Source of the DNA: Oikopleura dioica
Taxonomy: Eukaryota > Animalia > Chordata
Direction: 5' to 3'
Assembly (NCBI GenBank): GCA_907165135.1
Contig: OU015566.1
Location: forward strand, 8,556,001-8,620,000
DNA: 64,000 nucleotides
Under the pieces are notes generated by a model. The model was not told where the DNA came from. It saw nothing but the letters and a program-made list of their open reading frames with translations, and did not search any database. Shown here piece after piece: positions 1 to 64,000 of this stretch. The translations under genes and the position numbers were made by a program. Position 1 is the first letter of the stretch. The number at the start of each line of letters is the position of its first letter.

Positions 1-2182
1 ACTCGTTCGTTCTTTATCATAAAACATAAGTTCTAAAACATAATTTATAAAACTCGCCGCTAATTGCCACCGGGGCATTTTGTTCTCTTTCTAAATCCGC
101 TCTAAATTTTATTAAAAAGTATTTATAAAGTATAGACTAAGTGAGCCTGATACTGTTTATAATAACTTATTTATCATCGCTGCAAGTGGTTGCCTTTAAA
201 ATCGACAAAGATGATCGATTTTTTAAGAATATCCATTTGCAGCGAAACTTGAACGCTTTATTTCCCAAAACTGCGAACGGTAAAACTCTTCCTGTACGTC
301 GATGAATACTTGATAATTATCCGTCGGCTTCTTTTTTTTTCTAAAAAAATTTTAAACGAACTCAATAGTCAGTAACTCTACTGAAACATCAATAGAAAAG
401 TTACAACGCCTGTATCTAATAGCTGTAAATAATACAAAACAAAAATAAATGAATCCACTAAATGACCATTCTATCATGACTAGCCTCTCTCACAAAATAC
501 TCCCGGTGGTTGTTACTGCGTACTTACTGTACATAACGAAACGAAGTTGGACCTGGAGTTCGCTTTTTTACTGAACTCCACCGGGATAAGAGAGAGCTGG
601 TTACGTTGCGAGTCAACTGTTGTTGCAAAAATAAGGCGAAAATGGATATTACGTCGCTAACAGGAAATCTTGTGTTGTCTTGATAAACACTTTCATGTAT
701 TTAGCGACAACGTTCGTTTCAGGAAAAAAAAGGCAAAGCGCAAATTAAGCAGAATATCATGTAAATCAAAGGTCCTTTCAGGTGCATTTTCAGGCAGAAA
801 AAATTACAGATTATATATGAAAGTCGACATATTATTGATAGTAGCGCTAGTTGTACCATCGAAAGTGTCTAGTTTATCGAAAACGCCGAATTTTTAATTG
901 AAAGTTCATCAAAAAACCTTCTTCAGAACCACGAGGCCACCAATTTTGACAACTCGACTGCAGCAAGTTCGAAATCCTATCACCCAGAAAAGTCCCAAGA
1001 AAAACCGAGGCAAAAAGCGTCAAGCTGGAAATAACCGACCATTTACTCGCTCTCGCTCTCGGAATGGGAAGAGATCGCCAAATAGGTTCTACTGGACTTG
1101 GAATGGAACAAGACGAAGACTTGGCTAAAAAACGTTTATCGATTTAGCTATGTAAGGTTTTATTTTCTTCAAAGTCAAATTATGAAGACGAAATCTGTCT
1201 ATCTGATAAAAATAATAACTTATTTTCTCATAAGGAATAGCCACCTTATAGAAGTCCGTAATTACAAACTACTTTCCACAATTACAAAAATTGCCAAAGT
1301 CCCAAAATAACAAGCTACCATCTTTCTAGCTGAAATGAAAACAATATTTCACCTCACATCTTTCTTACTATTTATTTCAACATTGAAAAAAATAATCTCG
1401 TTGGATTATCATAATTTTCGCTTGATCGCTGTCAAATCCTCAACAATATTATATTGCTTTTGCCCATCTGTTTCTCTATGTCTGATTTATATTTAACTGT
1501 ACAAAAAAAACTTGCAACAAAAATCTGTTTGTCTTTATTTTAATCATAAATTGGCAATCGGCAAATGGCATAGCTTTGAAAATCATATCTAAAATGGGGA
1601 GGTCCTTAAGGCAATCGAAGCGGTACACGAATTTGAAGTAGGTACGAGGTCGGAAAGAACATAGCTTGGAGTTTCATGCGAAGATGCAGCGGCGCCAGCG
1701 CGACATGATATTTTTGATCACGTAATCGAATTCGGTAGAAAATCCAACACCACGTGGTTCTTAAACCGTCCCTGCCCCCCACTCTCGTACTGCACGGAAA
1801 TCCGAAACCGGAGACTGGCAGCGAAGCGTTTTCCCTGCTAATGAACTTTTAAAAACGCATAACAAATAATCCGGCTAATTGATACTCCAAAAAAGCCTTT
1901 ATCAGCGGAAGCCTGGCCTCACTGGGCTGTCTAATCAGTTGCAAGGTTCTTGTGGAGCTTTGCGTCATCGTGTGGGCTTATCTCCGAGGACAGCTGCCAA
2001 GGAACACGTCAAAAAGTTGGGCGCAAGAAATATGCATCTTATAAAAGTTTATTGATAATGAAAAAATGATCATAAAATACAGTTTTGAGAAGTAGATTCA
2101 AGTACGAAGATACTGTCATTTCCACTTAAGATTCAGATAAAACAAATGTCTAAAAAGCTAGAAAAAAGAACGCCTCAATAGA

Positions 2183-2499
2183 CTAATATCTGTAAAGTAA
2201 AGTCGACGCGGCAAGAAAAGCCGCACCAAAAATTGATGAAGCTGCTGCGGAAGTAGTCGTCTCTTGAGAAGACGTTGTTGTCGCAGCTGCAGTTGACGAG
2301 GTGGCTGATGAGGCCGTTCCCGTAGTAGTGGTCGTTGTCGTCGCAGCAGTTGTTGCTCCGTTTGAAGTTGCGGCGGTTGTTGCATTTTGCGAAGACGCAA
2401 GTGCTAAACCATAAAATTAATAGCCCGTCAATCACGTAAAAATAAAAGAAACTTTTCTTTTCTGAACTTACCGCAGAGAAGTGGAACAAGAACTCTCAT
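2183..2499 (-). CDS. Small secreted Ser/Thr/Ala-rich mucin-like protein, probably GPI-anchored (82 aa, 2 exons)
   Basis: ATG at 2499, GT-AG intron 2404-2471. The spliced frame reads MRVLVPLLCALASSQNATTAATSNG...TTTSAAASSIFGAAFLAASTLLYRY*: signal peptide, low-complexity Thr/Ser core, hydrophobic C-terminus. Confidence 0.75.
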
Positions 2500-3173
2500 G
2501 GGATAAATCGTCTAAAGATTGAAAAAATTAAAGAATGTCAAGTTTCTGATTTTGATTTCTTTTTTTCTCGTCCTCTTTTTTTTGGCGTGAAAATGAAAGT
2601 CGTCGTCGACTTTTATAGCGGAGGAAAGTGAAGGAGAGGGAATGTGTTTTTAGCGCTCTCGAGACGATGATTCCTGTTCAAAGGGCTGTAATTTTAGCCG
2701 AAGGGCCTCAAAGGCATAGTTGCCTTTGACTTCTGTGATACTAATTGGCGTTGTTTAGACTACCGCCCAGAGAAGAATCACGGAAATTATCGAGTAATCA
2801 TTGTGTTCACTGAAGACCGCGATGAATAAAAAAAAAATGATGATTGAAATTAACGTCATAACTAATTAGGAGTAACGCTCTAAAATTCGCGTCCATCAAT
2901 GCGATTCTCAATGACTTTATTAAACTTAGTCAAAGAACAGACAATTTTAAAGCTTCGAAAATTGAAATCAGAAAATCAAAATTTCGAAACATTTGTCCAA
3001 GATTCGAAAGAAGTCTATTTTTGCACGTCCCCGTTGATTGTGCCGTCTAATCAAATCCGTCCCGTTCTTCGTATATTCCAGCCCCGGGCTACTCCTATCC
3101 CATATAAATACTGAAAATCGACGCTCAAAAGATCACGAAGAGTTATTTTGAATAATTGGATAAATTTTGAAAA

Positions 3174-3835
3174 ATGAAGCTTTTCCAACTTTTCGCTACT
3201 TTTGCTGCTTCCGTCGATGCCCAACTGACTTGCTGGTCGTGCTCCATTCAAAATGAGGTTTGATTTGTCGAAAATAAGAATAATTGTTGAATTATGGAAA
3301 TAGGTGTGTAGAAGTAGGTGTGATCTGGATCGAGTTAGTTAATTTCCTTATAGGTCAGATAAAATTGTTAAACTTGTCAAACTTTGATCGTAACTAGAAA
3401 TACCAACAACACCTTTGTTAGAATCAGGGTACGAATTGTCAGGTACTAAAAAGATGAAAGGGTAAAAACAATTTAAAGAGATCCGAAATCGTCATCGGAA
3501 ACGAGACGAGTGAAGTATACCAGACACCAGAAGAGGTTGCCTCTCTTTGCGTCCAAAATGGCACCTCAATCGAGTGCATGAGCAACGAGCAGAACTGTTA
3601 CGTAACTGAGCACCGCGACGACCATGGCAATCTGCTCCTACTTGACCTGGGCTGCAAGGCACCCGACGTCTGCGCAAACTTGATCGAAGGCAACTTCCGC
3701 GGCGAGGATCCCGACATCAATCTTTGCCGAGGGCAGCAACGAAGCTCCAAGTGTTTTGATTGTTGCGATTCTGCAGATTGCAACTTAGACACTGCTTCTG
3801 ATCTTATTGCTGAATTTCCGACTCCTGAAGAATAA
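3174..3835 (+). CDS. Secreted Ly6/uPAR (three-finger)-like Cys-rich protein (2 exons)
   Basis: Exon 1 (3174-3257) MKLFQLFATFAASVDAQLTCWSCSIQNE joins in frame to exon 2 from 3479. It has the CxxC start and C-terminal CCxxxxCN (CFDCCDSADCN) of three-finger domains, and no GPI tail. Confidence 0.7.
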
Positions 3836-3993
3836 ATTTTCAATTAAAAAAAAAAACTTGATACTGTTTTTTCGAGACAAGAAGTGGAAGATAAATAGCA
3901 AATTCAGTGGTGAAACCCTAATTAAAACTTCCAAATAGATATTTGCCCATAAAAGGGTTCTGGCACGAGGAACATTATACTGGCAGACATGAT

Positions 3994-4311
3994 TAGGCCT
4001 CGGACGTAAAAAATCATCACCACCAGCCGGTCGTCGTACGGTAACAAGAGTAGGCTCATTCGAAAGCTCTTGAACAGGGCTTTCTGTTGGGCTTATAAAA
4101 AGACTGGGCCCTGTCCTCCTTTTTCGAGATATTTGACTTTGAAGGTAAGCTTCGAAAAATATTTTTCAAAATAACTCGTAACAGAAAGGGAGGGCCCAGT
4201 TTTTTTATCGGTCAAATAGAAAGCCCTTATCAAGACCTTTCGAATGAGCCCTCTCATGTTCCCGTACGATGACCGGATGGTGAAAATCGTCTTTTTTACG
4301 TCCGAGGCCTA
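3994..4311. mobile_element. hAT-like MITE (318 bp foldback)
   Basis: TIRs TAGGCCTCGGACGTAAAAAA / TTTTTTACGTCCGAGGCCTA with imperfect palindromy over the whole length. Exact 8-bp TSD GACATGAT at 3986-3993 and 4312-4319; 8-bp TSDs are typical of hAT. Confidence 0.85.
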
Positions 4312-4562
4312 GACATGATAATCTTGCAAGTTGTATCAAGGTTCATGTAAGTTAGCACTTCAGACCCAGAAGAATAAGGTTATCTTGTGAGTGAGTGTTT
4401 ACGAGATTCTTTCCGCCTCCTGATAAGAGCAATGCGTTTTAGTACATATCGCAGCAGAATTAATGATCCGACAACACGAGTGCCGGTCATTAGCACATCT
4501 GGATCAAAAGAGTCGACAAGTAATTAGAGAACTGAGCATCAAAACTGTCATTTTCAACGGAA

Positions 4563-6187
4563 ATGAGGATTGCAGATGCTCTACTTTTACTGAGCCTACC
4601 TTTTGAAGGACTGGTTTTCTTCGGAACTATTATGGGTATGTCGAAAGACAGTCATACTTCAGAAAAATAGAAAGTCATAAACCCACTCTTAGGTTGGCCA
4701 AGTCTCGCGGAGGTTCTGAAACAAGTCAGTGTCTACGAAGATTTGTGCGACTTGAATTCAAACGCCACAGTTGTGACCAACGGAATCGTCAACTGCAACG
4801 AGCGAGACATAATCTTCAGCACAGCGGGGACCATTGGTGGATTTTCCATGAATTGCATGGCCCTCCTTTTTGGATATATCCTGGACAAAAAAGGACTTCT
4901 AATTAGCCGTGTATTGATGACAATTACTGTAACGAGCGGTCTCCTGTGTTTGATGTTTACGCCTCAAGTAAACTGGCTCATGTTTCCGGGGATATTTTTA
5001 AATTCGGCTGGAGGATACGGATTCGTTCTTACCAATGGAACGATGGCGACGCTCTTCCCTTATTTCGCAGCTATTGTTCTTGTCATCGTTCAAAGCATCT
5101 TCCAGATGTCCAGCTCCTTCTTCAGGAAGAGTTTTACACCATCAAAGATCGATTGCAATAGGGGATCTGTGAAAAACTCTAAATAAAGAATTCAAGCAAT
5201 GATTTTCAACTCTGGAGTATCATATCAATGGATTGTGGCGATAAATATCTTACTGACGATTCCAGTGTGGATTCGAACGCTTTTCCTGTTTCCTGAGGGT
5301 CATTTCATTTACAAAAATGATATCTTTCCAAGCACGTTTTTTGGTACAGTCATCTTCAAGATCTTTACAGTAAAGAGTGAGTCTAGGTAAACGGCTTCTC
5401 TGCAGATCAAACAAAATAGACGATTCCGAGAAAATAGCGCCAGACCCTGATCAAGAGCTCCTAGAATCAACTGAGGGGTTGTCTTTTTATTTCAAAGACG
5501 CCACTTATTTGGTAATGGTTCTTTGGATAACAACAGCGAGCATCTTTACCCTTTGCTGTCTTTTCACGTGGAATGCTTATGCGAGAATGGTCGCGGGAGA
5601 CAACTATCAAAAACACGTGGACAACTTTGGCAGCATCGCATGGACACCAGCGGCGTTCGGCCTCGTCTGCGGCCCTATTTCAGATTTGTTGACAAAATTT
5701 TTCAAAAACAAGTCGCCGGATTTTGGAAAAATTTTGGGCGTTTTGATGTTTGTCGTTGTTGATTTAATTGTGGGCATCATTTTATGCGCCTTTCAGGTAG
5801 CTATTGAAGGTTAACAAGGATATTAACTAACGGTAAATGTAGGTCACTTTCAAAGAAGAAAATCTTCTACCAATAATTTACTTCTACAACATGTACCGAG
5901 CGTTTCATTCGTCAGTTCCAGCAATATTCGTGAAATTCCTCTTTCCGCCTCAATTCTTTGGAAGCCTCGTCGGCTTTGTCAGATTCTCGCTTGGCATAAC
6001 AAGGTTCGATTGAGCAAAGACTGTATAATAACTTTTGAACAGTTTGTTTATGCTTGGCCTGCCGGAGATCCCGAAAGAATATGGCGAAAGTGGCTTCAAG
6101 GGAATTTTCTATTTTCATATTGCATCACAAGTCGCTCTGATATTTTTCCCTATAATGTTAATCAAAAAATTGAAGGAAATGCAATAA
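4563..6187 (+). CDS. SLC43 (LAT3/SLC43A3)-like MFS transporter, multi-exon
   Basis: Spliced N-terminus ...FEGLVFFGTIMGWPSLAEVLKQVSVYEDLC, many hydrophobic helices, late exon LFPPQFFGSLVG, stop at 6185-6187. Motifs resemble the SLC43 family as recalled. Confidence 0.7.
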
Positions 6188-6353
6188 ATAAAACGAATAA
6201 TCAAAAAGAAAATGGCTTTATTTCTTTGAAAAACAGCTTGACGAGCTTGAGAGAAGTCCTGATCAACAGTGGTAATTTAATTCGCTTCCGATTTTCGCAT
6301 CAAGTCTATAACATCAACGGAGAGCTCCATCACCATGCTCTGGTTTTCATTGA

Positions 6354-7770
6354 TCAGTTTGTTTCTGTCTTTATCGCCACAGTTTTCCAAGTTCGTGATG
6401 ATTTGCCTGAAAAGTTCTTTCATCCAGTTGATCGGCTCTCTTGACTTTTTTGGCGAATCTTTCTAAGGATCTGATATTTGAATCAAAAATTATGTCTATA
6501 TTTTATGATTATTGATCCGTTCTCAGTAGCAGACTCCAATTGATTAGTCGTTGCTGGCGAGCTTTGATTGTCGACAGAGACCTCAGAACTGCAATTTTCC
6601 ATATTTCCAACATAGAAATTATCAGTCTCATCGTCAAAATGATTATCCAGATGAACTTGGTCTTCATTGATTTCACTGCATGGTTTTTTTTCTGAAACTT
6701 TTTGGGTGTTTCGGACTTCAGCTTTCGCTTTTTTGAAAATGGCATCTTCCTTTATTTGTTTCGCTCTCTTCTTCCGGCGCCCTACAAATCCGCCGATAAT
6801 AAGTGCTTGGCAAGCTCCACCATAAATTGTTATTTTTTTCTGTCAAATTTTGGGGACTCAATTGCTGATTTTTCAAATTTTTATGAAATTAATCAAATTT
6901 GCCCTTCCTTGCAGCTCTAACAAGATTTCCAAGCGCCGTTTTCGGCATAAATTTTACATCCTTGACGATCCCTTCAACTGATGATTGTTGGATTCTACCT
7001 TGTTCTTTGTATTTTGCCGAAGATTTTATCTCTTCGACTATGTTGCTTATTTCGTCGTCTGTGGCAAAGACACCATTTTCTTCTTCGAGGGAGATGAGTT
7101 CTGCAACAATCTCGCTTCGAATAAGATAGTTATCAGCGTCATAGTATGAATTTAAAATTTACTTGAAAAATACTTTTTTGATTGCTCGCCAAGTACTCCA
7201 AGCAAGATCCATTTTTTTCTCCGCTGATGTCTTTTCTTTTATTTCGACTACCAGTTTAAATTTTCGAAGTTGCTCAGGCTGAATCCAGCCCTTGATCGTT
7301 GATTCCGCAATTCCGTATCTTTTTGCATTTCGATAAAGTGACTCGCCGTGTTTTATGTTTTCTGCAATTTTCAATGCCAAAGCGTATCTTTCTTCTGTTT
7401 TTGAGTTGATTTTATGTCATTCAAATTTAAGGGTGCCCACACCGTTAATTTTCTGTATCTGCATTCAACCTAGTCCTTGACTTATATTTTTGAGGTCTAT
7501 TTTCATTGTTTCCTCTGGTTTTTCTTCATATCGAGCATGTTTTCGTCGATCAAAACTTGGCGGCCGTCCTCGTCGAGCTTTCCGCTTTACAGGTTTTTCA
7601 TCATCGCCAACATCAAAATCGGAGTCTTCTGATTTGCTCAAATCTTCCTCTTCGAGTGATTCTTCCTGTGTTTCATCATTTTCTAGCGTACCTGCGAGCT
7701 CATCATATTTTACTCTTTTTATAGATCGTCTCGATCGACGTTTCGGCAGACCGTTATCATCGTCCGACAT
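6354..7770 (-). CDS. Putative chromatin/DNA-binding protein with AT-hook and Pipsqueak/CENP-B-type helix-turn-helix
   Basis: Exon 1 is acidic with RRGRPP (AT-hook core). The next exon reads EERYALALKIAENIKHGESLYRNAKRYGIAESTIKGWI, an HTH_psq/Tigger-like pattern. The 3' exons and stop are tentative. Confidence 0.45.
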
Positions 7771-7972
7771 CGTCTGAAAAATTCAAAAAAAAAATAATCC
7801 TTATTAAAATTGGCAGCGAAATTTTGCCGAGACAATCAGGGATGTTTCTGAATTGAGGCAGTAGTAAATTTTTTTGAACTTGATTGATGAGCACTAGAAG
7901 AGAACGATTCCAAATCAGTTCGATAAGTGTCCATGATACTCTGCTTGTTTTTGGTTCAACTTATTTTTCTAT

Positions 7973-10900
7973 TTAATATTTGAGTTGAAATAGACATTGC
8001 CTAAAAATCAAAAGTTCGAACCAATCCTGTTCATCTTCCGGGATCCTCTCCATGTTTTCAATAATCTTTCCAAAGATTGCTTTCAAATTATCAAGTTTTC
8101 TCATCACTTTTTGAGGTTTCGGAGGCTGCGCGGCACGTGGTTTTACATCCTGGATATTTCTGATCTGCACGTCATCGGTATTGATGACAAGTGTGTTGGA
8201 TGCTCCAAGAACCGGAGAATTTATATTTGGCATGACGACTCGAATCTTTTTCTTTGCAGGCGGAGTTTCAACCGCTACTTTTCCGAAATCAAAACTCATA
8301 GGTTTAATTTCCTTGTTCTGAGCTGGTCTCGCCATTGAAATCTTCTTTCGGTCGTTTTTTATAGCTTCAGTCTCAATTCGTTTCTCCTCCAATCTTTGCT
8401 TGCGAATTTCTTCTTGCTGTTTGAGCACTTTTTCGTAAACATAATCTCTCGTTTTCTTCGTTATATCATTAATCTGCGTCAGAGTCAATGTGTTTTTCGG
8501 AGTTTCAGGTTCTGATAAGCTTTCACGGACTCCGAGTAGATGGTCTGCGATTATTCTTTCCGCCACTGAGGATTCATTTTTGCTGGAAGACTTCTTTTCT
8601 TCGCCTGATTTAGACCCAAGTTTAATATGTCTGAATCTCTCCAACTTTTTATCAAAAAGCTTCCTTTGCTCTGAAGTTATTTCTCTTTCTTGCTTTGGCC
8701 TTTCGAAGACTTCAACCGTTCCATCGAGGCGAAACACTTGATCAAAGAACTTTTCTTCTAGTGGCAATTTAGGCGACTCTTCTAAAATGATACCAAATAG
8801 GGACAGTGTTTTTTTTGAATATTTTCCTACCTTGCTCTTCTTCATCAAACCTCAGAATTTGAATCTGATTTCCGGATATTTCCCTGACCACGTCGCCTTT
8901 TTCAATGATCATTTTATATTTACGTTTTCGCCGTAAATACGAAGACTGGGGTTCATTAATCGCGTCTCTTGCTCTTTCTTTGTAAATGTCCAATTTGTTC
9001 CTCCTTGTTTGCATCAGCTTATCGTACAAGTCGGCTGTTCTTCGATTTGTATAAAGATTTCTTCCAAGTTCACGAAAGTTGATTCCTTCCAAGTGCTTTG
9101 CGTTTTTAAACTTTTCACTGCTTCTCACACTGTCGAACATTTGAATGAGGGTTTGAAAGGAAACGATCTCGCCAGATTCTGATTCAAGGGCGATGATTTC
9201 TTCAATACATTCACTAAAAATTTCGAGAAAGGGGACGAAATGACAATTTTTACTTGCAAAAATCTTCGAATAAAGTATCATCGATATGCTGGTCGGCCAA
9301 TTTTTCCCATTGCGGACAATGATGATATTTTGGGTTGAATTTTGGAGCTTCCGGATCCTCGGCTTTTACAGTAACAGCATCATTGTCATCTTCGGAGTTC
9401 GTATATTCATCAAAATCTATCAGGAAAGCCCTAGAGAAGATATGAAGCAACCTATGAAGAAGACCTTACGTTATGTCGATTAAAATGGTATTTTTCGAAA
9501 CATGATCGTATGACTGAAAACTAATCATTCGTTCAAAAAGTAGCTTTGACCAAAATACGCTGCGATTGGGGAATTTCGATTCTTTCAGGCTCAAGAAGAA
9601 GCTTCCTTTTCCGACTCCAAGTTGCTTCAGCTCCGAATTCACAGCATATTTTGGAAGATTTTTTATCTGTCTCATGACGTCAGCGAGTCGAGTATCTGAC
9701 AAAACACCTCCTTCTCGTTTTTCCATATCGATTATTTTTGTAACGCAGTCTCTAGTTGAATATAGATACTTGAACTTGAAAGCATTTGATGATTTCAAAA
9801 AACTTTTTGTGGGGCCGGAAATCGTAAAAAAACTGCAAGTGCAGTTTTCTTCAACTCGTCAAGACGAGTCGAATGATGGGTCTAACTCCTGATAACTCTA
9901 AGGATTTACCGGTTTACCGGCTGGTTACCGGAAAATACGTTGTCACCGGCCGTTTTTGTTCTAGAAGTGATAGACTAATGTTTGACACCGGAAATTGTTT
10001 CTTATAGTCAGTTCTCCTGGAGCCTAAAAGATGAAGGTTGTATCAATTCTCTGAAGAGAGTTATCACTAAAATACTACCGAGTATTTCAGACTCAAAACC
10101 CGAGAAGCGCCGTCACTAAGGCATCCACAGTCTCTGATTTGCTAACAGCTGATTTGGATTTTCAAAGGTTTCCATATATGGAAACCTTTGATTTTCTCGG
10201 GGCAAACGCTTGAAATACTCGGTATTTTTGGCGAAAATGGGACTAGAAATTAGGAACGTGCAGCAACAACAAAATTTTAGTAAAAATTACTGTTTTTAGT
10301 GATAACTCTCTTCAGAGAATTGATACAACCTTCATCTTTTAGGCTCCAGGAGAACTGACTATAAGAAACAATTTCCGGTGTCAAACATTAGTCTATCACT
10401 TCTAGAACAAAAACGGCCGGTGACAACGTATTTTCCGGTAACCAGCCGGTAAACCGGTAAATCCTTAGAGTTATCAGGAGTTAGACCCATCATTCGACTC
10501 GTCTTGACGAGCTGAAGAAAACTGCACTTGCAGTTTTTTTACGATTTCCGGCCCCACAAAAAGTTTTTTGAAATCATCATTTGCCCTTGATACCTTTCAA
10601 ATTCTGATCGTAATGTATTACTCCATGCTCCGATCTTCCACGGAGTTTCTGCTTCAGAAGAATTTTTTTCTGCTTTGCTGACAATGAAAATGAACGACCT
10701 AAAAATACATAACTTTACTCAAGAAACAAGAAACCTTACTTTTCTTGTTGCCTAATTTTTGCCTGATCGTTTTTGTTGTAACTGTTGATTGCCTCTAGTC
10801 TTCTTTTTGTCAGAGCAGTGCAAAAACTTGAAACGCCGTCTTTTGGTTTGGCCATGAATTGCGTGTTGCCGATTCCAAATCGTAAATTTGCGAAGTTATA

Positions 10901-11217
10901 CGCATTTTGAAATTCATCCGCGAGTTTCACGTTACTATGACATATTTTGATATGAACTTAATAAGGGTCAGGGTAAGGGACCCTTACAAAGGGTAGGGTT
11001 AGGGTTAGTAAAGTTGTTACCTTAGAATATGAATAAATTTCGTGTTATCGATCAGTGCTCCACTTTTAATTTCGAGATCCATTACTTTTTGAAGGCATTT
11101 TTCTTCGAAAAGTTTTCCGCGATAACTATTTGCCTTAGTCTGCTGAGGCCGCTTTGTGCGATGTATAAACGCAAGTTTTTCACCTTTTGTCAAATTTCTC
11201 TCATCATTTTCGCTCAT
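7973..11217 (-). CDS. Large hypothetical protein, one exon interrupted by the foldback element at 9788-10578
   Basis: Chain of long minus-strand ORFs (11017-11217, 10736-10930, 9466-9798, 9250-9450, 8769-9281, 7973-8848) with plausible splice sites. No family recognised. Confidence 0.5.
9788..10578. mobile_element. Non-autonomous foldback DNA transposon, 791 bp, 285-bp TIRs
   Basis: 9788-10072 and 10294-10578 are inverted repeats with one mismatch seen. Termini are GATGATTTCAAAAAAC. A 3-bp TSD with one mismatch (TTT/ATT) restores the host frame. Same family as 25678-27290. Confidence 0.92.
10962..11008. repeat. Short degenerate telomere-like (TTAGGG-type) tract inside an intron
   Basis: taagggtcagggtaaggga...agggtagggttagggttag. 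Confidence 0.5.
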
Positions 11218-11816
11218 CTTTGCTGCTGGAACGACTCGATCTGTACCACCGAGGAATTTTTAGGAGACTCTTTTTTTCTAAGCGATGGTCAGGTACGTGG
11301 GCGGCGCGCGCCAATCAATCTTACTGCGCTTTTGGAGAACCTCAACTAGTGACTCACTTAGATTGATTCAAGAAAATTAAGAATAATTGTCATGAAATCT
11401 GTCTTCTGGAGAAGGATTCTTGACTCTAATATCGGAAGTTTCCATGATAAAATGAGAGTTACTCATTTAGTGAGCGGATAAACTATCGGTCTGAAGTTTT
11501 GCTGATAACTAAACATAAATTATGTCCCTGGATTCTGGCCCTGCTTGAAGTTCAAGCCTTGAACAATGATTTGAAAGTAAAATAGTCGATGAGCAATTCT
11601 GATTTGGGAGTGAGTATTTAAAGAAAATATTTACTTTCAGAGGATTTTCTTTGAGAAAAATCGAAATTAGCCAGACATGGAGATAGAGAGCGGTTTAAAA
11701 CCCATCTTTAGAAGTGCATTTACTGAAAAACAAAAGTTTTATTGGGATCCTTTTCCCGCGGGCTATTTTCTTTCGCGCTTTAGTATTTTTTCACACAGTT
11801 TTTAAGAAAAAGAGAA

Positions 11817-13610
11817 ATGTCTGGTCTTGAAGTTATCGGTGCGGGCTTTGGAAGAACCGGGACGCTGAGCCTTTACACGGCCTTGAACATGCTCGACGGA
11901 ACTGCGTATTAAAGCTTAAAGCTTAAGGGTAATCCTATACATCGGCGCGGCGCCGCCCGCGCGATCCGCGCTCCGCCAGAACCTATTTTTCACAAGGCCA
12001 TAAAATCCGAACGAAGTAAGACTTTTTCAGAATTCAAAAAGATCCTTAAACTCTCTTCTATTCATCCAGCAAAAATGGAAAATATCGGCAACGAGGAACC
12101 ATTTGAAAACCGCCGGTTTCCTTCAAAAGACATTTCCCGCCACAATTCCTATCCAAATTTCACAAAAATTAGATGGTCTTGTAGAGATTCGTCTGCTCTA
12201 CAATTCCTGTTTCTTAGTTTTATTTAACGCTCTCAATAATTTTACATGGCCATTTGAAAAGAGCGCTATTCTTTCTCGCGCCAAGAGCGGCGTGAGAAAT
12301 AGGAAGCGGAGAGGCGCAGAGCAGAAGAGCGCTCTCTTCAAACTTTCATAGAGAATTATTCAGAACGTAAAAATGAATTCTGAGAAACAGGAATTGTAGA
12401 ACAGACGATTCTCCACAAGACCATCTGATTTTCGTGAAATTTGGATGAGAATTGCGGCGGGAAATGTCCTTTGAAGGAAACTGGTGGTTTTCAGATGCTT
12501 CCTTGAATTCGATTTTCTTCATTTTTGCTGGAGGCATAGAAAAGACTTTAAAGATTCTGAATCTTTTTAAATTTTGAAAAAATCTTACTCCATTCGGATT
12601 TTTCAGCTTCGTGAAAAATAGGTTCTGGCGGTGCGCGGAGCGAGCGAGCGGCGCCGCGCCGATGTATAGGATTACCCTTAAAATAAAATAAAATAAATTA
12701 AATTTCAGTCCATGTTATCACATGCTAGAAAATTTCAAATACCACCACAAGAGTTTTTGGTACCGAGCAAATGAGGCAACAACGATGGAAGAGCGCGAGC
12801 GTGCTCTCAAGGAAGTTCTTACTGATAAGGGCTACAAGGCGATCGTGGATTTTCCTGGCTGCGTCTTCTTCGAAGATTTTATGCGAATGAGCCCCGACGC
12901 AAAAGTTATTCTTTCAGGGCTAGGTTCAAATTTTCAGTAAAGCCTAATAAACGCTTATTTGAAAAAGGCGAAAAATTGAACTCAGAAAAGTACGAGATAC
13001 TCCAGCTGCCTGGTTCAAATCCGTCGACCAGACCATTTTTGCGGAGTGCACTGGCGGTCGAAAGACGATTCTTCAAATGCTTTTTCCTTTTGGTCTTCAT
13101 CGACATGTGATAAAGCCAATTTTTTGGCTTCCTTTTGCCGTGAGTATTCGATTTGCTTACTGAGCCGTATCAACCGTATCAATTGAAGGACTTCGACCGA
13201 ATGCAAAACACGATCGAGCGAATGTTCAGAGGCGCTCCAAAAGACTATTCGAAAGCGGGAATGGAAAAATGCTACACTGATTGGGTGGGGCACGTCAAAG
13301 CTACTGTTCCGAAAGAAAAGCTTCTCGTTCATAATGCTAAGCAGGGATGGAAACCTATTTGCGACTTTCTGGGCAAGCCGGTGCCCGACTGTCCCTATCC
13401 AAGAGTCAACGATTCAGCAGGTAAGAATCAACCGTACCGTTAAAAATATTGAGCATCTTAGATTTTCAGCGAAAAATAATGATGGCTGATGCGATTTCTC
13501 TTGTCTCGATTGCAATCTTTTACGGTGGACTCTTCTATGCTACCAAATATGCAAACGGTGCTGGATACTTCGACTTTTTGAAGAAAGTCGTTGTTGATTT
13601 CCTGCAATGA
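11817..13610 (+). CDS. P-loop sulfotransferase-like protein (Sulfotransfer_4 type) with C-terminal hydrophobic anchor
   Basis: MSGLEVIGAGFGRTGTLSLYTALNML spliced to PCYHM. It also has VPKEKLLVHNAKQGWKPICDFLGKPVPDCPYPRVND, the family's characteristic C-terminal motif. Stop at 13608-13610. Confidence 0.85.
11927..12677. mobile_element. Kolobok-like non-autonomous element (751 bp) in sulfotransferase intron 1
   Basis: TTAA on both sides (11923-11926, 12678-12681). TIR GGGTAATCCTATACATCGGCGCGGCGCCG and its exact complement; arms stay imperfectly inverted for about 350 bp. TTAA TSD with RR..YY termini fits Kolobok rather than piggyBac (CCC termini). Confidence 0.8.
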
Positions 13611-13712
13611 GAATGTGATACTGATAGAATATCAGATATTTTACTCAAATAAATAGGTCATTTTAGTTCGTACAAAATATGAATTTATTATCGAATACAA
13701 AACACAAAGAAA

Positions 13713-15624
13713 TTACAAGAGGGCATCAAAATCAAGGAAAGAACCGACGTTATTATCAATATCAGATGCTGTCGAAATAACCAGAGTCGCTTCGTCACCT
13801 TCTGTATTTCTTGCTAAAATTGTTAGAGGAAATTCACCGCTCAAAAAACCCCCGTCGAAGTAAAAGTTGTCTCCAACACCGTTTGAAAGAGATAACTCTC
13901 GACCGTTGATAGACATGAAATTGACTCCGAATCGTGTGTTGGTTGGTTGGAATGCGTTCCACCACTGGCTTGATCCTTCTTTGATGTATAGTTGTGAAAC
14001 GGGCGAGGAAAGGAATTCTGATGGACATTCGACGAATTCCCACGAGCCATCGTAAAGGCTAAATATTTAAAGGTAAAATTGCTTTAAATATTCCATTGAC
14101 TAACCTTGGGCTTTCATCTCCGGTGACTTCATTCCAAGTCGATGGAGACAAGTCTAAATGATTTTGCTTGCATGTCGCATCTGGGCAGGTGTCAACAACC
14201 ATCGCAATAACCTCGCTTCCAGCTGAACAGGCTCCAGTGAAAACACTCTGAGTGCATTCGCATTTCAGCTTCACACATCGTCCACAGTTCGCACTTGCGC
14301 TGTAGTCGGTATCGTAGTCAAGGGCGACGAAATGTGTAGCAGCTTTTATACTGCCACTGTTGTGAAGGCCGCAGGCACCGTTTGTGTAATCGGAGAGAGA
14401 GTCGTAATGTGTAAACTCGCCGACTCTATTGAATGAAGAGCATGTACCTCCCGCTGTTGTGGTCGTTGCAGGAGTCGTCGTTGATGTTGTGGTTGTTGTG
14501 GTTGTGGTCGTTGTGGTTGTAGATGTAGTTAATGTTGTTGAGCCTGTGGAGGAAGACGAAGTTGTAGTGGTTGTTGAAGCCGCTGAAGTTGTCGATGTTG
14601 TCGATGTACTAACTCCTGTTGTGCTCGTAGTTGTAGAAGAGGTTGTGGAAACTGACGAACCGTAGTCCGTGTTGGTGCAGGGGCACGACTTGATAGCTCG
14701 GAGAACCCAGTTCGCATTGACATTAACAGCATCGTCGAAGGTTTTCAAGTTTGCATCAAACATCATTCCACTTACAAAGTTGGCGTTTTCTTTGAAGGTG
14801 ACTTTCCATCGGACGCCATCATCTAAGCTCTCTACGTTTTCGACCGGATGTCCCCAGCTGAGCCATGAGACGCGAACATCGAATTCGAAGTAAAGGAAGT
14901 CTCTATCACTCCAATCAAGACCATCGAGGCTATATGAAGCACGGATTCGGAAGCAGTTTCTGCACGTCCACGAGTTCTGGAAGGAGATGTTTCCAGTTGT
15001 GAGGTCGGTGCATTCAGGAGCTTTTTCGGCTGGACATCCCGTGGTGTCTGTATCGGTGCCTGGATTAGGTGTAGTCGTCGGTGGGATAGAACACGAATAA
15101 GAGCTCAAATCCGCTGCTTTCTTCGACCCATCTTCTCTCCACTCGCATCCTTTCTTCTTGTGGCAGTTGCAAACAAGATCGACATTATTTGTCGCTGTGG
15201 TTGGAAAGAGGTCGCCTCCGTTGGAGCATGTCATCGCACATCGTCGGTCATCAGTGGGGTCATCGACCGAGCAGAGGAATCCCAAGTTATTGTCGGCGAC
15301 GGCTGGTTCAGCATCGACACTGCCTTCGCAAGTTATGCAGTTAGGGAATGTCTTCTCCCAAGCACCGTCCACGCACTTGTTTCGTGCTCGACCATCTGGA
15401 ATTGAGCCTGGCTTACACATCAGTGTGCATCGTTTGCTGTTACAGTAGTATCTGTCGACATTTCCCGATACTTCTGGAATCGTGCATGTGAGACCTCGAG
15501 GATGACTACCAGATGATCGATTTGACTCGACATTGCTGTTTCTGACAGTTGCTCTCAGGTCTTTGTATTTCCCTGGCTCTTGAGAAGTCGCGGCGGCAAT
15601 CAAAAAAGAGCTTGCTAATTTCAT
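13713..15624 (-). CDS. Secreted modular protein (621 aa): signal peptide, 2 sushi-like modules, Trp-rich putative CBM, Thr/Ser linker, full expansin-like (EXLX) D1+D2
   Basis: Exons 15624-14105 and 14058-13713 with a 46-nt GT-AG intron; 1866 nt in frame. D1 motifs GEFTHY, GACG, VAL, CGRC, VVDTCP, HLDLS. D2 begins WEFVECP...YIKEGSSQWW. AATAAA lies downstream at 13689-13684. Confidence 0.88.
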
Positions 15625-15683
15625 TATGTGTTTAATAAATTTTAAAAATAAAAAAATTGAGTGATGTTTTTGTCAATCTGGCG

Positions 15684-15725
15684 TTTATAAACGCGGAACG
15701 AAATAGGAAACGCGCGGTGGCGCTG
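15684..15725 (-). promoter_or_regulatory. TATA-like box plus CAGCGCCACC element upstream of the expansin-fusion gene
   Basis: TTTATAAA about 60 nt and CAGCGCCACC about 95 nt upstream of the ATG. The same two elements are conserved in order upstream of the paralog (20988-21027). Confidence 0.5.
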
Positions 15726-16313
15726 TGATGGTAGAACGTGAGGATACAAGGGTTCGTTTACAATACTCGAACCGAGTCTTTCAGTGATGATGATTAATTA
15801 ATATACTTTTTTTAAATATAATATAAAGATAACTTTGAATCAAAATTTGTATCTTAGATAGGTAATAACTGTAAAATTTAAATTGAAATATCGGAAGAAT
15901 ATCGATAAAGTAATTTCTCTGAAAGGTTTTTTCTCAATTTCTAGCAAACCGTATTTTGGATAGAAAGTATCCGAATTGAAATTCTCAATTTAAGAACCAC
16001 TATCTCGTCTCATTTTAGTGTGAAGCTCACTATCTGGGTTAGACCACATCTTTTTGCGTTGCCTACGGATCAATCCTATATAGAATACCAAAGATACAGA
16101 ACGATACATGAAAATCACTTCTTCGGAAGAAAATTCTACCCTCCATCTTTCTTATGGTCATTCGAAAAGGCAACTCCTGAGGAGTCGATTCATATAGTTT
16201 TGAGGGTCTGAGTCATCATTAATGACGTCATAGGCACCCCTATTGAAAAATTCTAGTGAAGCCCTGTATCTCCGAAAATTTCCAAAGAAAGTATGGACAT
16301 ATGGGTATCATTG

Positions 16314-16470
16314 GAAAGCCCGGCTCAAACTGTGGTTGGGCAGTTGGTGGGCAGCCGATTATTCTCAACAAAAAACAATTTTTAAGCCAAAAAACTTTCC
16401 ACTCAAAATTTTTTTCACAAAATTTTACGTCGCACATAGTCTGCCCAACCACAGTTTGAGCTGGGCTTTC
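16314..16470. repeat. Small hairpin / MITE remnant with 30-bp inverted arms
   Basis: GAAAGCCCGGCTCAAACTGTGGTTGGGCAG at 16314-16343 is mirrored at 16441-16470 with one mismatch. Confidence 0.75.
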
Positions 16471-16972
16471 GAAAGAGCCCAAAATCACTGTACTTTATAA
16501 AGAAAGGTTCAGAGTTCTGAGGCTTCAGTACTTGTTATTTTCACGTACTTATAGCTCTAGAATCAGTTATAATATAGTATAACCGACCCATAAAAATTAT
16601 ACCATTCGACTCCCCAGAACCTGCGCTACAAGATAAAAACAAAAAACATAGGGGTCAGGATTTTGGTCCGAAGAAGTGATTTTAATGTATCGAACGTTGA
16701 AAGTCTGTTCGATGCATTTTCTATTATTTAAGTTATAAAAACAAAAATAATACTGACCACTAAGAATTGACTGGTTGTGAATGCAGACAATGTCGTTCGA
16801 ATGAAATAACATAGAAATATGCAGAGTACGGAGGATCTTACCGCAAAATTTTCCTCAACTTCCCGAGAAGCGTTTTCAGGCAATTTCTATCGGAAGAGTA
16901 AAAATTACGGTATTGTTCTTGAACTATCCCGTTATTTTACGGATCAATCCATTAAACAATCGACATCGTCGA

Positions 16973-17397
16973 TTGGGTTGGCCAAAAAATGGAAGGTCGT
17001 GCGCCTAATACGGCTCACCCCTCATTCGAAGCGCCTTCTCGAGAGGATCATTTTGAGCTATGAATGAAACCTTCAAAATAGCAGGAAGGCATCGAAAAAA
17101 ATATTTTTCTGAAAATTTCGATTTTTCAATTTTTTATTAAATTAACATTTTTAAATGAGTCATAACTTTTAATGAGTCATGCTGACGTCATCATGAGTCA
17201 TCAACAAATGTTCCTAAGCGTCTGTTCTTACAATCGAGTATACATATGATTGATGTTCTAAAGGACTTCTTGGTCAGACGACCCTTCAAAGTCTGCTATT
17301 TTTTAGATTTCATTAATAGCTCAAAATGACCCTCTCGAGAAGGCGCTTCGAACCAGGGGTGACTTGCGCACGACCTTCGATTTTTTGGCTAACACTA
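16973..17397. mobile_element. MITE (copy A, about 425 bp)
   Basis: TIRs containing GTTGGCCAAAAAA..GAAGGTCGTGCGC, and subterminal TTCGAAGCGCCTTCTCGAGAGG at both ends. An inverted second copy lies at 18253-19548. No TSD was found. Confidence 0.8.
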
Positions 17398-17499
17398 TTG
17401 GGCAAATATTAACATTAAGAATTTATATGCGAAAAACAAATGAGCGAGCACCGAAATTGAGAACAAAGCAGAATTAATAATCAAGATAAATTCGAGAAA

Positions 17500-18208
17500 A
17501 TGCAGACAATCAAGTGTGTCGTAGTTGGCAATGGTTATGTTGGGAAGACTTGCCTCTTAATAAGATATTCAAGTGGTGAACTCCCAAATGAATACGTTCC
17601 TACTAGTAATTTTGAAAAAATTTTTAACGTTTATAAAAATTTTGTAGTTTTTGACAATGGAGCGGTTACAGTCATGATTGGAGGAGAACCGTACACACTT
17701 GGATTATTTGATACCGCTGGACAGCAGGAATATGACCGTTTGAGACCTCTTTCTTACCCAAAGACGGACATTTTTCTTGTTTGCTATTCAATAGACGATC
17801 ACTCATCTATGCATAATGTGAAGGAAAAGTGGGTTCCAGAAATAAGACATCATTGCCCAAATATTCCTATTCTTCTTATTGGCAAGTTTAAAACAATATA
17901 AAATTCTAAGATTTTACCTAGGCTCCAAAAATGATTTACGTTATGACGAGAGTACTATCACACGCCTTGCGAAAAAGAAGCTTAAGCCAATCTCTTCAAG
18001 AGTTGGAGAAAAATTGGCGAAAGATGTTTGTGCTGCTAAATATGTTGAATGTTCAGCATTAACTGGAGCGGGTTGATTTAAAGTGTTCATTTGTAATTTG
18101 ATTTTTATTTTAGGTCTCAATAACGTTTTTAATGAAGCGATCTTAGCAGCACTAGAACCGCCACCGAAAATTGAACGCACGATGAAAAAAAACTGCCGAT
18201 TTTTATAA
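17500..18208 (+). CDS. Divergent Cdc42-like Rho GTPase (4 exons)
   Basis: [17 protein letters not shown]...[25 protein letters not shown]...KYVECSALT...KKNCRFL* (CaaX). Introns are 17606-17647, 17882-17921 (GC-AG) and 18072-18113. Confidence 0.9.
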
Positions 18209-18252
18209 TTCCCAAAATAAATCTATTCAAAAAATCTTTGAAAATTGCTTAT

Positions 18253-19548
18253 TAGCGTTGGCAGAAAAAAATTGAATGTCGTGCGCCTAACACAAGTCAA
18301 CCGTGGTTCGAAGGAGTAAGCTTCACTTGGACAGGAGCTTCACTTGGACAGAGCTTCACCTGGACAGAGCTTCAGTTAGACAGCGCTGTCCAAACGACGC
18401 TTTTGTCCAAATGACGCTCTGTCCGAATGACGCTTAGAAAATGTAGGCAACGCGCGGCGCGCTGAATGGCGGAGATAAGCGCAACTTTCTTCGTTTTTCC
18501 CAGAACATGGAAGTTCGTGGAACTTCATCTCTGTTGGAGGAGGCTTCGGTTTAAGTTTATCGAGCATTTATCTCACAATAGATTTTATAAAATGAAAATG
18601 CCTCTTAGTTTTTGAAATTCTCGACGTTATCACCGGTGTTATACGCAACTATTGGGCTTTTTATCAGAAATTCCTATCATCAGGGAAAAGACTGCGACGA
18701 AGAATTTTTTTTTTTGAATCAATGAGTGACCTAAAAACTGTTAGAAGTAACCTTTTTGAATCTTTTGATTGCAAAGAGGGTTGTGTTGGGTCTGTCTTGT
18801 AGACTTATCCCAACAGTTGGCTAATGTGCCTTTATGAGTAAAAACACGCGTACGTGTCGAGATTTTTCTATATTTTTAGCGTTCCAATGCTAAAAATTAC
18901 CCTCAATTTTGAATATCGGAAGTATGATGTAACATGTTTTAAAAGGTACCAACGGAAAGATGATTTCAAGCTGCTGATGTTTTGATGCGTAATTGTTAAA
19001 TTGGGGCTCACTTGGACAAGAGCTTCGTTTCGACAGAGCTTCATTTGGACAGGGCTGTCCAAGTGAAGCTTTTGTCCAAGTGAAGCTCTGTCCAAATGAA
19101 GCTCCTGTCAAAGTGAAGCCTACTCTGGTTCGAAGCGCCTTCTCGAGAGGGTCATTTTGAGCTATTATTAATAGCCTATTAATGAAATCTAAAAAATAGT
19201 CGTAAAATTATCGTATATGATCTCCGACTTTACAGCGTCGTTTGACCCAGATTTTCTTGAGAGAATAGATCATTTTCATTTTTATTTGAAGAACAGACGT
19301 TGAGGAATATTCAAAAATGACTCATGATGACGTCAGCATGACTTATCAAAAGATATGACTCAGTAAACAATGGTTATATTGATCGAAATACGAAAAATTG
19401 AAAATTTCAGAAAAATATTTTTTTCGATGCCTTCCTGCTATTTTAAAAATTTTATTTATGACTCAAAATGATCCTCTCGAGAAGGCGCTTCGAATGAGGG
19501 GTGACTCGTGTTAGGCGCACGACCTTCGATTTTTTTGGCCAACCCATA
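18253..19548. mobile_element. MITE (copy B, inverted relative to A), split by a nested insertion
   Basis: 19126-19548 is the reverse complement of most of copy A. Its left terminal part is 18253-18313, separated from the rest by the 18314-19125 element. Confidence 0.8.
18314..19125. mobile_element. Mutator/Foldback-like non-autonomous element (812 bp) with subterminal tandem repeats
   Basis: Exact 10-bp TSD TGGTTCGAAG (18304-18313, 19126-19135). TIR GAGTAAGCTTCAC / GTGAAGCCTACTC. Both ends carry arrays of a 17-18 bp AGCTTCACTTGGACAG unit in both orientations. Confidence 0.85.
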
Positions 19549-21082
19549 TCGACAATAATAATACAGAACATTGAAAGTTTATTCGAGGTATTATTTATGA
19601 TGCAAAAGCCCACGTAGCTACAACAAAAACAGCAAATATACTGATAAAGCCACCAACTATCCACCAACCAAGACTGCAAAGAGGTAAATTCTCCGTAGAC
19701 TTCTTTCTTTTTTCTCTTGGTCGACCCCTTTCAAAGTCCACATCAGCCGGGGCAGATGGTTTTTCTCGTTTGTAATCTTGATTAGATTCAATTCTATCGC
19801 CCCAGTCATCATTTTTCCGCGAGTCCCACGATCGATCGTTCTTAAATCAATGATTTCAAATCATATTTCAAGGTCTTTCTCTGGATACACGTAGTAGATG
19901 TTTTTACAATTATGAATCAAATTTAGTCTCTATTTGAAAAGATACCTTGGAGCTCCTCCAACCAGTATTTCTATTTGTCCCGCTCGAATTCCAGCCAGAT
20001 CCTCCTGCAAGTGGAGCGTCTCTATCATCTTCTTCGTCAGTATCAGTCCACTTTGTCATTTTAGTCTTCTTTGGCCTTGTCCACTTTTTCTCTTTTTCAT
20101 TTTTCTTCAATTTTATTGAAACCAAGCCAGGCGCTAAATTTTTCGCAATCGTGCGAAAAATCAACTTTATAACTTGCACAGGATGCGCAATCAGAAGCAA
20201 GTAAAAATCATAAAGTTCAAACAATTTCGCTTTTGAAAATAAACGGTTTCTCGCTAGACTCCGTCCAACGGAGGAAGTTTTGAACTCTTGTTGAAGGGGT
20301 TCATCTGAAACCTATCAAATACTTCCAGTGTTCAATCTACGAAAGGCGGAAGGGATTAAAAAGTAAAAGCCTTGTTTGGGATGTTTTTGCTTCCCGATAC
20401 ACGTGCAAATTTAGTCTTATCTCGAGGGGACTTACCAGCAACGTGCTAACGGTACGATAAATGGTCTGATATCTGCCTAAATACGAAAGATAACAGCTCA
20501 ATTAAGTAAAAACGGTGCATGGAAAAATGTAGATAAGACAAAATTAAGCAGCTGAATTAAGTGAACTTTGCGGATTGGAAAGTAAATACAGTATTTATTT
20601 AAAAATTAACTTATACACAATTTGAATAATTAGTGTTTATTTCCGTTTTGGCTTAGCGTTTTCGGCCTTTTAGCGTTCTAACGTTTTTTTATAATCATAA
20701 CATTAAATATCGTAAATATATTTCTTTCTCTCATGACGAATACTTGGCTAAGACATTTATCTTTAATTGTAATCTTCAAAAGAAATAATCAAGTTTTTCG
20801 CTTAATGAAATTTTAAATATTCTAAACAGGCTTAATTACGCATGGTTCCATCCCATGTCATGATTCAAAAGGCCGTCAAATCTCTCACGGAAATCTTTTT
20901 TAGAATGGGATTTTTTATCCCTCACTCTAATCATATATCGTATTAACTAGTACTTCTTATCTTTCAACCCCGCGCGACGCTCATTCGCAGCGCCACCTCG
21001 CGTGTCCGGCTTACGCTCTGTTTATAAGCGCTGGAATGGTGCGAAATCATCACCTTTTTCAGCCGCAAAAAGTAAAAAAAAA

Positions 21083-22045
21083 ATGAAACTTACCAGTGCA
21101 CTTTTTCTTGCTTCCGCTACTGCTCAAGAACCAGGAAAGTACAAAGACTTGAGACAAACAGTCAGAAACAGCGTCAGCGAATCAAACCGAGTCGCTGGGT
21201 CCAGCGATGATTCCCGTGCTGCTCTCGAATGCACGATCCCGGAAGTCAGTGGCAACGTTGATGGCTACTACTGCAATAGCAAGCGATGTACTTTGATGTG
21301 CAAACCAGGATCGATTCCTGACGGACGAGCGCGAAACAGATGCATCAATGGCGAGTGGGAGGATGCATTCCCCAACTGCATAACTTGCGAAGGCAGTGTC
21401 GATGCTGAGCCAGCCGTCGCCGACAACAACTTGGGATTCGTCTGCTCCGTCGATGACCCCACTGATGACCGAAGATGCGCTATGACATGCTCAAACGGAG
21501 GCGACATCTTCCCAGCTACAGCGACTAATAATATCGACCTTGTCTGCAACTGCCACAAGAGAAAAGGCTGCGAGTGGAGAGAAGATGGATCAAAGAAGGC
21601 AGCCGACCTCAGCTCTTACTCCTGCTCTACTCCAACAGTAACTATTCCAGAAGGATGTCCTGCAGACAAAGCCCCCGAATGCACTCAACTCACAAGAAAC
21701 AAAATCTCTTTCCAAAATTCCTGGACATGCCGAAACTGCTTCCGAATCCGCGCGTCCTACAGCCTCTCCGACCTCGACTGGAGCGACCTCGATTTCCTCG
21801 TGATTCGATTCGACGTTCGCGTTTCTTGGCTCAGCTGGGGACACCCCGTCGACGATGCTATCAGCTTGGACAACGATGATGGCTTCTTATGGAAGGTCAC
21901 CTTCAAAAAGAACGCGAACTTCCAAAGTGGAATGATGTTTGATGCCAACTTGAGAACTTTCAACAACGCTGTCAATGTCAACGCAAACTGGGTTATTGAA
22001 GATATTCAATCCTGCCCTTGCTCAAACACGGACTACGGTAACTAA
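21083..22045 (+). CDS. Secreted paralog of the 13713-15624 protein lacking the linker and expansin module (320 aa, intronless)
   Basis: MKLTSALFLASATAQEPGKYKDL... is collinear and highly similar to the N-terminal about 320 aa of the expansin fusion. It ends at SCPCSNTDYGN*, with AATAAA about 60 nt downstream. Confidence 0.88.
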   Translation: MKLTSALFLASATAQEPGKYKDLRQTVRNSVSESNRVAGSSDDSRAALECTIPEVSGNVDGYYCNSKRCTLMCKPGSIPDGRARNRCINGEWEDAFPNCITCEGSVDAEPAVADNNLGFVCSVDDPTDDRRCAMTCSNGGDIFPATATNNIDLVCNCHKRKGCEWREDGSKKAADLSSYSCSTPTVTIPEGCPADKAPECTQLTRNKISFQNSWTCRNCFRIRASYSLSDLDWSDLDFLVIRFDVRVSWLSWGHPVDDAISLDNDDGFLWKVTFKKNANFQSGMMFDANLRTFNNAVNVNANWVIEDIQSCPCSNTDYGN

Positions 22046-22114
22046 GTCTGTTTCTGTCATAATATTTTCTACGTTTTGTACTTCTTCTCCTTCATTCTTA
22101 TAAATCAATAAACT

Positions 22115-23566
22115 TTATTCATTTAAAACTTTTTTGTACAAAAAATGATGAAAGTCAGCGTTTATTTTTAATGATCGCTTTTTGATTCTTATTTTGGTCA
22201 TTTTGGTATCTAAAATAATGAATGCAAATGAACCACAAAAATAATGACCAATTCCTGAATTACAATTTCCGAACAAATGGACATTTGCAAGCGGGCATCC
22301 CCTCGATTCGAAGACGCTGTCTAACAGACAATCAGATGCGTTTGCTTCTTCAACACCTCTGCAGAAAAGCTCGCTGCTTTGCTTGACCACTGAAGTGTCG
22401 GTAAAGATGAGGGTTGAGCATCTTCGAGGGGACCAAGTATCCATATCTCGCAGCTCATCCAGTGCGGCTCTCATTTGTCCGTAGCGAACATCGTGGCAGA
22501 TTTGAGAAGCTGAAGAACATTTATTTTGAAAAATCGTTTCTTTACGTACCTTTCATTGACACTCGTCTTGAAAGCAAGGGCAGAATCTTTTCGACAAATG
22601 AAACTGGGTCCTTGAAAATGCCCGGTTCGGATGAATATGGCGAAGTTGTAGCGATATAAACAATTCCTGGTGCTTTTGAAATCTTCTCAAGAAGCGCCTC
22701 TAATGCTTGATTCCAATACTCGTTATGAGACCAAGTCATGTCCAAAATTATCAGCGTCACATCGTATTTATTCCATTCCCGATGAGGCAAAGAGAATTTC
22801 TCTAGCCCTGACTGATTTTGGCTGAGCTTTGTTCTTCCGGAATCCTTATTTTCTACTAGCTTATCAAAAAAGAAATGAATTAAAATTCTTACGATTTCTG
22901 TTTTTCGGTTGCGAAGGCTGCGGTGGTTGCTCTGGCTGCACTGTGTTCTGTTCATTGTTTTTCGGAGTCGGTCGACGAGATGCGATGTTGGATGGCTTGA
23001 ATCGTGGCTTCACGGGCTGACCAGGTTTTCTTGGCGTCCATTGTTTCTTTTCTGGCTTCTACAAAGTACGTTTTTTATTGTCGAGAATTCTCTCTTACTG
23101 TTGGCTGTTGGTTTCCTCGTCTAGGTCCAGATTGACGACCCATCTTTTTTCCTTTTCGAATCGGGTTTCCATTTTCATCAAATCTAGGAGCTGATCTCAT
23201 CCGTTGAAACAAGGATTGTCTTGAGATAACTTTTCCATCCCAGACAGGGGCCGCTTCTTTTTTTGCTGCTCCAGCTCCTCGTTGACCTGGCTGGGGAGGC
23301 TGTGGGCGTTGGTTGCCCGCATCTGGTTGTCTTTATCGATTTACATACTCTGTTATCAAAAGAGTGCCTATTCAATATATGCTGAAATCGTGCCTTTGTG
23401 GCTTAGGAGGAGGAGGAGGGGGACGTCTCCGCGGCTTCGGAGGAGGTTCTTTAAAGGTGGATAACTGCGTCGATTTCTGGTACCCCTCACTTGGCGGTCT
23501 TGCAATGATCGGATCTTGGCTTGAAACAAGCTTGAAAATTAAAAGTATCAAAAATCTAGGAATCAT
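22115..23566 (-). CDS. Secreted protein with Pro/Arg/Gln-rich N-terminus and a globular (possibly vWA-like) C-terminus
   Basis: Signal peptide MIPRFLILLIFKLVSSQD, EPPPKPRRRPPPPPPKP, multi-exon continuation to ORFs 22542-22955 and 22115-22474. The domain call is weak. Confidence 0.5.
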
Positions 23567-24478
23567 CTTTCTGCAACTTTTCTGTTCGCCAGATTGCTTA
23601 TCAATGCGATTTTACGAGAGTGCTTTTATGATTTATGATTCTAGCACTGCTCCTTTTTAGAAATAGTTTGTCACGTGCGGGATGTCACAGAAAGCGGAAC
23701 TAGTTTATTGCCGAAGCGCCATGCAATAATTCAAGCTAGTCTTTCATCGAGAAAATATCGTCTTTTGACTTTGAAATTCATCGATTGAGAGGTTTGAGAA
23801 AAACATATTTCAGAGTCTGTCTAGGAATCCTGGATGCATCAATAATTCTAATTTGAAAAGCTTTTAATGCCCTCCCGCGGCCGTAATGCAATCACCACTT
23901 TTTAATTATGGGTAACGAGCTTCTGCTGTTTCGCTTGCTTCTTCTTTTGTTTTTCAAAAGTCGCCGACTTTAGCTGTGAAAAGTCATTCCTGAGATTTTT
24001 TGCTACTTGCTAAGAGAGAAATTCAGAAGAAAAGGGATAGTAACAGCTTTTTTATTATAAAAAAGATCATAAAAATGCTCAACATAAAAGTTTAAGCCTT
24101 CTTTTATGTTGATCATAAATTTACAATCGCATAAAATCAAGTACAAACAAATGTTTGCTTGAGTTCTGATTTTAATGGTCCTTCTCATGTGAAAATAAAA
24201 CTAATCAGCGTTTGGCGGTATCAAGAACTTAGCTAGTCACATTTTTTGAATAGGCAGTGAGTTGCTTTTTTTATTTCTCGTTTTATTTCATCCCTTGTGC
24301 AGCTTGACCCGAAGCTCGAGCCAAACGATTGACGTTAATCCTCTTGAATCACCATTCAAGAGAAGAGAAAAAGATAATCACAACCTGTCAGCCATCGAGA
24401 AGAAAATGGAAAGAGAAAATTTCTTAGCCAAAAAATTTTGAACAACGAAATTTATACATAACGAAAAAAGAGAAAAAA

Positions 24479-27400
24479 ATGAAGAAAAGAGCTCTTTGGC
24501 TACTTGCGATCTTTGCTGAAAGAAGTTGTGAAGCGTTTAACGTGGGAAATGTCGTAACGACGCATCAAGGTGCCCCTGGGGTAAGTAAATTGAAATTATC
24601 CTGTTTTTACGCTTTATTTTAGTCTTTATTTGGCTATGCACTAGCTACAAAAGACGGTGCTGACGGCTTGATCATAGGGGCACCAAATGATGATGGCATC
24701 GGCTCTAGCTTCATTTGTAATCATCAATGCGCGAAAGACAACTCGGGAAAGCTTGACGGAAGCCGGGGAAGTATGTACGGCGCCGCGATAAGCTGGATAT
24801 CGAGCAATAAATATATCGTCTGCCAGCCGAGGCAACAGACCCCCATGTACTGTCGCAGCTGGGTGGACTCAAATCAGGCCCGAGTTATTGATCTAAAGAT
24901 AAAAGCCAACATGCGCTTTTTATAACTCAAATCAGGAAGGCAACCGACAATGCTTAGAACAGCGATTTCCCAAGTACGACCAGATTCAATTCAAGATGAC
25001 TGGGCGATGTTATATAAAAAGGGGAATCGAGGAATCGGAAGTCGTCGAGCCAGAGTGTGCTTCTAATAATAAATACAATAGTCCGGCGATTGACTGCGCT
25101 TTCGGATTTGGCTTTGCTGCAGTTGGGGAGGCATTTGACGAGACAGCTATTGTTGGTCAGGAAATGGCTTTAGATTTATGATTGGGGTGAAGAAACTTTC
25201 ATTCTTTCGGATTTATGAAGCCCTTTGTAGCCAATACGATCACATGGCATCGGCAGTTCAACTCTCATCTACCCGAGCGGCAGCTCGTTTTCAAATGTCT
25301 CCACGGCGTCAGAATCCGACATGCAGCGCGACATTTCCCGGCTCTGGTCAACATTGCTCCCAGACCATGCCAACATCGATATTTCGATGAAGAAAAAATT
25401 GCTTTGGAGAAATTATGATCAAACTTATGAAGGAAGCGCTTTGGCGCGATTTGAGTTTGGATTCGTCGTTGGAGCACCGTCAAGAATGCGAAATTATGAG
25501 CTCACTGGAAGGGTTTTGTTTTATGAAGTTCGAAGCAAGGCGATTCAGAAATTATCAAAGTACCCACTTTGGTCTGTTCAACCAATCGATGCGAAAGTAG
25601 GTGAAGGTTTTGGAACAAGTTTGGCAAGCGGCGTTTTCGGCATGAAAAATGGTGGTGAAGATCTCGTTGTTGGCTCTGATGATTTCAAAAAACTTTTTGC
25701 GCGGCCGGAAATCATGAAAAAAGTGCTAGTGCAGTTTTGTCAGGCTCGTCGAGACGAGTCGATTGGTATAGGTCACTCTTGAAAATTTTAAGGATTTACC
25801 GGTTAACCGGTTGATTACCGGAAATCACGTTGTCAGCTCCCGTTTTTGTTCTAGTCGTCGGATTTTCATGTTTGAAGCGTCAAAATGATCCTTATGATCA
25901 GGGCTTCTCTAGCCTCCGAGATGAGCCCCATATCTCATTTCCTGCCGAGCTTATCACTAAAAGTTTGAATTTTACGCACTTTTTTCACTTTGAAAGTCCA
26001 TAACGTAAAATTTTTATGGTAAATACTAATAAACTTCTGCGGTTTTGATAGACAATTGAAAATTAATAATACCCACCGTTCAAAACCTTGTAACCAGCCG
26101 GTTAAAAAGCGCTGAATCAAAATTATGCCCTCAAAAACCACTTTTTTGATTATATTTAATTTTAGCCTGAATTTTTATTATAATTGAACTTAAACCCATA
26201 CATAGCTTCTTACAATCGTAGCTGAGCTATCTTGCGTCGGCAATGAGCCAATCATAAATTTAGTCTTGGGCTTGTCCTCTTCGGGCGTTCCGATATGGAG
26301 CACTTCTTGGGCTTCAGGAGGTCACTGTGACATGTTTCATAACTTGCCACAGAGCTAGCGGAGTCTTCTGACGAATTAGGGTTCTTAAAATCGTGCATTT
26401 AAGATTCATCATGTGCAAACATGATTTTTGTCAACGAAACATGACAGAAAAGGACTGAGAACATGAGCTGCATTCAATGGTCTACCAACTCGTCCGAGCT
26501 GAAAGCGAAGAGAAAAAATTCGAAATTTACTGGAGTTTCCTCAAAGCCGAGTTTTCCAAGAAGAGATCTGCTCATTCGGGGGCTCAACAAAACATCTTAA
26601 ATGTCCTAGAAGGCATCAAATGTCTACAAGAATCAAACTTGGTCAACCTGAGAAAAAAGCGAGCAGTGGAAAAGGCGATACAAGAAGTTCCAGTTATGGA
26701 ATCCAAAATTAAAATAGACCCCTTTATTCTCCAAAAAATCCTCTTTTAAAAGAAATAGCATTGATTTTGCGCAAAAAGGTCGCGATTCTAGTTCCGATCT
26801 TTGAGGAGAAAAATATAATCAAAAAAGTGGTTTTTGAGGGCATAATTTTGATTCAGCGCTTTTTAACCGGCTGGTTACAAGGTTTTGAACGGTGGGTATT
26901 ATTAATTTTCAATTGTCTATCAAAACCGCAGAAGTTTATTAGTATTTACCATAAAAATTTTACGTTATGGACTTTCAAAGTGAAAAAAGTGCGTAAAATT
27001 CAAACTTTTAGTGATAAGCTCGGCAGGAAATGAGATATGGGGCTCATCTCGGAGGCTAGAGAAGCCCTGATCATAAGGATCATTTTGACGCTTCAAACAT
27101 GAAAATCCGACGACTAGAACAAAAACGGGAGCTGACAACGTGATTTCCGGTAATCAACCGGTTAACCGGTAAATCTTTAAAATTTTCAAGAGTGACCTAT
27201 ACCAATCGACTCGTCTCGACGAGCCTGACAAAACTGCACTAGCACTTTTTTCATGATTTCCGGCCGCGCAAAAAGTTTTTTGAAATCATCTCTCCTTATT
27301 GGTTTGAAGACGGAAAAACTGACCTGGGTCGTGTGACCGTTTTTAGAAATCATAGAGGAGAAGGGCTCTTCGATGATTCTATCATTTTGAAAGGAAATAC

Positions 27401-29468
27401 TCCGAATGCGCGATTCGGAAGCTCGCTTGCTGTTTATGATATTGACATGGGTGAGATTAAGGTTTTTATGGTGATTTTATTGGGGGTTTAGATGGATATG
27501 ATGATTTGCTGATTGCGGCGCCTTATGGCGAGGAAGCGACGATTTCCGTCTATAATGGCCACTCTGGAGGTCTAAGAGAAGAACCAAGCCAGATTATAAA
27601 ATCGGAAGACAACTTAAATTGGTATGGATTTGCAATGGGCCTCAGAAATCGCCAGCTTGTGGTGTCCGCGCCGAAGAAAGATTATGTCGATATCATGGCC
27701 TTGCGAACTCCGTTGAAGCTTACCTCGTATTTTCGAAAATTTCCTGACAGACCTATTGAGCAAAACGACTATTCGGTCTCCTACGAATTTTGCTTTCAAT
27801 TCACTTCCTTTGGTTCCAACAAGATTCGGATCAATGTTGTTTGCGAGCATGATCAAACAAGAGTTGAAAATCCAAAAGTTTACTTCTCTGGTCTTTCTCT
27901 TGAAAATGGACGACCATATTGTCAAGAAGTACAGTTTGACATTAAACGTAGTCTGTGGCTAGACCATCAACATGACTTGCCTGTGAATGTTATAGCGAGT
28001 CTGTCCGAAGGTCAAGAAGAAATTGCCCTCGACCCGAATTCCGGTAACGCAATTGAAATTCATGTTGCCTGATGCAGTTTTCAGGAGTGAATTTATCGGG
28101 GACCGTGGCTTTCAACAAGGAATGTGGATCCGACAACATTTGTAAAAGCGAACTTTCGCTCAGCAAAATTGAGTCAACGACGGAAAATGTCGTCTACGGT
28201 GCTGAAAACATAGTGGAGGCAACAACGATGCTTGAAGTCAGAGGAGAAAATGCATTCGGGACATATATTTTTGTCAATACGACGAGCAAACTAAATGTAG
28301 CGATGCTTCTCTATGGAGCTAGTGACCAAAAAACGATTCCTTGCCGCCAAATAGGTAAGTGTAAGAAGACTCTATCTGTCCTATTTTCGCTTTAGAGAAA
28401 CATCTGAAAAGCTGTCTTATTGGAAATCCTGCTCGCCCCGACCTCTATCGCTTGAAATTTCGTTTCGATGTTGATCCTGACTTCAAAAAAGCGAGCACGG
28501 ATGTGAATTTCTGGGCGAATTCAACAAATGATTTTCCAGCTAAATCAGAAATGAGAACATTGTCATTACCGCATCAAATTCAAACGCGATTCCAAGATGA
28601 GCTACAGGTGGTGCCCCCTTTCATTACTTTCGAAAAAGATTATGGACCCATAAGATGGGAGTTTTCTGTTGAGAACAAAGGGCCCAGCACTGTAGATGGA
28701 TCAATCAAAGTTAATTTTCCCAAATGGACGAAAGGGGGTCGGATGATTTTGAGGAACATCAACGCTGAACTTTCACTCGAGCAGGTACTAATGCCAACAT
28801 AATATCTAGCTAGTAGTATAATTTTAGGACAACATTATGATGCAAAAAATAATATGCGATGTTCCATCAATCGTGAGTGATGGATCTCCTTTCGATAGAA
28901 ACGATGATTTCAACCTCGCGAAGATCGACGATTTTGCAATGTTCGACTGCTCCACAAGAAATTCAAGCGCCAGATGCGTTGAGATCTCGTGCTCCACTGA
29001 TGATGAGTTGATGAGAAAGAATGATATTTTAAATCTTGTTCTTGAAGGAAAGGTTTTGAATCTAATTAAAGCTATTATTGAATTTAAATAAAAAAACCTG
29101 GAAAAGCTGAAATCAACGACGAGATTTTCAGCATGCTGAATACGAGCTCAAAGTTTATTCCTGAATTCACATTTGAAGTAAATCGCGGTCCGTATGAAGA
29201 AACCAACATCTTTCTTTCTGAGACATCAACAATCGAATTCACAGTTTTAATGCCTGTTGCTCTCTATGATTCGCTGCCCATTCTTTGGATAGTCTTTGCT
29301 GTGGTCACTGGATTATTACTACTAGCTGTGATTGCAACTGTAATGTACAAAACAGGCTGTTTCGCGAGAGCAAAGAGGGACGAATGCGATGTGGGAATGC
29401 AGTATCAAACTGCAGTATCTTATAGGCCGGAGAATAACAGAGAGCAGCATATAATTACTGTGCAATAA
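24479..29468 (+). CDS. Integrin alpha subunit (no I-domain seen), interrupted by a 1.6-kb foldback element
   Basis: Signal peptide then FNV; FG-GAP repeats (GSLFGYA..IIGAP, FGFVVGAP, DLVVGS|PY, YDIDMDGYDDLLIAAPYG); calf-like CGSDNICKSEL; TM helix followed by KTGCFAR. Confidence 0.9.
25678..27290. mobile_element. Non-autonomous foldback DNA transposon, 1613 bp, 480-bp TIRs, inside an integrin exon
   Basis: 25678-26157 and 26811-27290 are near-perfect inverted repeats with a 3-bp TSD, TCT. Removing the element restores GGC TCT CCT TAT (DLVVGSPYW, an FG-GAP motif). Confidence 0.95.
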
Positions 29469-29571
29469 GAACTTGCCTTTGCCTGGAAATATGTAAAGTT
29501 AAATTAAATAGAAAGATAATCGCCTGAATAAAATTGCGTTTGATTTATTTAAAGGATCGTCAGAAAAGCAT

Positions 29572-31140
29572 TTAGTAGCAGATAAAGTCCTGCACTGTTT
29601 CAGTAGCAAAAGACGCCAATGATCGACCAGCAAAGAGGAATCCAGCGTTGCTTATAATCTCGAGCTCCTCAAGGCTACCATCTATTCCATTTAGGTAGTA
29701 ATTAGCAGTTGTGTACCCGATCGAAGCCCAATCTTTTGGAACCTCGTAGTTCTCCAAAACTATGAATTCGTTATAAATAATAAGATTTAAGATAAGAAAC
29801 CTGGGATGTTTTCAACAAAATGATTCCAAGCATCAAATGCCAGTAAATCCATTGAATTGAGAGTCGGTAGAATTTGCACCTGTTCAAATTTTTTGAGCGC
29901 ATTATTTTTGAAAAGAATTCACCTGTAGGAAGAAGACTATATCCCGCGCGATTCCAAAAATGTCGATTTCCTCCGGATAGGCGTCACAAAAGTCTTCTAT
30001 TTTTCCTTGGTACGAGTTCTCGAGGTGAAATTGAAGCATTCCCACGTAGTACATCATCGTGTCGTAATAGTCTTAATTGACGAGCGTTATCGGTACAGCA
30101 ATTTTATACCCGTCTTCTAATTACATTCATGTTTTTCGTACGCAAACGCGGCCTTTTCTGCAAAAATGAAGGTCCAGTGAAGAATCTGATCGGCAGTAGT
30201 GACAGAATTAAGTGAAGCGTCATTGCTGTTTTTGATCGAGCTAAGTGCATCGAAACCATCCGAGAAAATCCCTATGAATTTGTATGCATCAATCTCGCCG
30301 TAGTAAATTTCTTGTAAGAGCTAAATTTCATAAATATAAACACAAAAAAGATATAGTTTGAACCTCTGCAGCTTCTAGGAGAGCATTCCAAGTAGCATCA
30401 TTAGCACCAATGGCGGTCACGATGTCATTGCCTTCTACCCTTTTATCAAGCTTTACCATACATAGATGAACCATAAAATATGATGTTACAGTAATACAAC
30501 TAAGAATAAAACTCAACCGGTTTCGACAGAAAGTGTAGTTTTCTTAATTTTAATAGAACCCTCTGTCCGAGCACCTCTACAACCGAATCCGACCCGTGTG
30601 GTTAAAGCCCTCCGTAAGGTCAAACGCGGCAAGATCAGGGTTAACATCAAAAATCGCAACAAAATCATCAACTGTCAAACCACCATCGCGGACAGCATCA
30701 ACGTCAATATTTTGGATAATGTCACGAATCTCAGTCGATGTCAAATTCATCCACAAGTAGTTCGTAAATGCAGTAGATTGTCCAGCTGTGTCTATGACGC
30801 GCTTGACCATGGTGTCCCATATTTTTGCGACTGCGAAGTCGACCAATGGGTCCATCAAAGTAAACGCATTTGCGCTAGAATATCACTGAGAATACTGATT
30901 GGCAAGCAATAGAACTTACAAATTAAACACTAGAAAAATCTTTAAGATCCTCATTTTTCACTCTCGTGAGTTGGCTCGACATCCGTTCTTTTTATAGAGC
31001 TCAGCTTCCGCCCTTGATTTTCCAATTGAATGGCTAATCCGAGATAACAATATGTCCAACCAACATGGGAAAGTAAATCCGAACAAAGTCAAATTTTTTA
31101 TCATTGTGTTCTTTATTAGCTTCTGATTTGCAGAAGCCAT
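29572..31140 (-). CDS. Hypothetical multi-exon protein
   Basis: Series of minus-strand ORFs (30958-31140, 30577-30858, around 29930-30060, 29572-29757) with splice-like boundaries. No family recognised. Confidence 0.4.
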
Positions 31141-31398
31141 GTCGTTTTTAAAAAGGTATTTACAGTCAAGAAGAAAAAAAGAATTGTTTAGTTTGGCAAA
31201 GATTGTTCTTTGTCAGTCGGGCTGCACCAGGACACAGTGGCTATATAGTATTTGTTCAAATTGTGATTCATCCCTCTCAGAGCATGAGGTTAGCTTCTGA
31301 GGCCGGGAGAAGAATGTCCGAGTGACTGTCTTCGATCATCCAGCAAGCCTTGTTGTCGTCGTATACAGCAGAGAAATCTGACACTGGTTCAAACATGC

Positions 31399-33584
31399 CT
31401 ATATTTTTTCTAGCATCTCCGCCGAAATAGTAAAACGCCCCTTAGAGAGCTTCTTAAGAAATGATAAAATGGAACCAGTTCCTTCTGAAGAATCTTCATT
31501 GTTGATAGTGACAGTAGCGAATTCACCGTTTTTGTGCTTCTTTCCGTTCTTTGCCTCAGCCTTGACTTTGTATGTCGTTCCGGCGTGGAAGTTTCCGAAA
31601 AGTCCGCGCACCTAAAATAGCAGATGAAAAAACGTGATAAAGAAGAGAATTCGTGTTTTGTGATGCACTCGAAATACTCTCGGAAAGTCTTGACTAAGCC
31701 GCTGAAATCCGAAAGATTAGGTGACGAACCTTGTCGTCGAGCTTGTCCAGCGCAATTTGCACGTGGTAGCCGTCTTCGCCGAAGTGTTGCACGCGGGTTA
31801 CCAGGCCAGTTTCTGAAAAAAAGTGTCAATTTTATTAGATTTGGAATATGTGCAAATTGAAATATTCAACTGAAAAGTCGAAAACTGGCTCATGACGAAA
31901 AATCACATCAGAATGGACAGAGTGATCCGATTCAGCTGCATTCATCGACCGCTGGATTATTGAATCAATTTTGAATAAAGGGCTTATTCACTAGCTTTTT
32001 GAAGGGAAAGGGACTTGCATTCAAATTCATTTTATTTTAGATAGCTCCTTAAATTTTCCTTCATATTGAAATTTCACAAAAAAAAATTGATCGTTTATTT
32101 TCATTCGATTTTTAACCTTCTGTTTTTTAAAAAATATCAAGTTTTATCTCATTCGTCTAATGAAATTACATGAGAACTCACTTTTCATGAGTTGTGAGCA
32201 ATAATAAACTACCCTAGATCCTAATTAAGTGAGCATGTTTTTATATTTTGGGATAACTAGAACGTAAAATTGTTTTAGACGGGAGTTATGGCTTTGTACC
32301 TGTTTTGAAGATGTAGAGGTTTCGGTTGGTGTTGATGTCGGCAATGAGACCGTCGAAATCGAGCTTGCCGTCTTTTCGTTCAGATCCACCTTAAAATTGA
32401 ATAGAATTTTGAAGCCATGTTGAAAGATGTAAATTACCTTCTGGGATCTTGAGGTCTTCAAGAGAAAGGTCGAACACGTGACCAGAAGGTGAATAGAAGA
32501 GAACTTTGACAGGGTCGCCGGCCGCAATTATACGAAATTATTCAAATTTCGGGCCATTTCATATTCAGTGATAAATTATGGGCTTCTTTTTGTTAATTTA
32601 GAGCCTGCTCTTTATGTCATCCGGCTTCGAAAGCATGAATTTTCTAATTTAACCTATTAGCCCTTGCACGTCAGTTCAATGACACTAGAATTCACGAAGA
32701 ATGAAAGTACTTTTCTAACGCGCAAATAACAGCTCGGCGAGCCATTCCTTGGTTGACAGAAAGATTTTCTTCATCTTCATCCATCTGAATATTAGCGAAC
32801 AAGGAGAGCGAGGATCGATCTTCGTAAAGAAGTGGCACCAGGAATGAGTCGTCGAAATCGAAGGCCTCGTTTGGTGGCTGATATTTCAAGCAAAGAGGTG
32901 TGTGTCCGTCTAAAATTTAATTTAACTCGGACCAGAAGACGAAAATTCAATGTCAAAATTCAGATAAATTGACCAATTTTATCGACAATTACTTTAAACT
33001 TCCCATGGCAGTGGGATTACCCGCAATTGCCAATTGCTTCATTCTTGAGTGTTTCATCTCAATTATTACTCTGGGAACAATTAAATGATAATCGAAATAA
33101 TAAGTCGAAAGATAGGTGCTGTATTTTATCGACGTAGAAATCCTACTTTTTGGTTTTCAAGATCATAATCCTATTTCTCGGAAGGGTGTTAAAAGAAGGT
33201 CATGAGTCCGCTAATCTCGCTTAAAAATATTTAACGGTCAAATTTAAACGGTTTGGCAAGTCTTTTAAATACTCCCACGTGGCAAGTAAAAAGCAAGTAA
33301 AATTAAATTACATTTTGTTTACTTGCGGCGGATGGATCTCATATCTTTCTGGCAGGGATGCTAATTTAGAAAGAATCTGTTGAAATTTGGTCAAATATAA
33401 TTTTCGAAATTATTTGAGACCTTAAAATATTTGACAAGAAAATTAAGGGGAGGTGCCCGGAACCAACAGATTTTTTTTTCTTTTGAATTAGCTTCAAGAT
33501 CATACCGAGTGTAATTCCAAAGGTGACACTATCTGTAGCAGCAGCAGCAAATCCAGCAGTGAAGAGAGCTTTTTTCAAAAACAT
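31399..33584 (-). CDS. Possible secreted protein with a fibronectin type III-like exon (exon linkage unproven)
   Basis: Signal-peptide-like first exon MFLKKALFTAGFAAAATDSVTFGITL at 33584, and a downstream exon FHAGTTYKVKAEAKNG resembling the FN3 C-terminal strand pattern. Intermediate exons are not resolved. Confidence 0.25.
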
Positions 33585-33975
33585 TTTGTTTATATTTATA
33601 TTGTTCTGTTGAAGAAGTAAAGTCTTTTTCTCTCTCAAGCCGCTAAAGAAGCTTTCGTGCTGAAAATCGATAAGAATAAGATTCTAGTTTTTGTATCAAA
33701 CGCGGCGGGAAACTGCGGCGGCGGAGCGAATTGAGCAGCGCCACCATTTTTTTTTTGGTTCCTGCGCGCGGCGGAAACCGTCAACAAAAATGAGAAACTG
33801 CGATTAACTTCTACGATGTTAACGATTTGTTCGGCTTGTCAACAACTCGGGAACAATATGCAATGTTCGCAGAAATTGAACGGAGCCTTCTTTTTATTTA
33901 TGTACAAAGAAAGGGAATGATGTTTTTCAATTTCGAATATTTTCTTTCATTATTCTTCATCAACAGTTTCATTCG

Positions 33976-34313
33976 TTAGAGCCATCCATTCAGATCCGAG
34001 GGAATGTTGCTATTACAATTCGCCGTCGCACAGCACTGTCGACAAACAGAAGCAACATACGGAGTGAGCGGACGGCACTGGTTCAACCGAGAAAGAGTTT
34101 GCGGCAGATTGAAGCGGAAGTTCTGAGCCTTCTGAGTCTCGCAGGCGTCCGACGCTGCGCAACCAGCAGAAATCTAAAATCATAACAAAATGTTAGAATT
34201 CTCGGTCAATTCTTACCCTGGTAGTCACTCGGTCGTACATTTCTACGCGAAGATAGCAGACTTCTCCGGGGGCGCACGTCGTGAAGGATGATGCGCACGT
34301 TGATGGATCTGCG
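33976..34313 (-). CDS. Second Ly6/uPAR (three-finger)-like protein (3' exons; 5' exon unresolved)
   Basis: ADPSTCASSFTTCAPGEVCYLRVEMYDRVTTR|ISAGCAASDACETQKAQNF...SVCRQCCATANCNSNIPSDLNGWL*; the Cys spacing parallels the 3174-3835 gene. Confidence 0.65.
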
Positions 34314-34778
34314 CTTTACAAGGGTTTTTAGTCATGAAAAAATAATTCCGATTCTGATTTTTAATGATTTCCCGAATTGCTGTCCATAAACCAGTTAAAC
34401 GAAAAAGTAAGTCTGAAAGCCAAAAACAGCCACTTTATTTATTTTTAGCAGTTTTATTAACAAAAAGAAGAAAATCTTTATGAAAAAATGGCCGATAAAA
34501 ACTAATAAAGAATTCAAGAAACGACCAAATCCGGTAAGCGGTACCCTAGAAATATCCTGTTTTCCCCAAAAGCAATAAATTTCCAACTCGAGGAGTCGTC
34601 GATTAGCTCACTTTAACACCGCGAAATTGAATTAGAAACTTCATGTCTCAAATGCTTGTTTCAAAAAAAAACGCAACCCAAGCATACACTAGAAGAATTT
34701 ATATTTTTGCATGAGCGTTTGCGTCAAAAACGCCCTTTTAAAATAACTTGACGCTTTTTAGAACCCAATTATATCGAC

Positions 34779-35605
34779 TCAAAAATGTAAATAACTCAAA
34801 ATTATATAAACGCCAACCCTTTTCCTATTACAACTCCAGCAAGAGATTCCAGTTCCGACACTTGTTCTTGTTTGAAAATTTCCGACTCCTGAAAACTCAG
34901 ATTTTTCAAGTTTACTTACCTCAGAGACCGTTTTACGCTCCTTTTCCTCCTCGACCGGTTGCTCTTCAAACAAAAACGGCAAATTTGGCCGTTTTCTGAT
35001 GCTCAGAAGATCTTCTAGGTTTCCTTTCGGCAAGCTGAAACTCGGCAAGAGCGAGGGAATGCTGATTTCGTACTCTTCACTTTCGTACTCTTCTTCCGAG
35101 TAATTTGGAAAAACTTCAATTTCCTCGAATTCTTCGATTTCTTCGAACTCACCGTCTTTTCGATTGTCTAAATGATTTGATTATTTTTAGCTCAAAAAGA
35201 AACGTATGGTTATTGAAAGTAATTTCTAATAAAAGAAATCTAAGTTTAAAATCCCGAGAATTCAATATTCTATTTTCGTAAAGGAACACGTCGTTTTCGA
35301 CTCTTTTTCGAACCTTTCTGTTCAACAAAATCCAGCAGCAACTCCACAGGCTCAGACACCTTTTGATCATCCGATTTCATCGCTTCGTCCTCGTCGTCAT
35401 TTCCCAAAGTATTTCTTGTCTTGTTATTGTCGGGTTCACCGTTTGTGTCCGCGAGAACATCAACAACCGCGGCTGGTTGAGGCTTTTCTTCAACTCCTGT
35501 AGCTTCAATTTTTTCGTATAAAATTGCTTGAGCGTCAGAATTCCCAGGAAAATCAAAATCAACTGCCTGATCAAAAGTTATTTCTCTATGTTTTTCAATG
35601 TTCAA
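34779..35605 (-). CDS. Hypothetical acidic low-complexity protein
   Basis: ORF 35270-35605 plus downstream Glu-rich exons (EFEEIEEFEEIEVF...EEEYESEEYE). Confidence 0.35.
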
Positions 35606-36325
35606 CGAACATCAACAATGATGCCACTAGAATTCTTAAGTGCATGAGTCAAATTTACTAACATGCAGGAATTTTTCTATGAATATGTTTTTTCCACGAC
35701 AATAATAGGTTCATTTCAAAAAGCATCCAAAAAAATTGGGTTCTTCGAGTTAATTTGCTTCGAGCAAAACGTTTTTTCTGCTGATTATGAAATTTTGATA
35801 ATGATGAAAATAAAGAAAGTCCTTTTCAATAATCAAATTAATCATCAGTCGCAAAACTCTAAAAAGAGCAAAAGAAACTGCCAACAATTAAACTACAATT
35901 CTCCGTCGTCTCCTGCCGAGCCCGTAATTACACGCTAAACAAATTATTCGCCCTCCATGTTGCTTATCATAACAGATGATAGTGAAAATATTGCTAAGTT
36001 TGGATTTTGGCGGCTTTTTGAACATTAAACGCGACCCGTATGGCACTAGTCCTGTTTACGATTTTCTAAACTTTTTCCTTCGAACGGTAACTGGCGAGGC
36101 TGAATATTTCCACTTGGGGATCGCAAACATCGTACGTTTCCTAAAATACAGAAATTTAATATTGCGAGAAAATCTTATCATTATTTATTAAATAATTGAT
36201 TTAATAATGATTGAAATAATTTTAATAGAATAAACTATTATTACTAATAATTAATTTATTTAAATAATTTTTATTTTTTAACTATTATTTTTTATTAAAA
36301 AATTTATTTATTGAAAACACAATTA

Positions 36326-37657
36326 TTAGCGAATTTTAACCTGTTTGCGAAATTTGCGCTTTCCAATCCTCTCGCATTTGCCACCATAGATAAATACTTC
36401 AGGCCCTTTCAAAATCGCATTAAACTTGAGTCTAACCGGATTGACCATCCGGCCGACAGGCGACCAGTAGCTTTGGAAGTTGTCCAGCTTCAGAATCGCC
36501 GCTCTATTTTCCACCAAACCGCCGAAGACGAAAACGGCGTCTTTGTAAACTACTGTTTGGTGGCCGTAGCGCGCTTCAGGAAGCGTCGGACCGGGGCTCC
36601 ATTCGCCACCTTGGTAGATTTCAGTGGACTTTTGCGGCTCGCCCAAGAACGAGTTGTGGCCACCAATCGCGATCATCCCTTCCGAGGTGGTCGATATTGT
36701 GAATCTGTCGCGACCTGAAAAACGAGTAAGTGATTGAAAGATTTGAAAGAAAGGAAAAAACGTTTTGGAAAACGTTATAATCGTCGTTTTAATATTTTGG
36801 TACTCTGTTGTTTTGAGAAGTAATTTCGTTAAGAAAGGATATCAAACATAAGAGCTAATTTGATCAACAGACCTTGTTGTGAGGCAGGCACTCCTATTCC
36901 ACCGAAAAGGCTCGCTTCTCTAAACCAATGTGTTCCGTTGAAACTTTGAACGGATGCTACGTTAGTTGATGCATAAATATCATTTCTTATTATTTCAGCT
37001 TTGAAAGCCTTTGATAATATCAAACGAAAATTATTTTTTCGCGACGAAATTATTTGAATCAGGCTGTCTGTCAAATGTCCAAAGTGAACTAAAATTCGCG
37101 CAAATCAAACTGGGCGCCTAACCACGACTTGTAGTCTTACGAGTCTTTCAAGTACGTCCGTAACACTGTTAAACGGTTACTGGATTATCACGTCACGTTC
37201 GGCAAAGAGACGACCGCAGAAATCCGTTCCTTTCACAAACGGTGAGCGACTCGAAAGCAGCTCCACCTCGACCACCACATGCCCAAATGCGGCCGTTGAA
37301 AATCGTACTCGCCATACGAGCTCGCGGAAATGACATTTTCGAGTTTGGCAAAAGCTCCCAAGGGGAGTTTTTAGCGGTTTTTGAGAAGACAAGATCACTT
37401 GGTTCCATTCCAGTTTGATTACCAGAAGGTTCTTGTCCTCCTATCAGATAAGTGACATTATTCAACACTTCTATCGTGTGGTACACTCGCCCGAGGCCAG
37501 GTAACAAATGCTCATCTCCAAGGGCGTCGGTAGTTCCCTCTATCGGGTTGATTACATAAGCTTCTGTCAGATTCTTTCGACCACCGTAGACCGCCACGGA
37601 GAAATCCCAACAACGAGCCAGGCTGGGCAAGAAGATTGATAACTTTTTCCACAACAT
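36326..37657 (-). CDS. Kelch-repeat beta-propeller protein with apparent signal peptide
   Basis: Repeated Kelch GG/W patterns (TYLIGG, WELL..MSFPRARM, IWACGG, EWSPGPTLPEARYGH, VFVFGG, VFIYGG). N-terminus is MLWKKLSIFLPSLARCW. Confidence 0.75.
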
Positions 37658-38201
37658 GTGATTTTTTTTTTCTTAGGCAGATGTATCTCTGATTAAAATT
37701 AACGCTCTTATCTTGATTCTAGTGTTTTTGCTAATGAAAGAGTTTTTGTGAGCGGAGCCGCGTTGCTGAGCCATCTTGAGGTCAGGATGACCTTTTTGGG
37801 GTCACGCGAGTGATTACGTAAATAAGACCACTTCAATGGAGCGTCTGACATTCTTCTAATTTCCTGGACAGGTTTTTTTCAGTGACAGGAGTTATTAGTC
37901 TAATGACTTAGTAATTTTCACTCAAGATTTGCTCGTTCTTTTTTGATGGATGACACAGTTTAGAATCGGACAGAATATTTATTGAAGTAGGAATAAAATC
38001 AGAATATTTTTCGAATTGAAGGATCTCTTCTCGTGCTCATTCGTACTTTGGAGTGAATTGGTAGTGCAGAAGGCGGAATTTAACTAATGAAAAACTGCAT
38101 TGAGATTTCATTTTATAAGTGGATTTTTTGTTAAAGTGCACAAAAATCAGAGCTTATAATGCCATAAAATTTTAACAGAAGATGGCGCTGCTAATAGCTA
38201 T

Positions 38202-40086
38202 TTAAGTACCCAAAGGTACAAAAGAGCCTTTGATCTTTATCAAACCTGAGTTATCAGCTGCGGATCTTTGAGGCCATGTTCTGAGAGTCAAGTAAATCGA
38301 ATCCTCGTTTGAAGTTCCGTTTATAGAAAAACCGACGCGTGAAATATCGTCCGGGTAAAATGAGTCCAAAGAATCAGCAATCGGGATCTCGACAACTTCA
38401 AAATCACCCTCGGTTTCTACGAGTTTGAAGAATCGCCCGAAAGTGCGTTTTCTCCGATCAGTTGTATGAGGAAGCGCTTGAATGAAACCATCGTGGACGA
38501 AAAGGTCAAAATATGGATCCATCGGAATATGGAATTTTCGAAATCGTATCTAAAACAAAACTGCTCACGGAACGAAAATGTGAGGTCAACCTACAGTGGA
38601 AGTATTCATAACGCAAAAAGCAGCAGAGCGACAACGCTTCATGATTTGAGTTCCGGAGTGGTAACTACGAAATTTCATCTTGACTCCAAACGCACCGATA
38701 AATACGGGACACTTCGCTCGGTTCATCAAGTTGTGTTCATTTTCGAGTTCAAAATATGACTTGTGAGCCGTAACTGAGAAGTTGTCATTTGAACAGGTGG
38801 CCAGCAAGCAAACCCATCATTCAGTAAATCGGACCCAAGAGGCTTCAAGTTCTGGAAAACCGAGTGCTCGATGACCGTCGCTGTCGATGTAGAACTGTCG
38901 ATGATGGAGACATCCCAGTCGTTCGAGTCGAAACGGTGCGCTAGAATTTAGGCTAATTTTTAGGAATTCAGCTTTGGTGATCTCGGTCAATGGGGCGCGC
39001 TTCCGCTGTCAGAAATGCAATTGACGTGGGAAATTCTAAGTGATTTAAATCTGACAAGCTCATAAATAAAAATTTGACGAAAAGCGCTGACGTCCAAAGC
39101 TTTCAAAGAAAGATTAAACACTTTACTTACAAAAGCACATGATCTTTTCATCCTGAGCGTAATACGCGGTGAAGACTGTCAAATCGAATCTTTCTTTGAA
39201 AACAGACTTGAGCTTGAGTTTCTGCCCAGCTTTGTCGATTGAAAGAAAGAAAATCTCGACAATGGTAGAATCATCTTCGTCGCCAGGATTCGTCGTTGTC
39301 ACGAGTAATTTGTCCGGATTGTTCGTTGGGAAAATTGTCAAGGAAAAGACGCTCTCGGCGGGGAAAATCGCATCACGAATATTGAACTCTTTATCATATA
39401 GGCTGATAAAATGGCTACTGTTGATCGTATGCTGATGAGGATCGTAGGCAATCATCTGATCCCTGATAAATGCGATTTTTGAATGTTTCGTCGGAACCGA
39501 AATTTCCTCAGAGGTTCTTAGATTTGTCAACGTGACAATATCCGATGATACTGGACAACATGATCTGAAGCTCGAGCTTAGTCTCGTTCTATCCTTTTAT
39601 TCGTTTTTGATTAATTAACGTAATTGCTTTTTTGTAATCAATGAAACGATTTCTGAGAAATTGGTGCGGTTCCAGGTCCATCCGCTCGTTTCTCCGTCTC
39701 AAACGTCTCCAGAATGAGGTTTGATTTGAAGCTTCTGACTTTTTGGTACGCTTTGATAAATGTACAGTAGTCGTTGAATGAAGCGATCTTGAAATCAAGG
39801 AGGAGTTTATAAAGAAGTTCAGAGTTCGGATAATTGTGGTACGCTCGTTTGCGCCAGAATGATGGACGAATAAAATTGAACGCTTGCCAGAAATTGTCTG
39901 AAGTAAATTAAGCTTTTATTTTATCGAAGTTTAAAAACGATTGTAGTTGATAAAAAACGGGATTTATTTTAGGCAAGTTTAATAAGCTCTACCTGAATGA
40001 AGTTCCAGTAACTTCTTGTCTGTAAGGCGTTCGATGATCTTCTCACTTATCTCTGGAATGGAGATGACATCCTCAAGCTCCGTCAT
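38202..40086 (-). CDS. F-box-like protein with beta-rich C-terminal region
   Basis: First exon MTELEDVISIPEISEKIIERLTDKKLLEL resembles an F-box, followed by FW-rich helix and beta-rich exons (39123-39530, 38202-38522). Confidence 0.4.
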
Positions 40087-40496
40087 TTTTATGTTTTGGC
40101 CGCTTTTTCTCTGCTATCTTGGTGGTTGAGCTATTACGCTTTTGTTGAAAAAAAAAACTTTTGACTTTCCTTTACGCTTTTCACGGGGGAGGGTTTTGCT
40201 GAGAGTCTTATTTTCAAAGACACATGATTGGCTTACCCTGGAAAGTTAAACAAGCCGATTGGTTCAGTTTTTCTTTGCAAGTTCTATAGGTTCACATGCC
40301 AACCGGGTGGATTTATGGTACTCTACCAATATTGACAACCAGTCTCAACGCTTCAAAGTCTATTTGGCTGTCTTGGTGGGAAGATATCTCCTCGAAAACA
40401 ATAAATTATGGTTTGTTGGCTATATAATTAGTTTATTTATTGTTTAGAAAAATAGAAATGAATCGTTTTAATTCAAAATGGGGATTTTAACGCAGC

Positions 40497-41684
40497 TTAG
40501 GAAATATATAGGATCGGATGAGCTTCAATCTGCTTGATGTCTTTGTCTAAAATGTCCATCTCGCGCTCAAGCATCTCCTTGCGGTTTCGTTTTGGGATCG
40601 TGTCAGTGATAACGCTAGAAACAGGATTGCCCTCTATCATCACAGATTTATTACCTGAGTCCTTGATACTGATGGTGGAGGAGATTCCAGTTGGTCTTGA
40701 GTCCCTCGAGAATTCTAGTTCGCTCCGCGTCGGGAACTCTCTTCATCATCCCACTCTCCAAGCGTTCCTAAAACATTGGTTCATATCTTGATATGTCTTA
40801 ACTTCCTCTAAGCAACGTTGGTTCAGTGGTAGAATTCTCGCCTGCCACGCGGGAGGCCCGGGTTCGATTCCCGGACGTTGCAAGTTTTTGTTTATTTTGA
40901 TATTTTTCGGTTCTCCTCCTTGATTTCAATCGGTACCTGAACGTATGCGTCGTACTCTTTCTGCGCCTCGGCCATTTCTTTCTTTCGCCGATTGATGTAC
41001 TCTGGAGTTCTGCCGTAATCATCCTTCTGCGAGTACTAAAGAAGTTGGTCACTGTTTGTCAAAAGATTGTTAAAAATTATGCTTACCTTAGGGTACATTC
41101 CAGATGGCATCAGCTCTTGCGAATGTCCACCAGGGCTGTCTACAAACTTCGGAATAGGTCGCTTTGCCGTTGATCTTATAGTGCTTATAGCATTCTAAAC
41201 CTTGTCAGAGGAGAAATATATAGAAGACAGCTACCTCTTTGATAAAGTTCTTATCATTCTGCGATGGTGTGTGCTGAACTGTTGCTCTTGGAACGGGCGG
41301 TTTTCGTTCATCCTTGAATAAAAAGAGTAAAAGATAGATTCAAACGGTTGACAAACCGAGTATTTGAAGGTTGGAGTTTTCGGTTTTGGCGTTCTAGTGC
41401 GATCCCGACTCTTAAGAAAATCTTTGGGTGGGTTCAAAGGCGTCTTTAGGTGACCCATCGTTCTCAAATCGTGCTTTCCTCGCGATCTTTCTTCCTTCAC
41501 TTGCTGGCTAATTTGAACAAGATCAGTGTTAATTCATCTTTTTAGAAATACTGTAATTGAAGTTTCTATTCAATTTTCGCTCTCACCTATGTTTGGAGTG
41601 GTAGATCTTGTTCTTGTGAATTTGCGGCAACGAGCGGGGCACAAGATCGTCCACATTTTCTCCTCCGTAGTAAGTCACTCCCAT
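40497..41684 (-). CDS. ENKUR: Enkurin (ciliary/flagellar TRPC- and calmodulin-binding protein)
   Basis: Spliced peptides TMGHLKTPLNPPKDFLK, KDDYGRTPEYINRRKKEMAEAQKEYDAYVQ and ERTRILEGLKTNWNLLHHQYQGLSVITDTIPKRNRKEMLEREM...HPILYIS* match the enkurin domain as recalled. Confidence 0.88.
40812..40882 (+). tRNA. tRNA-Gly (anticodon GCC)
   Basis: GCAACGT/ACGTTGC acceptor stem; D-arm, anticodon arm and T-arm identical to vertebrate tRNA-Gly-GCC (GGTTCAGTGGTAGAATTCTCGCCTGCCACGCGGGAGGCCCGGGTTCGATTCCCGG). A TTTTT Pol III terminator follows at 40885. Confidence 0.97.
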
Positions 41685-42096
41685 CTCTCGGTTGTTCCTT
41701 CTCTCTTTCGTTCAGGAAGTCCGCTCCGAAGGGTAAATTTAGTAATGAAGGTGAAAGAGATGTGTTTGGGCACGCTGCTTTTCTGTTAGCGTCTCGTAGT
41801 GCGTCGCTAGGGGAACGCACTGAATGACACAGAACGCAATAATGATCAGAATATGTTTTCACAAAAAAAAGAATGAGTTACTAGCCATCAAATGATTTAC
41901 AAAAACACGTCCTTATTGATTTCTTGAAAACTGTATGTTTTTACTGTAAAAAATAAAATATACAAAAAATTGCCCCAGCATAAGTTCTCGGAGATAAAAG
42001 AACACTCGTGATCTTTGAGGCGGAAACCGACTGACTTTGATGCAGGGTTTAAATATCTCGCCAGCTCCTCGTTTCTCGCAGATCGAAAAAAGAGAG

Positions 42097-43277
42097 ATGA
42101 TAAATTGGTTGAAATTAAAATGGGGAAAAGGCTTTCTTTCTCTCGTTGCGTTGTCAATCTTCGCTCAGCTTGTTTTTGTGACTTGCTTCAATGTCACAAA
42201 CCTTTCTGGGCCGTCGATCTCCAGAGTCAAGTATAAAACCACGGCCCTCTTTTCGGAAGTAATAACCTTTCGGGACTACATGGAGAGAATAGGTACCTTT
42301 CGGAAATTCGATTGAAATAACTAGACCTTCAAGCATATGAAACTCCGGAGTTCTTCGACACCGTGGACGGCTCTCACGTAACTGGCAGTTTAGTAATATT
42401 TGCTTCGACCCTTCAACTAGTCGGATTCATCACTCTGTCCTATTTTTCTGTTATAACTTGCCGAAGGGAATATCTGGTTCTTTTGGAATGTGTTCATGAT
42501 CATTATTTTTTATTTTTAAAAAATCCTTAAATTTTGTCTTGAACACAAGAAGGTTCTCTGGATTTTGACCATGATAAGCGCCGAACTGACTTTAATGACT
42601 TTCCTGCAAAAATTGGCTCCTGATGTCGAGCCTTGGCTCAAATCACTGTACAAAGGCTACACCGAGCAAACTAATCTTCATTATTATCGTAATAATGCAA
42701 CTATAGGCGATCCTGTTATTCCGAATTTTAATCACACAATTATCTTGAGAAGTCGAGTAGGTTCTGAATGAAATTATTGAGTACATACCGATTTTAAAGT
42801 TTGTCGACCATTTTCACGAAGAATTCAAGTGCTGTGGCTGGACCTCACATTATGATATTGAGAATCGATTCTTCTGGCCAGGCAAATACTGCCAGATTCC
42901 ATCGGATGAACTGGAAGTAAATCTTCGACCTACTTGTCTTTAGTTCTCAAATTATCTATTTTTATATTTTATCACAGCTTTATGAAGGTTTTTCTATTTT
43001 AAGAACTTGTTCAAGCCAAAGCACTCTTTTCGAGTACAACTATATTTTTGGCAATGTTATTTTGTGGCTTCTTTTGATCAAGGTAAAGAATAGCTTCCAT
43101 ATTTCCAACACCCATAATAAGAACTCTTAGTGCTGGCTACTCATTGGCGCCTGCTACAATCTTTATTACCAAAAAGACAACGAAATCAAGGAAGAGCCAG
43201 ACATGAAAAAACAACAGCCTTTTCCGACAACGACAAGGACTCATAAAACTCAAAAACAAATCTTAGAAGAAAAATAA
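42097..43277 (+). CDS. Tetraspanin-like membrane protein
   Basis: Three N-terminal hydrophobic segments, a large loop with EEFKCCGW (CCG motif) and further Cys, a fourth TM, stop at 43275-43277. Confidence 0.7.
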
Positions 43278-43285
43278 ATCATCGT

Positions 43286-45024
43286 TTATTCGTATCCAAG
43301 AAGTCCGCCCTCGCATGGAGGTGGATTGCAGTTATTAGAAAGGCAGGTGTTTACAGAGCAAATTATTGTACAAGACGTCGACTCGGCAGTCTCGGTGAAG
43401 GAGAATGACTTGAACCTTTTAAAATACTCATTTTGAAAATTTATGAAAATGAATTTAATTTTACCTGAATTGAGATACATCATCGACGATCTTTGTTCCG
43501 TTCGGGTTGATATTTTCAACTCCCAAAACTGATGAGTAGCAGCTTCCTTCGATAAGATTGACTCCTTCTTTTTCCCCGCATGAGTATTTGCAAGTGTCTT
43601 AATAAAGATGAACAATCTTCATTTTGAAAAAAAGATTACCAATATAAAACTTCAAGTCAGGAATATTCAGGGTGCTAGAAAGAACTCCACTAACAGGCAC
43701 TCCCATGTAGAATTTATCGTTGATTGCGCCGATGAGATCGAGATTGAATGATTTTCCCCAGCTTCCAATTGCAGAAATATCTCCCTTGGTCGTTATTTTC
43801 GTCGTTCCGATGATTTCTTCCGTGATCTCAGCAACGACAACGATCCCAGTGAAGATGATATCCGCCGTTGTATCGAGTGACCCAGTTGTTCGGGGAGCTT
43901 TTTGAGACTCAGTGACAAGGGTTTGGATGACTTCTTCCGTTTTCTCAGCGAGGTCGGCCGAAGTAGTAATGACGCCGGGTTCTTCAGAATCTGAAACTTC
44001 CGGAAGGTCGTTCGTTTCAGTTTCGAAGATAAAGGTTACAGATGCGAATACTGAGAGCTCAGCGTAAACGGTATTTTGAATTTGAATTTGAGTGGGATCG
44101 GACATTCTTCGTTTTCGTGAATTTAATTCGGCAGCATTAGATTCTTTGACAACGAAGTCTATTATGATATCGACAGGTTTTTGAAGATCTTAAAAGGGCT
44201 CAAGAAACTATTATTATTTTCTTTTATAAAGTTGATTAAAGCCCAGATCCTTCTGGCCAATTGTCGAGGATAAACTTCTTCAAAGCCTCCGCAGCGTCAG
44301 GATTGCTATTGAGTTCCTCAACTTCAGACATGGCAACATCAGTCGCGATCTCTAGTTTCACTTCTGTGCGCAGCACTTCGTCGCCAATTATATGCGCGTT
44401 TGCGGTGAAATGTTCGCTTTCAAAGGGATCGCTGTCGATGTTGACGTGGATTGGGTAGCGGCAAGTGAATTCTATTTTGACCTCGGGTCGGAGGAGGTAG
44501 ATTCCGTCGAATGTTTTAGAAGGGAGGGATATTTGATGAGTGAAAGAAATCAGGTCGCCGTTGTAATCTACAAGTGGGATGGATACATGTTTCATTTAAT
44601 AAGCATAATTTCTTATATTTTCTGAATTAAATCATCCCGCTCTGGATCGAAACCCTGCGATACAGAAGCTCCACAGCTATTAACGCCTGCAGTGTACTGA
44701 AAATATTTTCCTCTCAGCTGAATTCCAGAGCAAGAGTCAGATGTCTCTGGCAAAAGCTCCTGTGTTTCAAATGTGTACGCAGCGAAAACATCATCAGAAA
44801 TGGCAGCGTAGACTTTGTCTGTCCCGCAATGAAGATTGATGCATTTTGGATTGACCAACCTACATGAGCCGTTTTCCTCTTTCCAGCAACCTTTTTATTC
44901 GAGTTTATCTTTTCTCTGTTGATCTCGTACCTGATTCAGGAGTTCCATCGTATAGTGAAGGACACGCAGATCTCTGAGCTTCAATTTGAACAAACGCTAG
45001 TTGAAAAATACCGCCCAATTTCAT
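43286..45024 (-). CDS. Secreted ZP-domain protein with a long acidic/Thr-rich insert between ZP-N and ZP-C
   Basis: Signal peptide MKLGGIFQLAFVQIEAQ. ZP-N-like CINLHCGTDKV...NSCG...IEFTCRYP. ZP-C-like DTCKYSC...NLIEGSC...FRFKSFSF...CTIICSVNTCLSNNC. No TM or furin tail. Confidence 0.7.
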
Positions 45025-47551
45025 CTTAGAGCTTATTTCACAATCCCTTTTAGAAAAATTCTGTCACGACGAAACGTTATGAAGAAACTCGCTTGGGCCG
45101 TAAGCATAAATATCTTTGACATATCTAGGTCAGCATCTAGGTTCCTCGGATCGGAGTCTAAAAACAGGGATAAAAAATAAAGTAACTATTATTAGCTTGT
45201 CTTATGACGGGTAACATGTTCGAGTGGCGTTTTATTTATAGAAAATACGTGTGAATAACGGCGCTATAATAATTTTTTTCTTTTCCAAAGAAAGAATTTA
45301 CACAGGTAGCACAGGGACGGTTTTAGTTCTTCTGAGCATCATCAAAGTCTTGGCAGCTTTCAACTTGTTTTTCGCGTTCATCGATTTTGATCTATCCTTG
45401 CTTTGTACATGGCTCGCATTGCTTAGTTTGATGGAATAAAAATTGGACTTGTCTCAGTAGACTTTTGATCGTCTCCGAGGAAAACTCCGCGTCGATGGTT
45501 GGTTAGAAAGGTTTGACATGTAGCGCGGGGTCTCCGATTGTCGTCGTTTGGCCGATTTAGCTGTGGAATTTGGCCTGAGGAAATAAGGAGGGGATTATTT
45601 TTTGGGACTTTGAGTTGGCGACAAGTTGTCGGAATGACTGTCGGACTCCCGACGGACACTACGCAAAGGGAGAAAAATGTTAAAAAATGAGGAAAAAAAA
45701 TAAGCAAGTTTCTATTTTGGGACTACCAAAAATAGAGTGAGAGTTGCTACTGTAAGCTTCTGACATTTGCAGGACAAATGTATGGCCGGATCAAGTCGGA
45801 TCAAGAGTGCAAATTTTCGAATCAACAATAAGCCAGAATCAACTGATCTCAGAGTTTTTCCAAATGATTACAATATTATCATTTGGCGACATTACGGCGG
45901 AATTTCCAATCCAGCGAAAAATTACAAAAAAACGCATTCCAATACCTCTGCTTTTTGTCATAAAGGGATTGCGAGCGGTTCCTTTGATTCTTTTGCGCGG
46001 CTATTTTTTCGGCGGCTTTTTAGAGCATTTCACAATTGCTTTTTTATAAGAGTCGTTTAGTTTCTTGTGAAATCGTGCCAAGAACTGCAGGATCTTGATA
46101 TTTTGCCAGTCGAGTTATTGGGCGGAAACTGTCCCGCTTGAAATACGCAGATTCTTCCAGGATCTTCTGCCAATTCTCCTTTTCTGCAATCTTTCGAGGT
46201 CTTCGTAGGATTTTATATTCGAACGAGGAGAATTTTGTCTAATGATTTGAATTTCCGTGGTCAATTTCGTGATTTAATGCGTTTTAAAATCCGCGACCTT
46301 TGAGTATTGAGATTTTGACTGCCGAGTAAACTTGTTGAAAGTCGCGAAATGGACGTAACTTCAGTGAGAAGTTCCGAACTCTGACCACTCGAAACTGTCG
46401 AGCCTGGTCTCACTGGTCTGTCACCGCTTTTTGCGCTGCGGACACGTGTGCTTGTTCTTATTTTTTGATCATTAACCGAAAAAAACTATAACGCGTTTCT
46501 ATGAACAACAATCAAAAGTTCTGACCAAAGCTTAATTTGGACGAAATGGAGGTCGTAGATCCGCTGGAAGCGAATGAATTGGTAGATTCGATCAAATACG
46601 GAGGCAGGAGAAGGGAAATTGACGGAGCTGGCGACTGTATATACATTTGTTAGTGATAAGATTAGATATCTAATGGCAATTATTTGAGCAGTTCACTGTC
46701 ATCGTAATTGCCCGTTGTTTAATGAGAACTTACCAGAGAGCGATAAGACGTTTTCGGACGAAGTTTTTTCTTCCGGCTAAAAATGCAAGTTCAGCGCGGA
46801 ACGGATAAATTTTCAAGAGCTTTATAATTGAAGAAAAGAGTCTTTGCGGTATTTTATGAGGAGCCACGGAGGCTACGGAAGACAGGAACCGTTAGTCCTC
46901 TTTGATTTCCATTCGAAATGTCAATCAAGTGGTAAATTTATTAACTTCGTTACGTGAGTTTACCCTGAGAAAATGACAGTTTTGACTTTCTTCGGCTCGT
47001 AGGGATTGATTGAGCTATCAGTCTTTTTGAGAAACTGATAGGTAGACCTCTGAGTTGATCTCTTCAAATACGCCAGCTCGTCTTGTATTTGTCTTCCAAT
47101 TTCGTTGAACTTCTGGACGTCGACTACTGTTCTTTCATTTTGGTTATTGTCCACCTTTAGTTGTTTGAGAATCTTTAGCGGGAGTGTACATTTCCGGTGC
47201 AAAGCAAATGTCAGCAGAACATGTGACAGGATGGAGGAGTTATGGCTGGATTTACGAGAAATTATTAAAGCCAGTGGACGATTGTTTGTCACTTAGTACA
47301 CACATGTGGCGCCATGTGGACTCCCTTCCTCGAGAGGTGCCTGACAGCTGCTGAGGTGAACAAGTTCTAGAGGACTCAGCTTCTTTACGGAATCTTTTCG
47401 GTGGATCTGTGCGTCTGCCTAATGAAGATGACGTCATTTGATCGAATCTCGAAATGGAAAATTGCAAATGTCCAATTAGAAAGTGACTTACAAAAAAATT
47501 ACGAATTGAGCAATTCGAACTGAGAAAATAAAGTGAGGAAAATCTATAGAA

Positions 47552-48443
47552 ATGGAAGAGTCTATTGACAGAGAGTTCGTTGTGTCTTGGGGAAACGGAG
47601 GTAATTGCTGCGCTTGCAGAAGGTAATTAGTTGCGATACTTGAAATTGTTAATTATCTTTTAAAATAAACTAATTTATACATATTCAAAAGATTTCTTAA
47701 AGAGATTAATCTTAAATTATAATTTATAATAATATATTATAATTTATAATTCAAGAGTCACTGAAAGAATCTCGATCGGTTCTTACGGAGATTATTTCTG
47801 CGAAATTTGCTCAGCGAACGAAAGAATCATTCGTTCTTATGTACATACCGCAGTGTTCAAATGCCCTGAGAACAGTTGCAACTCGCGACTATCATTTCGT
47901 GAGCATCTTCTTCGACGTTGCTGTAATGCTGCGATGCGCAAGGCGAATGCAAGTATTTCTGCCGATGATATTGCCCAGCAAGAAGAATTCAAAAAATTGA
48001 AAAATCAAATGGATCTTTTACAGACCGCAAAGGAGGAAGAAAAAGCTGCTAAAAGAAAAATGGATGAAACGAAAAAGGCATTTGATGACGCGACAGCTGA
48101 ATACACTAAGAAAAATACCAACCGGGAGAAAATTGAAAATGAACTAGCAGCATCCTTCTCCGAAGCAGCAATTTCTTTGCAGAATAAAGGTATCTTACAT
48201 AATTAAAAATTAAGAATTAATAATTTGAAATTATAAATAACAAATTAAGAAAAGCAAGAGGATCGCCGTTTTTTCTGCAACGTCTGCTTTGAAAAATACG
48301 ATGGAGAAGACAGACTCCAATGCGTGCTTCAGTGCGGACATCCATCTTGCCACAAATGCTTGACAACTCTTCCTGAGAAGCTCTGCCCTATCTGCAGAAA
48401 GCCATTCCAGGACGAGAACATCATTAAGCTTTTCTACAACTAA
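47552..48443 (+). CDS. RING-HC (C3HC4) finger protein with coiled coil
   Basis: Last exon CNVCFEKYDGEDRLQCVLQCGHPSCHKCLTTLPEKLCPICRKPF, preceded by a Lys/Glu coiled coil (ORF 47853-48206). Confidence 0.8.
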
Positions 48444-48641
48444 AGCTGTCTGCCAATAACCACTAGTTCATCTGTTTTTGCTAATAAAATTGATAAAATA
48501 ATGCCAATTTGAATAATTTATGCAATGATCGCAGTAAGTCCTGAATTACTGAATCAACGAGCAGCCCTCCCGGAACATATAAAAGTCGCTACCGTAAGTT
48601 TCCGCAAATATCAAAATCCTCCTGGCGCCAAACACCCAGCT

Positions 48642-49100
48642 TTATTGCATCCAGCTAGTAGCCACTTTATATTTACACACCTGACTAGTGATCAAAGTTC
48701 TGAATCCTTCCCAATTTTTCGCTGCTGCCGCGTACCAAAGCGCATTCCTTCGTTTTTCGTCTACTTCTGTGAAGCTTGATCCTTTCTGAAGAAGTCGTTC
48801 TAGCACCTTGTTTCTATGCTTGAAGGCAGCGAGCATGAGTGGGGACTTTAGTCGGATTCGACAACTATTATTTAATGAAGTCAATTTTCAGTCGGCTTTC
48901 TCTAGAACCCGTTCCAATCCTTTTTCAGTCTTTCTTCTAAAGATCTCTGGGCCATTATTCTCTAATAATTTTCTAACTGTATCTTCCCAGTTGTTAAAGA
49001 TCGCAGTGAGAAAGAACTCTCTTTTAAAACACTTTTGTTCAACCATCTTTCTTTGGTAATAATAATAACATAAAATGATTTCTCCATTATTCCGCAAGGG
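48642..49100 (-). CDS. Ankyrin-repeat-containing exons (gene limits unresolved; may start at 50345)
   Basis: SPLMLAAFKHRNKVLERLLQKGS..VDEKRRNALWYAAA and FLTAIFNNWEDTVRKLLE match ankyrin repeat patterns. Confidence 0.5.
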
Positions 49101-50661
49101 GACTCCTGTGCGCCACTTTCGCAGACATGCAGAGATTTTTACCCAAAGGCGAGTGTTGTAAGAAGCGGAAAGGAACACAAAAGAGGAGGGAAGTACATGC
49201 GAAAGGCATCTCCGTGCGAAAATAATGACACAAAGGCCAAAGTCAAATTTGGTCTCATCAGAACTCATTGATTACGAAGAATAGACCCTATTTTTGTGGA
49301 TTAAAAGAAATTGAATAAATTTCGAAAGTGAGAGTCTGCTAATAGACCATCTAAAGCCGGATCCTCTAATCTTGAGAATCTGCAGTAATTCGAGTATATA
49401 CTTCAACAAAAAAATTATCTAATTAAATATATTACATTGTAAGGCTTCCTGTAGCCTACCTGGAGTAAGGCTTATTCAGTAAGCTGTCGATAATGACTCT
49501 TGGAAAGCGTGACGTCCTATTGAAATTTCAGCTGTGATGTTCTTTAGTGCGCATTTATTCAAGGATCAGAAGCATGTACCGAGTGCTGAGTAAACTTTCA
49601 CACGGTTGCCTCGTTTGTGGTCGCGTTTCTATGCTGCCAGAGGGGCGAATCCCGACCAAGATTTCCTCGTCAAAGCCGTCACTCACGCTTTTGCCGTCGA
49701 CTCCTGAGCTGCTTAAATATTTGAGCGGAACGACGAGCAGATAACGATTGAACGAAACGGTATCATGGATCGGGAGACACCAGATGTCCGTTTTGACAAC
49801 GACCGATAACGAGCCTTTTTATTATTATTCTTTGTAACTATGCAGCACTGATTCTGACAGAATTTATTTGAGATAGAAAAAGTGATATAAAATGTATTTT
49901 CATGCGTTTTGAAAATCTACTCTGCTTTTCGAGTGTAGCAAGAACCACCTCCGTAGTGTTTTTGAGTTTCTGTATCCACTCGCTTAATTGTAAATTCATG
50001 ATTGTGTTCAGAAAAATCAATCAAGAACTTACCACTGTGATGAGATCTGAAAGTCGTTCTTCAGCAAGAGCTGTGATTCCAGAGCTCATGTTGTACAGCG
50101 CTTCTCCTTTTAGTCCTCCTTTCTGAAAAAAGGCTTTATCAATGGTATTTTTGACTGCCATACCCAGTAAAGCCAGTAAGGAAAGTTAACATATTCAAGT
50201 TCCTTTGGCCCGGCGTTGACGACCCAATCACGTCCTTTTGAAACAGTCTCTGCGCAGAATACGATGTATTTGACATTATCGTATCCATGCTCTTATGGTA
50301 AATATAACATGGATTTAGAATAACTAAGACTTACGTTGCGGCCATTTTAAAAACTTTTTCTTCACACTTTTGCATTTCATGCAATGCGGAACAGTCATGA
50401 AAATCAACTTGTACTCATATCTTGAATCGTCGACTGCATCCTTAAGCTCTCTAAGACTAAAAACTTCCGTCATAATATCCTTTTTTTCCAAGATCGGCCT
50501 TGCTCTGTCGGCTTTTCCTGGCCCGGTGGAAATTTTACGGCGCTAATAAAAGGAGGCTCGTTGATCAAGATACTTAAAAGAAACGAAGCTACTTTCAAAT
50601 CGTTTATTTATGTACAAAATTGGTCATTTTACAGCTTCAATGTCACGTTTGGGCAGGTTTT

Positions 50662-52609
50662 TCAGTTTTCTTCGAACGGCGAAGTATAAAATCGCGGGCA
50701 GGATGTGTTGATGGTGCAGTTGGAACCAAGGCAGAATTCAATGTCGCAAATTACCTTCTCAGTAAACTCGAACTATCAAAAAATAGGTCGTTGTTGATTT
50801 CAATTTTTGTCTACCTCGGTACTGTCGCTAAAAGTAAAGCTCTGGAAGGAGAACGAAAATTTCTCTTTTGACCAAATTTGAACATCAGAAGACGGAAAAG
50901 TCTTAACTGGCTCCGCGTAGCAGGAATTTTCTACGACAGGAAATTTGCTTTCGCCAACAGGAACGAAGCATGTTACAGGATGGAATCGTACGTCAACTTT
51001 ACTCGGTGGTGAATTCCACCGTATCCCGACTCCGATTCTGTCTCCTAGTCTTTGAGGACGCGAAGTGAAGTCGATTCGGAAGTCTTTCCAGATTTCTGTT
51101 GTCTCGACAGTATTTTGATGATATATGTCTCTTTCTGAAAATCTAATTCGAAAAAGCTATTAAAATTTCTATACCTCGAGATAGAATTGTTTTCTTTTGA
51201 TAGCTGCATTTAAAATTAACGGGAGAATCGAAATATCTATCGGAGAATGTCCGCGTAAAGCTTATAACTTCTTCTTCATCTGAGATTTTCGCGCCTTTGG
51301 AAAGTTCAAAATGCCAACTGGACTTTTTACCGAAAATTTTTCAAGTATTATCTTTCGAAAGACTTTGAACTGATTCCTGTCTCGCCAAGTGTTTCGTGGA
51401 AATTGTATCTGTTAGAATTTCGTGTAACCTTTGAAGCAAGACTGTTTATGTCGTCTACCGGATCACCGAGTAAATCTTCCCTAAACCAGCCGCTCATCGA
51501 GTCTTCTAAGCAAGACAAACTGAAACACGCTGGATTAGCCAAGTGGCACTCTCCATCTCGTAAGCTCCAGCATCCTGTAACATGATTTCCAAAACTGTAT
51601 CTCTTGTCGTATTTCGGTAGATTTCAATTTCGGAACCACTCCCTGAGTCGAATTCACCAGTGTAATACGAGCGGCATTCTTTTTCTTTTTCTTCTGTAAA
51701 ACTTCCCGAAACGGCATCAAGTTGCATGTGACTGCTGAAACCAACAGAATGACTTCGCATCTTTTCTTTTCCCCGGCGAGGTTCTGAAGGTCGTTCATCT
51801 ACGGATAAATAATGGGGGTTGAAAATACTTGAGCGTTTCCGGAAAGAACGGATCTTGCGAAAAATCCTCGTGAAAGTGGTCTTTCCCGCTTACCGTTTTG
51901 ATTTTCCTCGCAGAGTTTATTCAACGGCTCAGGGTTGAAGGGCAAGTCTCTGCCCTGATGAGCAACTGTGTATTTGCAAAATTTGTCATTGCACGCGCAG
52001 AAGATCGGCTTTGAAGTTTCTATTGATGAGTTCTTGATGCATCTTCTTTTGCAGCGGCTTCCTTGAGGCTCGATTCCAGATATTGGTGCAGAGCAAGATC
52101 CATCAGAAGAATTTTCGGAGAAAAGTCCGAGCTGAGAGACTTGGCAGCCTCGCTCACACTTTGGTATTTCTCCTTCAAGGACTGCTCTGCCATCTGCTAA
52201 GCATTTTATCTTTGTTCTGTTAAGATTTCGCGACTTTTAATACTCTTATTGGAATAATTCAAAGCTCAAAGTATGTTAAATTTGAAGAATTTCTATCGTT
52301 TTCAAAATCTTTCCTAAAGTCCGGCTGATAGATACAGCGCACATGCGCGATTGCTGCCCCCTTTTTTGGTTCCCAATTTATTAATTCTTGCTTTTTCAGC
52401 CTGAAGGAAGAGGGATTCTTGTGTTCCTTGTCCGGCCTGACTTTATAGCCTCGTAGAAGGCGCTTTATTCCTGATTTTCTATCGCCTTCGTTTTCGAATA
52501 TTTCCGCAAGAATATTTTCAACATCGCATCTGACTTCTTTTCCTTTTACTCCAGAAACCTTCGCACTTGAGTGAACGCCGAGAAAGGAAGAAAAAATGCT
52601 GATCTTCAT
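50662..52609 (-). CDS. Second secreted ZP-domain protein (5' exons tentative)
   Basis: ZP-N-like ISFTRTFSDRYFDSPVNFKCSY. ZP-C-like VTCFVPVGESKFPVVENSCY...FSFQSFTF...VICDIEFCLGSNC...CP, stop at 50662-50664. The candidate ATG with a signal-like start is at 52609. Confidence 0.6.
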
Positions 52610-55458
52610 TTTATTCTCACTTCTCTTTTTTTATTTCTATTTCAGATTTGTAAGGATTTCGCGTCCGGTGGAGAAAAACAGCGCGCGCATTAGACAGCGC
52701 CATCTTGTATCGCTGCGAAAGAAAAATAGACACAGGTTGATAAGATTTTATGAACTTTGTTTATTGGAGAATTCTTGATTAAAAAATCGGATCTGCAGGT
52801 CTCTTACTTCGCTCATCAGTCCACTGAGGATCTCGTGAATTTGTGCGTATTCGGAGGCGGTTTTAATTTCGGGGGAATAATTATTTTGAAGAAGTTTCTT
52901 ACTGTAGTCGATTTGTAGCTTTTTGAGGCATTTTTCTACCTCCTTCCGAGTTTGTCTTCGTAATCGAGCTAAGAGTTTTCTGCTAAGAAAGACCTATTAA
53001 GAGTACCTCTTTTCTTTCTCTCCAGAGCTCTAGAATTATCTTTGTCAACTGCAATTTCAGGGTAAGGCAAAGCCTGAATCTGTTGAAAAAGCGACATTCT
53101 TCAAGACTATCATGCGCTGAGAAAAATCTAAAGAGAAGTATTTCACGACAATGAAGAATATTTGCTCAGTCGATTTTAAAGAAAGAACACTCGAATCTGA
53201 ATAGAGAACCGCGCTGTGAGCAGATTGATGATCAAGAAGATGATTCATACAGGAGCATAACAAGATTGGCGATTCTAGTGCTCTGAGATTCACGGACGGA
53301 ACTAACTGGTCGGAATATTCCACCGCGACGCGCTCGTTATGCGACTTATCCCATCACGTTCACTAGAACAACGTAAGCGCTAATATTACGCTTCAAAGGC
53401 TACTTATAAACTTCTTACTGCTTCAGTGGCTTTTGCCGAAGAGTAATTTTTATGGCGTCAATTTTATCTGAGTAAAGATTTTAAATATATTTTAAAAAGA
53501 CGCATTTCAATGTTAAATGGACAAGGTAAAAAATAAGATAATATCTGATAAAAAGATTATGGAAGGAAATAGTGAAGAGAAGAAGTGTGTGGATGAGGAG
53601 AGAGACGACGGATTTTTTGGATGCGGCTCGAACTAGTAGCAGAAGGTCGTTTACTGACGGAGATCGTCAAAGACATTCAAAACTACTCGAGTCAATTCAT
53701 GCAGCACGTCTACAGAATATCCAAGATTCAAATGAAACCCGAGAAGAAATAATTGAACAATTACAAGTTTTTAGACCACCTCCCCATAGAATTGCGTCGC
53801 ATCATTTACGCGGCGTAGCAGATGCGCCTCACGACTTGGACCGGACAACTGTACCTGAAGCCCGAAACAGCAATGATCCACCGATTCCAGCATATTTGGC
53901 AAATCCAGAAAATACTAACAATGGACGTGAGCGAACTCAAAAATCTACATCAGAAAGAAGATCCAGATGTGTTTTCCTTTGAGACAAAATAAAAAAATTC
54001 ACGAAATATATTTGCTTTATTGAAGAGGGCAGAATTGAATAAAGATCATTGGATTCGTATCTTGGAGGGATATTTGATTTTCAAGCTTCGACTTCAGTAA
54101 CTTGGGTTCGAATCAGGCTCGTCGCGCTCTAAAATACAATTATTCACAAATCAAATCAGGGGTTAAAATCCGGTAAATCGAACTTGAACAAGTGTTCATT
54201 TCATAAGTTGACACTAAAACAGGATCAGATTAGTGCACATAATGTAGATATGGGAATCTTTTAAGCTTCCTAAGCACGGATTATTGACGCTTATGTAAGG
54301 CTCTTTGCGGTTTCTTTTTCTTTTGAACTCATTGATCTCTTGCTAGCAAATCTTTTAGTTGCTAACTGTTTCTTACCCTTTCGGCCACCACAACGTCGTG
54401 GTTGTTTCGCTCGATTGAGTCCTGGACCTGACACAAGCAGTGATACAAAACTCCCGCTGCGAAGAAAACGACGCCGATACTCAAAATTCCAGTTCCTGAA
54501 TCAATTCATTAATCCTGCCCTAATTTCTCTCCGCGGTTCAAAAACTTAAAATTAAAAGGAAATCGAAGTCGGTTAAGATGGGATCAGCCACTCGTCAAGT
54601 GGAGAAACGTGGTTTAGTTTTCACGTTGTCAAGGGGGATTAATTAGCGATCCGGAGAAATAAACCGTTGAATTTGACGCCTTACCAAATGTAGAAGTGCT
54701 GATGTTGAAAATTTTTGAATCGTCACTGGCTCTGTATCTTCCTTTATTACTTTCAAGCAGGTCATAAATCATTCAAATTGCAATTTTTTAAGGTAGAATT
54801 TTGGAAATTACACTGACCCGTTCCTAAGACTTTTGACGACAACTCCAGTTATTAGCAATAAAACCCCCGTGCCGGCGAGCGAAACTGTTCTGCAATTTCT
54901 CGAGCATAACGTCTGAACAAATCTCATACAAATCTTTTCAATGCGAATATTTTTCTTTACCGCTTGTCTTCTCATTTTTCATCATAGCATCTTTTCTTCT
55001 CAATATTTTTTTCCTTCTTCGATTCAGATTTTCTCTGTTTTGTCTGTTTTTGTCTGTAGTAGATGACAATAGTCGCCTCCGGACAAATAGAACGACTTGT
55101 GGAGGTGTCGAAGACAAAATAAAACACGCGCCAGGGGGCGAGTAGGGTCTCCACGTAACGTGAGAAAAAAAAACTTTCTCTCGGAAGAAAAGTAAGCTTT
55201 ATTGAACTAACTCCGCATTGAAAATGAAATCGCGCTCAGTAGCCTGCAAAGCGATGCGTAAGTAGACGCAGATACTCCCCCGAGGCCGCTGCCCTCATTT
55301 TCCATATAAATCGATGATCAAAATTATAATATCCCTTCAATAATTAGATAATTTGCATTTTCAAAGCATAAATAATTTAATTTTTATAAAAAAACTTCTT
55401 TTTATTGATTTTGAAATTATTTTATTTACAGTAGCAGAGAATTGTCAGTATACTAATA

Positions 55459-58400
55459 TTATTGCCCAAATAAATCATCAAGATTAGTGAGCTCGAAATT
55501 GCTCATCGATCTTTTTCTTAGCCCAATTTCCTGGCCTTCGTAGATGACTGTTTCGCGACCAGTTATTCTTTTCTTTAGCTTAGTCGCCATTCCATCAATT
55601 TCTGAAATAACAATAAACTGTCCATAAATTTAATTGAGTGGCCCAACTCATTGGTAACTGACCTGTGATGCTCTCTCGATAACCTTTTCGCATCCCTCCG
55701 TTTCCTTGCGTCAGACGGGAGAAATCTTCGACCATTGAAATATCTTGGACTCCAGCCGTGTCTTAATTTTTTTCCAAACTAAAGAGCCTTCCCCTCGTAC
55801 CTATTGTATCGCTACTAGTAGCCATGAAGCGCGTCATCTTCTGAACTTGTTGGATGTCTTGGGCAAGTCCTGATGGCGAGCTAGAATTTTTTGAGGAAAA
55901 CAATATGCTAAGAGGGCATACCCAGATTCAAGATGAAGGGAACTTCTTCGAACGCGCCGGATGGTTCCTAAATGGTAAGGGCTGGTGTACTTTTTAATGG
56001 TGATAGTCAATTTTCCAAACGAGAATAAATATCGACAGGAAAACGTTTGTATTGACAAAGTATCGACAAACCTTTAGTATCGCGTCGAGTTTGCCGCATC
56101 ATTGTGACACGCTCGACTACGGATGATGGATTATAGACTTCAGTTTCGTACTTTTCGCGGTCCCTGATTAGAAAGTAAGTTGTCCCGAGAACTTATCAGG
56201 GTTAAACTGTGGTGCGTTAGATAACTATGGCTATATAAAAGAAGCGCACTTATGACCTTCTTTAGTTTTAAAATGAGGCATTAGCTCTGACTGAAATTAT
56301 TACGGCGAGTAACAGAAACCCCTTTCTTGTGTCACACGTTTAAATTGAAATTCATCGTCAAAGCTTCTTTCGCTAATTTCGAAGCGCATGTCCGACTTTT
56401 TTCGGACACCATCTTGGCCGAGTTCGAACATGTAACGACCATCTGCAAATTTGGCGTCCTTCAACTTTGCGAAAATCGAAGACGAGAGATGGATTTTATT
56501 CGCTTCACCGAGAGACTTTCTTTGTTCAAAACTTGAAATACAAATAGCTTTATTTACGCTGATAAATTGAGTTCTTAATGATATAATGAAAAAATATATG
56601 AGTAAAAAGTACAAAATAAATCTGAACATTTCCTCACAATTCGCAACAGTCGCCAGATCCTCTCCGAAAAGGCACCATCTCGGCATTAAATTTCCCACAA
56701 CACTAGCAACAACAGATCCTGTATGCAAGCCTATTCTCATTCTCAATCTTTCTTGAGGCAGGTGTGGAATCTGAAAATCCACAACGTAGCAATTTCGGAT
56801 TGCAAGAGCGAATCGGGCGATTTCAGCGGCATGATCGTCATACTCGTCTTTTATGAATTTCAAAATTATCATTTCACTGCAATTTCACTTGCATTAAAAC
56901 TCATTCCTGGACAACCAGACACAACAAAATAAGCATCTCCGATAGTCTCGACTTTAGTGCAACGGAAAGAGCCAATGATATCATCAAACATATGAAACAG
57001 CTTATCCATCATCGTCATAATCTGTTGCGGCGTACTTTGCTTGCCAATTGTCGTAAAACCAACAATATCGGAAAAGTACAACGATACTTCATCGTAGCTC
57101 TTTGCGTCGAATCTTTCATCTCGTCCAAGATTTTTGAGTTGTTCAACGACACCTGGCGGCAGTAGTCGCGAATTCACCTGATCAGCTAGGTATTTTTGTC
57201 GTTTATATTCTTGCTCCCTCTGCCGCACTTGTCGATCTAAAAATTCCGCGTTTCATTTCAGATGATTCCTTCAACTCTGACCTAAATTTTGAAGATAGCT
57301 TTCATAATGTGCCATAAGAACTTCACCAAAATTCTTCTTCGTCTTTCCCGTCATTTTCCTCAGCTGCTTGTTGATGAGGATAAAATCTGGCGGCCGCATG
57401 CTGCTTTCTTTATGCAGACTGCTCTTTGGTTCATTACTTTTTGAATAATTTATAAGGTTTATATCTGATTAAATTGAGAACCTAATCAAGTGCGTAAGAG
57501 CTCGTATTCTTGCTGTCGCAATGCTATATTCTCAAAGTCATCTATCCACGGATAAAGATTTCCATCGATTAGACCTTGAACCTTCTCAGTAACTGTCATT
57601 TCGTCGTAGCCGGTGAAAAACGGTCCTGCCCGATATTGCATTTCTTGAAGAATTATGCCGAAACTATAGACATCTGATGTTTTGTGCTCTCCTCGAGGAA
57701 TTTGGAAGTTTCGGAAGCGCATTGATGCTTTTTACGGCTTAAAATTTCGAGGTGGAAAGTGAGGATTTTCGATTTTAAAACCGTAGCTATATCTGTCATG
57801 TACATAAAGTCGGAGTCTTTGATCACTTCAGGTGCGGCCCAAAGTAGATTCTCAAGAAATGCATCTTGATCTCCATTGCTATGCAGCGGATTAGCCACTC
57901 GAGCGATCTCTCTAGCTTGATAAGTACGAAAGTAAACAAAGATGCTTGAGAATATCAAGTGCAACCCGTGGCCTTTCTTGGACAGCGAAATCGGATAAAA
58001 GGATGTTTTCGAAGTCCGAGATCTTCAGCTTGAAGTGACCATCTACTAAGCAGTTTTTAGAGGTGAGCTTTCCGTGATGTCCGATGTTAGATTTGTTGAT
58101 AAAAACCATTCCATTGACAATGTCTTTTGTGAAACAGATCTTCATATCAAGAGATAGCTGAACAATCATATTCATTAAAAAATCGGAAAGAAAGAAGTCA
58201 CCTCCATATTCGTCTGCAGCAGGTCGTACAAAGATCCTTTTCCGCAGTATTCTGTAATCCTGTAACACACATTTCGAAGTGTCAAGACAACGAGCCCCTT
58301 CAGCTGTACCAGATTTTCATGCTTGATTTTCACCAAATCCTTTGAGTCAGGTTAGCGTTAGAAATTAAACAGTCACTTTACTTGTGCAATTTTCTGCTGC

Positions 58401-60538
58401 TCTTTTGTAAAGTTGATCCTTTGAGCCAGGCGGACTTTTTTCACTGCAACAAGTTTCGGCGGGGATTTGTTGAAGAGATCCTTTTTCCAATAGATACCCA
58501 CCGGAACGTGCGGATTCAGCGGAATATGGATGCCTTTTACAATACTGCTGTTTTTATTCATCTGTGTTGTTGAGCGCTTTGATTTTCGATCGGCGAATTC
58601 AGCTGATGAAAGGTTCAAAATATATATTCAAAAATGACTTTTCAAGCTTATTTTCCAAACCCATTACTAAAATATCGTCGTCGACGATTTCTTCGAAAGA
58701 GCTTATTTTCGGTCCCTTTCGATATTTTCCCGGGTTGAAGATCACATCGCTAGCTTGGATCTCCCAGCTAGCCCTGGTCGCCGCTGTGAACCAGCACCAA
58801 GCGACGAGGCCAATTACCAGTCCGATACCGCCAATAACAATGCCCATTATGACTCCAAAGCAATTTCCACCGCACGGTTGGCAGTCGAGGTTGTTTCCAT
58901 CGTATCCGCATTCGGGCTCTCGAAAGTTGAAATTCTTTATTGAATTGAATATTTCTTCATCGAGAACAGTGAAGGGAATGATAGTTGACCCAGAATTATC
59001 AAAAAATTTGATTGAAGGCTGAAGAATAGTTGACGATCGATTCGAGAGAGCGATTTCTTGAGGCGAAGAGTAAAGAATCATAGTCATAACTTGATCTGCT
59101 TCTTCGTCGACCGCTATTTCTTCGCCGAAATACCCTTCAAAGGTTGTATTCGAGCCAAAGTCAGCGTAAATCGTTCCTGGAATTTGATCAAATTGGTACT
59201 TAGGGTAAGCTCTTTCAACGTCTGAAAAGATTTTCTTCACAAGGCCAATTGAGTTGAAGTAAGATTCGAGCACATAGCTGCTTTCGATAATTTCTTTAGC
59301 GTTGATAGGTGTTGCGTCGTTTGGGCAAACAGGAGGCTTCGTATAATGTTCCCGAATAACGTGTTCAGTCGATAGAAAATGGACATTAGTATACTCCAGC
59401 GGAAATGGTTCATTTGGCTCATTGTCCAAAAAGAAGAAGTGCTGATAACTTGGGTTTTTGGTTTTTGAAAACACTGGCTCTTCATAATGATCTCTGTAAT
59501 TCTGCGTTTCTTCGTTCAAAAATAAGTCTTCGAGATATTTTCTATCAAACATCCAGAGCACCAATCTTGAGGACTCGCTTATCGTATCGAGCGTTTCACG
59601 AATACAGTTAGTTTCACACATTTGTTTCGGATAAGTCGTTCCAAAACTGTCCGCAAGATAGATTTGATTATCTCCGGGATTCCTTCCCAAGAGTTGGAGG
59701 CTGATTTCTTTGAACTCGATGTCGGTTTGAATTTCTAGCTCGGTTTTGAGGCTCAAAACTCTGTCCATAATGTCCGTCCATGTTGTGTCGCTATTTGGCC
59801 GGCCATATGAAGTCGTCTTGTGGAGCATCATAAAAACGCCTGGAACAACTAGGGTCACTCTGTCCCAGCCGAAACGCTTGATCATTTCGATAACAGGTTG
59901 AATGGCGTAATGATACGTTTCTCCTAGTCTCATCAAATGTGGCACTGATTTGTAAGAAGTGAATCCTTCTACAGCCCCGTTTCTGTATCTGAATGACTTC
60001 CCTCGAAGTCCGATCCCTATCATTGGAAATCCATCGCCAGGAATTTCATCGGTGAGGCTGGTGTCCCAGTAGCGACCTTGGTGCAATAATTGGGCATAAG
60101 GGTAGTCACATGTTAGACCAATAAATATGTTCGACTTTCGAGAATAGGTAAATTGCTCGCTACAGTCTTCTTCTGTAAGTGTCTTGGGCTAAAAGAAACG
60201 ATAATGACAAAACTTAAGAAAATTGATTCTACCCGAAGACTTTGATAAAAACGCTTGGTGGCAGGCTCGATAATATCTACAGTTTCGCATCCACCATCTG
60301 GCACTAGCTCAAACTCGAGGTCATAAAGCTCGTCAAGCTTGAAATACTCAATCGCACTTTCGATAACGGGACGGACATTTTGCCAGTGAAAAGGAAAGTC
60401 AGCAACTGATCTTTCTGGCTCAGATGAAATGATGTCATCGAGCGATGGTGCTAGAACAGTAAGCGTAAGATTTCTCTTTCCTTCTACGGCAGTTAATATC
60501 TCTGGTAAAAGTAAAAAGGCTGAAGAAAGTAGCTTCAT
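55459..60538 (-). CDS. Receptor (membrane) guanylyl cyclase-like protein with degenerate catalytic motif
   Basis: Signal peptide, large periplasmic-binding-fold ectodomain, TM (FGVIMGIVIGGIGLVIGLVAW), kinase-homology exons (HGKLTSKNCLVDG, LWAAPE), cyclase motifs FSDIVGFT, KVETIGDAY, RIGLHTG, MPRWCLFG. The last exons (below about 56300) are tentative. Confidence 0.9.
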
Positions 60539-61244
60539 AAATTCAAGGTGGCTTTGGCATTTGCACTAAGCGATAGTTGGGCATAATGTTTACCCCACAG
60601 AGAGCAAACATGGGCGATTGGGTACTTTTTGCATTTTCGGCCATTTCCGGTTAATTTGCCAAAGCATACTGTATCAAATAGCCCCTAAAAAGCTGGCTGA
60701 CATTCTCACGACTGAGCAAATATGAGAACTTGGCCATAAACGCGCCCCAGAAGAAGATATTACTGTAAAATGCGTAGCGCGCTTTTTCTCAAGAGTCAGC
60801 AAAAGTGAAGAGCAAAGTTTATTTAGTAATTTACTGTTTGTCTTTTGATGATGAGTTGGAACGCAATTTTTATAAGTTCGTTTTTAAATTAGTTTCGGTT
60901 GCAAATTTACACAAAATAGATCGGTTGTCTCTAAAAATTGATTTTACCTAAGGCCCCGCAGAATCAATCAGAATCGTATTCCGGAAATTAGACCATAAAA
61001 AGGACTGACCAAGTTCATTTTACTCGAGTGAACTCGACTGATAAATATCGTTGGCTATTGACTTCATATAATTGAAAGAGAAAGCCGCCAGAAACAAATC
61101 GGTAACTGGTTCATCTGAGATTGAACGGCTTGATAGCATCGTAAACCTGGTTCTTTATATACGCCCCTTTAGCCCGGTTTCAGAGAATCAATTTTTTCGT
61201 CTCAGAGATCGTCAGAGAGACAGAGAGATCAACAAAACTCAATC

Positions 61245-63183
61245 ATGTCCGAGGAAAGACAGGATATCCTCCGTAATATTTTTGACCTGTACGTCACGAA
61301 GAAAGGAAATCTCAATGTCACGAAATTCGTCAATGGCCTTGAACAAATGGGGCTCAAAAAGTCCGATGCAAGACTGCTTCCGTTCATGAACAGAATGCGA
61401 GACTTCCAGCTTTCTCCTGCTAAAGGAGAGGAGGTTGCACCAATTATGCCTGATGATTTCATGAATTTGATCGGCGATGCCGAGGAGTTGATCGTCAAGG
61501 CGTTCTCAGGAAATCTCGTTATTCCTGACTTCAGCACCTTCAAACAGACTGTCACCGAAATTTACGAAGAACTCAAGGTAATTATCTTTATTTTTGTCTG
61601 ATTTTGATATTTTCCTAGGACTTCAACTCTGGTCACCCAGCCGATTACATTCCTCAACTCGCCCGTGTCGACCCGAGTCTCTGGGCTGTGTCAGTTTGTA
61701 CCGTTGATGGCCAACGCTTTGATATTGGAGATATTGATCAGACTTACTCCATCCAATCGACCTCTAAGCCCTTCAACTACGCGATGGCTTTGGATCTCTA
61801 TGGAAATGAAGATGTGTACAACTACGTCTCTGCTGAGCCATCTGGCCATGGCTTTAACGAAATTGTCCTTGATGGACGGTATGACTTTCGATTTTTAAGG
61901 AAAAATAGTTTTTTGTAGAAACAAACCTCACAATCCGATGATCAACGCTGGAGCCATCATGGTTTCCTCACTTGTTAAGTCCGAAATGAACACAGCTGAT
62001 CGATTCGAGTACATGCAAGGAATCTTCCGTCGACTTGCCGGAGATCTCCATGTTGGCTTCAATAACTCAATCTACCTTTCAGAGCGATCCGTTGCTGATA
62101 GGGAGGGATCTTTAAAGAACACGCCTATTTCGATGCAACCTATTTTTGATCAATTGAAGCTTTTAGGTCAAGCTCATAAACCTGATTACCCCGTCGATCA
62201 CCCGTTTTTATGTCATTCTGAGCCACTTTTTGAGCTCGTAAACTAAATATCTAGCTAATTACTTATTGAAAAATTCATGATTAATATCCCGAACAAGAAA
62301 CTTCGCTCTTGGTCACTACATGCACGAGCACGATTGTTTCCCAGCTGGAACCAACCTTGAAAAGGTCCTCGAATTCTACTTCCAGCTCTGCTCCATCGAA
62401 GCCAAGTGCGATTCTCACTGTGTCATGGCTGCTACCCTCGCCAACGGAGGAATTTGTCCAATTACAAACGACAAAGTCTACGAGCCACGATCCGTCCAAC
62501 AGACACTTTCTCTGATGCTTTCGTGCGGTATGTACGATTACTCTGGACAGTGGGCTTTCCAGGTTGGACTCCCCGCTAAATCTGGTGTTTCTGGTTCTAT
62601 CATCGTTGTTGTTCCAAATGTCATGGCGATGTGCCTTTACTCTCCTCCACTCGACAAACTTGGAAACTCAGCCAAGGGTATTGAGTTCATGAACAGATTG
62701 CTCCAACGATTCAACTTCCATCATTTCGACAGGTATAATAATTTTATTTGATAACTTGACATTCAACTTAAAATTTAAGTTTAAATCATGCTGTCCAGAA
62801 AATCAACCCTCGAAATAACATGATGAAGATTGAGGACAGTAACCGCACCTCATTATTCTTTGCTGTTGGAGCAGGCGAACTTGGACTTGTCAAGAAGTTT
62901 TTCGACAGCGAATACGACTTCAACGCCAAGGATTGCAACGGCCGAACAGTTCTTCACGTCGCCAGTGCAGTTGGCGCTGAATCAATTGTCCGATTCTTGC
63001 TTGAAAAGACTGAGGTTGTAATCGTCGTATTCTTACGAAATAAACCTTCATTTCTAGCTGAAAGCTGACGAGCCGGATCTATGGGGCGAAACTCCGATGG
63101 ACATCGCTACCAAATATGGCTTTAATTCTATTACAGATATCCTTCGTTGCCGAGTTATTGCACAAACCATGCCTACTGTGTAA
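61245..63183 (+). CDS. GLS: Glutaminase (kidney/liver-type) with C-terminal ankyrin repeats
   Basis: [16 protein letters not shown] (catalytic SxxK), [36 protein letters not shown], then ankyrin repeats; stop at 63181-63183. Confidence 0.95.
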
Positions 63184-63458
63184 GTAACAGTAATTTTTTC
63201 AAGTTGATTCAAGCTTTTCTAGTGACGATTCTCCAAAATCTCCTGCCATCTCTGAAGGAGATTCGGGCGTCGTTTCTTCTGCCTAGTGTCTGCGCCTTGA
63301 AATTAATAAATTTTTTGTGTAAATCACATTATTTGAATAATTTGTCTCCTCTACTTTATGTTCGATCTCCAGGGAATTCTAAGCACAAGTGAGCATCAAT
63401 TAAAAATAATTACTTTTTTCCTGCGGTAAGGCGAAAATTCTGCCAAGCAGTTGAACGA

Positions 63459-64000
63459 ATGAAGACAGTAAGAATGATAACAAAGAGAATATCAACCCCA
63501 AAAAGGTCACTTGTACTGGTTTTGCTACAATTTCCTTTATGTCTTCAACTGGTCGGAGTTTGTACAGATCACTGGATCGAGGGCAGAGAAAATTGGTTCG
63601 TGAAAGATGAACATAACCACATTCAAGTGACTTGGATGGTTATTGATAGTACTCAGGTTGGCAAATATTGTATGCTTTTTATCAGTCTGATAGGGGCTCA
63701 AACGATTATGTTGCCGAAGTGAAGAGTGTTATGGGCAATGCCGGCCAATAAACTTCACCGATTTGAGCAACGGAGAGACGAAAGAAATGATGAGCACTTG
63801 GGAACGCTATTTGTTCTCCGCCCGCGAAAGTTCAGTTTTTCTCAAATTTGCAGTCGTTTGTACCACCTTAACGACTGTCATAAAGATTCTCTACCCTCGA
63901 AAGTATATTCTTCACTCACTCATTCTAACAATATCCGCGATGTTTGGTTTCTTCGGTCTTACCGCATTCCTAGCAGTCACAGAAAAGTACCGAGCCGCGG
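63459..64000 (+). CDS. Claudin/PMP22-superfamily-like membrane protein (runs off the window end)
   Basis: TM1 ending LVGVCTDHW, spliced to GLKRLCCRSEEC (GLW..C..C-like loop), then two further hydrophobic helices. Confidence 0.45.

What the first reader, a model, noticed from the sequence alone, without database searches (positions are those of the whole stretch)
13713..14450. Complete microbial-type expansin (D1 DPBB + D2 CBM63) in an animal gene, a candidate cellulose-house loosening protein
Seen in sequence: after splicing the 46-nt intron, the C-terminal about 230 aa read GEFTHY..GACG..VAL..CGRC..VVDTCP..HLDLSPSTW..WEFVECP..YIKEGSSQWWNAFQPTNTRFGV. Established: this is the two-domain EXLX architecture. 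Bacillus EXLX1 has VTD (Asp82, needed for wall loosening), LDLS and IKEGSSRWW, whose WW pair stacks on cellulose. Expansins loosen cellulose networks non-hydrolytically and are typical of plants and microbes, with few animal cases such as plant-parasitic nematodes. The spliceosomal intron, signal peptide, TATA box, AATAAA and animal neighbours argue against contamination. Inference: larvaceans secrete a cellulose-based house that must be inflated, so an HGT-derived expansin could be the agent that lets the compact rudiment expand. The third aromatic of the EXLX1 triad (Y157) is not clearly conserved.
Basis: partly seen in the sequence, partly recalled or inferred. Interest (0 to 1): 0.95.

Follow-up and report, generated by a model that had tools for sequence, protein, structure and literature searches.

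The report
Expansin gene in a larvacean genome
A real, intron-bearing gene of the house-building tunicate Oikopleura dioica encodes a secreted protein that joins animal Sushi modules to a complete microbial-type expansin, a cellulose-loosening protein. This fits an animal that builds with cellulose, but expansin genes in this species had already been noted in databases and two preprints.

Summary
The minus strand at 15624..13713 carries a two-exon gene with a 46-nt GT-AG intron at 14104..14059, and it encodes 621 aa. Its last ~220 aa are a two-domain expansin. D1 passes Pfam's EXPB1_D1 cut-off. The AlphaFold model of the Bergen-strain ortholog's expansin module (72% identical, pLDDT 88.5) matches only two-domain expansins at the top of the PDB (TM 0.7-0.84).

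It is not contamination. The gene sits on a 14.5-Mb chromosome. A diverged strain has the ortholog in conserved microsynteny, with an intron at the identical codon and phase. RNA reads from that lineage cross that exact junction. Synonymous sites are saturated (pS 0.72) while pN is 0.20, and base composition is host-like.

The carrier is Sushi-like modules, an unidentified ~125-aa Cys-framed domain and a mucin-like linker. At least two other expansin-module genes exist in the species: a paralog and a GH9-expansin fusion.

The nearest named relatives outside this clade are oomycete proteins; the donor is unresolved.

A role in loosening house cellulose remains an inference, because I found no expression or biochemical data for this gene.

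Novelty is limited. UniProt already labels the Bergen proteins. A 2019 preprint noted an annotated O. dioica expansin. A 2026 preprint places gh9-expansin in posterior Fol cells and proposes that it relaxes cellulose fibres. This scan's own notes record other expansin copies elsewhere in this genome.

The parts
15684..15689 (-). TATAAA, a candidate TATA box 65 nt upstream of the ATG
   Evidence: Read directly from the sequence. Its function was not tested.
14105..15624 (-). Exon 1 (aa 1-506 plus 2 nt of a split Ser codon)
   Evidence: Open reading frame from the ATG at 15624. It is identical to the annotated protein P0002 wherever that model has sequence.
15577..15624 (-). Probable signal peptide (MKLASSFLIAAATSQ...)
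   Evidence: Hydrophobic N-terminus, mean Kyte-Doolittle 1.8 over aa 3-13. No dedicated predictor was run, so this is an inference.
15085..15507 (-). Two Sushi/CCP-like Cys-rich modules (aa ~40-180)
   Evidence: Atlas feature search: top score 0.94, and 72 of 100 hits are Sushi clusters. Pfam Sushi was not reached at E<=1.
14659..15039 (-). Unidentified ~125-aa Cys-framed domain (NSWTCRNCFRIRA ... KSCPC)
   Evidence: Conserved in the paralogs and in a marine homolog gene. No Pfam or PDB sequence hit. hhalign against CBM2 repeats was negative, probability 0.3%. The Atlas gave only a weak CBM2-like hint.
14428..14658 (-). Ser/Thr-rich mucin-like linker (77 aa, 81% S+T)
   Evidence: The frame stays open in another lineage with in-frame indels (P0001). 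Bergen has a (TEPP)n linker here instead. The annotated models splice it out, which is unresolved.
14107..14427 (-). Expansin domain 1 (double-psi beta-barrel), with T405, D478 (VVD) and D491 (HLDLS)
   Evidence: Pfam EXPB1_D1 at 35.1 bits, alignment A1, fold match.
14059..14104 (-). 46-nt GT-AG intron, phase 2, at the D1/D2 boundary
   Evidence: The annotated model uses it. Bergen has a 42-nt intron at the identical codon and phase. Bergen-type RNA reads cross the homologous junction.
13713..14058 (-). Exon 2: expansin domain 2 (CBM63-type beta-sandwich; IKEGSSQWW, DNFYF) plus the stop codon
   Evidence: Weak direct hits to D2 of YoaJ and other EXLX proteins. The family profile covers both domains of solved expansins. 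Fold match.
13684..13689 (-). AATAAA polyadenylation signal 23 nt after the stop
   Evidence: Read directly from the sequence.
21089..22048 (+). Inverted tandem paralog with the signal peptide, Sushi-like region and unidentified domain only. It stops where the linker would begin and has no expansin module.
   Evidence: tblastn gives 77% identity over aa 3-325. ORF. The Bergen locus has one copy only.

Best explanation
This is a genuine Oikopleura dioica gene. It encodes a secreted, probably O-glycosylated modular protein: signal peptide, two Sushi-like modules, an unidentified Cys-framed domain, a mucin-like linker, and a complete EXLX-type expansin (D1 double-psi beta-barrel plus D2 CBM63-type sandwich). 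An ancestor of the lineage acquired the expansin module from a non-animal source, and it was then fused to animal extracellular-matrix modules. It has since been duplicated and shuffled, giving a paralog and a GH9 fusion.

The most likely mechanism runs as follows. D2 docks on cellulose microfibrils through its aromatic face (WW plus the F-Y-F strand). The D1 groove, with the conserved Thr and two Asp residues, disrupts non-covalent contacts between glucan chains without hydrolysis. This would loosen or remodel the animal's own cellulose, most plausibly the house or pre-house meshwork.

Shown here: gene structure, fold, family membership, conservation and vertical inheritance. Inferred: secretion, cellulose as the substrate, loosening activity, and the house as the site of action.
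For: Gene and splice. Identical intron site in the Bergen genome. Bergen-type RNA reads (16 reads in run X6) continue from exon 2 straight into exon-1 sequence across the homologous junction.

Fold: the model has pLDDT 88.5. The top 12 PDB matches are all two-domain expansins, E 4e-14 to 1e-7, TMq 0.69-0.76. Swiss-Prot AFDB matches are Dictyostelium expansin-like proteins, YoaJ and plant EXPA/EXPB.

Sequence: Pfam EXPB1_D1 is above its cut-off. The family profile hits 7wvr at E 4e-36 across both domains. The functional Thr, both Asp residues and the WW pair are conserved.

Host gene: it lies on a 14.5-Mb contig. Microsynteny with Bergen includes the Sulfotransfer_4 neighbour. pN is 0.20 against pS 0.72. 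GC and GC3 are host-like.

Family: paralog P0192 and GH9-DPBB fusions. A related marine protein carries CBM2 cellulose-binding repeats.

Context: gh9-expansin is reported as enriched in posterior Fol cells of the house-secreting epithelium.
Against: There are no expression data for this particular gene in this lineage; the RNA runs laid were from another lineage. It is not found in the held supplementary files of the 2012 house-proteome paper. The residue aligned with the third cellulose-stacking aromatic (Y157) is Asn. The Bergen ortholog has YW instead of WW. The structure was modelled on the 72%-identical Bergen ortholog, not on the window protein itself. Bacterial expansins have only weak loosening activity in vitro (established knowledge), so binding or scaffolding could be the real role.
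Confidence: 0.6

Rival explanations
1. It is a structural or organising house protein rather than a loosening agent. The expansin module would serve only as a cellulose anchor via D2. It would tether a Sushi- and mucin-bearing glycoprotein to microfibrils and help pattern the meshwork, as oikosins are thought to do.
For: CCP/Sushi modules and heavy glycosylation are typical of oikosins. The long O-glycosylation-prone linker is kept in both lineages although its sequence differs completely. The aromatic triad is imperfect. A tandem copy lacking the expansin module exists, so the carrier may have a role of its own.
Against: The D1 residues needed for loosening in bacterial expansins are conserved: the Thr, the Asp of VVD and the Asp of LDLS. 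D1 evolves under constraint similar to D2, pN 0.19 against 0.21. The protein was not found in the held supplementary files of the 2012 house proteome.
Confidence: 0.2
2. It is a digestive accessory factor. It would be secreted into the gut to help open the cellulose walls of ingested microalgae, alongside the expanded GH9 cellulases. This is the role proposed for bivalve expansin-like genes and for microbial expansins.
For: The GH9 family is expanded in O. dioica and one member is fused to the same module. Animal expansin-like genes elsewhere are linked to plant or algal diets or to parasitism.
Against: The only expansin-module gene with published expression (gh9-expansin) is in oikoplastic epithelium, not gut. 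Sushi plus mucin-linker architecture resembles matrix proteins more than digestive enzymes.
Confidence: 0.12
3. It acts on other cellulose structures of the animal rather than the house, for example the larval tail fin or cuticle made by CesA1, during tail elongation or tail shift.
For: Larvaceans have two CesA genes, and larval cellulose fibrils lie on the tail ectoderm. RNA support came from only one of three bulk runs (X6), which hints at stage-specific expression.
Against: There are no stage data. The metadata of the bulk runs are coded, so their stages are unknown.
Confidence: 0.06
4. It is an assembly contaminant or chimera from an ingested or associated microbe.
For: Chase et al. raised this as an open possibility for metazoan expansin annotations.
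Against: The module lies in one ORF with Sushi-like animal modules. Its intron is conserved at the same codon in two diverged strains. Microsynteny is conserved. Spliced RNA exists. Composition is host-like. No close bacterial or viral relative was found by pattern scans.
Confidence: 0.01

Closest known systems
Microbial EXLX expansins (Bacillus subtilis EXLX1/YoaJ, PDB 2bh0/3d30; Clavibacter CmEXLX, 4jcw; Talaromyces EXLX1, 7wvr)
   Same: Same two-domain architecture and fold, TM 0.7-0.84 over the whole module. The Thr, the two Asp residues of D1 and the KEGSS-WW motif of D2 are conserved.
   Different: Only 17-21% identity. D1 here carries extra cysteines (CECTQS..C, CPDATC). The column aligned with Y157 holds Asn. 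The module is the C-terminal part of a 621-aa animal protein with Sushi-like modules and a mucin linker, and an intron splits it at the domain boundary.
Oomycete expansin-like 'carbohydrate-binding proteins' (Phytophthora, Pythium, Lagenidium, Albugo, Globisporangium)
   Same: These are the nearest named relatives outside this clade, at 30-38% identity over both domains, E 1e-17 to 1e-30. They share the CGRC and CPEC cysteine patterns.
   Different: They form a separate clade in the tree. The larvacean and marine sequences group together (SH-aLRT 93) and do not nest inside the oomycetes. The carriers differ too: oomycete proteins have the module at the N-terminus.
O. dioica gh9-expansin (GSOIDG00010457001; preprint 10.64898/2026.03.31.715263)
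   Same: Same species and the same kind of expansin module. GH9-DPBB fusions P0006/P0197 are 46-48% identical in D1. In a related contig the intron lies within one codon of the same D1/D2 boundary. The proposed role is on house cellulose.
   Different: That gene carries a GH9 hydrolase, and this one has no catalytic domain. It is a different locus. Expression is published only for gh9-expansin.
Plant alpha/beta-expansins (maize EXPB1 2hcz, Phl p 1 1n10)
   Same: Same fold (TMq 0.69-0.76) and the same Pfam D1 family, EXPB1_D1.
   Different: 12-18% identity. This protein does not reach Pfam Expansin_C for D2. It is clearly closer to the microbial EXLX group.
Oikosins (house glycoproteins of O. 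dioica; Hosp et al. 2012, PMC3390340)
   Same: A secreted, glycosylation-prone modular protein with CCP/Sushi modules, as in several oikosins.
   Different: It was not found by peptide or accession in the paper's held supplementary files. No oikosin is described there with an expansin domain.

Membership tests
Expansin superfamily, microbial EXLX type | N-terminal domain D1 with a double-psi beta-barrel (GH45-like) fold | tested here: met
   Pfam EXPB1_D1 scores 35.1 bits against a cut-off of 27 on the window protein. The Foldseek matches cover D1 in all the top expansin hits. The model is of the 72%-identical ortholog.
Expansin superfamily, microbial EXLX type | C-terminal domain D2 with a CBM63-type beta-sandwich, packed against D1 in one ~200-225 aa unit | tested here: met
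   Whole-module alignment to 7wvr, 4jcw, 2bh0 and 9ms5, with 230-239 aligned columns and TM by target 0.77-0.84. The family profile covers residues 3-192 of solved expansins. The window's exon 2 alone gives only weak hits, E about 0.1.
Expansin superfamily, microbial EXLX type | D1 polar surface residues needed for loosening in BsEXLX1 (T12, D71, D82) | tested here: met
   FTHY (Thr), VVD and HLDLS align with the family columns. The D82 position was fixed by 2bh0 numbering and by the 4js7 D78N mutant. Y73 is replaced by Cys of CPxxC, as in most eukaryotic members.
Expansin superfamily, microbial EXLX type | Linear aromatic triad on D2 (W125, W126, Y157 in BsEXLX1) | tested here: inconclusive
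   WW is present (SSQWW) and aligns with W125/W126. The Y157 column holds Asn, followed by F-Y-F. Side-chain geometry could not be inspected, and the Bergen ortholog has YW.
Expansin superfamily, microbial EXLX type | Lack of the GH45 catalytic base and of hydrolytic activity; wall creep or cellulose-weakening activity | not testable with these tools
   This needs recombinant protein assays.
Oikosins (house structural proteins) | Detected in the house proteome and expressed in oikoplastic epithelium | tested here: inconclusive
   No peptide or accession match in the 11 held supplementary files of PMC3390340. No expression data for this gene. The files held may be incomplete.
CBM2 cellulose-binding module (for the middle domain, aa 196-322) | Sequence or profile similarity to CBM_2 | tested here: not met
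   No Pfam hit at E<=1. hhalign against genuine CBM2 repeats of P0163 gave probability 0.3%. The Atlas gave only a sub-threshold hint, score 0.74 and TM 0.53-0.57 on a low-confidence model.
Sushi/CCP modules (aa ~40-180) | Four-Cys ~60-aa module with a conserved Trp, recognised by Pfam PF00084 | tested here: inconclusive
   Pfam was not reached. Atlas features score 0.94, with 72 of 100 neighbours being Sushi clusters. The Cys/Trp/Pro pattern is visible in the sequence.

The most novel reading that the evidence does not exclude
The Sushi-mucin-expansin protein, together with its paralog and the GH9 fusion, is the non-hydrolytic agent that lets the compact, pre-patterned cellulose rudiment of the larvacean house slip and expand during inflation. 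A horizontally acquired wall-loosening protein would then have been co-opted into an animal extracellular matrix. Its shuffling onto different carriers (Sushi, GH9, and possibly CBM2 or Sod_Cu in related marine sequences) would be part of how the house evolved.
Probability: 0.25. Interest if true: 0.8.

Novelty: new member of a known kind. Interest (0 to 1): 0.5.

Why it matters
Tunicates are the only animals that build with cellulose, and they owe the synthase to horizontal transfer. Larvaceans would then also hold a small, selected family of expansin-module genes. That would make a second plant/microbe-type wall tool recruited into an animal matrix. It would also give concrete candidates for a long-standing question: how a folded house rudiment expands many-fold within minutes. 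This work removes the contamination doubt raised in the expansin literature for this species. It also defines a non-catalytic Sushi-expansin architecture distinct from the published gh9-expansin. The functional claim is still untested, and the general idea is already in print.

Tried and rejected
1. Folding the ortholog module as a single sequence gave a useless model, pLDDT 37. It was replaced by the model built on an alignment.

2. Read laying on four runs labelled with the species: all reads were 90-95% identical and only partly laid, so they come from another O. dioica lineage. They could not test the 46-nt intron, the linker or the 36-nt candidate intron in this genome. They did confirm the homologous junction in the Bergen-type gene. 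Depth over 14472-14552 is cross-mapping of Thr-codon repeats.

3. CBM2 identity of the middle domain was rejected at the sequence-profile level.

4. Bacterial and viral donor scans used exact peptide patterns. They gave one marginal alphaproteobacterial MAG fragment (38% over 40 aa) and nothing viral. These scans are insensitive, so the blanks mean little.

5. Identifying the organisms behind the unnamed marine relatives failed. Cluster look-ups returned no names. One cluster member (P0156) proved to be an unrelated ORF from a gut bacterium.

6. Matching to the preprint's GH9-expansin sequence failed because the supplement text is truncated.

7. PMC6878697 mentions both search terms but is irrelevant.

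Full report
**Observation.** The minus strand between 15624 and 13713 holds a 521-codon ORF that runs into a stop at 14059. Removing 14104..14059 (46 nt, GTTAGT...ATTTAG) joins it in frame to a second exon. The result is a 1866-nt CDS of 621 aa. The intron splits a Ser codon (AG|C, phase 2) within 'GDESPSLYDGSWEF', at the D1/D2 boundary. So are a TATAAA 65 nt upstream of the ATG and an AATAAA 23 nt after the stop.

**Source of the window.** The window is chromosome 1 of the O. dioica OKI2018_I69 assembly. The annotated protein chr1.g2287 (P0002, on a 14.5-Mb contig) is identical wherever it has sequence and uses the same 46-nt intron. That model additionally splices out the 77-aa Ser/Thr linker and 12 aa inside D2.

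**Is it an expansin?**
- D1 of the window protein passes Pfam's curated threshold for EXPB1_D1: 35.1 bits against 27, E 2e-8.
- Exon 2 alone gives only weak hits, but all of them are to D2 of solved bacterial expansins, around IKEGSSQWW.
- The intact module of the Bergen-strain ortholog (P0003:283-505, 72% identical to the window's) finds 281 proteins at E<=1e-3 and 111 at E<=1e-10. Most alignments span both domains.
- A profile of 40 such sequences, including the window's two pieces, hits the solved expansins across both domains. Scores are E 4e-36 for 7wvr, 3e-33 for 9ms5, 2e-27 for 4jcw, 3e-25 for 2bh0 and 1e-13 for plant beta-expansins.
- An AlphaFold2 model built on that alignment has mean pLDDT 88.5 and pTM 0.87.
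- Its 12 best PDB matches are all two-domain expansins, with TM by query 0.69-0.76 and by target 0.68-0.84. Single-domain DPBB proteins (kiwellin, loosenin, GH45) follow far behind.
- Swiss-Prot AFDB gives Dictyostelium expansin-like proteins, YoaJ and plant EXPA/EXPB.

**Key residues.** By 2bh0 chain numbering, D71 is the Asp of VTD and D82 the Asp of LDLS. W125/W126 are the WW of KEGSSRWW, and Y157 is the Tyr of MDYNHF. The Clavibacter D78N mutant reads LNLS in place of LDLS. The window protein keeps the Thr (FTHY), both Asp residues (VVD, HLDLS) and WW. Its caution about the third aromatic is justified.

**Host gene or contaminant?**
- The module is in one ORF with animal-type modules.
- The Bergen genome (FN653028.1, locus L012) has the ortholog as a continuous ORF. 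It has a 42-nt GT-AG intron at exactly the same codon and phase.
- Neighbours are colinear: a Sulfotransfer_4 gene lies convergent at the 3' end, with further genes on both sides.
- The RNA runs available under the species label come from a Bergen-like lineage, since reads are only 90-95% identical and only partly laid. In run X6, 16 reads lying on 14011-14054 continue with a sequence that is the exact Bergen exon-1 end joined to exon 2. So the D1-D2 junction is spliced in mRNA of the ortholog.
- Between the two lineages, synonymous sites of the module are saturated (pS 0.72) while pN is 0.20. That gives dN/dS of roughly 0.1 or less, and the carrier domains behave similarly.
- GC and GC3 of the module match the rest of the gene and its neighbours.
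- Contamination or chimerism is effectively excluded. This answers the doubt expressed for metazoan expansin annotations by Chase et al. (10.1101/637728).

**Architecture.**
- aa 1-16 is a hydrophobic leader (inference).
- aa ~40-180 has two Cys-rich modules that the Atlas places among Sushi/CCP clusters, score 0.94 with 72 of 100 neighbours. Pfam does not reach them.
- aa 196-322 is a conserved Cys-framed domain (NSWTCRNCFRIRA...KSCPC) with no Pfam or PDB sequence match. An Atlas hint to CBM2 is not borne out by hhalign against genuine CBM2 repeats. Its nature is open.
- aa 323-399 is 81% Ser/Thr. In Bergen this is replaced by about 27 TEPP repeats, in frame. In a third lineage (P0001) it differs by in-frame indels. 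This argues that it is coding even though both public gene models skip it.

**Family.**
- O. dioica Bergen has a second full-length paralog (P0192/CBY11346, 53% identical in the module).
- GH9-DPBB fusions (P0006, P0007, P0197) are 46-48% identical in D1.
- On a genomic contig the GH9 fusion has an intron one codon away from the window's, also phase 2, plus a further intron in D2.
- Tara and other marine assemblies hold more relatives. P0016's gene has two copies of the same unidentified carrier domain, tiny introns and no D1/D2 intron. P0163 carries CBM2 repeats. P0015 carries a Sod_Cu fragment.
- In a 114-sequence tree these form one clade with the O. dioica proteins (SH-aLRT 93). That clade is separate from a large clade containing all the named oomycete proteins, and the backbone is unresolved.
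- The named relatives nearest to this clade are oomycete 'carbohydrate-binding' or expansin-like proteins.
- The organisms behind the unnamed marine sequences could not be established. So 'larvacean clade' is an inference for all but P0016-like genes. The donor remains unknown.
- This scan's own notes list a further expansin gene 5.26 Mb away on this chromosome and a cellulase-expansin fusion on another piece. That agrees with the paralog and the GH9 fusion found here; I did not examine that DNA.

**Function.** Nothing here measures function.
- For a role on the animal's own cellulose: the species builds its house from cellulose; the architecture is matrix-like; the loosening residues are conserved under purifying selection; and a 2026 preprint reports gh9-expansin enriched in posterior Fol cells and suggests that it relaxes cellulose fibres.
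- Against over-reading: that is another gene. This protein was not found in the held supplementary files of the 2012 house proteome. The aromatic triad is imperfect.
- I put about 95% on 'genuine host gene with a true expansin module'. I put about 40% on house cellulose loosening or remodelling as its main job. Cellulose-anchored scaffold, digestive aid and larval cellulose remodelling are the alternatives.

**Novelty.**
- UniProt already names the Bergen proteins 'Expansin-like EG45 domain-containing protein'.
- Chase et al. noted 'an annotated expansin gene' in O. dioica in 2019, misspelt there, which is why a first literature search missed it.
- The gh9-expansin and the cellulose-relaxing idea were published in 2026.
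- New here: the checks showing that this is a host gene, the non-catalytic Sushi-X-mucin-expansin architecture, the evidence for a small shuffled gene family, and the corrections to the public gene models.
- That makes it a new member of a known kind, of moderate interest.

Noticed in passing
window 21002-22045 (+): An inverted tandem duplicate of the gene's 5' two-thirds: signal peptide, Sushi-like modules and the unidentified domain, 77% identical. It ends in a stop exactly where the linker would start, and no expansin remnant follows at E<1e-3. The Bergen locus has a single copy, so this is a lineage-specific duplication or loss.
   Followed up: partly
window 14428-14658 and about 13824-13859 (-): The public model chr1.g2287 (P0002) removes the 231-nt Ser/Thr linker and a 36-nt GT...TTTTAG stretch inside D2 as introns. 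Both are in frame. The 36 nt encode 'GFLSGEFPLTIL', which is conserved in other lineages and lies in a predicted core strand. They are probably annotation artefacts but could be exitrons. No RNA from this lineage was available.
   Followed up: partly
L012 10960-11240 (Bergen) compared with window 14428-14658: The inter-domain linker has been completely replaced between lineages: about 27 TEPP repeats in Bergen against an S/T-rich run in Okinawa. Frame and approximate length are kept.
   Followed up: partly
L002 3760-4000 (Logan contig, GH9-expansin): The GH9-expansin gene has its D1/D2 intron one codon downstream of the window gene's, in the same phase, and a second intron inside D2. The marine homolog in L003 has no intron there. 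This points to intron sliding or turnover at a domain boundary.
   Followed up: partly
P0163 (L010), P0015, P0025: Unnamed marine eukaryotic proteins in the same clade fuse the expansin module to three CBM2 repeats, to a Cu/Zn-SOD-like fragment, or to a CBM4/9-like region. A Sod_Cu domain is also listed among oikosin domains in Hosp et al. 2012.
   Followed up: partly
window 12690-13610 (+): The convergent 3' neighbour is a Sulfotransfer_4-family gene with short introns. Its stop lies about 100 nt from the expansin gene's stop, and it is syntenic with Bergen.
   Followed up: partly
window 12060-12600: A long imperfect inverted repeat (arms at about 12075-12230 and 12346-12540, with mirror-image ORFs) that looks like a foldback or MITE-like element upstream of the sulfotransferase gene.
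   Followed up: no
Atlas neighbours of the module: One of the closest feature-space clusters is made up entirely of Nucleocytoviricota (giant-virus) proteins. This is a possible vector for eukaryote-to-eukaryote transfer of expansins. A pattern scan of IMG/VR found nothing close.
   Followed up: partly
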